Part shown: positions 1-52,147 of the stretch, one piece after another
Layout: each line of letters opens with the position of its first letter
How positions within the stretch are numbered: position 1 is the stretch's first letter
NCBI GenBank assembly: GCA_964344485.1
Contig: CAYFNF010000003.1
Location: 50,149-102,295 of the forward strand
Length of the DNA stretch: 52,147 bases
Direction: 5' to 3'
Source of the DNA: an uncultured Gammaproteobacteria bacterium
Lineage (GTDB): Bacteria; Patescibacteriota; Patescibacteriia; UBA9570; XYC2-FULL-38-9
Position numbers and translations under genes: made by a program
Notes under the pieces: model-generated
Told to the model about the DNA's origin: nothing
What the model saw: only the letters and a program-made list of their open reading frames with translations
Database searches by the model: none

Positions 1-770
1 AAGCGATGCAGCGGACCAGCGTGCGGATGTCCAAACTTATTCTGTTGCCCAACTGAAATCAATGCGATTGCTGGTGAGAGCGCGTTAAGAAGCCGCGGAT
101 CGGTGCCAGTGCGACTTCCGTGATGTGATACTTTAAGTATATCGATAGGCGTTCGGATAACTTGCTGTTCTTGAAGGTGTTCTACTGCTTGCATCTCAAT
201 CTCTTGTGACGCATCTCCAGTAAACAGCGCTTGCACCTCTTTATAATGAAGCATAAACACCACAGAATCATCGTTCACGTCATCATGAAAGTCTGGTGGA
301 TTTGGATGTAGGAACTCTAGGCGCAGTCCTGGTTCCACTTCTAAACTCCATCCACGATACGCTTGTACTATTTCTGTTCCGTATTTCTCCTGCCATTGAA
401 TCAACTCATGTGAAAAGCCTGTAGACTTCTCTGTTCCGCTGGTAATGAGCATATCGATATCATACGCATCCGGCAACTCTACTAGCCCAGCGATATGATC
501 TGCATCTGGATGAGTGGCAATCACAATATCGATGTGATGATCGTGAGGTGGAAGTACTTCCCCGAGTTCAGAGAGAATTCTTCTGTCCGGACCTCCGTCT
601 ACCACAATGTCTATATCAGAAGGTGTCCGGATATGCAATGCATCTCCTTGACCGATATCGAGCAAAGTAATCTGTAGCTCTTGTGAGTTATGAAGGAACT
701 GATACGCAATAGCGCATGCACACAAACAGACACTAATAAAAAGAGTTTTTACAGCGGTAGTATTACTCAT
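1..770 (-). CDS. ComEC-type metallo-beta-lactamase (MBL) domain protein encoded as a separate ORF; 3' end runs off the window
   Basis: Absent from the ORF track because there is no stop in the window. My minus-strand translation from the ATG at 770 reads MSNTTAVKTLFISVCLCACAIAYQF..ITLLDIGQGDALHIRTP..IVIATHPDADHIAGL..VFMLHYKEVQALFTGDAS..LKVSHHGSRTG..GQQNKFGHPH. This is a hydrophobic N-terminal anchor followed by ComEC C-terminal MBL motifs. The start overlaps the stop of ORF 763..2214 by 8 nt (ATGAGTAA). Confidence 0.75.
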   Translation of the reverse strand, partial: MSNTTAVKTLFISVCLCACAIAYQFLHNSQELQITLLDIGQGDALHIRTPSDIDIVVDGGPDRRILSELGEVLPPHDHHIDIVIATHPDADHIAGLVELPDAYDIDMLITSGTEKSTGFSHELIQWQEKYGTEIVQAYRGWSLEVEPGLRLEFLHPNPPDFHDDVNDDSVVFMLHYKEVQALFTGDASQEIEMQAVEHLQEQQVIRTPIDILKVSHHGSRTGTDPRLLNALSPAIALISVGQQNKFGHPHAGPLHR

Positions 771-2214
771 GTGTTCGCAGTACTGAGTAATACGCCCACA
801 GCGCAAAAGCACCATACGCTGCTAAAAGAGTGAATGGATGGAACTGCGGAATGTCAATTGAAGCATACGGAAGCGATGCACAGAATTGTACCACTTCGAT
901 CATACAGTGAATCAAGTAGTACAGTGGTAAAAACACCCATGCTGCGAGTACCGTGCTTACCATACTGAGAATGATGCAGCAGATACCACCGGTCATTACT
1001 ATGGGCATCAAGGGAACTATCACTAAGTTTACCAGCAGAGCAATTGGAGAGTATGTATGGAAGTTGTAGGCAATGATCGGTGTTGTTGCGATAATCGCGG
1101 AGATTGATGTTGCAGCAGTGCTACGCACTTGCAGCCATTGCGGAACCCACCATAGCTTCTTCTCCCACCACGATGAGAACAATACGATACCTGCAGTCGC
1201 GAGAAACGATAATTGAAACCCGACGTCGTGCAAGAGGAGTAATGGATTCACCGCTAGCATGCTTGCTGCGCATATCACTAACAGTCGGAGTGAAGACTTC
1301 TGTCTACCCAACAGCTGACTGAACAGAAGTGTACTCCCAAATACGGCTGCGCGAACAGCAGACGGTTGTACTCCGGTAAATACCACATACAGAGCAAGTA
1401 ATGTAATAACACCAACAACAATAGCTCGTTGTGATATCGGACACTGTTTGAGTACTACAAGGATCATTGCGGTTAACAGCGAGACATGAAGACCGGATAT
1501 CACCAACACATGAGATGTTCCGGTCTTACGAAACGCATTCATGATCTCTGGAGGGATAGCGCGCTTTTGTCCAAAAAACGCACCGAGTATGATTGTTTGT
1601 TCTGGTGGAGCGAGCGCATGTTGAAACGATCGCAGCATAAAGCGCTTTGCGAGAAAGAGCGAACGCTTGAACGACGGTTGTACTCCGGTAATGGTAACGC
1701 CAGGATAGTAGCATGTCGCACTGATATGGTGTCGCTCTAGATACTTATCATATCGAAATCCATCAAACGGCTCAGGTTTTCGCAACAAGCATTCAATAAC
1801 TACCGTATCCCCAACTGTGAGACGAGGGTGTAGCGGCATGGAGACCTGCAGTAATCCATGTAATTGATCGCTCAGAACCACTGCTCGCTGTGAATCAATA
1901 CGTAACTCTGGCTCTGCATGAACCACGCCTTGCAGAGTCATCCATTGATCGTACGGATCCTGCTGTATGGATGGGAGTGTGCTCACCCTCCATATTCCTG
2001 CAAAACAACACACCATGCAGAGCGACACTATGCGACCCCATGGATGTTGAAGTAGTGCAAATATAATGCATGCTGCTACTAACCCCGATGCCATGATTGT
2101 ATATGGAATGTCAGTGACGCTCTGTATCCAAATACCACAGATCCAGCTAGCAGCCCCGAGCACGACATACTGCGACGAATGAACTCTTTTCACAATAATA
2201 AATACCCCGTTCAC
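763..2214 (-). CDS. comEC: ComEC/Rec2 DNA-uptake channel, membrane part (DUF4131 + Competence domain) without the MBL domain
   Basis: 483-aa polytopic ORF. It carries the Competence-domain signature FRKTGTSHVLVISGLHVSLL and many TM helices. Confidence 0.85.
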   Translation of the reverse strand: MNGVFIIVKRVHSSQYVVLGAASWICGIWIQSVTDIPYTIMASGLVAACIIFALLQHPWGRIVSLCMVCCFAGIWRVSTLPSIQQDPYDQWMTLQGVVHAEPELRIDSQRAVVLSDQLHGLLQVSMPLHPRLTVGDTVVIECLLRKPEPFDGFRYDKYLERHHISATCYYPGVTITGVQPSFKRSLFLAKRFMLRSFQHALAPPEQTIILGAFFGQKRAIPPEIMNAFRKTGTSHVLVISGLHVSLLTAMILVVLKQCPISQRAIVVGVITLLALYVVFTGVQPSAVRAAVFGSTLLFSQLLGRQKSSLRLLVICAASMLAVNPLLLLHDVGFQLSFLATAGIVLFSSWWEKKLWWVPQWLQVRSTAATSISAIIATTPIIAYNFHTYSPIALLVNLVIVPLMPIVMTGGICCIILSMVSTVLAAWVFLPLYYLIHCMIEVVQFCASLPYASIDIPQFHPFTLLAAYGAFALWAYYSVLRTHE

Positions 2215-2269
2215 AGGGGCGCTGAAGTGTCTGTTTCTACCCTAACACAGAAAAATATTTCTGCAAGTA

Positions 2270-4105
2270 CTACTCTACAGTAACAGATTTTGCCAGATTT
2301 CGTGGCTGATCAACATCACACCCGCGCAGTACTGCGGTGTGGTACGCGAATAACTGTAATGGAATGACTGACAGCAGCGGCGTGAGCATCTCTAGAGTCT
2401 TAGGAATATAGATAATGTCGTCTGCCAAATCATTTAGCTCAGTGTTGCCTTGCGTGGTAACCACGATGGCTTTTCCTTTTCTCGCCTTAAGCTCTTGTAG
2501 ATTTGATACATTTTTGTCATAGACCGAGTCTTGCGGCATGACAAAGACTGAATAGAACCGGTCGTCAATCAACGCAAGTGGCCCGTGTTTCAACTCGCCA
2601 GAGTGGTACCCTTCGGCGTTTACATACGAAATTTCTTTTAGCTTCTGCGCTCCTTCTCGTGCAATTCCGAAATTATACTTGCGTCCAAGGAAGAAGGCGT
2701 GATCTAGATCTTGATACTTCTCCGCGATCTTTAGAATGCGATCATTCTGTTCCAATATATTCTCCACTTTCTTAGGCAGCTTCAACAGCTCCTTAGCAAT
2801 ACGTTGGCCGTGCGTGAGAGAGAGTCCGCGTTGCCGTCCTAATGCAAGAGCAAATAACGCAAGTAAGTTTATCATGCCGACAAACGCCTTAGTAGATGCG
2901 ACTGCAATCTCAGGACCAGCGTGAATATACGCTCCACTCTCAACCTCTCGCGCAATCGTGGAACCAACAACATTCACAATCCCGAACGTCAGCGCGCCTT
3001 GTCGTTTTGCTTCTCGCAATGAGGCAATAGAATCTGCGGTCTCTCCAGACTGAGAGATCACTACCACTGCAGTATTCTTATCAATGACTGATTTACGATA
3101 TCGGAACTCAGACCCGATCTCTACTTCAGTGGTAATGCCGGCATACTCTTCAATCATATACTCTCCGACCACCGCAGCATACGACGCTGAGCCACACGCA
3201 ACCAATGTAATACGATCAATATTCTTCCACCGATCTAACTGTTCGTTAAATCCTCCTAAGTGAGCAATTCCTTCATCAGAAACTAACCGGCCACGAAGAC
3301 CGTCCATAATCACTTGTGGCTGCTCCATGATCTCTTTCAGCATGAAATGGTCGTACCCTTGTTTCTCAGCTTGATCGACATTCCAGTCTACATGGTTCGT
3401 TGGTCGTTGAATTTTCTTGTTATCAAGCGTCTTAATCGTATACCCCGTATCCGTGATAGTAACGATCTCCCGTTCTTCAATATAAATAACCTCTCTGGTG
3501 TAGGGAATCAGCGCTGTAACGTCTGATGCAATGATATACTCCCCTTTATCAACCACGCCAAGCACCAGTGGACTTCCCAGACGAGCTGCCACTACTTTCT
3601 TTGGCTCTCGAGATGATACCACTGCAATACCGTACGCTCCGACTACTTTTTTCAGCGCCAACTGCACGGCTTCTTCCAATGATCGATCTTCTGTGTACTG
3701 CTCTTCTATTAAATGAGCAAGGACTTCGGTGTCAGTCTCTGTAGTAAACGCATGTCCCTTTTCTTCTAATTGCGCTTTCAGAGATGGAAAATTCTCAATA
3801 ATGCCGTTATGAATAATATAGATATCGTTGGAACACCCCGAATGCGGATGTGCATTGGTATCTGTTGGCTCGCCATGCGTAGCCCAGCGAATGTGCCCGA
3901 TGCCAACCTGACCATTAAAATCAAAATTCTCCAGCTCTTCGAGTAAATTCGAGATCTTGCCAGCCTTCTTGCAAACCTCAACATTATCATTCTGAATAAT
4001 TGCAAGACCCGCAGAGTCGTAGCCACGATACTCCATGCGTTTCAACCCTTCTAACAGGATTGGTTGTACCTCTGATTTTCCTACATATCCTATGATGCCG
4101 CACAT
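2270..4105 (-). CDS. glmS: Glutamine--fructose-6-phosphate aminotransferase (isomerizing)
   Basis: 611 aa. N-terminal MCGIIGY Ntn-amidotransferase start, two SIS domains, C-terminal ..PRNLAKSVTVE. Confidence 0.97.
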   Translation of the reverse strand: MCGIIGYVGKSEVQPILLEGLKRMEYRGYDSAGLAIIQNDNVEVCKKAGKISNLLEELENFDFNGQVGIGHIRWATHGEPTDTNAHPHSGCSNDIYIIHNGIIENFPSLKAQLEEKGHAFTTETDTEVLAHLIEEQYTEDRSLEEAVQLALKKVVGAYGIAVVSSREPKKVVAARLGSPLVLGVVDKGEYIIASDVTALIPYTREVIYIEEREIVTITDTGYTIKTLDNKKIQRPTNHVDWNVDQAEKQGYDHFMLKEIMEQPQVIMDGLRGRLVSDEGIAHLGGFNEQLDRWKNIDRITLVACGSASYAAVVGEYMIEEYAGITTEVEIGSEFRYRKSVIDKNTAVVVISQSGETADSIASLREAKRQGALTFGIVNVVGSTIAREVESGAYIHAGPEIAVASTKAFVGMINLLALFALALGRQRGLSLTHGQRIAKELLKLPKKVENILEQNDRILKIAEKYQDLDHAFFLGRKYNFGIAREGAQKLKEISYVNAEGYHSGELKHGPLALIDDRFYSVFVMPQDSVYDKNVSNLQELKARKGKAIVVTTQGNTELNDLADDIIYIPKTLEMLTPLLSVIPLQLFAYHTAVLRGCDVDQPRNLAKSVTVE

Positions 4106-4163
4106 ATTTTTATACTATTATCGTTATACTACTATCTCGTATTTACTAGGTCTTGTCAATCGC

Positions 4164-5261
4164 TTAGTTCTCTTGTTCCTGCTTCCAGCGAAGAAATGCC
4201 TCAATAAAATCTTCTAACGCCCCGTCTAGTACTGCGTCCGGGTCTTTTACTTCATGCTTGGTGCGATGATCTTTTACCATTTTGTATGGATGGAGTACAT
4301 ACGAACGGATCTGATTCCCCCACTCTGCAGATGCATACTCTCCGCGTAGCTTCTGCTTCTCTTGTTCTTGCTCTTCCAAGTACTTGGTATGCAGCTTACT
4401 CTTTAATATCTTCAATGCGGTTGCTTTATTCTGATGTTGTGACTTTTCATTCTGACACGTCACAGTAATATTCGTCGGTGTATGCACAATACGCACTGCC
4501 GAGTCGGTGGTATTCACACTTTGTCCGCCGTGACCGCTGGAGCGGAATACATCAATACGCAAATCCTTCTCATCGACCTCAATCTCTTTTACATCACCAA
4601 AGTCTGGTATGACCTCCATGAGCGCGAAGCTCGTGTGTCGCATGGATTCTGCATCGAATGGTGAAATTCGCACGAGTCGATGTACGCCATGTTCTGACTG
4701 CAAGTACCCATACGCATAACGTCCATGCACATGTAGCGTTACACTCTTGATCCCAGCTTCAGATCCACGTGAGGTGTCTAGCACTTGCACTGTCCATCCA
4801 CGTTGCTCGCAGTATCGCGTGATCATCCGCAGTAACACCTCAGTCCAGTCTTGTGCATCTACCCCTCCAGCTCCGGCATGAATTGAGAGAATCGCGTCAT
4901 GACCATCATACTCGCCAGAAAGCAACAGATAGAACTCAAGCTGCGCGAATCGCTTTTGAATCTCTTGGCTCTTTTTCTCAATATCACCAGCGATCGCATC
5001 GTCTTGTTCTTTTTCCGACATAGTAATCAACTCAATCAGGTCATCGACGTCTTTCTCTATAGAATTCCACTGCTCCAGCTCTTGCTGCAACTCGCTTAAC
5101 TCTTGCGATAGTAACTTTGCGCGCTGCTGATCGTTCCAAAACGCCGGATCATTGACCTCTGCCTCCAAATCAAAGATACGCTGCTGCGTTTCATCCAGAT
5201 GTAGCAGCTCAGCAGTTTGCTGAATCTTCTCTTTTAACTGTTGTAACTCTTCACTATTCAT
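4164..5261 (-). CDS. prfB: Peptide chain release factor 2, single uninterrupted ORF (no +1 frameshift site)
   Basis: 365 aa. SPF tripeptide (RISPFDA), GGQ motif (SSGHGGQSVNTTDSAVRI), and coiled-coil N-terminus in the same frame. Confidence 0.95.
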   Translation of the reverse strand: MNSEELQQLKEKIQQTAELLHLDETQQRIFDLEAEVNDPAFWNDQQRAKLLSQELSELQQELEQWNSIEKDVDDLIELITMSEKEQDDAIAGDIEKKSQEIQKRFAQLEFYLLLSGEYDGHDAILSIHAGAGGVDAQDWTEVLLRMITRYCEQRGWTVQVLDTSRGSEAGIKSVTLHVHGRYAYGYLQSEHGVHRLVRISPFDAESMRHTSFALMEVIPDFGDVKEIEVDEKDLRIDVFRSSGHGGQSVNTTDSAVRIVHTPTNITVTCQNEKSQHQNKATALKILKSKLHTKYLEEQEQEKQKLRGEYASAEWGNQIRSYVLHPYKMVKDHRTKHEVKDPDAVLDGALEDFIEAFLRWKQEQEN

Positions 5262-5321
5262 ACCCTTTCTATCCTACTGTGTTTTCCTGCCTTTGACAAT
5301 GTATAAAAAAAGGCGATTCAC

Positions 5322-5666
5322 TCACTGGACCATGGTGAGGCTGGACAGGACCATGCCTACATGAAGAACGATGAGTGACAGGACCTCTCCCATGAGTACG
5401 ATCCATCGCGCTGAACGAGTCAGACGCTGGCGCAGGCGCATGATCCTCCACCAGCAGTAGAGCGCGGCAGCGTAGCCTGCAAGAGCAAACGTGAGCTGCA
5501 TAGTCGCGGTCTCCTGCACAGCGGTGTACCCGAATGCATAGGGATGGTGGAAGAACGAATCCACGTTCCGTATCCCTGCAGCACCGAGTAGCCACATCAA
5601 CAGGAACAGCCCGAAGGCTGTCGCCAACGGCCAGCGCGGGAGAGTCTGTGACGACTCCAAAGACAC
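5322..5666 (-). CDS. Hypothetical small polytopic membrane protein with GC3-rich foreign codon usage (GTG start)
   Basis: 114-aa ORF with 3-4 hydrophobic helices. By my codon count about 70% of codons end in G/C, whereas neighbouring genes mostly end in A/T. Overlapping alternative-frame ORFs are typical of GC-rich DNA. Confidence 0.5.
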   Translation of the reverse strand: MSLESSQTLPRWPLATAFGLFLLMWLLGAAGIRNVDSFFHHPYAFGYTAVQETATMQLTFALAGYAAALYCWWRIMRLRQRLTRSARWIVLMGEVLSLIVLHVGMVLSSLTMVQ

Positions 5667-5733
5667 CTCTCTTTCACTGCACTGACTTGTTTGTGCAGCG
5701 TATTGTACCGATTATTCACTTTTTTGCAATAGG

Positions 5734-6933
5734 CTATGATTCGTTGGGTGATGTCGGCATTTCAGCTAAGGTAACATCCACATCCTTCTCTTCTCCGTCA
5801 TGATAGACCTTTAGTGTGACGGTGTCCCCGATTTCATATCCTTTTATTAGTGATGACAACGAATTATCACCGTCGATTTTGGTTTGGTTTACTTCTAAGA
5901 TAATGTCTCCTTCTTCAATTCCTGCTTTGTCCGCAGCTCCGCCTGGGATCACTCCAAACTCCTTGTTTGAACCACCGCGGATATATGCTCCATATTCGTA
6001 CGGGAGACTATTCAGCTCTGCAATCTCTTCTGTAACTTGAATATACCGAATTCCGAGTGCTGGTCGAATAATACGACCGTGTTCTTTTACACTGTCAATT
6101 GCAATTTTGGTTTCATTTATCGGAATTGCGAATCCAATACCTTCTCCAGACCGATCAACAGCGGTATTAATCCCGATCACTTGTCCAGCAAGGTTTAACA
6201 ACGGCCCACCAGAGTTCCCTTCATTAATCGCTGCATCGGTTTGGATTAAGTCCGTATAGTTACCACCTAGATCGCGAAGCAATCCCGAGATTACGCCCTT
6301 GGTCACAGTATTACTGTACTCTCCAAGTGTATTTCCGATAGCGATCACGGTCTGTCCTTGCTTTAATGAGTCAGAATCACCTAACTCTAACGGTGCTAAC
6401 CCAGTTGCTTCAATGGAGATAATAGCGAGGTCGGTAAATTGGTCTTGTGCTAGTACTGTAGCTTCATAGGTGCTGTCGTCTTCGAATACCACGGTATATG
6501 ACGCATCACTGTCGCTCACTACATGGCGATTCGTCAGTATTAGCCCGTCTTCTGATACCACAAAACCACTTCCTTCTCCGACTTCCACTTCTTCGGTCTC
6601 TCCTCCTTCAACAGGAGGTGTCTCTTCAAACGGATCTGAAAAGAAAAAATCATCAAAGAACGGATGTGCATTTCGTGCATTGCGATTGGTGCGCAGCTCT
6701 TTTGTAATGACGATACTTACTACTGAAGACTGGACTTGCTCAACTACCTGTGTAGTGGATGAGTCCTCTACTACAGTACGAGTTTCGCCGCTGCTGTCAG
6801 TGATGGTGATTTGCTCTGTCGTACCAGTAGCAGCTGTTTGAACAGTGATATAGCCAATGATACCACCACCAATAATTCCACCAATGACACCGATAAACAG
6901 TGTCAGGATTAATGGAGCGCATTTATTCTGCAT
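5734..6933 (-). CDS. htrA: HtrA/DegP-family serine protease with N-terminal membrane anchor and C-terminal PDZ domain
   Basis: Catalytic-triad contexts ILTNRHVV, TDLAII and GNSGGPLLN. PDZ-like C-terminus (GDIILEVNQTKI). Confidence 0.9.
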   Translation of the reverse strand: MQNKCAPLILTLFIGVIGGIIGGGIIGYITVQTAATGTTEQITITDSSGETRTVVEDSSTTQVVEQVQSSVVSIVITKELRTNRNARNAHPFFDDFFFSDPFEETPPVEGGETEEVEVGEGSGFVVSEDGLILTNRHVVSDSDASYTVVFEDDSTYEATVLAQDQFTDLAIISIEATGLAPLELGDSDSLKQGQTVIAIGNTLGEYSNTVTKGVISGLLRDLGGNYTDLIQTDAAINEGNSGGPLLNLAGQVIGINTAVDRSGEGIGFAIPINETKIAIDSVKEHGRIIRPALGIRYIQVTEEIAELNSLPYEYGAYIRGGSNKEFGVIPGGAADKAGIEEGDIILEVNQTKIDGDNSLSSLIKGYEIGDTVTLKVYHDGEEKDVDVTLAEMPTSPNES

Positions 6934-6961
6934 AGAATGAATATTACTGATTGTTTATTGT

Positions 6962-6991
6962 ATAGTATAAAATGTCTCTTTCTCGCGTCAA
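6962..6991 (-). promoter_or_regulatory. Sigma70-type promoter upstream of htrA
   Basis: Minus strand reads TTGACG (6991..6986), then a 16-18 nt spacer, then TATACT/TACTAT, about 30 nt upstream of the ATG at 6933. Confidence 0.45.
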
Positions 6992-7050
6992 TGTGTAGTT
7001 CTCTAGTTACAAAAAAATCGCCTACTCCCCTTACTACTACGCTCTGACGA

Positions 7051-7305
7051 TTAATTCTCTTTCGTTTTTCCTTTCTCAGAACGATCTACTACTTCTTGCA
7101 AGGCGGTAACCATCTCTTGAATTTGCTCTGGTGACAATCCATGCAGCTGAGCACCGTTGCCTATAGTATCAAACATCTTGCCTGGACACGTTAAACAGTA
7201 CGCATCCTTCATATACGTTCGTAGCACTTCCTCGGTTTCAGGGTATTGCTCGAGCAATTCTCCAAATATGGTTTCTGGCCCAACTTTCATCTGTTTATTG
7301 CTCAT
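7051..7305 (-). CDS. DUF1858 (hybrid-cluster-protein-associated redox disulfide) domain protein
   Basis: 84 aa. The pattern TIFGELLEQYPETEEVLRTYMKDAYCLTCPG..TIGNGAQLHGL matches my recollection of DUF1858. Confidence 0.65.
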   Translation of the reverse strand: MSNKQMKVGPETIFGELLEQYPETEEVLRTYMKDAYCLTCPGKMFDTIGNGAQLHGLSPEQIQEMVTALQEVVDRSEKGKTKEN

Positions 7306-7675
7306 TGGTCGGTACGCCCTCTGTCACGTGTTCTTGCTGTAATAGATCTTGGAACAGCTGCATTACATCTTGGTTCGTGTCCACGGTACCGCCCACACTG
7401 GAGGTAATGGTCCCAACCATATTGTTTAGAAGTCGCGGGAGAATAAAGAACGCTCCAAGAATTGGCAATATAATAAAGAGCACGGTGATAAAAAATTTAA
7501 TCATGTGCATGGTGCGCATCTGTCGCACGATGCGATGCACGTCTTGTAGTAGTGTATGATTCTGCTCTAATAACTCCTGAATGCGGTCATGTTCAGATGC
7601 GGGTTTCCCTGGCACGGCCTCCTCTTGAGGTACAGCGCCCGGCTCCTTTTTAGTTGTCGGCTTCGGAGTTGACAT
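7295..7675 (-). CDS. Hypothetical single-pass membrane protein
   Basis: ORF 7295..7735 begins with TTG. An ATG at 7675 (MSTPKPTTKKEP..) fits better, giving a 26-nt overlap with the upstream gene. One TM helix (FFITVLFIILPILGAFFILP). No recognised family. Confidence 0.5.
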   Translation of the reverse strand: MSTPKPTTKKEPGAVPQEEAVPGKPASEHDRIQELLEQNHTLLQDVHRIVRQMRTMHMIKFFITVLFIILPILGAFFILPRLLNNMVGTITSSVGGTVDTNQDVMQLFQDLLQQEHVTEGVPTNEQ

Positions 7676-8249
7676 ATGTTGATCGTCGGGATGACAGTGA
7701 TTGAATCCAGGTTGGAGCATATTTCCATGCTGCAAGCGCTATTACGGATACTACGGGAACGATGATGAGAGTGCTCATGAGTTGCATGCGAAGGAACGGT
7801 AATCCAGCAACATAACAAAGTAGTAACCCATCTATCGTGTGCGGATAGAGACCTGAGAGGTGCCAGACGCCGAAATTTGTCCAGGCAAAGAAGAATCCAT
7901 TTCCCAGCACACCCATACCAGTGAGTTGCAGCGAGTGTTTTACAATATGCTTTTTGCGTTTTCGAATAAACCATCCAAATACACCCATGGCAGCCCACGC
8001 AGTCCAGGTGTAGAGTAGGATATTACTGTTTCCAATAAAGATATCAGTAATCGCCACTACTGAAAGTCCAATAACAATTGTCCAGACCCCTCCAAGTAAC
8101 GAGCCGGCAAGAAGTGATACCACAGTAATGGTTTCAATATTGGGAATATCTTGAAGAAGATACCGTCCTGTTGCACCAAACGCAATGAGTAACACCGCGC
8201 TCACTATTTTGATGGTGGTAAATTGTGACGTTGTCCATCCTCTGTTCAT
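7650..8249 (-). CDS. DUF6580-like / ECF S-component-like solitary membrane transporter (substrate unknown)
   Basis: 199 aa, about 6 TM helices. The segment TNFGVWHLSGLYPHTIDGLLLCYVAGLPFLR matches my recollection of the NFGVW..YP.T..GL..CY...LPF signature of DUF6580. Confidence 0.55.
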   Translation of the reverse strand: MNRGWTTSQFTTIKIVSAVLLIAFGATGRYLLQDIPNIETITVVSLLAGSLLGGVWTIVIGLSVVAITDIFIGNSNILLYTWTAWAAMGVFGWFIRKRKKHIVKHSLQLTGMGVLGNGFFFAWTNFGVWHLSGLYPHTIDGLLLCYVAGLPFLRMQLMSTLIIVPVVSVIALAAWKYAPTWIQSLSSRRSTYVNSEADN

Positions 8250-8280
8250 GGTATAAATATCTCAATTATTATTCTTATTG

Positions 8281-8523
8281 TCAACCACTTTTTGCCTGTA
8301 TGTTATATCGTACACGCAATTTCTGAACTGTTTGCTGAAACTTGTCATCCACTTTCTTCATTTGCGTTCTCTCTTGTCGAAAAATCGAGAGTAGCTTTCG
8401 CATCTCTCTCTCAGAGAGTGTGTTATTGAAAAACGCCACAGCGATCATCTGTTTAGCATACGGCGGAAACAGTGTGCTGTTCTTTAGTAAAAGGACAAAT
8501 TCTTCGCGATCTGCTTGTTCCAT
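8281..8523 (-). CDS. Hypothetical 80-aa protein
   Basis: ORF 1 nt downstream of the upstream gene's stop. No recognised motif. Confidence 0.45.
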   Translation of the reverse strand: MEQADREEFVLLLKNSTLFPPYAKQMIAVAFFNNTLSEREMRKLLSIFRQERTQMKKVDDKFQQTVQKLRVRYNIQAKSG

Positions 8524-8524
8524 A

Positions 8525-9562
8525 CTATCGTTTACTTAATTGCTCCTGAATGATTCTAATAAAATTCAGAAATAACACCTCTCGTGCTTCGTGCGTGTCT
8601 TGCTCGATCAGGCGCTGCCGCAGCTCATCAATAGAAGATATACCTAACTGCTCTTTCGCTGTTGCGCTCATACGTTCAATCTCTGCTGTAATGACTTCGT
8701 TGCGCATTGCTAGAAGCATGTCAGTAGCGATTGCTGTTATTTCAGGGTGATGCTGCATGGACCACTGCAAATCATTACAATATCGTAACAACTGATTCCG
8801 ACCTGCTGGATTATGTGCAAGTACTTGTATCTGTTCTCCAGCGGTCGCTACTTCTTGGCTGTGGGACGCCTGTACCCAAAAATCATCGCCTAGCCCTTGC
8901 AGTAGTGGATCCTGTCGCGCCTCTTTAGTTAAATGTAGTTGAGCAGGTCCGATTTCGCGAACTGGATTTCCATGCTCATCTTTCATCCATTCAACACGCT
9001 CGCCGACAGCTGCAGCGAGTAGCTGATGCCCGAAGCACACTGCTAGTGTCGGGGTATTATGACGGCGTGTAGCGCGAAGAAAATCCGCGACTCGACGCAT
9101 CCATTGTGCTTCATCGCTATCCGGCGCGTCTTCCATGGTAGTGACCATTGCAGCAGAACCAGTGACTAATACTGCATCCACGCCTTCAATATCCACTGGG
9201 GGCCGTTGCTCTCCCTCACTGGCTTTCCATATAGCAAAACGTTCATCTCCAGGCTCATACCCGAACATAAAGCGGACCATCGGTGCATGACGATCAGGGC
9301 GCTCTCCTCCGTACTGTGCTTCACGATATAAACGCCGCTGCTCAGGGTGAAATTGCCGCCACGCCGGTTGTAGCGTGATGTCCGTATCCGCCTGAGTCTC
9401 AATACATAAAATCTGATGCTTGAGCATTAACCGTTCAGCAACTTCTCGTGCCATTCGTTGATGGTGCTCCCATGCTTTCTCGACTTCACGCTCGTACCGT
9501 TCTCGCATTGGGTCACCGATAACGCGCTCGAGTGGTTGTCTATCTCTTGGTCCTGGTGTCAT
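8525..9562 (-). CDS. Class I glutamine amidotransferase-like protein with unassigned N- and C-terminal extensions
   Basis: Nucleophile elbow LAVCFGHQLLA and His-Glu context MQHHPE, as in GuaA-type GATase1. About 110 aa at the N-terminus and about 70 aa at the C-terminus are unassigned. Confidence 0.7.
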   Translation of the reverse strand: MTPGPRDRQPLERVIGDPMRERYEREVEKAWEHHQRMAREVAERLMLKHQILCIETQADTDITLQPAWRQFHPEQRRLYREAQYGGERPDRHAPMVRFMFGYEPGDERFAIWKASEGEQRPPVDIEGVDAVLVTGSAAMVTTMEDAPDSDEAQWMRRVADFLRATRRHNTPTLAVCFGHQLLAAAVGERVEWMKDEHGNPVREIGPAQLHLTKEARQDPLLQGLGDDFWVQASHSQEVATAGEQIQVLAHNPAGRNQLLRYCNDLQWSMQHHPEITAIATDMLLAMRNEVITAEIERMSATAKEQLGISSIDELRQRLIEQDTHEAREVLFLNFIRIIQEQLSKR

Positions 9563-9621
9563 AGTAGTAATTCTTCATTACAGTTGTACCTGTTCTGAGG
9601 CTATTGGTCAATACTGTAAGA

Positions 9622-9652
9622 TACGAAAACCCAGAGCGTTCTGCCCTGGGTT
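9622..9652 (-). terminator. Intrinsic terminator after nrdJ
   Basis: Minus strand: AACCCAGGGCAGAACGCTCTGGGTT hairpin followed by TTCGTATCTT. Confidence 0.45.
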
Positions 9653-9669
9653 GCACTGTAGTTGTGTTG

Positions 9670-12153
9670 TTACGCACACTTTGAATATCCACATCCGTGA
9701 CAGGTCATACACCCCTCCATCATCGCTAGGATTCCACCGCAATCCGGGCACTCCGGTGCTAGTCCGACATCAGCGATTGACACAGATGACGAGACAGATA
9801 CGGTTTCGGTCACCTCTCCTTGCGGAGTTACCTTCTCAGTCACTGTAATCTCTTCCATCTCAGTTGCTTGCAATAATTCATTCGCATTTTGTAGCTGTTC
9901 AGTCGTATCTTCACTAGAAAATTTCAACTGGAGCTTCTCTTGAGCTGCATTCATGTGTGTAGTGAGCACTTGTGCAATTGCATCAGGAATAGAGAGGATC
10001 TGACCGTTCTTTCCCCAAGAAGGCATTGGTCCACGTATCCCTTTCATTTGGTCAATCACAGTCTCTGTGGAAATTCCAGAACGCAAGGCAAGAGAGATTA
10101 AGCGACAGATCGCTTCGGACTTGGCTGCAAAGAATCCGCCTGCTTTGCCGATAGTAGCAAACACTTCAAACGGTCGGCCGGATTCATCATGATTGATAGT
10201 GACAAACATGGTACCGTAGCCGGTTTTAATCTTATACGTCACACCAGGCACGATCTCTGGCCTGGAACGCGGCGCTGGTGGAGCCATGCCGTTTCCTACT
10301 GCTTGCTTCTCTTTCTCTTCAGCATTTGCTGCTTCAGCAACCGGAGACGCTTGCTCTTGAGGCACTTCTTGTGGTTCTGGTGTTGGTGCTGGTACCTCTT
10401 GCTGCGGTTGTTGCTTGACTTGTTCTTGTTTTGTGGTCTCAGTTTCTGGTGAATTCTCAATCTCGTCTTCTTTCACCGAGCTTAATACTGCAGCGTCTCG
10501 TGATCCATCACGATAGTATGTCACTCCTTTACATCCCAATTTATACGCTTGCATGTAGAGCTCTTTCACTTCTTCTACTGTATGGTTGTTTGGTGCGTTT
10601 ACGGTCTTTGAGATCGAGGCGTCTGTGTACTTTTGTGCTACTGCTTGCATTTTGGCGTGTTCAAGTGGAGTGAGCTCTTTTGCGCTTACGAAATACTCTG
10701 GCTTGTCACTTGCTGGCGTATCTGGGTTTGCTTTCTTCCACTTTTCATATAATGGATGATAGACAATATGCTCACCAAGACGATCCTTTCGCTTGAACAC
10801 AAAGTCAAATACTGGCTCAATACCTGAACTCACTCCTGACAGAATGCTCGTAGTACCGGTTGGCGCTTGTGTAAGAAGCACGCCATTTCGGATGCCGTAT
10901 CTGCTGATATCATCTTGAATATCTTGCGGTAGTCGTTTAATAAAGAGTCCTTGTGAATACTTCTCTGCATCAAACGCTGGAAATGGACCCTTCTCCTTTG
11001 CGACCTCAATTGAAGCGCGGTATGATTCATCACGAATAATCTGATAGACCTCTTCACACCATGCGATAGCTTCATCTGACCCGTATCGAATCTTTGACTT
11101 GATCAACGCATCTCCAAGCCCCATAGTCCCTAGACCTGTTCTTCGTACCTTTGACTGCGCTTCTTCATTCTCTTTATAGAAGTACGGTGTTGCGTCCACT
11201 ACGTTGTCCATAAAACGGATAGCAGAATGAATAGTAGTGATAAGATCTTCTTTTAATAGCTCGCCCTCATCCGTGACAAACGCTGAGAGATTGAGTGAGC
11301 CCAAGTTACAGACTCCCCATGCTGGTAATGGTTGCTCTCCGCACGGATTCACACAGACCAGGTCTTCAAAGTACCAAGTGTTAGTCTCTTTATTCATGCG
11401 CTCCATAAAGACCATGCCTGGCTCACCTGAAGCGTGTGCTGATTCACAAATCCGATCCCAAAGATCTTGTGCTTTGATCGTTCGTACTATTTCGCCCTTC
11501 CATTGCAGGTCCCAGTCTGCATTATTCTCTACTGCTTCCATGAATTTATCGGAGATACAAACCGAAAGATTAGCATTCGTTACCTTGCCCATCTCTCTCT
11601 TTACTGTGATGAACTCTTCAATATCAGGATGATCATCATTTAACATGAGCATGAGCGCTCCGCGACGTGACCCACCTTGAATGATCAGTCCAGTAGCGAA
11701 TGAGTACAAGCCACCAAAGGATACTGCTCCAGATGCGGTGCCGTTCACTCCTTTTACATATGCACCCCGTGGACGCAAGCTAGAAAGATTCACACCAACA
11801 CCACCACCGCGAGACATGATCTCCACCATGGTTTTTACGGATTCAAAAATCCCAGCTCGACTATCATCTGGAGATGGGATGACATAACAATTATAAAATG
11901 TCAGGTCTACTTTCGCTCCTGAGCCAGCGAGAACTCTGCCGCCAGGGACATACTTAAACCCTTCTAACGCATTGTAGAACTTCTCCTCCCATTCTTTTTT
12001 CTTATCTACGGTTGTTTCTATGCTAGCGATCGCACGTGCTACGCGATGCCACATCTCCTCCGGGGTGTCTTCTATTCGATTGCCGTCTTCATCTTTGAGT
12101 GCATATCGATCAAAAAACACATCTTTCCGAAGGCCTTCCAATGTATAGGCCAT
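9670..12153 (-). CDS. nrdJ: Adenosylcobalamin-dependent (class II) ribonucleotide reductase with a low-complexity insert and C-terminal Cys4 zinc-finger tail
   Basis: 827 aa. Typical class II N-terminus FFDRYALKD..EMWHRVA, active-site region CVNPCGEQPL, C-terminal CPDCGG..CMTCHGCGYSKC. Confidence 0.93.
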   Translation of the reverse strand: MAYTLEGLRKDVFFDRYALKDEDGNRIEDTPEEMWHRVARAIASIETTVDKKKEWEEKFYNALEGFKYVPGGRVLAGSGAKVDLTFYNCYVIPSPDDSRAGIFESVKTMVEIMSRGGGVGVNLSSLRPRGAYVKGVNGTASGAVSFGGLYSFATGLIIQGGSRRGALMLMLNDDHPDIEEFITVKREMGKVTNANLSVCISDKFMEAVENNADWDLQWKGEIVRTIKAQDLWDRICESAHASGEPGMVFMERMNKETNTWYFEDLVCVNPCGEQPLPAWGVCNLGSLNLSAFVTDEGELLKEDLITTIHSAIRFMDNVVDATPYFYKENEEAQSKVRRTGLGTMGLGDALIKSKIRYGSDEAIAWCEEVYQIIRDESYRASIEVAKEKGPFPAFDAEKYSQGLFIKRLPQDIQDDISRYGIRNGVLLTQAPTGTTSILSGVSSGIEPVFDFVFKRKDRLGEHIVYHPLYEKWKKANPDTPASDKPEYFVSAKELTPLEHAKMQAVAQKYTDASISKTVNAPNNHTVEEVKELYMQAYKLGCKGVTYYRDGSRDAAVLSSVKEDEIENSPETETTKQEQVKQQPQQEVPAPTPEPQEVPQEQASPVAEAANAEEKEKQAVGNGMAPPAPRSRPEIVPGVTYKIKTGYGTMFVTINHDESGRPFEVFATIGKAGGFFAAKSEAICRLISLALRSGISTETVIDQMKGIRGPMPSWGKNGQILSIPDAIAQVLTTHMNAAQEKLQLKFSSEDTTEQLQNANELLQATEMEEITVTEKVTPQGEVTETVSVSSSVSIADVGLAPECPDCGGILAMMEGCMTCHGCGYSKCA

Positions 12154-12269
12154 ATGTTTTTTTACTAATGAACGAATATTGTTGTGATGTGGAGAATCTC
12201 CACTGCACAGCGATATCCCCCATTTTTTGGTACGAACTAAAGCGAAAAAAAATATGCGGAAGTGTAGGG

Positions 12270-12285
12270 ATTCTATATGTAGTGC
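12270..12285. promoter_or_regulatory. NrdR box (proximal)
   Basis: attCTATATGTAGtgc matches 12 of 16 positions of the recalled NrdR-box consensus acaCwAtATaTwGtgt. It overlaps the predicted -10 of nrdJ. Confidence 0.55.
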
Positions 12286-12304
12286 CGTGAATCGATTGAA
12301 ACAA
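12276..12304 (-). promoter_or_regulatory. Candidate sigma70-type promoter of nrdJ
   Basis: Minus strand: TTGTTT (12304..12299), 17-nt spacer, TACATA (12281..12276). This leaves a leader of about 120 nt. Confidence 0.35.
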
Positions 12305-12317
12305 CTATATCTAGTAT
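12302..12317. promoter_or_regulatory. NrdR box (distal)
   Basis: caaCTATATCTAGtat matches 12 of 16 positions. Its core CTATATnTAGT is repeated exactly 32 bp from the proximal box (about three helical turns). It overlaps the predicted -35. Confidence 0.55.
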
Positions 12318-12408
12318 TTTTTTCTCTTGTCTATATTGTATCACAGCCTGGGACCTGTGACAATGAGTAAAAGTAGGGATCAGACCCACTACAATATGTG
12401 GATAAGTG

Positions 12409-12447
12409 GAAAAAAAATAAAACACCCCCCTAGATATAGGGGGTGTC
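12409..12447 (-). terminator. Intrinsic terminator after the 275-aa secreted-protein gene
   Basis: Minus strand: ACACCCCC-TATATCT-(A)GGGGGTGT stem-loop followed by TTTTATTTTTTTT. Confidence 0.7.
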
Positions 12448-12479
12448 AATTATACACGCTAATATAGCTCTCGAATTTA

Positions 12480-13307
12480 TTAGTCGAAAGTGATGTCTAT
12501 TCCGCTGCGATGCTGACCCATGCGTAGTTTTCTTTTCACGTTGGTTTTCGCTCTTTTCCTGTCATATTTCGCAATAACCTTGTACTTCTTTTTTGGCTTT
12601 ACTGGATAGAACGAGTAATTACCATCAGCATCCGTAGTGGTGCGCTGAAGAATTTTCTTCCCGTTCTTGCGTTTTAGCAATACTTGCGCTCCATCAACAG
12701 TAAATTCCTTTTCTGACACAGTCTCATACACAGTTCCGGATATCTTTGGCTTTGCTTTGTGATACAGTGAGACACTATTCACTTTAAATGTCGTTAACCG
12801 TTCTCCATCATTAACTACTTCAAACACCAGCTGTAATCGCTCATCTGCTATTTCAGAAGGAAATATTTTTCTTACATCAGTCCATGTCTCTTCGGTTTCA
12901 TCCGGATAGATCTCCCGGTAATAGTACACTTCTTCTGTGTCGACGTTCTTTAATTTAACAATTCCATAGTCCGTAGTATTATTCTCATCCTCTTCTGTAA
13001 CCAATCGGTAAGAGTATCGTAGGATTATCTTTGATTTTGGTTCATTTTGACCTGGACCTCCTAATGCATACACCCCTTGCTTCACATTATAATCACCGAG
13101 ATTGAAATAGGTGTCGTCCTTCCATGTCTTGTTCTCTATTGCATCCATGCATGTCTCTACTGTACATCCGTTAAAAAATATCCAACTGCTGGTCACCCAT
13201 TCCCCTGGAATAAAATTATAACCAGAGAAATAGTCTGCGTTTACAGGTGTGTAAACAAAAAACAGCGCGATTGCAACAGAAATTGTGTAAGCAAATGCCT
13301 TCTTCAT
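12480..13307 (-). CDS. Secreted protein: signal peptide, beta-sandwich (CBM-like) region, CarboxypepD_reg-like C-terminal domain
   Basis: N-terminus MKKAFAYTISVAIALFFVYTPVNA. C-terminus ISGTVYE..VDGAQVLLKRKNGKKILQRTTTDADGNYSF resembles the carboxypeptidase regulatory-like fold. Confidence 0.65.
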   Translation of the reverse strand: MKKAFAYTISVAIALFFVYTPVNADYFSGYNFIPGEWVTSSWIFFNGCTVETCMDAIENKTWKDDTYFNLGDYNVKQGVYALGGPGQNEPKSKIILRYSYRLVTEEDENNTTDYGIVKLKNVDTEEVYYYREIYPDETEETWTDVRKIFPSEIADERLQLVFEVVNDGERLTTFKVNSVSLYHKAKPKISGTVYETVSEKEFTVDGAQVLLKRKNGKKILQRTTTDADGNYSFYPVKPKKKYKVIAKYDRKRAKTNVKRKLRMGQHRSGIDITFD

Positions 13308-13322
13308 ATAATATGTTAGTTA

Positions 13323-13892
13323 TTAATGCTCCACGCCTTTGCGAGGAAGAAAGTCCTTGTGGTATGGACTCTTAGTTGTTGTCATGACTGTAATCAAGTC
13401 TGCAGCATTTAACAGCTTTGACGGTGCATTCTTTCCAGTAAGAATCACCTCGGTCTCCTGGTGTTTGTTATCAATAAAATCTAATACCTCTTCAAGTTTT
13501 ACTATTTCATGATGCAATACTGTATTAATTTCATCTAATATGAGGATGTCTGGCCGCTTCATGACCATGGCTCGTCGCGCATATTCTAGCCCTTGCTTTG
13601 CTAAATACTGATCCATAGCGCTTGGATCTGCTAAATCAGTTGGATCTGGTGTGCCAAATTGCACTATTTCAATGTGTGGAGCTAGTTTATCGTGCGCTAG
13701 CAGCTCTCCGTAGTCTTTATGGCCTTTTACGAACTGAATCACTAATACCTTCATTTTATGCCCTGCAGCACGCAACGCCACGCCCAGTGCAGCAGAGGTC
13801 TTGCCTTTCCCCTCTCCGGTATAGACATGAACATACCCCAATCTCTTTTTTGGGTTAAATTCCTTTTTTGGTGGTCGTTTATGCCAATGCAT
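13323..13892 (-). CDS. cobO: ATP:cob(I)alamin (corrinoid) adenosyltransferase, CobA/CobO/BtuR type
   Basis: GYVHVYTGEGKGKTSAALGVALRAAGHKMKVLVIQFVKG P-loop region and DILILDEIN. Its start lies 1 nt downstream of the nrdR stop. Confidence 0.88.
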   Translation of the reverse strand: MHWHKRPPKKEFNPKKRLGYVHVYTGEGKGKTSAALGVALRAAGHKMKVLVIQFVKGHKDYGELLAHDKLAPHIEIVQFGTPDPTDLADPSAMDQYLAKQGLEYARRAMVMKRPDILILDEINTVLHHEIVKLEEVLDFIDNKHQETEVILTGKNAPSKLLNAADLITVMTTTKSPYHKDFLPRKGVEH

Positions 13893-13893
13893 A

Positions 13894-14382
13894 CTATTTC
13901 TTCTTCTTTTTAAATATACTCTTTTTTTTGCGTGGTGTTAAGCGCTTGGCTTCATCAGCGAATTCCTCAACAGCATCGAATGAACGGTATACAGATGCAA
14001 ACCGAATGTATGCGACTTTATCCAGTTTCTTTAAGTACTTCATTACAATCTCTCCGATATCTCGACTATGGATCTTATCTTTACTCGCTTTTGTTTGAAT
14101 GTCTTGCTCAATACTATGAATGATGCGTTTCAATCGATCTGGACTCACTGGGCGTTTCCGAAGCGCGATTTTTAAACTTCGAACAAGCTTCTCCTTGTCA
14201 TACGGCTCTGTCCCCTCGTCTGCTTTCTCTACTTCTAATGAAAGAATCTCAATCTCTTCAATTGTTGAAAACCGAAATTCACATTTCGGGCATTGACGGC
14301 GGCGGCGGATGGTCGCTCCGTCTTCAATGACTCGAGTATCGATTACTCTCGTATCTTCACATCGACAAGAGGGGCAATGCAT
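13894..14382 (-). CDS. nrdR: Transcriptional repressor NrdR (zinc ribbon + ATP-cone) with a Lys-rich tail
   Basis: MHCPSCRCEDTRVIDTRV..RRRRQCPKCEFRFSTIE zinc ribbon followed by an ATP-cone. I place the start at the internal ATG at 14382 rather than the track start at 14463, because NrdR proteins begin at the MxCPxC motif. Confidence 0.9.
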   Translation of the reverse strand: MHCPSCRCEDTRVIDTRVIEDGATIRRRRQCPKCEFRFSTIEEIEILSLEVEKADEGTEPYDKEKLVRSLKIALRKRPVSPDRLKRIIHSIEQDIQTKASKDKIHSRDIGEIVMKYLKKLDKVAYIRFASVYRSFDAVEEFADEAKRLTPRKKKSIFKKKKK

Positions 14383-14463
14383 ATGCACTACTGTACCAGA
14401 AAAAATGCTGAAAAGCAATGGCGTGTTCTTCAATTCACGAGCAACACATCGACACGCTATCAC

Positions 14464-14495
14464 ATATTAAAAGACCCTGCGCTATGCAGGGTCTT
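14464..14495 (-). terminator. Intrinsic terminator after ftsZ
   Basis: 10-bp stem AAGACCCTGC/GCAGGGTCTT with a 5-nt loop. On the minus strand it is followed by TTAATAT, with the T-run partly inside the stem. Confidence 0.6.
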
Positions 14496-14519
14496 ATATA
14501 GATCGCGTTTGCAATAGTG

Positions 14520-15662
14520 TTACATCATCTTCTTGCGAATGAACGCAGGGATGTCTAAATCTGAATCTTCGGTATTGTCCACTTTCTCTTCATCCATGAT
14601 GCTTCGGGCTGCTGGTGCTGCTGGTGCTGCAACGTCATCCTTTTTCTCATCTTCTGAAGATGATACATCTCGGAATGGGTTCTGTGCTTGTACTTTCTTT
14701 GCTGAACGTGTTCCTTCTCCAAATCCAGTTGCAACCACAGTAATTTGTACTTCGTCCTTTAGTGCTTCATCTACGACTGCGCCGAAGATAATACGTGCAT
14801 TTGGATCAGCGGATTCAGTAATAATACGCGCTGCCTCATTGACTTCAAACATTCCCATGTTTGAACCACCAGTGATAGTAAAGAGAATTCCTTGCGCTCC
14901 ATCAATGGAGAGTTCTAGTAATGGGCTATCAATAGCTTGTTTTGCTGCGTCTACTGCTCTATTCTCTCCTGCGGATTTACCGATACCCATTAATGCAGAT
15001 CCTGCGTCAGACATCACTGATTTTACATCAGCAAAGTCTACGTTAATCAGGCCAGGAACAATGATTAAATCCGAAATACCTTGCACTCCTTGGCGTAGCA
15101 CTTCATCTGCAACAGTGAATGCTTCTAGTAATGATGTCTTTTTATCAATAATTTGTAGCAATCTATCGTTTGGAATGGTTACAATGGTATCCACTTTATC
15201 AGAAAGGTCACTTAATGCAGCATCAGCAATCTGTTGCCGTTGCACTCCTTCGAATTCAAACGGCTTTGTAACAATAGCAACAGTGAGTGCGCCGGCTTCT
15301 CGAGCTAACTCCGCTACAAATGGTGCTGCGCCAGATCCGGTTCCTCCACCTAAGCCACAGGTGATAAAGACCATGTCCGAACCTTTCAAGGTCTCTTGCA
15401 GCTCGTCTTGGTTCTCTTCTGCTGCTTTTAATCCTAGTTCCGGGTCCATACCCGCTCCTAGGCCGCGAGTGGTATTCTTTCCAATGTGGACTTTCAGTTT
15501 TGATGGTGAATGGTGCAATGCTTGTGCGTCTGTATTTACTGCGATGAATTCGACACCTTTTAATCCAGTGTCCATCATGCGAGAAATAGCAGCGCCTCCG
15601 GACCCTCCAATTCCGATAACCTTTATCTTGGCAAAGGTTTCGATTGCTGGTTTTACTTCCAT
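14520..15662 (-). CDS. ftsZ: Cell division GTPase FtsZ
   Basis: IKVIGIGGSGGAAISRM, the tubulin signature GLGGGTGSGAAP, and an acidic C-terminal tail ending DIPAFIRKK. Confidence 0.97.
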   Translation of the reverse strand: MEVKPAIETFAKIKVIGIGGSGGAAISRMMDTGLKGVEFIAVNTDAQALHHSPSKLKVHIGKNTTRGLGAGMDPELGLKAAEENQDELQETLKGSDMVFITCGLGGGTGSGAAPFVAELAREAGALTVAIVTKPFEFEGVQRQQIADAALSDLSDKVDTIVTIPNDRLLQIIDKKTSLLEAFTVADEVLRQGVQGISDLIIVPGLINVDFADVKSVMSDAGSALMGIGKSAGENRAVDAAKQAIDSPLLELSIDGAQGILFTITGGSNMGMFEVNEAARIITESADPNARIIFGAVVDEALKDEVQITVVATGFGEGTRSAKKVQAQNPFRDVSSSEDEKKDDVAAPAAPAARSIMDEEKVDNTEDSDLDIPAFIRKKMM

Positions 15663-15835
15663 AGGACTATGTTTGATACGTTAAGTATTATTTACTGTAT
15701 TTCTTGAACGAATACATTTATTGTTCAAAGAAATACCGTACTTTTTTTCGCAAATCAAGTCTATATCATCACAGAAAAAAGCGCAAGTTTTTTGAGTACA
15801 TTTATTATTCATGCTTTTGCACTATCCTCTACCAG

Positions 15836-15863
15836 CTATAAAAACACCCTCTCGTGAGGGTGT
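15836..15863 (-). terminator. Intrinsic terminator/attenuator after ftsA
   Basis: ACACCCTC-acga-GAGGGTGT hairpin followed on the minus strand by TTTTTATAG. T-runs on both sides make it potentially bidirectional. Confidence 0.6.
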
Positions 15864-15891
15864 TTTATTTTCTGAACTTTAGTGTTCTGAA

Positions 15892-17142
15892 CTACGGCAT
15901 CAAAGATTTAAACCACTTACCCATCTTTCCAGTCACATTTGCTACTGAGGAGAAATTCGTCAGCCCAGTGCGTCCCATACCGCTATGAAGGCCGTACCCC
16001 CAGAGTACTAAACCAATTGCAGTAGAGAATACTGGATCCTGGATTTTATCAATCGGTGTCTGAATATGCTGTGGCACACCAATGCCAGCAGAAGTGTTGA
16101 AGTAATTCTTCGCAACATCAATTACGCCATCTAACTTCGCGCCCCCACCAGTGAACACGATTCCTGCGGGTAATTTACCAGCGCGGTCAATACTGCGAAG
16201 CTCCTCTTGAATCATTTCAAATATTTCATCTAATCGTGCGGCGATGATCTCTGAAACTTCTTTTCTGGAAGCTACCACGTTCTCATTAGCATCGATTTTG
16301 GACAGATCAATCTCTTCACGCTTCTGCACTTCTTCAGATAGTGCTGTACCAAACTGTTTCTTTACTGCTTCAGCTACATCCACCGACGTTCTCAGCCCAA
16401 TTGCGATGTCATTCGTGATATGACCAGACCCTACAGGTAAAATCTTAGTATGTATCACATCTCCTTCTTCAAATACCATAAGGCCAGTGGTTGAACCGCC
16501 CATATTTGCTATTGCTACTCCCAATTCTTTCTGTCGCTTTGATAGTACTGACTCAGACGCAGCAAGTACTTCTACTACTAAATCATCGATATCTACACCA
16601 GTCCGGTATACAGATTTTGTAATATTCTTTACGTGTGATGTCATCCCTAGAATAATCTCCGCGTCTACTTCTAATTTAATGCCGGTCATGCCTACAGGAT
16701 CTTTAATACCTGCTTGATCGTCCACTGAAAACGTTCGAGGGATCACATGAAGAATCTCATAGTTCGGTGGTGCTGCAACACTCTGCGCTGCCTCAATAAC
16801 ACGATCTACATCGTCTTCACCGATCTCTCCGCTCGCTTTTGATACTGCGACTACCCCATGACTCTCCTGCGCAATCACATGCGAGCCGTTTACACTTACT
16901 AGTGCATGCTCCACCGGGATGCCAGTCATGCGCTCAGCTTTCTCTAACACCGACGAGATGCTTGAAACTGCATCTTCAATACTAGTAATAGCGCCTTTGC
17001 TAATACCGTCTGCTGGAGCTTCAGCTGCTCCGATAATATGAATAGAATCTGCCTCTCCTTTCCCTGGCTTGATCTGTCCACAAACCACACGGATAGTTGT
17101 TGACCCGATGTCTAAACCTGTAATTATTTCTTCTCTTGCCAT
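15892..17142 (-). CDS. ftsA: Cell division protein FtsA (actin-like ATPase)
   Basis: 416 aa. LDIGSTTIRVV phosphate-1 motif, GGSTTGL, VFTGGGAKLDG. Confidence 0.95.
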   Translation of the reverse strand: MAREEIITGLDIGSTTIRVVCGQIKPGKGEADSIHIIGAAEAPADGISKGAITSIEDAVSSISSVLEKAERMTGIPVEHALVSVNGSHVIAQESHGVVAVSKASGEIGEDDVDRVIEAAQSVAAPPNYEILHVIPRTFSVDDQAGIKDPVGMTGIKLEVDAEIILGMTSHVKNITKSVYRTGVDIDDLVVEVLAASESVLSKRQKELGVAIANMGGSTTGLMVFEEGDVIHTKILPVGSGHITNDIAIGLRTSVDVAEAVKKQFGTALSEEVQKREEIDLSKIDANENVVASRKEVSEIIAARLDEIFEMIQEELRSIDRAGKLPAGIVFTGGGAKLDGVIDVAKNYFNTSAGIGVPQHIQTPIDKIQDPVFSTAIGLVLWGYGLHSGMGRTGLTNFSSVANVTGKMGKWFKSLMP

Positions 17143-17172
17143 AACATGATCATTATAACATATTTATTTAAA

Positions 17173-17535
17173 TTAGTGGATGATGTACGGGTAAAAAATG
17201 ATCGCTCCAACGATAATAGCGCCGATTGCTGTCAGGAGCACTGCTGCTGCCATCATATCCTTAATAATCTGCGAATAGTGGTGTAATCGAGGCTTTAGCA
17301 GGTCTACAAAGTATTCAAGGATAGTATTCAATATTTCAAGCACTAGCACGGCTATAATCATAAAAATAAGCGCTACAGCTTCGATTGCGCGTACTTGTAG
17401 CACAAACATCAGAATAATGACTACTAACGCAATAACGATCTGAATACGAAAGTTCTGCTCGTTTCGAAACGTATACCTAAAGCCTTTCCATGCATATTTG
17501 AAGCTATTTTGTAGTGTCTTTAGTCTAAACCACAT
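17173..17535 (-). CDS. dgkA: Diacylglycerol/undecaprenol kinase (DgkA family)
   Basis: 120 aa, 3 TM helices. FKYAWKGFRYTFRNEQNFRIQ and LEILNTILEYFVD motifs. Overlaps the ybeY 3' end by 16 nt. Confidence 0.85.
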   Translation of the reverse strand: MWFRLKTLQNSFKYAWKGFRYTFRNEQNFRIQIVIALVVIILMFVLQVRAIEAVALIFMIIAVLVLEILNTILEYFVDLLKPRLHHYSQIIKDMMAAAVLLTAIGAIIVGAIIFYPYIIH

Positions 17536-17936
17536 TGGTGAAATATCTTATGTTCAATTGATCGCATTTTTCTTGCCTCCTCTTCGGACCGTTCATGATC
17601 CCATCCAGCTATATGTACAATGCCGTGAATGATTAAGTATACGGTTTCTGCGGTGATTGAATGCCGAAGCTCCCTTGCTTGAGCTCGTATTCGATCCGCT
17701 GAGAGAATAATCTCGCCGCTGTTATCATCATACTGAAATGATAATACGTCCGTCGGAGCATCTTTCTTCCTATACGATTTATTTATTTTTTGAATCTCTC
17801 TATCAGAGACAACAACGATTGAGAGGGAGAATGATTCAGGGAGTGAAAGAACGGCTTGACTTGCGTCGACAATTGCCTGGGCTAACGATTCGTTGAGAAC
17901 TCGGAACCGTACTAATTTGCGAAGCTCAACGTTCAT
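17520..17936 (-). CDS. ybeY: rRNA maturation endoribonuclease YbeY
   Basis: Metal-binding motif HGIVHIAGWDHE. The track start at 17945 is GTG. An ATG at 17936 lies 1 nt after the stop of the upstream gene, so I use that. Confidence 0.88.
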   Translation of the reverse strand: MNVELRKLVRFRVLNESLAQAIVDASQAVLSLPESFSLSIVVVSDREIQKINKSYRKKDAPTDVLSFQYDDNSGEIILSADRIRAQARELRHSITAETVYLIIHGIVHIAGWDHERSEEEARKMRSIEHKIFHQCGLD

Positions 17937-17937
17937 G

Positions 17938-19302
17938 CTACGCACTATTCACATTGGAATTACTGTTGGTGTTTGTGTTTGTATTGGTGTTTGTGTTTGT
18001 ATTTGAGTTAGAATTACTGTTGGTGTTTTCGTTGGTGTTAGTGTTGGAATTTGAATTGTTGGTATTGGAGTTTGCGTTTGCATTGGCATTACTACTGTTT
18101 GTATTGCTGCTGTTCACGTTACTGTTGCTATTTTCATTGGAGTTTGAATTAGCATTACTATTACTGTTTGTTGCAGTCTTCGGCGCAGTATAGTCAAAGC
18201 TCGTCAACATCATCTCAAATGTCGTTCTAAAATTGATACTTTCCTTTGTACCAAAATTATAGTTAATCGTGATGATGTAATTATCATCAGCTAAATACCA
18301 CGTAAACTGATCAATACTCTCTACCCCTTGCAGCCCACCAGCAGTCACTGCATCCAAGTCCTCTGCTTCGATATCAGAATACATATCTGCATACCAGTCC
18401 GCAGCAGAGACTCCATCCGTATTATCAGCAACAATCACTTCTATCATTTCGCCTTCGACTGTGTCTGGAGTAAAGATTACTTCCCGCTTGGTATCATCAA
18501 GAGGGTCAGCAACCCAATCTGATGGGTAATACATCTCCCATCCGAAATCCTTATTATCGTAGGCAACCACTAAACCACTCTCAATAAGTGTTTTGTTCTT
18601 TTCATTTGGAGCAAAGAGATTCTTGACTTCAGTTCCGTCCACATACCCATCTTTATCTGTGTCAGGTTTCTGGAACTCCGTCTCATAGATGTTTTCCTCC
18701 TCGTCTGTTAAGTCGTCCTTGTCTTTGTCTCGGGTGTCTAATACATCAGAACGGTCTGGTGCGGTAGTAGTGCTATTAGTATTTGAGTTGCCGTTTGAAT
18801 TACTATTGGAATTGCTATTATTGGTATTTGGGAACAATTCACCGTTAATGTTTTCATTTAGTTCATCATTCACATTCATGTTCAGTCCGTTGATGTTCTC
18901 GTTCTCATTTTCATTCTGGTTCTGATTCTCATTTTCATTGGCGTTGTTATTCACAGGCGCTACTGCATTTGTGTTCATGTTCTCATTCGTGGGTTGCTGG
19001 GTAATCTGCAGTGCAAATACCACAATAGCTGTCATAACGATAACCACCGCTAAGACAATACCGAGAATAATAAACAACTTTTTCTTTCCGCCTCCGGATG
19101 GAGCTCCGCTTGAGTGCTCTGGTCGCTGATGTAAGAACTTCTCGGGCATGGTATAGACTTTCTTTGAAGAGAGGTTCTCGTCAGGAAGTGGAGAAGATGG
19201 TGCTTGTCCAATAGGGATGCCGCCTTTTTGACCTCCAGTGTCTGCTGGAGGTTGTTGTGGCGGTGCTTGTTGTGGCGGTTGATTTTGAACGTTTTCAAAC
19301 AT
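17938..19302 (-). CDS. Bitopic surface protein: Pro/Gln-rich N-terminus, TM helix, Asn-rich linker, Asp-rich Ca-binding (TSP3-like) repeats, globular domain, N/S/T low-complexity tail
   Basis: 454 aa. TM helix LFIILGIVLAVVIVMTAIVVFAL. Repeats DKDKDDLTDEEE and DTDKDGYVDGTE. C-terminal (NS/NT)n tract. Confidence 0.7.
   Translation of the reverse strand: MFENVQNQPPQQAPPQQPPADTGGQKGGIPIGQAPSSPLPDENLSSKKVYTMPEKFLHQRPEHSSGAPSGGGKKKLFIILGIVLAVVIVMTAIVVFALQITQQPTNENMNTNAVAPVNNNANENENQNQNENENENINGLNMNVNDELNENINGELFPNTNNSNSNSNSNGNSNTNSTTTAPDRSDVLDTRDKDKDDLTDEEENIYETEFQKPDTDKDGYVDGTEVKNLFAPNEKNKTLIESGLVVAYDNKDFGWEMYYPSDWVADPLDDTKREVIFTPDTVEGEMIEVIVADNTDGVSAADWYADMYSDIEAEDLDAVTAGGLQGVESIDQFTWYLADDNYIITINYNFGTKESINFRTTFEMMLTSFDYTAPKTATNSNSNANSNSNENSNSNVNSSNTNSSNANANANSNTNNSNSNTNTNENTNSNSNSNTNTNTNTNTNTNSNSNVNSA
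17941..18180 (-). repeat. Imperfect hexanucleotide-type coding repeats (Asn-Ser/Asn-Thr tract); a second Asn-rich tract lies at about 18770..18955
   Basis: The plus strand shows reiterated gttggt/gtttgt/attgga units encoding NSNSNTNTNTN.. on the minus strand. Confidence 0.6.
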
Positions 19303-19305
19303 AGG

Positions 19306-20091
19306 TTATTGGTTTTGATTTTGTTCGTTATATTCTTTAATGACATTTACCACATCAAGAAGTTTCCCGTCTCCATTCGGATTATAGAAATTCCGAACTT
19401 CTTCTCCATCCGAATATCCGTCTTTGTCTGTATCTGTGCTCATAGGGTCAGTCTTATAGATCTGCACTTCTTCTCTGTCGGTTAAGCCGTCCAAATCAGT
19501 ATCAATCATCTGGGTGTTTGTTCCTAGCTCCTTCTCCTCTTCATCTGTCAATCCATCACCGTCTGCGTCAGCCGCGAGTGGGACGGTTGTTCCGTTGCTA
19601 TTACTATTCGCAGCACTATTATTTGCATTATATGGACGCACGTTATTAAGATTCTCAACCGCTGGATTGACCTGCTGTGTACCTCCGATACCAAGCCACG
19701 AGCTCCATGTTGAGTAGTATGCAATGGCTGCTGTTACAACTAATGCGATCACCAGAACAATCAAAATGATAACGCGCAGTCTACTGCCTCGACCCACTTT
19801 GCGTGGCTTTCCAGGTTTCTGTTCTTGTGTTGGCGTAGGTGGCTGAGGTGGCGAATCAAGCGGAGGCAGTGGTGAAGCGCCCGGATCTACTGGCTCTGAA
19901 CCAGGGAATGGTAAATCAGCAGTCGGCGCTACTTGCGTTGGTCTATCTGGTCCTGAAACCGGCGCAGACGTGACTGATGGTCGCGGATCTACAGCAAAGG
20001 ACGGCTGAGCAGACGCTTGAGCCTCTACATCATTCTCGGTTTCTTGAAAAATGTCCTCCAATTGCTCTTCATTTATCGGTTGTACTGGCAT
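19306..20091 (-). CDS. Bitopic surface protein: Pro-rich N-terminus, TM helix, three Asp-rich Ca-binding (TSP3-like) repeats; architectural paralogue of 17938..19302
   Basis: DADGDGLTDEEE, DTDLDGLTDREE, DTDKDGYSDGEE. TM helix VIILIVLVIALVVTAAIAYY. The track start at 20127 is TTG and overlaps the giant gene. The ATG at 20091 (MPVQPINEE) lies 14 nt after the giant gene's stop. Confidence 0.7.
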   Translation of the reverse strand: MPVQPINEEQLEDIFQETENDVEAQASAQPSFAVDPRPSVTSAPVSGPDRPTQVAPTADLPFPGSEPVDPGASPLPPLDSPPQPPTPTQEQKPGKPRKVGRGSRLRVIILIVLVIALVVTAAIAYYSTWSSWLGIGGTQQVNPAVENLNNVRPYNANNSAANSNSNGTTVPLAADADGDGLTDEEEKELGTNTQMIDTDLDGLTDREEVQIYKTDPMSTDTDKDGYSDGEEVRNFYNPNGDGKLLDVVNVIKEYNEQNQNQ

Positions 20092-20105
20092 AGATATGAT
20101 CTTAA

Positions 20106-23100
20106 TTATGGAGTGGACTCTGCCCAATTACCCATTCCAATACTCTCTAGTCCGTAATTATAACACGCACACTCAGCGGTCACCGTTGCATCAGTACATG
20201 GAGTATAGTCCCCATGGATCCAATCTTCAGTTCCGTCAGCGGAACCGTCATATTCCATATGTGAGTAGAGATACAAATTGGTTGAATCCGCTGGATCTAC
20301 CTTATACATATATGTATGCGAGTGCTCAGGACAGTAGAACTCTGTATTCACTGGGTCCCAGCACGTTCCAGACTCGTCCCAATACTCGTTTAGATCCGCG
20401 TCGTATTCACAATCCCCGTCTGTGGTCTCATCGCCAAGCCCTTCGTCATAGATCCACGGTTCATCACCAGCGTTCCATGGGTCATCTTGATCAGCAGCAT
20501 AGAAGAAGTTATATGGATCTGTTGGTAGTGTCACGCCATAGATATTACCGACCGCGCCTTGCCATGAACTCCAGACACTTGTGGTAAGTTCTTCGATATA
20601 TGAACCGTATTCATCACTCTGTGGGTATGGATACTCGGTCGCCCCTTCTTCAGTGATATACTCTGAAATATGGACTGCCAGCGTTCCAAAATCATTCACA
20701 CGGTTTGTATCGCGCGTCAACTTATCTTTATCTGACGCATCACAATCTCCGTAATCTAGATCGTGGTTAAACATCAGATAATCCATAACCTGTGATTCGA
20801 TGTTCTCCATTCCATCTGCTTCAGTATCAAACGAGAACACGTACATGTTGTTATATAACGAATCATCTGCTGGATTAGAGTCCTGAATGATGTTTCCTGC
20901 AGCGATGTAGTACGTATCACCAGTCGTACCTGCGTAGTATCCATCTATAGTGGTATCACTGATCGACCCATCTTCATCAACAAACGTCTCGTACCACTCT
21001 TCTGGACTTAAGTTATATTCATTATCAAACACCCGAATCCCAAATACTTGCTCGGGGTTATCTGAATTTGAGAACAGATACTGTAGGAACCAGTCATCAT
21101 CACCGCCGCCTTCATTTACCACAATATTATCCATCTCCGGAGTATCATCATCCATACAGTAGATTAAGCGGAAGTTCTGCTCATATTCTGGCGTACCACG
21201 AGACACAAACTCATAATACTTTGAATCCGCCGAAGGATCTTCATCATCAATATACTCCCATATCACGCTCTCTTCGCAGTATGTCACTGATAATCGGGAT
21301 TTTCCGGTGATTGACCCAGTCCATCCAGTAAGAGGCGAAATAGTTGCGCTTAAGCTTGTGCTATCATGATTCTCCTCTCCGCTAACCACTGCTTGGGTTT
21401 CACTCGTTGCATCCGGAGTCATACAATGATGTCCGTATGTACAGATCTCTCCGCTACCACAATCAGCGGTTTCATCACAGAGATCAAGACAGACATTCTC
21501 TATACACCGTTGATTGTCGCCACAATCTGCGTGGATATCACAACTCGTCTCAAACTCCTCTACTTCTGCAACCTCCACCCACGCGATATTCTCACAACTA
21601 TCTTCATCATAATACGGATCCCAGGTAAACTCCCATCCCATTTCATCAGTAGAGTACAGTTCTTGGCCGTCTGATGCGAGAACGGTCGCGGTGTATGACG
21701 TAGAACCATTTGGCTCTGTAAATGTATGGTGTCGCTTTCCAGTATCATCATTTATTAATTCTACTTGTGTCGGGAGACAGAAATCATTTTGTAACTCTAT
21801 AGTAACTATCTCTGTTCCGTCTCGAAGTGCGAGCCCAGAATCAACGCTACGAATACTGCTGGTATCTACAGTAGACTCATCTTGAAAGTAATCATTTTCA
21901 CTATTCAATGTCATTCTATACTGTGCTCCGGTCACAAATGCCCCTGGCTCCACGCGGAGCCTTGTGGTATAGGTTTCGCTAAATTCGCAGAGCTCTGGAT
22001 CATCTGTACAATCTGCACCGTCATAGTAACCACCGTCACAGACATTCGCTACGCACGTACCTGAATCATCTGCTTGCTGAATCATAGTAGCAATATCAAT
22101 CTCTGTGATTACTGTATCCTCATCTTGTTCACAAAGTGTCGCGTCTGCACTACAGTCCTCGCCATCGTGTGCTCCTCCATCACAGTACCCCCCATCACAC
22201 GTTCCAGTTCCTGCGAGCTGTTCAATATCAATATTAAACTCTGCAGTATCATTGCCGTCGACCACTCCGTCACCGTTATGATCACAGTTATGATCCTCAT
22301 CAGTGTAGTCTCCGTCTGCGTCATCGTCGACATTTACTAAGTCCTGATCATCAATATACCCATCATCATTCACATCTTCGTTATCACACTTACTCGTAGT
22401 GAACTTCATCTCTTCGCTAAATGTTATTGTGAACCATCTATTTGGACAAATGCCAGTCTCTCCATCTGATGGGTTTGAGGAGACAAATGTTGGCCGCCAA
22501 TCACAACACCAGTTTGCAGGGTCATCAATTGCACCTAAATCATCCGCCCAGTAACACCCGCGATACGCTGGACATTGATCATTGTCAACCACGTCGCCAT
22601 CAAAACACTCTGCACAATACATGTCCGTACAGACACCCTCGACACAATCAAATCCATGATCACAGTCTCCAGTCTCAGTACACGACTCTTCGCACGTTCC
22701 ATCTACACAGACTTCGTCTCCATCACAGTCTTCATGTGTTTCACATGGGGTAGTACATTCACCATCGATACATTCGTCGTCTGGGTCCGGACAATCATCA
22801 TCTGCTGTACACTCTGCTGGAGTGCAGACACCGTCCACACAATCGGAGCCCGGAGGACAGTCTTCTCCATCTTCACAATGAATATAGAAATTAATTCCAT
22901 TACTATCACACGAGTTCGCTTCTGCGTATGCGTCTCCGCTCGCAGCAAGATCTTCATCATTAACAGGCACCTCTGCTGAGGTCATCTCGTCTGATATATA
23001 TGCAAAGTTGTCACCTGCGGTTGGACCGTCTGGGTGTGCAAATATATTATTTAATGTATCAGTCTCACCCACAGCGTCTGGATCATAGAAGTTAATTCCT

Positions 23101-26100
23101 GAGAACCATACTGTGTCATGACCGTCTCCAGAGTTCGGATTTAACGCACAGAGAATCGGTACACCCTCTTCCGGAGCATCTACACATTGCTCTTCTACGT
23201 ATAATGGAGATGCTTCAGTGGTTAATTCAAATCTACTTGTCACTGTTACATCCACGCTCTGCTCTGGTGCAATCTCATCTTCACCTGGTACGGTAACAAT
23301 AATCTGTGTATTGGACCATGATTCATTTCCACATGGATACTCGGGCTCTATGCCTCCGACAGATACAGAGCCACTACCCTTGGAAGAACCGAAGTAACAT
23401 CCGTCGATAGTAATTGCGCTATCATTCCCTTGTCGAGCCGGGGAGATCTCTTCGATGACCGGAGTACAGTACCCGTCTACACACGAGCTATCTCCTCCAC
23501 ACTCAGTACAGTCATCATCTGTTTCACATGCATTACAATACGCATCTGCTTCATCGCCAGAGATACACTCACCGTACGGAGTGTCGATATTACAACATCC
23601 GGAGTTACATTCACGATTCCATGAACACGTGACCGTGTAATCTAAAGTATTCGAACAATATGTATCATCAGCACAGCTGGTTTCATCACCCTCTGCGGTA
23701 ATCACACGATAATCTTTTGAAACACTATTCGTTGCTCCATCAGGCACAATCGAATAGACCAATGTATCACTCCATGACGTTACTTCACCAGATAAGCGAT
23801 CATCGTCTTTATCGATCCAACTAGACCATCCTTCATCCTCGCCCATCATCTGCCCTGCGGTGTAGGTAGAAGTTCCTTCAGGCCCATCGTCTGGACTAAT
23901 TTTACAAATACCAGCACGAGGAGTGTCATTTATTTCAAAATCATCGTAATCACTTTCGTCCGAGTCTCCGTATCTAGTCTCCACTTCAATATCATATGTA
24001 CCGTTATCCACTGCTGTCTCTCGGATATCATCATCATCAGCATCCCAATCTTCTGGGACCTCTGCAATGATATACTCCGACGTCCAGGTATCTTCACATA
24101 ACTCTGAGTCTGGCCACTCTGTCTCTGCGTGTACTAAATCATCGTCCGAATTCCACCAGACATTTCCCTTAGCTGAACCAAACATACAACCGTAAATTGT
24201 GACCCAAGTGCCTTGAGCTCCATTTAAAGGAGTGAAATCTCGTGTAGATGGGTCGTTCGGTGGAGACGATTGACTCGCAGTATCAATGACCACTGGTGTA
24301 CAGTGACTCGTCTCTTCATTACACGTAGAGCCTGGACAGCTTTCACAATCTTCATCCGACTCACAGAACCCTAGATCTACAACGAATGCTGCGTCATCCT
24401 CTAATTCGCCAACCGTGGTGCGTACGTAAGTAGTACCTTCATTCTCTTCGTCATTGCCTGCAACATACACTGTTTCTTCTGCGTCTGAATCTGGTTGACC
24501 TGGAGAGAATGTGCCAATATCTTCATCGTCGATTGTCCATGACCATGTCATGGAGTTTGGATTAATTAAATTACAATCAGAGACTGCGGTGCCATCAAAA
24601 TCTTCGGAATCACCGTATTCATTCTCTATGGTCCAACTTGGATCAACAACGATATTTGTTGCTTCGCATGTATCTTCAGTGTCATCTACCTTAAACGTAT
24701 ACGTATATTCCTCTGCCATAGGAACTCCATCATCCAAGCTCGAAATGCCGGTTGATAGCGTTACTTTGTACCAGGTGTTCTGATCCATATTGGACGCTGG
24801 AGTAAACTTGAATCCGTAGTAATAGGTGTCGTTCACATACACAGTATATCCGGTGTCTAATGAACCCGAAATATCAGACGGTGTTGCGGATTCGTCAAAC
24901 GAGTCTCCTTCATTGTACTTTTGAATGCGCACTGTGCCGGTTCCACCAACATCATACGTCAACCCAGACACTTCTTGATCAAAGAGTACTGCGATAATCC
25001 CGTTTCGGCATGCGTCTGTTTGATTTGGTTGTGGGTTTGGTATTGGATAGATATCTTCATCCTCATCACACGTCCCCCACTCTACGACCTGCGGTCCTGA
25101 TGTACATGGAATATAGTACGAACGCATATTACTGTTTCCAAGCTCTTCATGGCTAACCACTACATAATACGTATCATTGCCCATGTCTCCAGAGGTCGTG
25201 AAATCTACTTGAGAGTCAATCCATGAATCTACTGCTGACGGTTCGTACTCTACATACTCTGAGGTAGTCATGTAGATCGTGCTGTCCCCTTGGTCGTCTC
25301 CAAATGAATCACCAGTCACATAGACATCCTTTCCTCCTGAGATATCACAATTACTTGGGTCTGCTAATTCATTCTCTACAGAAACAACGGAACAGAGATT
25401 TGGCCGAGTGGTGGTTGAAAATGTGAAGCTCCTCCAGTTCGAGTAGTACCCTTCACGTGCCATGCTCTCGTTTTCTCCTTCATTATGAATCACCTGCACC
25501 ATTGCAACATCTCCAGTAGCCCATGTACCAGTTCCTCCATCCGAATCTGTATACTCTTCTGGGACAATTGCTAATATTTCTTCTGGCTCCGACACATCTC
25601 CACACTCTTCCGGCAATACCAGCTCTGATGTGCGGACCACACCGTCTTCTTGAATCATGCGCATCACGACTGTACCTGTGGTCTCACCAAAGTTCTCACC
25701 AATAATGGTCATGTATTGACCCACTGCTCCGTCGTCTGGGTTTAACCAGGAGATATACGGCTGATTGTCTTCTAGACCAACAGTGTCGTCAGAGTACGCG
25801 CTTGGGACATCAGCAACACTAATTCTGAAGTTCTGATCTGGCTTGGTGCCAACTGGAATCATAGTACGCAGTTCGGTATTGCTGGTGTATGGATTGTCAC
25901 ACTCCGTACCAGCACCTTCGTTTTCACAATCTTGATTCGTGTCACAGAGTACTTCATGGCCGTCTACTAATCCGTCACAAATACCAAATGATCCGATACA
26001 TTCATCTCCAACTGAGGTATCAGACGTTAAATTCCCAAAGTGATCCACATTGAAACAAGAGTTCGTGCCTTCAGCAGCGTAAATGCGACTACCTTCAAAC

Positions 26101-27680
26101 CAGACCTCTGGATGTGGAATCAAATACAATCCTGTAATGAGTAATCCATACGCTGGCTCACCCACACAAAACCCACCATCACAATCTTGGGATGCACATT
26201 CATAGTCATACGTACACGCTTCTCCCTCCATGAGCAGGCCAGCATATTCACCGTACCACCACGCTGGGGGAGTAAAGCTCTCAATAATTGGAGTACATTC
26301 GGAGTTCTCTCCAGTCTCCCACAGAATAGAATCTTCTGACTCGCCAGCATCTGGGTCATACCCCCAGAAGTTATCAACGGTCGCACCTTCAGAGACTACG
26401 TCGTAGTTACCGTCTAATGGGTTGCCGCAGGAGTCAGTAATTGCGCCTTCAAAATCATTGTCTGCATCACCAGCGTATAGTCTAAATCCATACCACGTGT
26501 ATTCATCTAATGCACTCGCTGGCCGAACCATAGCGTAATCAAATTGCGAACCAAAGCTCCATCCATTTAACTCTCGTGCATCAGTCCAGTCTGGCATGGT
26601 CTCTGGATCCCCTTCTTCCCATACACCAGCTTCATCAACTAAGAATGACTCATCGTCGTTGAATGAGGTAATACGCATAGACTCTGAGAAGTCTACGCTC
26701 ACTACAGTATTCAGACAGACATTAGTCTCTTCATCAGCCGGGAATGGGGATTCGCTGTTCTCCTGCACTGTTGGTGGTATCACATCCGTTTCCGTGCCCG
26801 TAATGAAAGTAAAATCATATGCTGTTAATGCATAACGATCATCAACTTCATCATCCGGAGTGTCATCTTCACTCATGATATCTGAAGTGAGATAGACATG
26901 GTAGTTCGTGTCTTCGGCAAAATCTTCATCTGGCACGATATTAAAATAGTACGTTGAATCACCTGGGCCGAACCCAATATCGCCAGGCACAGTATCTCCT
27001 ACACAATTGTATGTACCGTCTTCATCTTCATCCGTGCACGTACTTGAAACACATTCATCATGGCTCGTACATTCATCTCCGTCATATAAGGTACCGTCAT
27101 CATTAATAATATAGAATGAATCCGCGGTTACTGAGTCTTGATCTACATGTCGATTCACACGAATAGTCACGTCAGTACATAGATAGACACCGGAATCCCC
27201 GTTAGATGGATTAGTAGCCAGTACATAGTAATCATACCCCGAAGGTGTAAAATCTCCCGAGATACAACCGTATCCACTACACGGCATGATAGTACTGGTT
27301 CCTGTTGCATCTGAAATTACACCAAGTAACCACAACACAATTCCCCAAGCAGAGAGGATAATCAGCAAGCCAATCAGTGCGTTCTTGAGAATGGCTTTTG
27401 CATTTGCAACCTTTTCTTCATTGCCACCCGAAGTCATCCATACAAATCCACCGTACAACACCAACACCACAGCAAAGATCGCTAAGATACCTAACACCCA
27501 TGCAAGCAAATACAATACCACCTCAACCGGACTCCGATCACTTAATGCAATACCTTCGTAACTCGTATTGACTTGCGCAAGTGCTGGAACAGCGCTAGTG
27601 ACGAATAGAATGGTCAGGAGTGCTGACCGACGGACTATTCGACGCAATCTGTGAAAGGGTCGGTGAGAATCAAGCTTCAT
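20106..27680 (-). CDS. Giant (2,524 aa) acidic, Cys-rich surface protein with an N-terminal VirB2/TrbC-like pilin membrane module
   Basis: Uninterrupted 7.6-kb ORF. The N-terminus has a signal-like LLTILFVTSAVPALA followed by two TM helices flanking YGGFVWMTSGGNEEKVANAKAILKNALIGL. The remainder is D/E-rich and K/R-poor, with repeated CxxxxDCxxxxxCxDGxC knots, IPT/TIG-like segments (GAVGQYMTIIGENFG, GAQGTWVTIYGCMFG, GNDSAITIDGCYFG) and EF-hand/dockerin-like loops. Confidence 0.85.
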   Translation of the reverse strand: MKLDSHRPFHRLRRIVRRSALLTILFVTSAVPALAQVNTSYEGIALSDRSPVEVVLYLLAWVLGILAIFAVVLVLYGGFVWMTSGGNEEKVANAKAILKNALIGLLIILSAWGIVLWLLGVISDATGTSTIMPCSGYGCISGDFTPSGYDYYVLATNPSNGDSGVYLCTDVTIRVNRHVDQDSVTADSFYIINDDGTLYDGDECTSHDECVSSTCTDEDEDGTYNCVGDTVPGDIGFGPGDSTYYFNIVPDEDFAEDTNYHVYLTSDIMSEDDTPDDEVDDRYALTAYDFTFITGTETDVIPPTVQENSESPFPADEETNVCLNTVVSVDFSESMRITSFNDDESFLVDEAGVWEEGDPETMPDWTDARELNGWSFGSQFDYAMVRPASALDEYTWYGFRLYAGDADNDFEGAITDSCGNPLDGNYDVVSEGATVDNFWGYDPDAGESEDSILWETGENSECTPIIESFTPPAWWYGEYAGLLMEGEACTYDYECASQDCDGGFCVGEPAYGLLITGLYLIPHPEVWFEGSRIYAAEGTNSCFNVDHFGNLTSDTSVGDECIGSFGICDGLVDGHEVLCDTNQDCENEGAGTECDNPYTSNTELRTMIPVGTKPDQNFRISVADVPSAYSDDTVGLEDNQPYISWLNPDDGAVGQYMTIIGENFGETTGTVVMRMIQEDGVVRTSELVLPEECGDVSEPEEILAIVPEEYTDSDGGTGTWATGDVAMVQVIHNEGENESMAREGYYSNWRSFTFSTTTRPNLCSVVSVENELADPSNCDISGGKDVYVTGDSFGDDQGDSTIYMTTSEYVEYEPSAVDSWIDSQVDFTTSGDMGNDTYYVVVSHEELGNSNMRSYYIPCTSGPQVVEWGTCDEDEDIYPIPNPQPNQTDACRNGIIAVLFDQEVSGLTYDVGGTGTVRIQKYNEGDSFDESATPSDISGSLDTGYTVYVNDTYYYGFKFTPASNMDQNTWYKVTLSTGISSLDDGVPMAEEYTYTFKVDDTEDTCEATNIVVDPSWTIENEYGDSEDFDGTAVSDCNLINPNSMTWSWTIDDEDIGTFSPGQPDSDAEETVYVAGNDEENEGTTYVRTTVGELEDDAAFVVDLGFCESDEDCESCPGSTCNEETSHCTPVVIDTASQSSPPNDPSTRDFTPLNGAQGTWVTIYGCMFGSAKGNVWWNSDDDLVHAETEWPDSELCEDTWTSEYIIAEVPEDWDADDDDIRETAVDNGTYDIEVETRYGDSDESDYDDFEINDTPRAGICKISPDDGPEGTSTYTAGQMMGEDEGWSSWIDKDDDRLSGEVTSWSDTLVYSIVPDGATNSVSKDYRVITAEGDETSCADDTYCSNTLDYTVTCSWNRECNSGCCNIDTPYGECISGDEADAYCNACETDDDCTECGGDSSCVDGYCTPVIEEISPARQGNDSAITIDGCYFGSSKGSGSVSVGGIEPEYPCGNESWSNTQIIVTVPGEDEIAPEQSVDVTVTSRFELTTEASPLYVEEQCVDAPEEGVPILCALNPNSGDGHDTVWFSGINFYDPDAVGETDTLNNIFAHPDGPTAGDNFAYISDEMTSAEVPVNDEDLAASGDAYAEANSCDSNGINFYIHCEDGEDCPPGSDCVDGVCTPAECTADDDCPDPDDECIDGECTTPCETHEDCDGDEVCVDGTCEESCTETGDCDHGFDCVEGVCTDMYCAECFDGDVVDNDQCPAYRGCYWADDLGAIDDPANWCCDWRPTFVSSNPSDGETGICPNRWFTITFSEEMKFTTSKCDNEDVNDDGYIDDQDLVNVDDDADGDYTDEDHNCDHNGDGVVDGNDTAEFNIDIEQLAGTGTCDGGYCDGGAHDGEDCSADATLCEQDEDTVITEIDIATMIQQADDSGTCVANVCDGGYYDGADCTDDPELCEFSETYTTRLRVEPGAFVTGAQYRMTLNSENDYFQDESTVDTSSIRSVDSGLALRDGTEIVTIELQNDFCLPTQVELINDDTGKRHHTFTEPNGSTSYTATVLASDGQELYSTDEMGWEFTWDPYYDEDSCENIAWVEVAEVEEFETSCDIHADCGDNQRCIENVCLDLCDETADCGSGEICTYGHHCMTPDATSETQAVVSGEENHDSTSLSATISPLTGWTGSITGKSRLSVTYCEESVIWEYIDDEDPSADSKYYEFVSRGTPEYEQNFRLIYCMDDDTPEMDNIVVNEGGGDDDWFLQYLFSNSDNPEQVFGIRVFDNEYNLSPEEWYETFVDEDGSISDTTIDGYYAGTTGDTYYIAAGNIIQDSNPADDSLYNNMYVFSFDTEADGMENIESQVMDYLMFNHDLDYGDCDASDKDKLTRDTNRVNDFGTLAVHISEYITEEGATEYPYPQSDEYGSYIEELTTSVWSSWQGAVGNIYGVTLPTDPYNFFYAADQDDPWNAGDEPWIYDEGLGDETTDGDCEYDADLNEYWDESGTCWDPVNTEFYCPEHSHTYMYKVDPADSTNLYLYSHMEYDGSADGTEDWIHGDYTPCTDATVTAECACYNYGLESIGMGNWAESTP

Positions 27681-27700
27681 AGATGTATATATAAATTGGT

Positions 27701-28144
27701 TTATTTGTTTAGTTCTTGTTCAACGAGCTGTTTTACCATGTTCCCGTCAGCTTGGCCCTGTACTTGTTTCATAACCGCAGGCATGACTGCACCAAAATTC
27801 TTCTCCGGAGCATCAGCTACTGCTTGTTGAACAATAGGCAGTAGGTCTTGCTCGGACATCTGTTCTGGCAAGTACTGCTGAATTAAATCTAACTCCTGTT
27901 GTTCTTTATCTACGAGGTCGGTGCGGTCAGCGTCAGTAAACGCTTGGATAGACTCTTTTCGTTTTTTCGCTTCTTTCTGTAATACAGAAACAACTTCTGT
28001 ATCAGAGAGTTGTTCCTTGTTGCCTTGTGCTTTTGCTGAATCCAATAACGCTGCTTTGAGTAGTCGCAACACATCTACACGTTGACGATCCTGACTCTTC
28101 ATTGCTGCGGTCAGGTCTTGTAATAGTTGTTCATGCAATGGCAT
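27701..28144 (-). CDS. yqeY: GatB/YqeY domain protein
   Basis: 147 aa. LLQDLTAAMKSQDRQRVDVLRLLKAAL is typical of YqeY. It follows rpsU, as in many Firmicutes. Confidence 0.88.
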   Translation of the reverse strand: MPLHEQLLQDLTAAMKSQDRQRVDVLRLLKAALLDSAKAQGNKEQLSDTEVVSVLQKEAKKRKESIQAFTDADRTDLVDKEQQELDLIQQYLPEQMSEQDLLPIVQQAVADAPEKNFGAVMPAVMKQVQGQADGNMVKQLVEQELNK

Positions 28145-28155
28145 GTACGAAAAAA

Positions 28156-28413
28156 TTACGCTGCTTTTCTTTTGGAATGGTGCCCGTACTGCGGTGCTTC
28201 TTGGATTCGACCAGTTTTGATATCGAATTCTCGCTGTTCCCGGTTCTGTTTTCTGCGTAGCGCTGAATCTTTTTTCTGCCGCTTATTCGGCTTTTTACGA
28301 AAAAAGAGTGCACCTTTTGCAGTTTTCAAGATTCCGGTCTTCTGAACTTTGCCAGAAAATCGACGTATTAAACTGTCGTTTGATTCTCCTTCTTTTTTCT
28401 CAACTTTAACCAC
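28156..28413 (-). CDS. rpsU: 30S ribosomal protein S21 (GTG start)
   Basis: 85 aa and basic. SLIRRFSGKVQKTGIL..FFRKKPNKRQKK resembles S21. The SD-like sequence GGGGTGA lies about 7 nt upstream of the GTG. Confidence 0.85.
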   Translation of the reverse strand: MVKVEKKEGESNDSLIRRFSGKVQKTGILKTAKGALFFRKKPNKRQKKDSALRRKQNREQREFDIKTGRIQEAPQYGHHSKRKAA

Positions 28414-28475
28414 AAATTCTCACCCCTCTCTATTTATTACTAATTATAACCAAATATCTTAAGATATCTGAGGCC

Positions 28476-28504
28476 AATATAACACTATTTTATTACTGTG
28501 TCAA
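28476..28504 (-). promoter_or_regulatory. Near-consensus sigma70 promoter of rpsU (and probably the downstream co-directional run)
   Basis: Minus strand: TTGACA (28504..28499), 17-nt spacer, TATATT (28481..28476). Confidence 0.6.
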
Positions 28505-28518
28505 CTTGCTGTTTTCCA

Positions 28519-28863
28519 CTATACCACCACTTTTACTGGCTCTCCTCCAACTATATGGAAGTGGAAATGTTGAATGATTTGACCACCGTCATCTCCTACA
28601 TTGGAAACGATCTTATATCCTGATTCTGCAATGCCCTGTTCTTTAGCTATCTCTGCTGCTTTTAGTGCTAAGGATCCTAGCAACTCCGTGTGTTCCGAGG
28701 TGAATGCATTTAAGTCTGCGACATGCTCTTTTGGAACCACGAGAATGTGAGTTGGAGCTTTTGGACGAATATCGCGGAATGCGATAATCGCATCGTCCTC
28801 ATACACAATGTCGGATTCAGCTTCTTTGCGTATGATTTTACAAAATATACAGTCTTCTGACAT
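28519..28863 (-). CDS. HIT-family (HinT-like) nucleotide hydrolase
   Basis: 114 aa. CIFCKI N-terminal motif and histidine triad QHFHFHIVGG. Confidence 0.9.
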   Translation of the reverse strand: MSEDCIFCKIIRKEAESDIVYEDDAIIAFRDIRPKAPTHILVVPKEHVADLNAFTSEHTELLGSLALKAAEIAKEQGIAESGYKIVSNVGDDGGQIIQHFHFHIVGGEPVKVVV

Positions 28864-28872
28864 ATGAATAGG

Positions 28873-30249
28873 TTACTTCTTAAGTTGTTTCTTAAGTGTA
28901 TCAATTAATTTTGATTGCATAATTGCTTCCTGAGACCCAGACTCCATGTCTCTGATGATAATCGTATTGTCGATCATCTCCTTCTGCCCTAAGATCAACG
29001 TGATCTTTGCATGTGCTTTATTCGCTAATGACAGCTGATCAGATAAGCGGTTCTTACTGATATTTGACCCTGTGGAAATACCGGCTTTGCGTAACTCCTC
29101 AAATAACTTGAGTGCGCGCTTGCGTGCAGTCTCACCGATCTGCGCTAGAAAGACATCAGGTGTTGGTGCTGGAGAGACATCGACATTCGAATCTTTAATA
29201 GCTAATATCACACGCTCAATTCCCATGGCCATACCTACAGCTGGTGTCTCTGGTGGGCCACCCAACTCTTCTATTAAATAATCATACCGTCCACCACCTA
29301 ATAACGCAGCAGGGCTCATCTCTTCTTGGTCTGCTTTCAAGATAAACTCAAATGTAGTCTGTGAATAATAATCCAAGCCTCGGACCAGCCGCGGTTGCAA
29401 GTGATACGTAATATCCCCTTCATCAAGATATTCTAGTACTTTCATAAAGTGATCGCGACATCCATCGCACAGGTTGTCTACGGACTGAGGAGCATCTTCT
29501 CCAATCGCACGACACGCCTCTTCTTTACAATCCAAGAGCCGGAGTGGATTCTTAGTGATCCGACCTTTACAGTCTTCACAGAGGTTCTTGCGATGCCCTT
29601 TGTAGTATTCTTTCAAAGCAATGATATAATCTGGACGACAGTCGCGGCAACCAATGGAGTTAATAAGTGCAACGGTCTCTAACCCCATATCGGACAGTAA
29701 GTGGTGACCAACGGAGATCAACTCTGCATCTAATGCAGGTTGATTAGAGCCGATCAATTCCCAATTCACTTGATGGAACTGTCGATATCGACCAGCTTGC
29801 GGTCGGTCATAGCGAAATGCTGGGCCGTGAGTCCATAACTTCACTGGCTGAGGAAGGTTCTGCATTCCGTGTTCGACGTAGGCGCGGCAGATACCTGCAG
29901 TCATCTCTGGACGAAGTGCTACCTTATCTCCACCTTTGGTTTCAAATTCATACATCTCCTTCTCTACAATGTCCGTGGTGTTACCAACTGCACGAACAAA
30001 CAGGTTTAATTCTTCCACTATCGGAATATCAATACGTTCGTATCCATACGCTCGTGATGCTTGCGCTGATGATTCAATTACGTATTCCCAGAAGGACTGC
30101 TCTTGCGGGAGGATATCTTTCATTCCTCTCAGTAATTGAGGTTTCTTTCCTTTTCCTTTCTTTGGTGTTCCTTTGCTCGCTGATGATCCTTTTGAGGATT
30201 TTGCAGTACTTGCTTTAGAGGAACTCTTTGTACTTTTTTTTGTCGCCAT
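28873..30249 (-). CDS. hisS: Histidine--tRNA ligase with a Lys/Ser-rich N-terminal extension of about 45 aa
   Basis: Class II motifs (LRPEMTAG, FRYDRPQAGRYRQFHQ, GGGRYD) and an anticodon-binding C-terminus. N-terminus MATKKSTKSSSKASTAKSSKGSSASKGTPKKGKGKK. Confidence 0.95.
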   Translation of the reverse strand: MATKKSTKSSSKASTAKSSKGSSASKGTPKKGKGKKPQLLRGMKDILPQEQSFWEYVIESSAQASRAYGYERIDIPIVEELNLFVRAVGNTTDIVEKEMYEFETKGGDKVALRPEMTAGICRAYVEHGMQNLPQPVKLWTHGPAFRYDRPQAGRYRQFHQVNWELIGSNQPALDAELISVGHHLLSDMGLETVALINSIGCRDCRPDYIIALKEYYKGHRKNLCEDCKGRITKNPLRLLDCKEEACRAIGEDAPQSVDNLCDGCRDHFMKVLEYLDEGDITYHLQPRLVRGLDYYSQTTFEFILKADQEEMSPAALLGGGRYDYLIEELGGPPETPAVGMAMGIERVILAIKDSNVDVSPAPTPDVFLAQIGETARKRALKLFEELRKAGISTGSNISKNRLSDQLSLANKAHAKITLILGQKEMIDNTIIIRDMESGSQEAIMQSKLIDTLKKQLKK

Positions 30250-30254
30250 ATGAC

Positions 30255-30827
30255 TTATTCGTTATATTGAACTTTTGAAAAATGATCTAAACGCGTAAAC
30301 GGCCATGCACGCAACCAGGTGCGGCCGATAAATTCTTCTGATGGTACTGCCCCAAATACACGCGAATCTAAACTCTCAGAACGATTATCTCCTAGCAAGA
30401 AGTACTCATTATCGTGGAGTGCCAGCTCTTGCGTACCGTAGGTAAACGTCGATTCATCAAGATACGGAGACTCATCAAGTTTCTCGCCGTTAATGTAGAC
30501 TCCATGATTCTTGATCTCTACGGTCTCGCTTGGTAATCCGATAATGCGTTTAATAAAAAATTGTGTTCGCATCTGCGGATTTCGTAGCACAACCACATCC
30601 CCGCGCTCAGGTTCATTAAATCGATACGATATTTCATCAATAATTAAATACTCGTAGTTATGAAAGTTCGGTTCCATGGACGCGCCTTTTACGTAAAACG
30701 GTTGAATCAGGAAATATCGTATGGGAATTATGATCGCCAAGGATATGACAACCACTTTGACTACTTCCCACAAAAAAACACCGGTTCTTTTCGCTTTTGA
30801 GGCTATTTCATCTTGTATTTCAGGCAT
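30255..30827 (-). CDS. lepB: Signal peptidase I
   Basis: Catalytic Ser box GASMEPN, Lys box RGDVVVL..FIKRIIGLP, and GDNRSESLDSR. Confidence 0.92.
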   Translation of the reverse strand: MPEIQDEIASKAKRTGVFLWEVVKVVVISLAIIIPIRYFLIQPFYVKGASMEPNFHNYEYLIIDEISYRFNEPERGDVVVLRNPQMRTQFFIKRIIGLPSETVEIKNHGVYINGEKLDESPYLDESTFTYGTQELALHDNEYFLLGDNRSESLDSRVFGAVPSEEFIGRTWLRAWPFTRLDHFSKVQYNE

Positions 30828-30849
30828 ATTTTTATTGAATAACTAACGA

Positions 30850-30878
30850 AGTATACCACTAAAAACACTTCGAGTCAA
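30850..30878 (-). promoter_or_regulatory. Sigma70-type promoter of lepB (divergent pair)
   Basis: Minus strand: TTGACT (30878..30873), 17-nt spacer, TATACT (30855..30850). Confidence 0.55.
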
Positions 30879-30881
30879 AAA

Positions 30882-30910
30882 TTGACGTGTAGAAGAAATC
30901 TTACTATAAT
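30882..30910 (+). promoter_or_regulatory. Near-consensus sigma70 promoter of the LCP-der-pth run
   Basis: TTGACG (30882..30887), 17-nt spacer, TATAAT (30905..30910). The TTG that the ORF track uses as a start is the -35 element. Confidence 0.6.
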
Positions 30911-30944
30911 GATCCTCGCACTGTGTTATCAGAGTGTAAGAAAC

Positions 30945-32522
30945 ATGCCTAAAAAAACCCAAGAAAAAACACCCTCGTCTGACGCTTCAACCAAAAAAAA
31001 GAGTGAAGTACCAGCAGAACCTAAAGAGAGTCCAGTCCCACCAGAATCTCATCCGCACAAAGTAGATCTCAAGAAGACGTCAACTTCGCACCGCTTTCGT
31101 CTGCGGTATGTTTTTTTGATTGGTTTGATTGTTATAGGCATCGGCATGATCGGTTTTGGAGTCTATATCTATCAATTTACCACCACACAGATTGTATCTA
31201 AAAATGAACAAGTGGGATTCTTTGGCCAGATTCGAAGAATCATCGATGAAGATGTGCAACCGTTGCAAGGTGAGGATGAGGACCGGGTGAACATACTGCT
31301 ACTGGGCGAAGGAGGGCTGGACCATCCTGGCGGTACACTCACTGATACGATCATGATCGCATCTATTAAACCGTCAACCAAGCAAGTGGCACTTCTATCG
31401 ATTCCGCGTGATCTTGTGGTCCCGGTCTACTCTGATGACGACCCAGACTATTACGAATATCGAAAAATCAATTATGCAGTAGAGATCGGCGGCATCGAGT
31501 TAGCGCTTGAGAAGATGGAAGAGATGACCGGACTAGAGATGCACTACTATGTCTTGGCAGACTTCACTGGATTCCGAGATATTATTAATAGTCTCGGTGG
31601 ACTCGATATCTACGTGGAGAATAGCTTTACTGACTATCAATACCCGGATTATAACTACGGCTGGCAGACCATCGCATTTACTGAGGGATGGGAGCATATG
31701 GACGGAGAGCGTGCGCTACAGTATGCGCGGTCACGACATGGGAACAATGGAGAAGGGTCAGACTTTGCTCGCGCAAATAGGCAACAAAAAATATTAGAAG
31801 CGTTAAGAGATGAAGCGCTGTCTGCGTCGACTATATTAAATCCAAGTAAGATAACGAAAATCCTGAACAACGTCGGAGATCACGTCCGCATGAACGTTGA
31901 AATCTGGGAGATGAAACGCTTTGCAGACATCGCTGCTGAAGTAAATAAAGATGAAATTGTGAATCAAGTAGTCGATAACGCAGAGTCTGGTCTCGTGCAT
32001 TCAGAGATCTCGAGTGAAACCGGCGCATACGTATTAATCCCGAATGCTGGTCTCGGTGACTTTTCAGAGATACAACAGCTCGCGCTACATTTATTCGATA
32101 TGGGTGAAGTACTCCAGGAGCAAGCAGTGATTGCAGTACAAAATGGTTCAACCATATCAGGACTGGCTACAAAAACTGCAAACTCCCTGCGTAGCGCAGG
32201 CGTGACCGTCTCTTCGTCAGCTATCGCAAATGCGAATAGCAAGAGTGTGCAAGATACAATCATCTATGACCTTTCGGATGGGTCCAAACCATTGGCGCAG
32301 GATATACTGGAACAAGAGATACAGACGGCTGTGCGTGCGGCAACCATGCCAGCAGCAGACGCCTCTATACGACTCGCAACGGATATTGATACTACCATTG
32401 TAAATACGCAAGCGCTTCCGGACTCTGTGGATTTTATTGTAGTAGTAGGAAGCAACCAAACAAAGATTAATACCGCGGATGCGGCTGATCAGACTGGATC
32501 AGCATCTGGTAACGAATTATGA
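30945..32522 (+). CDS. LytR-CpsA-Psr (LCP) family cell-envelope phosphotransferase, membrane-anchored
   Basis: Start moved to the ATG at 30945 (MPKKTQEK). TM helix FLIGLIVIGIGMIGFGVYIY. LCP core NILLLGEGG..DTIMIASI..LLSIPRDL..RSRH. Confidence 0.88.
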   Translation: MPKKTQEKTPSSDASTKKKSEVPAEPKESPVPPESHPHKVDLKKTSTSHRFRLRYVFLIGLIVIGIGMIGFGVYIYQFTTTQIVSKNEQVGFFGQIRRIIDEDVQPLQGEDEDRVNILLLGEGGLDHPGGTLTDTIMIASIKPSTKQVALLSIPRDLVVPVYSDDDPDYYEYRKINYAVEIGGIELALEKMEEMTGLEMHYYVLADFTGFRDIINSLGGLDIYVENSFTDYQYPDYNYGWQTIAFTEGWEHMDGERALQYARSRHGNNGEGSDFARANRQQKILEALRDEALSASTILNPSKITKILNNVGDHVRMNVEIWEMKRFADIAAEVNKDEIVNQVVDNAESGLVHSEISSETGAYVLIPNAGLGDFSEIQQLALHLFDMGEVLQEQAVIAVQNGSTISGLATKTANSLRSAGVTVSSSAIANANSKSVQDTIIYDLSDGSKPLAQDILEQEIQTAVRAATMPAADASIRLATDIDTTIVNTQALPDSVDFIVVVGSNQTKINTADAADQTGSASGNEL

Positions 32523-33883
32523 AACAACCAACAACTGCTCCGACTGTCGCAATAGTTGGGAGAATGAACGTGGGGAAATCAACTCTGTTTAATTGTTGTA
32601 CACAATCTCACCACGCAATCACCTCTTCATGGGCAGGAACAACTCGAGATATTAATGCCGGCACCGTGATATGGCGCGGAAGAGAATTTCAATTCTTAGA
32701 TACCGGCGGTTTGGATGTGGAAGATGATGAGCAGTTAGAAGAGCGTGTGATTGCAGCAGCTCGTAACGCTATCGCGCAAGCGGATTTAGTTCTGTTTCTT
32801 ATTGATGGACAAGCTGGTGTGCTTCCGCAGGATAAACGACTAGCAAAGGAGTTGAGGGATCTAGACATTCCAGTGTTCTTGGTGGTAAACAAAATTGACA
32901 GTACAAAACGAGAGCACGCGATACCGAATGAAGTATATCAATTGAATATTGAACCTCTGTTTGTGATCTCTGCTGTGAACGGCCGCGGGACAGGAGACCT
33001 TCTCGATGGCATTTATGACGTGCTGCAACCGACCACGAGTGCAGCAACGCCTGAGGAACGCACAAAAGTTGCGATAGTCGGACGACCGAATGTTGGGAAA
33101 TCATCATTGTTAAATGCCATACTTGGTGAAGAACGAGTCATAGTCGCGGATCAGGCACATACCACACGAGATACCAATGATATTCCGTATGAATATAACG
33201 GAAAAAAATTCTTATTGATTGACACTGCTGGCATTCGAAAACGATCACGCGTGGGAAAGCGATGGCCGGATAAACGTATAGGCCAAATAGAAAAACAAAG
33301 TGTACAGTCAGCGATTGATGCAATGCAGCGCGCTGATGTGGTGCTGTTGGTACTCGAAGCGCAGAAACGCATTACTGCCCAGGATAAAAAAATTGCTGAC
33401 TTAGCAAATGAATTCGGTAAGGGATTAATTTTAGTGGTGAATAAGTGGGACCTGATCGATGAGAAAGAGACCAATACCATTAACGAGTTTAGTAGTTATT
33501 TTGACGCATCGCTTCCGTTTTTACGATGGGCGCCCATGATCTTTGTGTCTGCACAAGAGAAGTTGCGAGTGAAAAATACTCTGGATATGGTCTTGCGTGT
33601 AGCAGACAATTTCAACCGGTTCTTAGAAACAGAAGACTTGGAAACTGTTCTAGCAATTGCACGTTCTTCGTACCGCCCACGAAAGACAGCAACGCGTAAA
33701 TACCGAAAGCCACATATATCCATGAAGCGATTAAAACAAGTCTCTGCGCGACCTCCAAGATTCTACTTAAAAACTACTCGTCCAAAAGACATGCCTCGCG
33801 CGATCCCCCGAATCGTAGAGAAAGAGATCCGAGAGCGTTTTGATTTTGAAGGAGTAAAGATCATTATTGATATCGGGACCTAA
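32519..33883 (+). CDS. der: Ribosome-associated GTPase Der/EngA
   Basis: Two G domains (GRMNVGKSTLFN, GRPNVGKSSLLN) and a KH-like C-terminus. ATGA overlap with the LCP gene. Confidence 0.95.
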   Translation: MKQPTTAPTVAIVGRMNVGKSTLFNCCTQSHHAITSSWAGTTRDINAGTVIWRGREFQFLDTGGLDVEDDEQLEERVIAAARNAIAQADLVLFLIDGQAGVLPQDKRLAKELRDLDIPVFLVVNKIDSTKREHAIPNEVYQLNIEPLFVISAVNGRGTGDLLDGIYDVLQPTTSAATPEERTKVAIVGRPNVGKSSLLNAILGEERVIVADQAHTTRDTNDIPYEYNGKKFLLIDTAGIRKRSRVGKRWPDKRIGQIEKQSVQSAIDAMQRADVVLLVLEAQKRITAQDKKIADLANEFGKGLILVVNKWDLIDEKETNTINEFSSYFDASLPFLRWAPMIFVSAQEKLRVKNTLDMVLRVADNFNRFLETEDLETVLAIARSSYRPRKTATRKYRKPHISMKRLKQVSARPPRFYLKTTRPKDMPRAIPRIVEKEIRERFDFEGVKIIIDIGT

Positions 33884-33900
33884 CTGCCCGCTCGAATTAT

Positions 33901-34461
33901 ATGCTGAAAAAATGCACTGTAGATGATACGAACTATATGGCGTATGAAGAGTACGGAGAGATTGTCGATGGTCTCTATTCTGGAGTGCATTCATACTGTG
34001 AAGAGCAGGACATCCGATTTCATGCGATTGTTCCGATCATGCGTAGTGGAGCGATAATTGGATCTATGATGGCGGTGCGCTTTGGGATAGACACCATCAT
34101 CCCTATTCAATTCCGTGGAGATGCAATAGTGAAGAACTTTCACTACGTTCTACCAAAACATGCTAATATACTCATATGTGAGAACAACACCGACACTGGT
34201 GAAACAGCAGTAAAGACTATACAATTCTTACAGCAACAATTTTCTGATGCTCGTCTCTACTACCTTTCTGTCGCACGAGTGTATGGAGGACCAAAAACCT
34301 TTGAAGGGACAGAAGAGTACTTCTGTGGCATTGAGACTAATGAGCGGTTTGCTGCTACTGAACAAGAGGCGGAAGAGCTTGGACTGCGTCCTAAAATCAC
34401 CATTTTCCCGTGGGAAAGTGTTGCGCAAGAGTTAGAGAAAATAAATTCTGAACGTGTATAA
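33901..34461 (+). CDS. Phosphoribosyltransferase-like (PRT fold) protein
   Basis: 186 aa. ILICENNTDTGETA resembles the PRPP-binding loop (hydrophobic-D/E-D/N-x-x-D-T-G-x-T). The specific family is not recognised. Confidence 0.5.
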   Translation: MLKKCTVDDTNYMAYEEYGEIVDGLYSGVHSYCEEQDIRFHAIVPIMRSGAIIGSMMAVRFGIDTIIPIQFRGDAIVKNFHYVLPKHANILICENNTDTGETAVKTIQFLQQQFSDARLYYLSVARVYGGPKTFEGTEEYFCGIETNERFAATEQEAEELGLRPKITIFPWESVAQELEKINSERV

Positions 34462-34462
34462 T

Positions 34463-35023
34463 ATGATTCTGCTTGTTGGCCTGGGCAATCCAGGGAAAGA
34501 GTATGAACGTACCAGGCATAACATTGGATGGCGCGTGCTTGATGCGTACGCAGCTTCACTAGAAGTAGAGTTTACATTTGAAAAAAAATGGAATGCGCTG
34601 ATAGCAAAACAGAATGATGTTATTCTCTGCAAGCCACAAACATTTATGAACAACTCTGGGCAAGCAGTGCGTGCAGTAGCTGACTACTTTAAGATTGAAC
34701 CACATAGAATTATAGTAGTTCATGATGATAAAGATTTGCAGTTCGGGACTATTCGAATGCGTTCCGAGGGTTCTTCTGCTGGACATAACGGTGTACAGTC
34801 TATTATTGAACACATGGGTGTGCAGGAATTTCCACGCATGCGAGTTGGAGTTATGAACGATCAGCCGCTACCAGACACCGCGGATTTTGTACTACAACGA
34901 TTCTCCAACACCGAAGAACAACAGATCGATGCAATCATGAGCTCATGTGTTGAATATCTTGCTGATGCGCTACAACAACCGTCATTGGAACACCAAGATA
35001 TTGTAGTGGACCTCTCTACTTAA
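34463..35023 (+). CDS. pth: Peptidyl-tRNA hydrolase
   Basis: MILLVGLGNPGKEYERTRHNIGW. The track start at 34454 is GTG. I prefer the ATG at 34463, which lies 1 nt after the upstream stop. Confidence 0.93.
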   Translation: MILLVGLGNPGKEYERTRHNIGWRVLDAYAASLEVEFTFEKKWNALIAKQNDVILCKPQTFMNNSGQAVRAVADYFKIEPHRIIVVHDDKDLQFGTIRMRSEGSSAGHNGVQSIIEHMGVQEFPRMRVGVMNDQPLPDTADFVLQRFSNTEEQQIDAIMSSCVEYLADALQQPSLEHQDIVVDLST

Positions 35024-35496
35024 TTCTCATCCGAGCCCACCATATGCTCCAGCACCCCTGGAGCAATTCTTTGTAAATCTTTCACCAGTAACACTAGGTG
35101 TGCTTCGCGTGGATCTGGTGGAACTGCCGCTGGATCAGCTGGGTCGTCTACTCCATAGTGCTCGACTTCGACACCGAGATCTTCAAATACTGCTGGATGT
35201 TCGGCGCGCATATGTGCAATCAATGCTTTCAATCCACTGAACAAGGCATCAATCGCGCCTTGTCCTGCAGCACTTGCTTCCTGCTCTCCTCGCTGAACCA
35301 CCGCTCGAAGTGCAGCTGCTAGATCAGGATCTTTTCCATCCAATCCTGAGAGGAAGTCTCTGACGACTCCATTTAATTGTGCGACCTGCATTGCACCGAG
35401 TGAATCGACCTTACTTCTCGGAAGAACAGAGTCTGCTCCTGGTCCAGTTGCTGATGGCTCGACTCTACGTACTCCGAATAATCTTTTTTTTGTCAT
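35020..35496 (-). CDS. Hypothetical soluble Ala/Asp-rich protein (ORFan), moderately GC-enriched
   Basis: 158-aa ORF with no recognised motifs. Its stop overlaps the pth stop in a convergent TTAA arrangement. Confidence 0.45.
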   Translation of the reverse strand: MTKKRLFGVRRVEPSATGPGADSVLPRSKVDSLGAMQVAQLNGVVRDFLSGLDGKDPDLAAALRAVVQRGEQEASAAGQGAIDALFSGLKALIAHMRAEHPAVFEDLGVEVEHYGVDDPADPAAVPPDPREAHLVLLVKDLQRIAPGVLEHMVGSDEN

Positions 35497-35509
35497 ATAT
35501 TCATATCAA

Positions 35510-36214
35510 TTATAAACCTAATTGAATCGCTGCTCCGCACAGCACGATCGCTCCACCAGCGAAAATGTGGCTAAACCGCTCTAGTGACTGAACGCGTAGT
35601 CGTTTCACACCTGCAGTCAACACACCGACTGTTACCAACATCGTGCTTATAGTCACAATTGCAAATATACTCGCAATCAATATCATACTGCCTATACTCA
35701 TCTCTGCAGCTGGATACATAAGTATAGGAATGAGCGGTTCACACGGACCAAGGATAAAAATAATGAATAACGCCCACGGAGTCATCCTTTTTTTTGCTGT
35801 ATTTTCATGAACATGTGCATGGTCGTGCGTATGTACGTGCTCATGAGTGTGTGGAATACCGTCTTCATGAGTATGCAAGTGGGTATGTGGAGTATTCTTT
35901 ATCGCTCGACGAATTCCCCACAGTAAGTAGGCCAATCCAAACGAGAGCAACGCCCAGCCAGCGATGGTTCCTCGAAATGCTTCAATTGCTTCTAATGAAA
36001 GCACTGCAGCTCCTATGGTGATTCCGATCACTCCAAGTATTATCGAGCTTGCTACATGCCCCGCACCACATAGCAGAGTGATCTTTATGGTCTTTTTTTT
36101 GGACCAATTCCTTGCTTTTGCCATTGCAACGAACGGTATGTAGTGGTCCGGGCCGAGCAAGGTGTGAAATAACCCGATAGACGCAGCTGTGATAGCTAAA
36201 ATGCCTAGTTCCAT
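35510..36214 (-). CDS. Polytopic metal-ion transporter with a His-rich loop (NicO/RcnA-like; Ni/Co-type is a guess)
   Basis: 234 aa. FHTLLGPDHYIP in TM1. Central loop HTHLHTHEDGIPHTHEHVHTHDHAHVHEN. About 6 TM helices. Confidence 0.5.
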   Translation of the reverse strand: MELGILAITAASIGLFHTLLGPDHYIPFVAMAKARNWSKKKTIKITLLCGAGHVASSIILGVIGITIGAAVLSLEAIEAFRGTIAGWALLSFGLAYLLWGIRRAIKNTPHTHLHTHEDGIPHTHEHVHTHDHAHVHENTAKKRMTPWALFIIFILGPCEPLIPILMYPAAEMSIGSMILIASIFAIVTISTMLVTVGVLTAGVKRLRVQSLERFSHIFAGGAIVLCGAAIQLGL

Positions 36215-36216
36215 AT

Positions 36217-36582
36217 TTATTCTTGTAATATTTCTTCATCTTGTTCTTGCCACGCTGGATCAACGATGCAGAGAAACTGCAGCTCTTCTGCTCCGGTATT
36301 CTCGATCCATTGTGTAGCTTGTGCTGGAATATAGATCGCTTGACCAGCGCGTACTGCTTCTGACTCATCATCGATATACATTATCCCCTGCCCTTGGAGA
36401 ATATAGTAGACTTCAGTGGATTGTAGTACGTGCTGCGCAGAGCGCTTACCAGGCTCAACCACAGCATGCGCTAAACTGTAATGAAGAGCAACATCGTGAC
36501 GGTCCGGATGTAGTAACTCTCGCAGCGCTGTCTTATCACGTGCCATAAATTCTTCACATTGCGTGAGGTCTCGTATTAACAT
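36217..36582 (-). CDS. Cupin-domain protein
   Basis: 121 aa. HVLQSTEVYYILQGQG..GQAIYIPAQATQWIENTG fits the two cupin motifs. Confidence 0.8.
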   Translation of the reverse strand: MLIRDLTQCEEFMARDKTALRELLHPDRHDVALHYSLAHAVVEPGKRSAQHVLQSTEVYYILQGQGIMYIDDESEAVRAGQAIYIPAQATQWIENTGAEELQFLCIVDPAWQEQDEEILQE

Positions 36583-36584
36583 AC

Positions 36585-37757
36585 TTACTCAAAATATTTC
36601 CTATCTTTTAAATTGTCTGGCAAATTCGAGTCCTGTTCTCTGGAGCCGTATCCAAGCTCTTTCATCAGTGCGGTAGGTGCGTTTCGTAAGTGCATGGGCA
36701 CTGGCTCATGTGGATGCTCTTGAATGTCTTTAACTATTCTCTGCCAAGCTGTGTCTATGCTTCGTGACTTAGGCGCACGCGCTAAGTATTCTACAGCTTG
36801 AGCAAGCGCTAAGTTGCACTCTGGCATGCCAACAAAGTGGCACGCTTGATATGCGGCAATTGCTAACACCAAACCAGTGGGCTTTTCATTCCCCACGTCT
36901 TCAGACGCAAAACGAATCACGCGGCGCGCAATATACAGCGGATCCTCACCTGCTTCTAGCATTCGTGCGAGCCAGTATAAAGACGCATCCGGATCAGAGT
37001 CACGCATGCACTTATGTAAAGCCGAGATCAAGTTGAAATGCTGCTCTCCTTGCTTGTCATATAAAAAGGTCTTCTCTACAGAGTCTTTGACCACTTGTTT
37101 GGTGATCTTTTTTCCTGAACCGTGTGCAAACTCCAATACATTAATTGCCGTGCGTGCATCTCCGTTAGAAAGTGTGGCAATGTACCCCAGTACATCGTCA
37201 GGCACAGTGATCTTCAACTCATCAGTTGCTCGTTTCAGAATGGTAATGATGTTCTGTTCGCTCAACTGTTTTAATACAAATACCTGGCATCGCGACAACA
37301 ACGCTGAGATCACTTCAAAAGATGGGTTCTCTGTGGTTGCGCCAATGAGAATGAGCGAACCCCGTTCCACGGCGGGTAGTAGTGCGTCCTGCTGTGCTTT
37401 GGTCCAACGATGTATCTCATCTAAAAACAGTGTGGTTTTCTTCTGATGCAGCTCCACATCACTCTTGGCCTGCTCCAGCACCTCTTTCAGGTCTTTCTTG
37501 CCCGCAGAGACCGCTGACAACTGCACAAAATTCGCATTCGTCATGTGTGCAATGATAAATGCAAGTGTGGTCTTTCCACTGCCTGGTGGGCCCCAAAAGA
37601 TCATAGAAGGGACTTCATCTTTTTCTAATGACTGGCGCAACATGCTGCTCTGCCCAATCAAATCCTCATGCCCTACAAAATCCTTCAGTGCTTCTGGTCT
37701 GAGTTTATCAGCGAGTGGGGCGTGCTCTTTAGATTGTTCTGAAAACAAAGTGGTCAT
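36585..37757 (-). CDS. rarA: Replication-associated recombination protein A (AAA+ ATPase RarA/MgsA)
   Basis: Walker A FWGPPGSGKTTLA, Walker B LFLDEIHR, and MgsA C-terminal domain (HFNLISALHKCMRDSDPDASLYWLARML). Confidence 0.93.
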   Translation of the reverse strand: MTTLFSEQSKEHAPLADKLRPEALKDFVGHEDLIGQSSMLRQSLEKDEVPSMIFWGPPGSGKTTLAFIIAHMTNANFVQLSAVSAGKKDLKEVLEQAKSDVELHQKKTTLFLDEIHRWTKAQQDALLPAVERGSLILIGATTENPSFEVISALLSRCQVFVLKQLSEQNIITILKRATDELKITVPDDVLGYIATLSNGDARTAINVLEFAHGSGKKITKQVVKDSVEKTFLYDKQGEQHFNLISALHKCMRDSDPDASLYWLARMLEAGEDPLYIARRVIRFASEDVGNEKPTGLVLAIAAYQACHFVGMPECNLALAQAVEYLARAPKSRSIDTAWQRIVKDIQEHPHEPVPMHLRNAPTALMKELGYGSREQDSNLPDNLKDRKYFE

Positions 37758-37767
37758 GGATACTACT

Positions 37768-38523
37768 TTAAAACAAAGCTGCTACTGCTGCAACTGTTAC
37801 CACTAAAATAGAGATCGCCCATTCAATAACGTCCCTCCCAGTTTTCATGGAATAGAGATCTTCAATCACGTGCACCATGCGGATAGGTATGAAAAAAATG
37901 AGAAATATCAGTCCAGCAACTCCAGCATACAGCGCAGCTTCACCAGCACCGTACTCAGACAGTTTCATTCCTGGCTGATTCGTGACTGCCTCCCATGTGG
38001 AGGTATACGCAATACATGCAAAGAATAGCAAGAAAAAATCTGCAACCAACTCTTTGGCTGTGGACATGCTCTTTTTCTTTGATGTATCGCTCAATATTAA
38101 AATAAACAGAATGGCTAACTCCTTGATGACAATAAAGATACAACCGTAGATAGACCAGTGCGGTTGACCGTCGCCGGTTATTTCAACACCGAATGTTTCC
38201 AGTGCCCACATATAGACTATGATGCTTACGACAGCATGAAACATCCATACCAGCATAAAGAGCCAACCGAACTCTGCTTCAGGGCTCTTTCGTGATCCAA
38301 TGACCTTGCTCTTCCAATAGATACCGATAGTTTCTACGACAATCGCAATCAACATTAAAACTCCGATCACTATATAGGTCTCTTCGAAATTAATCGCACC
38401 GTAGAGCGCAGGGAGGATTAACGGTTGAATTAAAACAATATACAGCAAAAAGAATCCATTAAAGACAATGCCTCGCTTTTTCATAATGAAATCTTGCCAC
38501 GAGTGAAAACGGGCCGAGGTCAT
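37768..38523 (-). CDS. Hypothetical polytopic membrane protein
   Basis: 251 aa with about 7 hydrophobic helices. 4-nt overlap with the upstream suhB-like gene. No recognised family. Confidence 0.55.
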   Translation of the reverse strand: MTSARFHSWQDFIMKKRGIVFNGFFLLYIVLIQPLILPALYGAINFEETYIVIGVLMLIAIVVETIGIYWKSKVIGSRKSPEAEFGWLFMLVWMFHAVVSIIVYMWALETFGVEITGDGQPHWSIYGCIFIVIKELAILFILILSDTSKKKSMSTAKELVADFFLLFFACIAYTSTWEAVTNQPGMKLSEYGAGEAALYAGVAGLIFLIFFIPIRMVHVIEDLYSMKTGRDVIEWAISILVVTVAAVAALF

Positions 38524-39296
38524 GTAATATCTGTTAATTGTTCTAATATCCTCTGATGCATGGCTGGACTAGAAGCAATGACTGTTGCGCTTTCGTTTTT
38601 CACCTCTTGATCCTTGACGTCTGTGACCACTGCTCCGGCTTCCCGTGCAATAGCAACACCAGCAGCGTAATCCCATATTTGGTCACCGACCACTACACAG
38701 GAGTCTGCCATTCCAGCCGCAACCCAGCAAAGTTCCAACGCTGTCACCCCAAGGGTGCGCAAAAAATGGTTCTCGCTTAACGCTTCTCTGATTTTCGTTG
38801 TTGTCTGCTGACTCTCGACTGCGTACCCCCAGTCCATGAGCACCACTGTTCGGTCTGGGTCGCTATTAGTGGAGACTGCTATCGGGTGATCATTCCTATA
38901 CGCACCTGCTTCGCGTTCAGCATAGTAACACTCATCTGTAATCGGATTGTATACTACTCCTAAAGTAAAACCTTCTGGGGTAAGCAGGCCGATCGAAATA
39001 GCGCACAGCGGAATGTTGCGTATGAAGTTCGTGGTTCCATCAATAGGGTCGATAATCCACTGCGCTTCTTGACTACCTTCCTGTTTGCCAGTTTCCTCAC
39101 TGAGAATTGAATACTCCGAGTGCTTTTGCAGCGATTCAATAATAAACTGCTCAACTTGCACATCAACCTCAGTCACAATGCCGTTCTTCCCGCCCTTCTT
39201 TTTCTCTTGCTGTTCCTGACCAAACGCGTTTTTCACGATCTTTCCAGCGTTTTTCGCTGTGTCAATTGCACATTGTAAATCTTTCGTAATTTGCAT
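38520..39296 (-). CDS. suhB: Inositol monophosphatase family protein
   Basis: WIIDPIDGTTNF and WDYAAG motifs. Confidence 0.88.
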   Translation of the reverse strand: MQITKDLQCAIDTAKNAGKIVKNAFGQEQQEKKKGGKNGIVTEVDVQVEQFIIESLQKHSEYSILSEETGKQEGSQEAQWIIDPIDGTTNFIRNIPLCAISIGLLTPEGFTLGVVYNPITDECYYAEREAGAYRNDHPIAVSTNSDPDRTVVLMDWGYAVESQQTTTKIREALSENHFLRTLGVTALELCWVAAGMADSCVVVGDQIWDYAAGVAIAREAGAVVTDVKDQEVKNESATVIASSPAMHQRILEQLTDIT

Positions 39297-39345
39297 GCTT
39301 CTATTATTTCACACACCGAACGATTATTCAATGACACCGTTAGGC

Positions 39346-39373
39346 TTGCATAAACTCTCACAGCGCGTACAAT
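39346..39373 (+). promoter_or_regulatory. Sigma70-type promoter of mfd (very short leader)
   Basis: TTGCAT (39346..39351), 16-nt spacer, TACAAT (39368..39373). The ATG is at 39384. Confidence 0.5.
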
Positions 39374-39383
39374 ACAGACACCG

Positions 39384-42300
39384 ATGACCACAGAAACTCA
39401 GAGAGACCAGCTTCAGCTCGGTGATGTAATACAGATTGGGCAAGTACCGAATGTACTCGCGCTCTCGCATTATATCACTACCTCCCCCCTATTACAGAAA
39501 CAGGCGGTTTTTGTAGTGGTTAAGAATGAAATTGATCGTCATATTATTGCGCAAACAGTGCATTTTTTTAATACACAGGAGCGTCAGTGCACTGAGTGGA
39601 ACGACAATAACATGGACCTACTGCGTTTCGATGACCCTTCGGGCATGATTCTCTGCGACGCAATGCAGCTAGAGCGTACTCGGCTACCATCTAGGAGAAC
39701 ATTTATCGACAAGACGCTTGAACTGAGCGTCGGAGAAGAGGTCTCCCTCCAAGAAGTGAAAGAACTGCTCACGATCAATGGACTAGAACGTGAGACATCA
39801 GCAAACGAACCAGGGCGATGGTCCGGACGTGGAAATATTATAGATGTGTATACAGATCAACCGATTCGCATTGAATTTGACAACAATACAATTACCGCTC
39901 TCAACAGCTTCAGTTTAAAGACCGGGAAAAAGAAGCGCGCACTTGATTCTTGTCGTGTCCCTCCACTGCATCAAGCTGGTCGATCTTCATTGCTCGATTA
40001 TCTACCGGACGATGCTGTTATTGTCTTGTATGAGCAAGAAGCTGTAGAAAACGCACACGCACAGCTCATCGTCTCTCCCCTGCAGATCCCGGGCAGCACA
40101 GACGCTGGATATAAAGAGACGAAATCATATCATCTGCGGTATGAAGAGATTCAGCAAGATGCTTCGAGCTACGCGACAGTCTTTGCATGTACTGCTCACA
40201 AGAAGAAACTCGTGCCACTGCTTCCTAAGAATGCCACAACTATTCCACTGACCGTTCCTTCACGAGGATTCATTCATGCGTCATCACGCACAATCGTGTT
40301 GACGGACCAGGCCGTGGGCATCTCCGAGCAAGAGTACAAAGAGCAATCTCAAAAAGTACAGCAAGCGTTGATTCAATCGCTGCATCCTGGGGATTACGTT
40401 GTGCATGCGCATCACGGAATCGCTCGCTTTGGAGGAATGACCACTATGCATGTGAACAAATTGGACCGCGAGTACTTCATCTGTGAATACGCTGACGCGG
40501 ACAAGATCTACGTTCCAGTGGAGCTGGCTGACCGCATTGATAAATACCTTGGCAGTCCGCACCCAACCTTGCATCGGTTGTCGGACGCATCTTGGGGTGA
40601 AGTGGTCGCACGCGTAAAGAAGCACGCCTTAGTGCTAGCAAAAGATTTATTGCATTTGTATGCGAAACGAACAATTGCGACTACAACGCAGTACTCGGAA
40701 CAAACAGAAGAGGAGGAGCTTGATAAAAAATGCCCATTTGAATTAACAAAAGATCAACAGCAAGCACTTCAAGATGTCTATCATGATATGCAGCAAGAGA
40801 CGCCAATGGACAGACTGCTCTGCGGGGATGTCGGGTTTGGAAAAACAGAAGTTGCAATTCGTGCAGCATTTCGAGCGGTGCTAAACGGTCGCCAGGTTGC
40901 ACTGCTCGCCCCCACCACCGTGCTCGCCCAGCAACACTTTGATACATTCTCGGAACGCTTACAGGCGTTTGGCATCTCAATAGGTCGGCTCAGTCGGTTA
41001 CAAACCGCTAAGCAGCAACAGCAAGTCATCCATGGAGTGCGAAACGGCACAATCGATGTCATTATCGGCACACACCGCTTGCTGTCAAAGGATGTACACT
41101 TCAAGCGTCTTGGATTTATTATCATTGATGAAGAACAGCGCTTCGGGGTAAAAGCAAAAGAAGCGTTGAAGCAATTGCGCGCAGATGCACATATTCTCTC
41201 TATGACTGCTACTCCTATCCCGCGAACGCTTCACCTTTCACTCTCTGGAATTAGGGATATCTCGACAATCCTCACTGCGCCGCAAGAGCGCAAAGCCGTG
41301 GAGACGTTCATTCAGCCACTTTCTAGCGACGTCATTGCACAAGCAATTAAACGAGAGATGAAGAGAAAGGGTCAGACGTACTATATCTATAATCGCGTGC
41401 GGAGTATTGAGCTGCGCCGAAAGGAATTACAAGTGCTGGTACCAACAGCGCGTATCGGAGTGATTCATGGACAGATGCGTTCTAAAGAACTCGCTGCAGT
41501 GATGCATGAGTTCGATACTGGAAAGATTGATGTGCTGCTTGCAACAACGATCGTTGAAAACGGTTTAGATATTCCGCGAGCGAATACGTTAGTTGTTGAA
41601 CATGCATCCATGTTCGGACTCGCAGAGTTATATCAATTAAAAGGTCGTGTCGGACGGTCAGATCGTCAAGGGTACGCATACTTCTTCTACAAGGAACGCG
41701 AACTAGAACCAGTAGTAAAAGAACGCTTCGTTGCGCTGCAAGAGACACAGGAGCTCGGTTCTGGATTCGAGCTCGCCATGAGAGACATGGAGATTCGTGG
41801 AGTCGGAAACATTCTAGGCAAAGAGCAGCACGGTCATGCGGAAAAAATCGGATTGCATCTATACATACGTTTACTGAACCGTGCAGTACAAGAATTGCAG
41901 GGCGTGGAACTACAACCCGAGCGAGATATTCCAATAGACTTACCGATAGAAGCGTATATTCCAGAACGGATACTTCCGAATGAAGCAGATCGAGTAATTC
42001 TATACCAGCAGCTCGCAGCGATTTCCGAAAGAAAGGCACTGCTATCCAAGAAAGACCAGTTCTCAAGGAAACAACGTTTTGCAACAACAGGTTCGCTTGA
42101 CCCTGCATTAGAAGGATTGTTTCAACTATTAGAGATTAAGTTGCTCGCTTCGCGCTCCTCTCTACTCTCTATTGATACTACCTACCCTACTGACATGAAT
42201 CGCTTAACCTCTCCGCGCATTACTATTTCATCAGACAAACCGCTAGTAGATCTCCCAGCAGAATGGAATATTGTCTATAAACGTGATTCATCAGACCATG

Positions 42301-42392
42301 TCGCACGCGCAACCCTGGAAGAACTGGGGGAGCGCTGGATTGAAAAACTCAAACTACTAATCCAACAACTACGAACTTCGCCGGAATCATGA
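39384..42392 (+). CDS. mfd: Transcription-repair coupling factor Mfd (shortened N-terminal region)
   Basis: CarD-like RNAP-interaction domain GDYVVHAHHGIARFGGM. SF2 translocase motifs GDVGFGKTEVA, IIDEEQRFG, SMTATPIPRT and QLKGRVGRS. TRG motif region. Confidence 0.93.
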   Translation: MTTETQRDQLQLGDVIQIGQVPNVLALSHYITTSPLLQKQAVFVVVKNEIDRHIIAQTVHFFNTQERQCTEWNDNNMDLLRFDDPSGMILCDAMQLERTRLPSRRTFIDKTLELSVGEEVSLQEVKELLTINGLERETSANEPGRWSGRGNIIDVYTDQPIRIEFDNNTITALNSFSLKTGKKKRALDSCRVPPLHQAGRSSLLDYLPDDAVIVLYEQEAVENAHAQLIVSPLQIPGSTDAGYKETKSYHLRYEEIQQDASSYATVFACTAHKKKLVPLLPKNATTIPLTVPSRGFIHASSRTIVLTDQAVGISEQEYKEQSQKVQQALIQSLHPGDYVVHAHHGIARFGGMTTMHVNKLDREYFICEYADADKIYVPVELADRIDKYLGSPHPTLHRLSDASWGEVVARVKKHALVLAKDLLHLYAKRTIATTTQYSEQTEEEELDKKCPFELTKDQQQALQDVYHDMQQETPMDRLLCGDVGFGKTEVAIRAAFRAVLNGRQVALLAPTTVLAQQHFDTFSERLQAFGISIGRLSRLQTAKQQQQVIHGVRNGTIDVIIGTHRLLSKDVHFKRLGFIIIDEEQRFGVKAKEALKQLRADAHILSMTATPIPRTLHLSLSGIRDISTILTAPQERKAVETFIQPLSSDVIAQAIKREMKRKGQTYYIYNRVRSIELRRKELQVLVPTARIGVIHGQMRSKELAAVMHEFDTGKIDVLLATTIVENGLDIPRANTLVVEHASMFGLAELYQLKGRVGRSDRQGYAYFFYKERELEPVVKERFVALQETQELGSGFELAMRDMEIRGVGNILGKEQHGHAEKIGLHLYIRLLNRAVQELQGVELQPERDIPIDLPIEAYIPERILPNEADRVILYQQLAAISERKALLSKKDQFSRKQRFATTGSLDPALEGLFQLLEIKLLASRSSLLSIDTTYPTDMNRLTSPRITISSDKPLVDLPAEWNIVYKRDSSDHVARATLEELGERWIEKLKLLIQQLRTSPES

Positions 42393-42421
42393 TATACTAG
42401 GATCAAATAACACAAACACCT

Positions 42422-42820
42422 ATGCCAACAAAACAACAAGCAATTGGCCAAACACGAAAAAAGACCGGCGCTAAAAAAAGTAAAAAGACACAACAGGACG
42501 CTGCGAAAAAACGACAAGATACTGCAGTGGTTGAGCATACGGTAACGATCCACAACGTACACTACGTACAAAACACCATTGATCTAGTGAATTTAATACA
42601 GAATGTTATTACTCGCTGTTCTCGTTCTTCTTCCCCAGTGCTTTCGATGAGCCTATCCAAGCGAACACTCCACTACGTTCTGTCTAGAAAAACCTGCGCG
42701 CTCAGTATAGCCAAACAAATTCAGCGCGCGTTCAAGCAACTGCATCCTGAGGTAGAGATCTCACATCCAAAAAACAACGAGTACTATACAATCGTGGTAA
42801 CGTTTCAGAAGCCTACGTAG
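42422..42820 (+). CDS. Hypothetical protein with a Lys-rich N-terminus
   Basis: 132-aa ORF 30 nt downstream of mfd. No recognised family. Confidence 0.45.
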   Translation: MPTKQQAIGQTRKKTGAKKSKKTQQDAAKKRQDTAVVEHTVTIHNVHYVQNTIDLVNLIQNVITRCSRSSSPVLSMSLSKRTLHYVLSRKTCALSIAKQIQRAFKQLHPEVEISHPKNNEYYTIVVTFQKPT

Positions 42821-42825
42821 AGGCC

Positions 42826-43149
42826 CTATACTTCTCTTGGTTCAATGACCTCAGTACTCACCCATTGTGAGTACTGTTTTGATTCTGCATCGGTTGTCCA
42901 TGCAACTATACATGGAGTGTCATAAGAATGTATATCTTGCACCAACTGTTCACACTCCTGATACTTTGACTTCACGGTCTTTGCGAGAATCACGAACTCT
43001 GCATCGTCTTGAATCTCGCCTTTCCACCAGTACATGCTAGTGATCGGCATAATATTCGCGCACGCGATTAGCTTCTGTTCCAATAACGCACGTGAGATCG
43101 TACGAGCTTCTTGATCAGAGGAGCACGGTATGTACACAATGAGAATCAT
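42826..43149 (-). CDS. cutA: Divalent-cation tolerance protein CutA
   Basis: 107 aa. LLEQKLIACANIMPITSMYWWKGEIQDDAEFVILAKT is typical of CutA1. Confidence 0.88.
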   Translation of the reverse strand: MILIVYIPCSSDQEARTISRALLEQKLIACANIMPITSMYWWKGEIQDDAEFVILAKTVKSKYQECEQLVQDIHSYDTPCIVAWTTDAESKQYSQWVSTEVIEPREV

Positions 43150-44051
43150 AAAAAGAGAGAGACAATAAAATGCCCGATAAACGCAAGAAAGACAATTGGT
43201 GGTAATGCAGGAATAGGCTTGCCCTTGGTCGTCACGGTATAGAGATGGTGCATAGCAATGACGCCAATACCGATAGCGATAGACACGATAACAAACGCAG
43301 CGAGACCATTGTAGAGTAAGTGTGAAAGCGCAAAGAACAACGGAAGTGCAATATCTCCAGCACCGATCACTGAAATTTGCTCTCCAGGTTTAAGCGCTGT
43401 CAACTGTGCGTTCCACTTACGGTATTGATGCGGAATGATCAACCCAAAGAACGCCTGCCGATCAAATAGCGTCTTTGCCATAGTGACCATATGCTTAGAT
43501 AGATATACTGCAGCGATGTCATACAACGAAAGAACTCCAAGAATAATCGCTGCGCCGTACGGTGTAAACTGATGCCCCAGAAGACGCGCAACCCCAGCAA
43601 CTGCTAAAATCACGACAATGTTATGCAACCACACACGCTTGGTTGCTGCGCGCGCTAGAATTACTATAATCGTGAGCGCAATGGAAATACCATACGATAC
43701 TTCTGAAGAGATGACATACAAGCAAAGATAGTAGAGCGTGATGAACATTCCAGCAAATGCACCGAGCCCAAAAAACACCTTCCAGAAGTTCTTTTTCTTC
43801 TTCATGGTCTTCACTAATAGGTACGCTACTGCTGAAGCCACGAAGAACGTTAGAATAAACATGTACGGATTCACTGCAGTGGGAATATCTGAAATCACTG
43901 TTGTCGCAACCTGACTGTCCGCTGCTGTATAGGTAATTCCAAACGCTATTACAAAAGAGATTGCGTATAACGCGATGGTTTGGAGTAATAATTGAAATCG
44001 CTGTACGGCTTGCATTGCTTCTATTGTATCCCAGTTCAATACAATTTTCAA
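43146..44051 (-). CDS. Presenilin / signal-peptide-peptidase-like GxGD intramembrane aspartyl protease (A22-like)
   Basis: 301 aa, about 9 TM helices. YD motif in LSLYDIAAVYLSKHM (D178), GxGD in VIGAGDIALP (D233), PAL motif in KPIPALPP (281-284). The order and spacing match presenilin homologues. ATGA overlap with cutA. Confidence 0.7.
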   Translation of the reverse strand: MKIVLNWDTIEAMQAVQRFQLLLQTIALYAISFVIAFGITYTAADSQVATTVISDIPTAVNPYMFILTFFVASAVAYLLVKTMKKKKNFWKVFFGLGAFAGMFITLYYLCLYVISSEVSYGISIALTIIVILARAATKRVWLHNIVVILAVAGVARLLGHQFTPYGAAIILGVLSLYDIAAVYLSKHMVTMAKTLFDRQAFFGLIIPHQYRKWNAQLTALKPGEQISVIGAGDIALPLFFALSHLLYNGLAAFVIVSIAIGIGVIAMHHLYTVTTKGKPIPALPPIVFLAFIGHFIVSLFL

Positions 44052-44104
44052 CGGAAATAAAAAGGGCCCGTGATTGATGGTCAGGGGCGCGGGGGAGCGG
44101 TTCG

Positions 44105-44434
44105 CTACAGGTCTACCTCGTTCGGAACACCGTCACCGGCGTCCGGCTGATCGAAGTCCATGATGTAGACCTGGTCCTCGGTCTCGAACCAGCGCCTGAT
44201 GTGCATGATCGCACGGTGGGGCAGCGTCTTGTACGTGCTGCCGCACAGCGTGCAGATGATGCTGAACATCAGACCCAGGATCAGGAACCCGAACCCCGCA
44301 CCTGCGGAGACGACGTAGGCAGTGACTGCCACGTCGTTCATGGCGTACGGTCGGAAGATCATGATGAACGTCCCGATCGCAGCACCCGCGAAGGTGTAGG
44401 CCAGGTCCGCCAGGAACCCGAACCAGTCTCCCAT
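44105..44434 (-). CDS. Hypothetical two-TM small protein with strongly GC3-biased (foreign) codon usage
   Basis: MGDWFGFLADLAYTFAGAAIGTFIMIF..VVSAGAGFGFLILGLMFSIICTL.. with an acidic tail. By my count about 85% of codons end in G/C. AGAGG lies 7 nt upstream of the ATG at 44434, and an alternative ATG is at 44455. The track start at 44554 falls inside the predicted -35 element. Confidence 0.5.
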   Translation of the reverse strand: MGDWFGFLADLAYTFAGAAIGTFIMIFRPYAMNDVAVTAYVVSAGAGFGFLILGLMFSIICTLCGSTYKTLPHRAIMHIRRWFETEDQVYIMDFDQPDAGDGVPNEVDL

Positions 44435-44525
44435 GCTCGCCTCTTCGTGCCTCATCTCTGCTGCTCCTACTCGTCTCGGCTGGGGTTGACAACATGTGGC
44501 TTGAGCTAGCCACGGCGAACTAAAG

Positions 44526-44554
44526 AACATATAGAAAAATGTTGCTTTTGTCAA
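44526..44554 (-). promoter_or_regulatory. Sigma70-type promoter upstream of the GC-rich ORF
   Basis: Minus strand: TTGACA (44554..44549), 17-nt spacer, TATGTT (44531..44526). The leader contains the hairpin GTGGCT-n6-AGCCAC (44496..44513). Confidence 0.45.
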
Positions 44555-44602
44555 GTCACAAGCAGCTTTTCGTGTATTGCCTGAAATGTGTCGGAAAATC
44601 AG

Positions 44603-44998
44603 CTACTGCACAAAAACAGTGCGTGTTCGCTGCTTATTATCAAAATCAATTAGCACTATACTTTGCCACGTTCCGAGCTGAAGCTCGCCGTCAACAATCG
44701 GTACTGAAAACTGTGGTTTAAGCAGCGCGGATCGAACGTGTGCGTACCCATTTCCATCCCCCCACTTCTCGTTATGGTGATACTCCCCAGTCTCTGGCGC
44801 GATCTGTTGTAACGCTTCTTTTAAATCAGCGATTGCCCCGGGTTCGTACTCCATGACCGTAACTGCTGAAGTGGTGCTTGGTACAAAAATGTGAACTACT
44901 CCGTCGGTTGTTTCTAGCTCTTGAGCTGCGGATCGTACATGATCAGTAATATCAATAATGTCAGTACACCCCTCGGTTAATATCTCAAATGTCGCCAT
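44603..44998 (-). CDS. yjbQ: YjbQ/UPF0047 family protein (secondary thiamine-phosphate synthase-like)
   Basis: 131 aa. DITDHV..GVVHIFVPSTTSAVTVMEYEPG..GNGYAHVRSALL..LGTWQSIVLIDFD. Confidence 0.88.
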   Translation of the reverse strand: MATFEILTEGCTDIIDITDHVRSAAQELETTDGVVHIFVPSTTSAVTVMEYEPGAIADLKEALQQIAPETGEYHHNEKWGDGNGYAHVRSALLKPQFSVPIVDGELQLGTWQSIVLIDFDNKQRTRTVFVQ

Positions 44999-45025
44999 AA
45001 TTCGTTGGTTATCAATAGTAGTATA

Positions 45026-46057
45026 TCATACGCACTGTTTTAAAGCCCAATGCACATGCTCTTGTACTAATTCCGAAGGGTCGTTCTTTTGCATCTGTTT
45101 CAGTACTTGCTGAGCTTCTGCAGATCCCCAATTCCCGAGCGCAATAGCGACGTTTCTCATGAATCCATCTCTGCGAGCACGCAACACCGGGCTGCGCCGA
45201 AAGCGCGTGCGGAATTCCTGATCAGTGAAAAAAAGTAGCTCAGAAAGAGGGGGTGCAATTCGTTCTTCATGCACGAGAAAATCGTCTTTACTCTGTGCAG
45301 GAGCGTTCTTGTTCCACGGGCAATTCTCTTGGCAGATATCGCATCCAAAAATACGGTTTTTCATCAACGGGCGCAGCTCTTCGGGAATACTATCCTTGTG
45401 TTCAATTGTGAGGTATGAAATACACCGTCGCGCATCTATTGTCTTTTCTTTATAGAGTGCGCATGTTGGGCAGTCATCAATGCACTGCACACATGGACCG
45501 CATGCACGCACACTCAACTCCTGCTGAACTACTGGTAGATCACTACTCAACAATAGCTCCGCGATATAGATAAATGATCCGAGTGTAGGGTGAATCAAGT
45601 TGGTATTCTTGCCGATGAACCCGCACTTCACTGCTGCTGCCCATTCTCGCTCTAAAATCGGTCCGGTGTCAACGTACGCTTTCCACTCGCACTCGCCAAA
45701 CTCATCCTGCAGCTGTGCTGCGAGTGTGTGCAACTTCTTCTTTATCACCTCATGATAGTCATCATATAGTGCATACCGCGCGATAATCCCGCGCGATGGA
45801 TCGCGCAACAGATGTTCAGGGATGCGAGGTGGAGTGTATTGGTATATCAACGAGATATAGGTCTTGGCATTCGGAAGTATCTGAAATGGGTCATTCCGTT
45901 TCTCTACTGCGTGTTCGCGCGATAACCACTCCATATCAGCATGATGGTCTTGCGAAAGCCAATCAGTAAAGTGGTTGATTGTTTTACTACTATGGATTTT
46001 CTGTATACCAAAACAGTCGAATCCAGCTGCATGAATGAGCGATTCGACTGTGTTCAT
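45026..46057 (-). CDS. queG: Epoxyqueuosine reductase
   Basis: Two ferredoxin-type clusters (CGPCVQCIDDCPTCA, CDICQENCPWN), RISYLTIE-like CISYLTIEHK, and HEAT-like C-terminus. Confidence 0.9.
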   Translation of the reverse strand: MNTVESLIHAAGFDCFGIQKIHSSKTINHFTDWLSQDHHADMEWLSREHAVEKRNDPFQILPNAKTYISLIYQYTPPRIPEHLLRDPSRGIIARYALYDDYHEVIKKKLHTLAAQLQDEFGECEWKAYVDTGPILEREWAAAVKCGFIGKNTNLIHPTLGSFIYIAELLLSSDLPVVQQELSVRACGPCVQCIDDCPTCALYKEKTIDARRCISYLTIEHKDSIPEELRPLMKNRIFGCDICQENCPWNKNAPAQSKDDFLVHEERIAPPLSELLFFTDQEFRTRFRRSPVLRARRDGFMRNVAIALGNWGSAEAQQVLKQMQKNDPSELVQEHVHWALKQCV

Positions 46058-46071
46058 GAATCAGAAAATTT

Positions 46072-47466
46072 TTACCGTGCTTTACGCATTTGGCGCACAA
46101 ACAACACTCCAGAGACTACTATTAATAGCACACCGCCAATTATTAATACCACTACCCAGTTAATTGATGAGAAAAAACCACCTTCTTCAGCTTCTGTCTC
46201 TGCAACAGCTGTCTCATCTCCCTGTACAGTGAATTTCACTTTCTTAGTTGACTCACCAGACTCCTTCTCAGTCACTTGAACGTACTGAACGCCCGAAACT
46301 AGCGAAGGAGTACCTTGAAAGCTCCAGAACCCAGAACTATCAGCAGTGGTAGTATACCGTGTTACTGCGCAACAGAATTCAATGGTGACATCTGTTTCTG
46401 GAGTTGCATTACCAGTCAGCGTAATCTGCTCTCCAACATGCACCATTATCTCAGAAGAGCTGTACGTATTCTTCTGTAAGTCGTAGGTTTTATCTTCACT
46501 CGAAAGTGTTAGAATAGTCACTACTTCACTCTCTGTATCGTCCTCTTCCTCGTCTTCCTCCTCATCTTCTTCTTCAGTGTCTTCGTCCTCTTCGTCAGTT
46601 TCCTCTTCTTCTTCCTCATCTGTCTCCTCTTCCTCGTCTTCCTCCTCATCTTCTTCTTCAGTGTCTTCGTCCTCTTCGTCAGTTTCCTCTTCTTCTTCCT
46701 CATCTGTCTCCTCTTCCTCGTCTTCCTCCTCATCTTCTTCAACTGCTACAGTGGAAAATGTAGACTCAGAGCCTTTGTACACCACCTCTGTTTCATCCTG
46801 ATTCTTTACTCGGAAGTAATATTCGGTTTCGTCGTCTAAGCCAGAGATATATGCAGTGTGGGTAGTTGATGTTTGCTCTTCTAATGGAGTTGCCGCGATG
46901 TACGTTCCGCTTGATGTACCGTACTCTACTTGACCAGATGTTGCGCTGTCAGTCGTCCAGGTCACGATTGCAGTGGAAGATGTAATCTGAGAGACAGTCA
47001 CTCCAGAGATGGTCACGGAATCGCTAGAACTATCAGTTGTGCTATCATCTGAAGAATTCGTATTTGTTGTCGTGTCATCATCAGACTCCTCTTCTGCAGA
47101 TTGCACAACAAACGAACCAGACTGATTGGATTCGTCACACGTTGTACATTTATATGTGTACGTACCAGCGGTATCAGCAGTAAATGTAACGGTCACCGTC
47201 TCTCCTGGAGATACAGATTGGTTAATGCCAAATGCTGACAGTTTAAAATTCCGCTCGTCGTCAGCGCTCGTGATGTTTAAAGTGACTGAGTCCCCCTCAT
47301 TAACAGTGATTGCAGACGGACTGAACCCTCGCTCACTTGCTGTGACAGTGTATGACTGTGCTGCTGCGCGAGCTACAGAGGGAACTATGAGCGCGGCACA
47401 CAGGATGACTGCACTCCATAACACCAATCTCATGAATGGCGTGGTTTGTACTGTTGTGTGTTTCAT
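46072..47466 (-). CDS. Secreted, C-terminally membrane-anchored protein: cupredoxin-like domain (ligands degenerate), FN3-like domain, poly-acidic repeat, Ig-like domain
   Basis: Signal peptide ..LIVPSVARAAAQ. ITVNEGDSVTLNITS..GETVTVTFTADTAGTYTYKCTTC (cupredoxin_1-like). IVTWTTDSATSGQVEYG..YYFRV (FN3-like). (E/D/T)n tract. C-terminal TM helix VVVLIIGGVLLIVVSGVLFV followed by RQMRKAR. Confidence 0.7.
   Translation of the reverse strand: MKHTTVQTTPFMRLVLWSAVILCAALIVPSVARAAAQSYTVTASERGFSPSAITVNEGDSVTLNITSADDERNFKLSAFGINQSVSPGETVTVTFTADTAGTYTYKCTTCDESNQSGSFVVQSAEEESDDDTTTNTNSSDDSTTDSSSDSVTISGVTVSQITSSTAIVTWTTDSATSGQVEYGTSSGTYIAATPLEEQTSTTHTAYISGLDDETEYYFRVKNQDETEVVYKGSESTFSTVAVEEDEEEDEEEETDEEEEEETDEEDEDTEEEDEEEDEEEETDEEEEEETDEEDEDTEEEDEEEDEEEDDTESEVVTILTLSSEDKTYDLQKNTYSSSEIMVHVGEQITLTGNATPETDVTIEFCCAVTRYTTTADSSGFWSFQGTPSLVSGVQYVQVTEKESGESTKKVKFTVQGDETAVAETEAEEGGFFSSINWVVVLIIGGVLLIVVSGVLFVRQMRKAR
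46542..46738 (-). repeat. Perfect 84-bp tandem repeat (2 full copies plus about 29 bp) encoding a 28-aa poly-acidic unit
   Basis: The unit cctcttcctcgtcttcctcctcatcttcttcttcagtgtcttcgtcctcttcgtcagtttcctcttcttcttcctcatctgtct starts at 46542 and again at 46626, with a partial third copy from 46710. It is in frame (84 = 28 codons). Confidence 0.9.
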
Positions 47467-48227
47467 AAAAATTTATTTAATAACATTTCTAAATCATGGT
47501 CTCCATGGAACGGAATGAACTTCGCTTTCTCGGTTCCTGGAGTTGGATCAATGAGCACCACACCTGCAATATGAGGAAAGTGTCGCTCCATCTCTTTTGG
47601 GTCACCCTGTACGCGTTGTGCCAAATTAACTTCTTTCTTCAACTCTGAGTGGTCGGTAATGGCCGCAAGAACTTGATGCTTCGCTTTTGGATGGTCTTTC
47701 AAGCGCGTTGCGTGTTTTTTTAACCGCTCAATAAATGACTCCGTTTTCTTCTTTTTATCGCTGGACGATGCTTTACCAGGCTTTCGTAACGATTCGAGGT
47801 GATCGATCTCTGATTCAATCTCCTGTGCGAATTGCTCCTTTACTGCACGTAAATTTCGAAACTGTACCACACCTAAAGCAAGAAGCTCATCAGCGATCTC
47901 CAGCTCTATGTCATATCCATGGTCCTTATCATGTACCACTCGGCAGTTATGGTTACGATAGAGGTACGCAATATAGAGTTTCGTAAGAATATCTAACAGT
48001 TCATCTGCTTCTTCAACGTTTTCTAGATGATCTTGTAGCACATGATGCCCGTCAACTAAATGAAGTGAAGAAAATACCTGTTCAATATCTGGGAGCAGCG
48101 TATGTCCTTGCTTCATCTCTTCGATATGTATGTGATGAACCAACTGCCAAAACGGGTGGGTATCTGAGACCCCCTTAAAAAACTGATATGTATCAGGAAA
48201 GTATTGGTGTAACTGTTCTCGTGTCAT
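47463..48227 (-). CDS. Hypothetical protein (His-rich, ORFan)
   Basis: 254-aa ORF. 4-nt overlap with the downstream secreted-protein gene. No recognised family. Confidence 0.5.
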   Translation of the reverse strand: MTREQLHQYFPDTYQFFKGVSDTHPFWQLVHHIHIEEMKQGHTLLPDIEQVFSSLHLVDGHHVLQDHLENVEEADELLDILTKLYIAYLYRNHNCRVVHDKDHGYDIELEIADELLALGVVQFRNLRAVKEQFAQEIESEIDHLESLRKPGKASSSDKKKKTESFIERLKKHATRLKDHPKAKHQVLAAITDHSELKKEVNLAQRVQGDPKEMERHFPHIAGVVLIDPTPGTEKAKFIPFHGDHDLEMLLNKFL

Positions 48228-48252
48228 ATGTTCGGTAGTATACAGTATACAC

Positions 48253-48277
48253 TAAAAAAAAGCGCAAATCTACGCTT
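48253..48277 (-). terminator. Weak intrinsic terminator after the 286-aa ORF
   Basis: Minus strand: AAGCG-n8-CGCTT hairpin followed by TTTTTTTAG. Confidence 0.4.
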
Positions 48278-48295
48278 GTATGCATATCGGGTTAA

Positions 48296-49156
48296 TTAGT
48301 CAGAATTACGGTGATATTCGGCTAATAATAGTACTATATCCGGGAGTCTATCTATCAGTGTGGTGTAACGTTCAGTCGATGGAGAGAAGCGAATCGCCCA
48401 CTCATTATGCAGCTCCTGAAACGCACTTCTTGCTGGGTGGAGCACCTCTTCTGCAATAGGCTGGTCTGGCTGGGCTTGCTCCGTAACATATAACAATAGA
48501 GAGTCAGCAACTCCTTGAAGTGCGAGTCGTCGTGCATGACCTGTTCGCAGAGCTTCTGCTTGCTCATGGAGCTCGAGTAATCGTTCTGGTTGCTTCACGA
48601 GTTCATGAAACGACTCTGTCTGCTCCACCTGCGTGATGTAGTCAATAATCCAAGCTGGCAGTGCAGTAGGATGCTTCTTTTGAAGATCTTGAAGATCGCT
48701 ATGAATAATCGGATCACTGGCTATCTCTGATAACTCTACTGCGTCATGCTCACCGTCTTCTGCTTGCTGATCAACTGCATTCAACAGTTCTTCAGTCTGT
48801 TGCAGTGCAGCCATATACTGCTGTAGCAGCTCTTCGAGTACATGGTTGCTATGAAGATTGTCTTTTTGGAACTCCTCTAGCACCTCTCGAGTGGATCGCA
48901 ACTCTCGCTGCAGCTCTAACTCTTTTGCTTCATCAACCGTAGACGCTCGGTCCTTGTGCTGCATGTGGGTAATCAGCGACTCTACTTTGGCAATACATAC
49001 TTCAGCACGATTCTGCAGCTCTTGCTCTGGTACTGGCTCTTCAGCATTCTCTGTTCCATTAATATGCTTCGCATTGTTCTCAATGCCAAGAGATACCACA
49101 GGAGTCTCAGTGCTCTCTGGGTCTGTATCGTTCAACTGTGTGTTATCTGTATTCAT
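48296..49156 (-). CDS. Hypothetical acidic helical protein (ORFan)
   Basis: 286-aa ORF, E/Q/L-rich and helical in character. No recognised family. Confidence 0.5.
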   Translation of the reverse strand: MNTDNTQLNDTDPESTETPVVSLGIENNAKHINGTENAEEPVPEQELQNRAEVCIAKVESLITHMQHKDRASTVDEAKELELQRELRSTREVLEEFQKDNLHSNHVLEELLQQYMAALQQTEELLNAVDQQAEDGEHDAVELSEIASDPIIHSDLQDLQKKHPTALPAWIIDYITQVEQTESFHELVKQPERLLELHEQAEALRTGHARRLALQGVADSLLLYVTEQAQPDQPIAEEVLHPARSAFQELHNEWAIRFSPSTERYTTLIDRLPDIVLLLAEYHRNSD

Positions 49157-49209
49157 TTCCGTTAATAAAAGGAATAGATTGTACTATTCCGAAACACTGT
49201 TCACTATAC

Positions 49210-49238
49210 AGTATAGCATAAAAGGTGGACTGAATCAA
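49210..49238 (-). promoter_or_regulatory. Sigma70-type promoter upstream of the 286-aa ORF
   Basis: Minus strand: TTGATT (49238..49233), 17-nt spacer, TATACT (49215..49210). Confidence 0.5.
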
Positions 49239-49245
49239 GCGATTG

Positions 49246-49437
49246 TCACTGTAAAAACGAGCGTATCTGCATCCAAGCAACAACACACAGCAAGCAAAAC
49301 GCACCTGCACCACACACTGCTCCAATCACTGCCCAGCGTACGGTCTTGAAACGCTTTTTTCTCTTCTTCACAGGCAGTACTTCTTCTACAGCTGGTTCGC
49401 TCTGGTCTTGCTCTTCTGTTTCGTCGATGTATACCAT
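49246..49437 (-). CDS. Hypothetical 63-aa protein: acidic N-terminus, KKRKKR, C-terminal TM helix
   Basis: MVYIDETEEQDQSEPAVEEVLPVKKRKKRFKTVRWAVIGAVCGAGAFCLLCVVAW... The ATG at 49437 shares one nt with the TAA of the upstream nucleotidyltransferase gene (TAATG). Confidence 0.45.
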   Translation of the reverse strand: MVYIDETEEQDQSEPAVEEVLPVKKRKKRFKTVRWAVIGAVCGAGAFCLLCVVAWMQIRSFLQ

Positions 49438-50249
49438 TAGATCTCTTGCATTACGGTCTTTATAAGGTCCCGAGGGATGTCTACATGCAGTCGTTTGCCT
49501 ACTATCTTGGTCTGTTTGGCACAGACTTTCACACACTTGTTCAGAGTTTTTTGTAGAGACTTTTCGTGCGCTCGAGGAATGAGTGAATAGATCGTACTCA
49601 ATGCATCATCCGGCAGATCATACTCGATATCTTTAAACCCCCAATCTGCTTTCTCTGGGACATAAAGAATGCGGAGTATTGTTACGAGCTCTTCTAGGCG
49701 ATCATAATACTGATGTACGGCTTCTACCAAATCGTTCCTCTGCAATAAAACCGCTACTTTTGGAATACAATGCCAAAAACGTAAAACCGTATCCTCAAAC
49801 AACTCACGGGCGTACTCCTCTACTTCTTGTGGATTAAACGGCTGGTATTTGATGATGCTCCCTTTATCAAATAACACCTTACACTCTTCTGCGTCTGAAT
49901 CTTTGGTAAAAGAAAATTTCCTGCTCTCTTTCTGTACATCCACATCAATAGAAAGCGACGTCGGGTGGTCTTCTAAGAGGATCTTGAAAGACTCAATATC
50001 TTCTGGCTGGTCTGGCGTCTTAGGATACAGCACGCTTAATACCGGACCGAGCTGCGCAGCAAACTGCTCTCGCTCTTCAACGAACGTATTAAAATTACGA
50101 TCTTTTACCGCGATCCAAAGATCAATGTCCGAAAGATCATCGTCTTCTCCACGCGCAATGGAACCCTCTAGCCACGCAGCTAGTACGCGACTGTCTTCTT
50201 GCAGCACTTCGGTAATGCGTTGAATAATCGGTTTATGTATTCGGGTCAT
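49437..50249 (-). CDS. Pol-beta-superfamily nucleotidyltransferase, Lnu/ANT-like architecture
   Basis: 270 aa. LAAWLEGSIARGEDDDLSDIDLWIAV (GS-x9-11-DxD NTase motif) followed by a helical C-terminal domain. The size and layout recall lincosamide/aminoglycoside nucleotidyltransferases. Confidence 0.7.
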   Translation of the reverse strand: MTRIHKPIIQRITEVLQEDSRVLAAWLEGSIARGEDDDLSDIDLWIAVKDRNFNTFVEEREQFAAQLGPVLSVLYPKTPDQPEDIESFKILLEDHPTSLSIDVDVQKESRKFSFTKDSDAEECKVLFDKGSIIKYQPFNPQEVEEYARELFEDTVLRFWHCIPKVAVLLQRNDLVEAVHQYYDRLEELVTILRILYVPEKADWGFKDIEYDLPDDALSTIYSLIPRAHEKSLQKTLNKCVKVCAKQTKIVGKRLHVDIPRDLIKTVMQEI

Positions 50250-51553
50250 ACGATATACGGCTCGTGCTTAGAACGAGGGTGATTTACTCGATATAATTGG
50301 TTACGCTTCTTGAAACCGATCTGCAATACCACGACAATCAACATGACGCAGGTCAGCATCACACCGCATCCAATGAATAATGTGTCCCAGCCGTACTGGT
50401 CTGTTACAAACCCAATAATTGGTGAAAACACCACGACACCGAGCGCCTGCACTAAGGTCGCCATTGCAGATCCAGTTCCAGTGAATTGCTTTGGCGTCAG
50501 CACTGATATCACGGAACTCAATGACGGAAGGTGTATTGCATATCCAGCAACAAACATAAATGACAGTATAAAGATGGCCAGCGAGCTGTCGTGCCAGAGC
50601 GACAGAATAGAGATGGCAATTGCAGAGACACCTAAACCGAGAATGATCACGCGTAGGCGTTCAGAGTGGTCAGCAATCTCCGCTGAGATAAAACTAAACA
50701 AGAATGGAATAGTCATGATGATGACCAATACACCAATCTTAGTAATAGAAAAACCTAACGACTGAGCGTAGAGCGGGATAAAAACAAACGCTACAATATG
50801 AATGGACATGCCCAAGAACCGCAGGATGTACATCCACCACATCTCAGAGTTGAACCCCTTTATCTCTTGAACAAAGCGCAATACAAATTTGTCCTTAACC
50901 ACTACACCATGAATTGCTTTGTGAAACGGTTGATGGTGTTTCTCTTTAATGCCGCGAGTAAATATCATACTAAGAAGCGGCATGATCATTACTGGAATGA
51001 ATATATAGTAAATCGGGAACTTCCAGACTAACCACAGGGCAATACCCAATCCGATACACCAGGTTAATTTGATTGCAGCAAAATAGAATCCAAACGTTAA
51101 TGCTGCGTCATTCTCATCAGAGTAATCACGTAGTGTGGAAGTAGTTCCTGTCCAGACCACTACCCCGAGCATACCGTTGATGAGTAGCGCTATCACGAGC
51201 ACCGGGATAGATAATGTAATACCAGCGATAAAGTACATGAGCGCAACAACAAAATATCCGGTCTTGGCTACGTTCACCACAGTGGAGTGACGCATACGGT
51301 CTAATAAATTACCGATAGGAATTAGAATAATCACTCCTGCAACTGTAGCAAGCATTTGGAATAGCCCGACAATTGTGTATTGATCTGAAAACGTACTTAG
51401 GTATAACGAGAAGAACGGGTCCGCAAACCCCCAGCCGAGATTATAGATAGATATCGACGCGATCGTAAAAATCGTCACCTTCGGCAGATGACGGAAATCC
51501 CCTTTCATTACTTTCAGCAGTGTTTGAAATCGATCGACAAATGTACGGTGCAT
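50246..51553 (-). CDS. Major facilitator superfamily transporter
   Basis: 435 aa, about 12 TM helices, with the motif-A-like loop GNLLDRMRH. ATGA overlap with the downstream nucleotidyltransferase gene. Confidence 0.85.
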   Translation of the reverse strand: MHRTFVDRFQTLLKVMKGDFRHLPKVTIFTIASISIYNLGWGFADPFFSLYLSTFSDQYTIVGLFQMLATVAGVIILIPIGNLLDRMRHSTVVNVAKTGYFVVALMYFIAGITLSIPVLVIALLINGMLGVVVWTGTTSTLRDYSDENDAALTFGFYFAAIKLTWCIGLGIALWLVWKFPIYYIFIPVMIMPLLSMIFTRGIKEKHHQPFHKAIHGVVVKDKFVLRFVQEIKGFNSEMWWMYILRFLGMSIHIVAFVFIPLYAQSLGFSITKIGVLVIIMTIPFLFSFISAEIADHSERLRVIILGLGVSAIAISILSLWHDSSLAIFILSFMFVAGYAIHLPSLSSVISVLTPKQFTGTGSAMATLVQALGVVVFSPIIGFVTDQYGWDTLFIGCGVMLTCVMLIVVVLQIGFKKRNQLYRVNHPRSKHEPYIV

Positions 51554-51565
51554 GAATACCGTTGT

Positions 51566-52147
51566 TTAAAACTTAAAGCGAGCAGCACCCATTTCAATAT
51601 CTTCTTTCTGCAGTGCTGCGTGTAACTTCTGCCGCAACTCACGCTCTAGCTCCCACTGTTTATGTGATTTGGACTGGCCGAGTATTCGGACAATCATTCC
51701 ATTTGTTGTGTAGTCCACGACACCTAATACCTCTGGTTCTTTAGTGAGCTCCTTGGCATTGTGTTTTAGTTTTGAAAAATCACGAACTACTTTCTTGGAT
51801 ATGGACAGCACTTTCTTTACATCAGCTGAATACGGAATTCCAAAGTCGATTCGGACTGCAGACCAATTCTTGGTGTAGTTAGACACGGTCTTGATCGCGC
51901 TGTTTGGAATATGATGCTCCACACCATTCGTGTCACGCAATACCGTGCGGCGCAAATTCATCTCTTCAACATTTCCAGCAATGCCCGCGATCTGTACGTA
52001 GTCCCCTTTATCAAACTGATCTTCCACTAGAATAAATAATCCTGCTAGGAAATCCTTGACTATGGTTTGTGACCCAAATCCGAGTGCCACGCCTAGGATA
52101 CCCGCGCCAGCAAGCATAGGCGCAATATTAATCCCGACCTCTGCAAG
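51566..52147 (-). CDS. mscS: Small-conductance mechanosensitive channel (MscS family); 5' end is off the window
   Basis: The frame stays open to the window edge (..LAEVGINIAPMLAGAGILGVALGFGSQTIVKDFLAGLFILVEDQF), which is the pore-lining TM3 signature. A beta-domain follows. Confidence 0.85.
   Translation of the reverse strand, partial: LAEVGINIAPMLAGAGILGVALGFGSQTIVKDFLAGLFILVEDQFDKGDYVQIAGIAGNVEEMNLRRTVLRDTNGVEHHIPNSAIKTVSNYTKNWSAVRIDFGIPYSADVKKVLSISKKVVRDFSKLKHNAKELTKEPEVLGVVDYTTNGMIVRILGQSKSHKQWELERELRQKLHAALQKEDIEMGAARFKF

Follow-up and report, generated by a model that had tools for sequence, protein, structure and literature searches.

A 2,524-residue predicted surface protein with an N-terminal T4SS-pilin module at a conserved housekeeping locus of Patescibacteria

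Patescibacteria possibly account for a large share of bacterial diversity and live mostly attached to other cells, and few of the structures through which they make contact are known. Type IV pili are established in these bacteria, and a type IV secretion system (T4SS) with unexplained VirB2-like pilins is reportedly essential in the one strain tested. The stand-alone CPR T4SS pilins (PF18895), among them the VirB2-like arrays of Southlakia epibionticum and TM7x, are small proteins of about 100-140 aa, with a signal peptide cleaved between AxA and QVNTS, two long helices and an invariant WMT(S/A)(G/A)GNEEKV..AK loop. The protein described here (hereafter, the giant) has all of these elements, but its pilin module makes up only the first 130 of 2,524 residues, a C-terminal extension of 2,400 residues follows where the stand-alone pilins stop, and its gene lies among housekeeping genes and not in a pilin array or T4SS cluster. 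VirB2, TrbC and TraA (PF04956) likewise combine a predicted signal peptide with a helical hairpin, but are without a large fused domain.

Several other families share part of this architecture. In type IV pili, TcpB and CofB are large minor pilins that prime and cap the filament; these proteins, and tip adhesins such as PilY1, resemble the giant in joining a pilin-type membrane module to a large C-terminal domain that could act in filament priming or capping and in target binding, but they belong to another filament superfamily, characterised by a type IV prepilin helix instead of the VirB2 hairpin, and are far smaller. Very long, surface-displayed strings of Ig-like domains, acidic with Ca2+ motifs or cross-linked, are found in SiiE, LapA and the RTX adhesins, the 7,651-aa Mobiluncus adhesin and LPXTG adhesins (PrgB), all of which resemble the giant in these respects; compared with SiiE, LapA and PrgB, the giant has an N-terminal pilin hairpin and predicted Sec export, and is without a T1SS signal, RTX repeats or LPXTG. 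The S-layer proteins SbsA, SbsC and Sap of Bacillales have Big_5/SbsA-type Ig domains in common with the giant and gave its best, still weak, structural matches; the giant differs in being Cys-rich and 2-3 times longer and in having a transmembrane anchor, and SLH and SCWP-binding domains are missing from it.

We analysed a 52,147-nucleotide stretch of DNA (the window) from an ultra-small CPR/Patescibacteria bacterium of the Kerfeldbacteria type. An earlier note on this DNA had described a single unbroken minus-strand open reading frame (ORF), which the ORF list and translation confirmed (Table 1). A set of 30 orthologues (2,195-2,421 aa, 40-48% identity) aligns collinearly with the whole of the encoded protein, which makes a frameshift or chimera unlikely. 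The protein is about 300 aa longer than these orthologues, the excess consisting of in-frame additional Cys modules and Ca2+ loops. That the ORF is an artefact of assembly or annotation, with two genes joined by a frameshift or a chimeric join, could be suspected from the metagenomic origin of the sequence and from this extra length; the suspicion is extremely improbable, as the orthologues that align from residue 1 to the end come from independent assemblies, the added length stays in frame, and independent genomes show the same neighbouring genes.

The composition of the giant is also as the earlier note had claimed, acidic and K/R-poor (D+E 21.6%, K+R 2.9%, K 0.9%), with 106 Cys residues, a pI of about 4 and a computed ectodomain net charge of −475. 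The cytoplasmic proteins encoded in the window are of ordinary composition (K 4-9%, C 0-2%), so the extreme acidity, K-depletion and Cys-richness are traits of the giant family and not of the proteome. A halophile-type acidic proteome, considered as a cause of the acidity, was ruled out by the same comparison.

Table 1. Features of the giant gene and its surroundings, with positions in the window
Feature	Position	Strand	Basis
Best sigma-70-like site, TTGACA-17-TGnTATATT, candidate promoter of rpsU-yqeY-giant	28476..28504	(-)	Consensus scan 11/12, consensus match only
Giant pilin-fusion gene, 2,524 aa	20106..27680	(-)	ORF list and translation; collinear with 30 orthologues
Predicted Sec signal peptide, residues 1-35, predicted cleavage between ALA and QVNTS	27576..27680	(-)	Hydropathy; A-x-A/Q-V-N-T-S aligned with stand-alone pilins; lepB in same conserved block
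Mature T4SS-pilin (VirB2-like) module, residues 36-130	27291..27575	(-)	PF18895; alignment with free pilins; AF2
Flexible linker, residues 131-150	27231..27290	(-)	pLDDT < 50; 16% identity among orthologues
Two Big_5 (SbsA-type) Ig-like domains, residues about 151-423	26412..27230	(-)	Pfam Big_5; AF2; Foldseek
Central IPT/TIG and Big_5 Ig-like run	23238..25361	(-)	Pfam above cut-off: TIG 774-846, Big_5 882-997, TIG 1407-1481
Four tandem 4-Cys modules, residues 1602-1684	22629..22877	(-)	Motif scan; weak DUF7107/EB; alignment
Three EF-hand/dockerin-like Ca2+-loop motifs, residues 1769-1811	22248..22376	(-)	Regular expression only
Conserved C-terminal region, residues 2136-2524, no Pfam family	20109..21275	(-)	Conservation; AF2 mean pLDDT 69
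Downstream gene 1, single-pass membrane protein, three TSP3 Ca2+-binding repeats	19306..20127	(-)	TSP3_bac 55 bits; sequence
Downstream gene 2, 454-aa single-pass membrane protein, TSP3-like repeats	17938..19302	(-)	Translation; tblastn

The pilin HMM search that the earlier note had proposed gave a significant hit: PF18895 (T4SS_pilin) scored 44.6 bits against the whole giant and 48.2 bits against its N-terminal segment, over profile positions 4-71 of 71 and above the curated gathering cut-off of 26.6 bits. Over the whole protein, hydropathy identified only three hydrophobic segments, all inside residues 19-126, and together with the alignment and the hairpin modelled by AlphaFold2 (AF2) it supports the proposed order of signal-like stretch, transmembrane helix, loop and second transmembrane helix. 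The putative signal peptide has a basic n-region and a hydrophobic core, and its cleavage motif is common to the stand-alone pilins in the alignment. In the AF2 model, helix 1 (residues 51-82) and helix 2 (88-125) have block-mean pLDDT values of about 84-91 and are separated by the 5-residue loop SGGNE (83-87). In an alignment with 13 free pilins, the module shares 45-55% identity with stand-alone CPR pilins of 119 aa; these end at ...DATGxxx, exactly at the start of the giant's ectodomain. The likeness to the small stand-alone CPR T4SS-pilin-like proteins, first put forward as a signature of the helix-loop-helix, is thus stronger than had been claimed, amounting to a complete collinear pilin precursor at this level of identity. 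In the predicted topology, the N-terminus is outside, the loop cytoplasmic and the C-terminus outside, so that the ~2,400-residue remainder would lie outside the cell, as was first suggested.

Comparison among orthologues shows that the module is the best-conserved part of the giant (60% identity overall, and 76% in the loop). It retains all columns that are conserved in the free pilins, the inter-helix loop and the small-residue helix positions among them, so that interaction with a T4SS or co-assembly with free pilins is possible. The constraint on the module seems to exceed what a passive anchor would need, and hints at a shared partner, be it a T4SS or other pilins. PF04956 (VirB2/TrbC) had no match in the giant at E ≤ 1, and matched only some of the relatives and related free pilins; NCBIfam NF045849 (Mbov_0395 family pilin-like conjugal transfer protein) matched residues 55-121 with 32.4 bits (E = 5.6 × 10−8), below its 40-bit cut-off. 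One orthologue (P0006) carries the NF045849 name at NCBI. Comparison of the module profile with PDB sequences returned no solved VirB2 or TraA, with chance matches to V-ATPase c subunits only, and Foldseek with the N-terminal model returned no pilin structure for the hairpin, its results being dominated by the Ig-like domain, an outcome that speaks neither for nor against homology.

The linker behind the module is Gly/Ser/Thr-rich in the orthologues. The first of the two Big_5 domains that follow carries a 4-Cys insertion, and residues 151-300 were modelled with pLDDT > 90. The best Foldseek match of the N-terminal model was the S-layer protein SbsC (E = 1.5 × 10−5), with CopC/Ldt Ig-like domains also among the matches, and across the giant's models, S-layer, invasin and LigA-type Ig domains were matched. 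Both Big_5 (74 bits, four stretches) and TIG exceed the Pfam cut-offs. In total, a motif scan found seven C-x5-C-x3-6-C-x4-5-C modules; where the giant has four of these in tandem, the orthologues have one. Pfam overlaps of the 4-Cys modules are weak and sub-threshold only (DUF7107 at 4 of the 7, and the EB module at 1 of the 7). The three Ca2+-loop motifs, defined by the expression D-x-[DN]-x-[DN]-G-x-[IVLYF]-[DNST]-x-x-[DE], are inserted just past the start of the fourth Big_5 match (residues 1729-1763), and no Pfam EF-hand or dockerin match was found in the giant. The domains listed in the earlier note were recovered in part by Pfam (TIG and Big_5 Ig-like) and in part by motif (the Cys modules), whereas the EF-hand-like loops were found by motif only and not in Pfam. 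LPXTG and RTX (GGxGxD) motifs and a HemolysinCabind match are absent from the giant, the C-terminus (...GNWAESTP) has neither LPXTG nor a hydrophobic segment, and there is no SLH or other wall-binding Pfam match. The ectodomain evolves fast, on an anchor that is conserved.

The conserved C-terminal region shows an alpha/beta sandwich together with a helix of 29 residues and a tail rich in Cys in the AF2 model. A stretch within it (residues ~2325-2395, window 20496-20708) weakly resembles pseudopilins: T2SSG (PF08334) matched 2 of 20 orthologues, one of them with 21.7 bits (cut-off 21) when its C-terminal 235 residues were scanned alone, and a comparison by hhalign between the C-terminal alignment and three GspG sequences gave a no more than suggestive P = 0.008 over 35 columns. 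Foldseek and profile searches with the C-terminal 565 residues yielded weak Ig-like, S-layer (Sap, SbsB, SbsC) and PsbP-like matches only, none of which points to a function, and a homologue search with the last 225 residues found one fragment only. A large, filamentous and surface-exposed protein in a host-dependent bacterium might also be a contact-dependent toxin, or a polymorphic effector, with a toxic domain for delivery at its C-terminus. We disfavour this reading as very improbable, given that the C-terminal 390 residues are conserved among the orthologues rather than polymorphic and match no toxin family, and that the giant gene is followed not by a small immunity-like gene but by genes for the conserved TSP3 proteins.

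The giant occupies the same position in all seven related loci with called genes, with the order rpsU-yqeY-giant-TSP3 protein-membrane protein, followed in six of these loci by ybeY-dgkA-ftsA-ftsZ and in the remaining one by mreC and a PBP. The set includes relatives that are ~25% identical at best, with the alignment covering 14-39% of the query, and in three of the seven loci an additional pilin fusion of 624-742 aa is located ahead of the giant. Homologues of downstream genes 1 and 2 follow the giant in all loci with downstream sequence, and tblastn detected the gene 2 homologue behind the giant also in the distant loci L003, L004, L015 and L018-L020. In the window, the likely start of gene 1 is an ATG at 20091, 15 nt (14 intervening bases) past the giant's stop, and gene 2 encodes a conserved extracellular domain (residues ~190-370). 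The search for large pilin fusions and conserved synteny, which had been proposed as a check, recovered 97 relatives (1,558-3,756 aa), all 97 with a strictly N-terminal pilin module, and a single locus position in distant lineages. The architecture is recurrent and positionally conserved across distant lineages, together with two conserved TSP3-repeat membrane proteins.

The candidate promoter is located just upstream of rpsU, the gap between yqeY and the giant gene is 20 nt, and no terminator-like site lies in between; we infer that rpsU, yqeY and the giant gene are probably co-transcribed. Given the housekeeping locus (rpsU-yqeY on one side, and ybeY-dgkA-ftsA-ftsZ on the other), expression of the giant is probably constitutive.

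When about 50 ORFs of the window were scanned with Pfam, no gene for VirB4, VirB6, VirD4, a type IV pilus or a sortase turned up, in agreement with the earlier note. The sole PilM_2 match in the window is FtsA, and a ComEC gene is present. There is no second pilin gene in the 52-kb window, no T4SS gene within 8-10 kb of the seven related loci, and no ABC, MFP or TolC gene among the scanned window ORFs, all of 100 aa or more. The closest free pilins sit in four-gene arrays. A pilin array and/or proximity to virB4 and other T4SS genes was reported for 1,135 of 1,948 assemblies (PMC12102498). This neighbourhood, a trait of the PF18895 pilins, does not extend to the giant, the window having neither component and the seven loci no T4SS gene within 8-10 kb.

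These observations bear on whether the giant is a minor or tip pilin of a CPR T4SS pilus, a reading that we consider possible but unlikely. VirB4-type machinery would extract the hairpin as it does a free pilin, and the giant would co-polymerise with small pilins arrayed elsewhere in the genome. The C-termini of conjugative pilins are exterior, as reported for the F-pilus, and with its C-terminus outside, the giant would expose the 2,400-residue domain either at the pilus tip or at scattered points along its length. It would then be the ‘missing adhesin’ of the Patescibacteria T4SS, comparable to TcpB and CofB in type IV pili. Such a role is consistent with the identity of the module to free pilins at all conserved columns, including the loop GNEEKv..AK, with its rank among single-module pilins when 1.84 billion proteins were searched, with its being the most conserved part of the giant, and with the arrays formed by the closest free pilins. 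It also fits a survey of Patescibacteria T4SSs in 3,035 genomes that found VirB2-like pilins but no adhesin, and among the rows listed in Table S1 of that survey, VirB4 is recorded for 2 of 4 Kerfeldbacteria assemblies (PMC12102498). However, VirB4, VirB6 and T4CP genes are absent both from the 52-kb window and from the 8-10 kb around the seven loci, the giant gene belongs to a block of ribosomal-protein and cell-division genes and not to a T4SS cluster, and no CPR T4SS pilus has been observed so far. Tentatively, and with similar doubt, the yqeY-ybeY cassette (the giant and the two TSP3 membrane proteins) might constitute a conserved but unrecognised host-contact organelle of ABY1-type Patescibacteria, in which the module acts as a working T4SS substrate that VirB4 pulls from the membrane, so that it nucleates or caps a pilus tipped by the 2,400-residue adhesin. 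[quoted passage not shown]

The position by ftsA/ftsZ fits a structural coat as well as an adhesin. Many hairpin-tethered copies, Ca2+-bridged with the two TSP3 proteins, could form an S-layer-like envelope coat, the ordered outer layer known from ultra-small groundwater bacteria, whose main role would not be adhesion but structure or protection, in coordination with cell division. Big_5 domains are Ig domains of the SbsA type, SbsC is the top Foldseek match of the N-terminal model, and Sap, SbsB and SbsC are among the matches of the C-terminal model; the very acidic, Ca2+-motif-rich composition resembles that of known S-layer proteins; and a constitutive locus beside ftsA/ftsZ or mreC/pbp2, as well as a fast-evolving ectodomain on a conserved anchor, would be compatible with such a coat. 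Nevertheless, the Foldseek matches represent generic Ig-like similarity (TM-scores 0.1-0.3), a protein of 2,524 aa with ~20 beads on a string looks more of a fibre than a lattice unit, and Pfam detects no SLH or other wall-binding module, such that we consider a coat function quite unlikely. A preprint that reports candidate S-layer proteins in Patescibacteria does not name the giant family (10.1101/2024.05.28.596244).

We lean, with modest confidence, towards the interpretation that the giant is a constitutively expressed, Ca2+- and disulfide-stabilised surface fibre that is tethered by the pilin hairpin. For such a tethered fibre, the Sec pathway would insert the precursor and signal peptidase would cleave after ALA35; helix 1 would span the membrane from outside to inside, leaving the invariant SGGNEEK loop on the cytoplasmic face, and helix 2 would cross back and, as a signal-anchor, drive the export of the following ~2,400 residues, a predicted topology that would retain the protein in the membrane. 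Past the short flexible linker, the exported chain would consist of ~20 beta-sandwich (Big_5/TIG) domains with 4-Cys modules and acidic loops scattered between them, which, to judge from their sequence, probably stabilise the fibre by disulfide locking and Ca2+ binding, respectively. The chain would end in the conserved head region and, if extended, would be a rod of the order of 50-100 nm. Made together with the two co-encoded single-pass TSP3-repeat proteins, it would be part of a standing three-protein surface structure through which the host-dependent, ultra-small cells may contact other cells or particles, the adhesive role being suggested by analogy with other Ig-repeat surface proteins. 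The original proposal, which preferred a pilin-anchored adhesin or fibre for host contact to a conjugative pilin, thus stands with respect to anchoring by the pilin module; its functional half did not hold as firmly and is a reasonable suggestion, the module having kept all free-pilin columns.

In the literature on giant pilin fusions, CPR S-layer proteins and Kerfeldbacteria surface proteins, we found no description of the giant; the chaperone-usher-like Pam pilus, described in a 2026 preprint, is built from Ig-fold pilins and is unrelated to it. Taken together, these findings indicate that the T4SS pilin fold also serves as the foundation of what appears to be the largest surface protein across a whole group of lineages, where its gene has a fixed place in the core genome together with those of two conserved partners. 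Counts of CPR ‘VirB2 homologues’ also cover proteins that are unlikely to be simple pilus subunits. The giant is a concrete candidate for attachment, a pilus tip or a surface layer, and on present sequence evidence a good candidate for the means by which these cells make contact with their surroundings.

The giant is encoded by a single unbroken ORF, and the acidic, Lys- and Arg-poor, Cys-rich composition claimed for it in the earlier note was confirmed (D+E 21.6%, K 0.9%, R 2.0%, 106 Cys or 4.2%), with a pI of ~4 and a net charge of -475 in the ectodomain. The rest of the window's proteins are compositionally ordinary (K 4-9% and C 0-2% in the cytoplasmic ones), so that acidity, Lys depletion and Cys richness are traits of the giant and of its relatives (most close orthologues have 0.5-1.1% K, and C is 2.3-6.4% family-wide). 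Only three hydrophobic segments were found, each within residues 19-126. Pfam bore out the proposed pilin, Ig-like and IPT/TIG-like segments, matching T4SS_pilin (PF18895) at residues 50-118 (44.6-48.2 bits; cut-off 26.6), Big_5 in four stretches (74 bits) and TIG (53 bits); the Cys-rich modules DUF7107 and EB match weakly. A motif scan identified seven C-x5-C-x3-6-C-x4-5-C modules and three EF-hand/dockerin-like loops (residues 1769-1811), and no LPXTG or RTX motif. The giant does not belong to the RTX, LPXTG or SLH-anchored classes of surface protein.

Using residues 1-135 as the query, we identified 78 stand-alone proteins of 88-193 aa (mostly 118-140 aa), with PF18895 in all and PF04956 in some. 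The nearest of these are 45-55% identical to the giant, and the alignment is collinear from the signal peptide to ...D-A-T-G at the end of helix 2, with a common cleavage context (A-x-A before the cut, Q-V-N-T-S after it) and an invariant loop, W-M-T-(S/A)-(G/A)-G-N-E-E-K-V-x-x-A-K, between the helices. The free pilins, that is, the stand-alone PF18895 pilins of Patescibacteria, end exactly at the ...D-A-T-G point, and the giant runs on for a further 2,400 residues; by sequence, its N-terminus is a whole pilin. An AlphaFold2 model built from an alignment of 20 orthologue N-termini (mean pLDDT 84) contains helices at residues 51-82 and 88-125 joined by a 5-residue loop, then a disordered linker (129-147) and a confident Ig-like domain. 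The tie to canonical VirB2 is weaker than that to the free pilins: PF04956 in Pfam did not match the giant, its score against the NCBIfam pilin-like model was under the cut-off, the pilin profile found no pilin among sequences of solved structures, and a Foldseek search with the N-terminal model returned Ig-like and S-layer matches and no pilin. Searched against 1.84 billion cluster representatives, the pilin profile matched 68,986 proteins at E <= 1e-3, among which the giants rank amid ordinary single-module pilins. The same search yielded many proteins with 2-17 tandem T4SS-pilin modules per polypeptide (P0176-P0318; gene calls as given), such as one with 17 modules in 1,775 aa. These may be real polyproteins or merged calls; an out-in-out hairpin can be repeated with the topology unchanged.

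A whole-protein search identified 97 relatives of 1,558-3,756 aa in Patescibacteria, the named sources including Kerfeldbacteria, Uhrbacteria and Magasanikbacteria. PF18895 and Big_5 occur in almost all of them, with or without TIG, and some carry VWA, Laminin_G_3, DUF4215 or fn3 in addition. Placed with a custom HMM, the pilin module is present in 97 of 97 and always N-terminal (start 3-55, end 92-147). End-to-end alignment with 30 orthologues (40-48% identity) disfavours a frameshift or a chimera, and the additional ~300 residues of the giant are in-frame extra Cys modules and Ca2+ loops. An artefact and a toxin are both disfavoured readings. Conservation among orthologues is highest in the pilin module (60% identity overall, 76% in the loop), compared with 29-46% for most of the ectodomain. 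The conserved columns of the fused modules are those of free pilins, which suggests that the module still encounters the same partners as free pilins do and speaks for the giant being the tip or a minor pilin of a T4SS pilus, a reading that we consider unlikely. It would also fit a survey of 3,035 Patescibacteria genomes, which reports VirB2-like pilins and no adhesins and which, in its Table S1, lists VirB4 for some Kerfeldbacteria assemblies (PMC12102498). No T4SS genes were found within 8-10 kb of the giant at seven loci, and the nearest free pilins are encoded away from it, in four-gene arrays.

The most striking result is the genomic context. We compared the seven loci with called genes, which include relatives only ~25% identical to the query over 14-39% of it (best alignment) and with different accessory domains. 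The giant directly follows rpsU-yqeY in 7/7, except that in three another, shorter pilin fusion of 624-742 aa intervenes, so that a tandem pair of pilin-anchored surface proteins can occupy the locus. On the 3' side, one or two TSP3-repeat proteins and a ~325-530-aa protein follow in 7/7, and then ybeY-dgkA-ftsA-ftsZ (6/7) or mreC and a PBP (1/7). By tblastn, homologues of both TSP3 genes immediately follow the giant wherever a related locus (L001-L020) includes downstream sequence. The two TSP3 products are predicted single-pass membrane proteins with acidic extracellular TSP3-type Ca2+-binding repeats; in the second, residues ~190-370 make up a conserved extracellular domain that is in no Pfam family and is flanked by Asn-rich low-complexity tracts. 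Near the locus of one distant relative (L019), a reverse transcriptase gene adjoins a bAvd-like gene, a pairing characteristic of diversity-generating retroelements, whose known targets include CPR surface proteins.

Positions of the giant gene and of associated features in the window and in related loci (L-handles)
Feature	Sequence	Positions	Strand	Remark
Giant	window	20106-27680	-	2,524 aa
Pseudopilin-like stretch of the giant	window	20496-20708	-	residues ~2325-2395
First TSP3 gene	window	19306-20127	-	
Second TSP3 gene	window	17938-19302	-	
Strongest sigma-70-like site in 14-31.5 kb	window	28476-28504	-	TTGACA-17-TATATT with extended TG; consensus match only
Terminator-like palindromic hairpin	window	15841-15866		between ftsA and ftsZ
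DsbD_2/CcdA-like membrane protein	window	35510-36214	-	31 bits (cut-off 24.9)
Second very acidic protein	window	46072-47466	-	464 aa; D+E 24.6%, K 2.6%
Shorter pilin fusion	L003	8121-10004		PF18895 at N-terminus
Shorter pilin fusion	L018	5769-7997		PF18895 at N-terminus
Shorter pilin fusion	L020	6104-7978		PF18895 at N-terminus
Reverse transcriptase and bAvd-like genes	L019	1-1264		

In the window, the neighbourhood is housekeeping (ComEC, GlmS, release factor, HtrA, RNR, NrdR, FtsZ, FtsA, DgkA, YbeY, YqeY, S21, HIT, HisRS, LepB, LytR, Der, Pth, MgsA and Mfd), and the reported lack of T4SS, type IV pilus and sortase genes held among the ~50 ORFs scanned against Pfam. The strongest sigma-70-like site lies just 5' of rpsU, and yqeY is separated from the giant by 20 nt that hold no terminator-like site. 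Although consensus matches only, these together suggest that the giant is co-transcribed with a ribosomal protein gene. From this site on, short gaps link yqeY, the giant, both TSP3 genes, ybeY and dgkA, which points to a single long operon. The position beside division genes, together with the SbsA-type Ig domains and the acidity, would also suit an S-layer-like coat, which we regard as quite improbable. Elsewhere in the window, the DsbD_2/CcdA-like protein may belong to the thiol-disulfide machinery for folding the 106-Cys giant, and the second very acidic protein combines a cupredoxin-like domain with a fibronectin-type III/purple-acid-phosphatase N-terminal domain, two domains that are typically found in exported proteins.

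From the giant's sequence and knowledge of VirB2-type pilins we infer an out-in-out topology. Sec insertion would be followed by signal-peptide cleavage; helix 1 would then span the membrane from outside inward, the Lys-bearing loop would lie in the cytoplasm, and helix 2 would re-cross the membrane and initiate export of the ectodomain, probably as a string of Ig-like beads with disulfide-locked modules and Ca2+ motifs. We favour, with modest confidence, a surface fibre that is tethered to the membrane, is made constitutively and acts together with both TSP3 proteins in contact with cells or particles.

Compared with the Pfam T4SS_pilin class, the N-terminal module agrees in sequence and architecture, whereas the protein is not small and its gene lies outside pilin arrays and T4SS clusters. 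Relatives are publicly named 'Ig-like domain-containing protein', 'hypothetical protein' and, once, 'pilin-like conjugal transfer protein'. We found no account of giant pilin fusions in the T4SS survey (PMC12102498), a T4SS review (PMC12857230), the Southlakia genetics paper (PMC10633639), the Pam pilus and giant-gene preprints, or the wider open-access literature. We therefore rate the pilin fold and the adhesin-type domains as known, and their conserved combination and locus as new.

The giant ends in a conserved region of ~390 residues, which AlphaFold2 (mean pLDDT 69 for the C-terminal model) folds into an alpha/beta sandwich and a helix of 29 residues, with a Cys-rich tail that is poorly predicted, and which is preceded in the model by an Ig-like domain with a Cys-rich insertion; structural matches of this model are weak and generic. 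Within the region, a helix followed by 'GxYPxPQS ... LPxDPYNFFYA' possibly resembles the pseudopilin G domain of type II secretion and type IV pili. PF08334 (T2SSG) gave no significant match to the giant itself and matched 2 of 20 orthologues, one at 21.7 bits (cut-off 21) with the C-terminal 235 residues scanned alone, and hhalign of the C-terminal alignment against three GspG sequences gave only P = 0.008 over 35 columns. If this likeness is true, the giant would begin with a T4SS pilin and carry a pseudopilin-like head near its C-terminal end.
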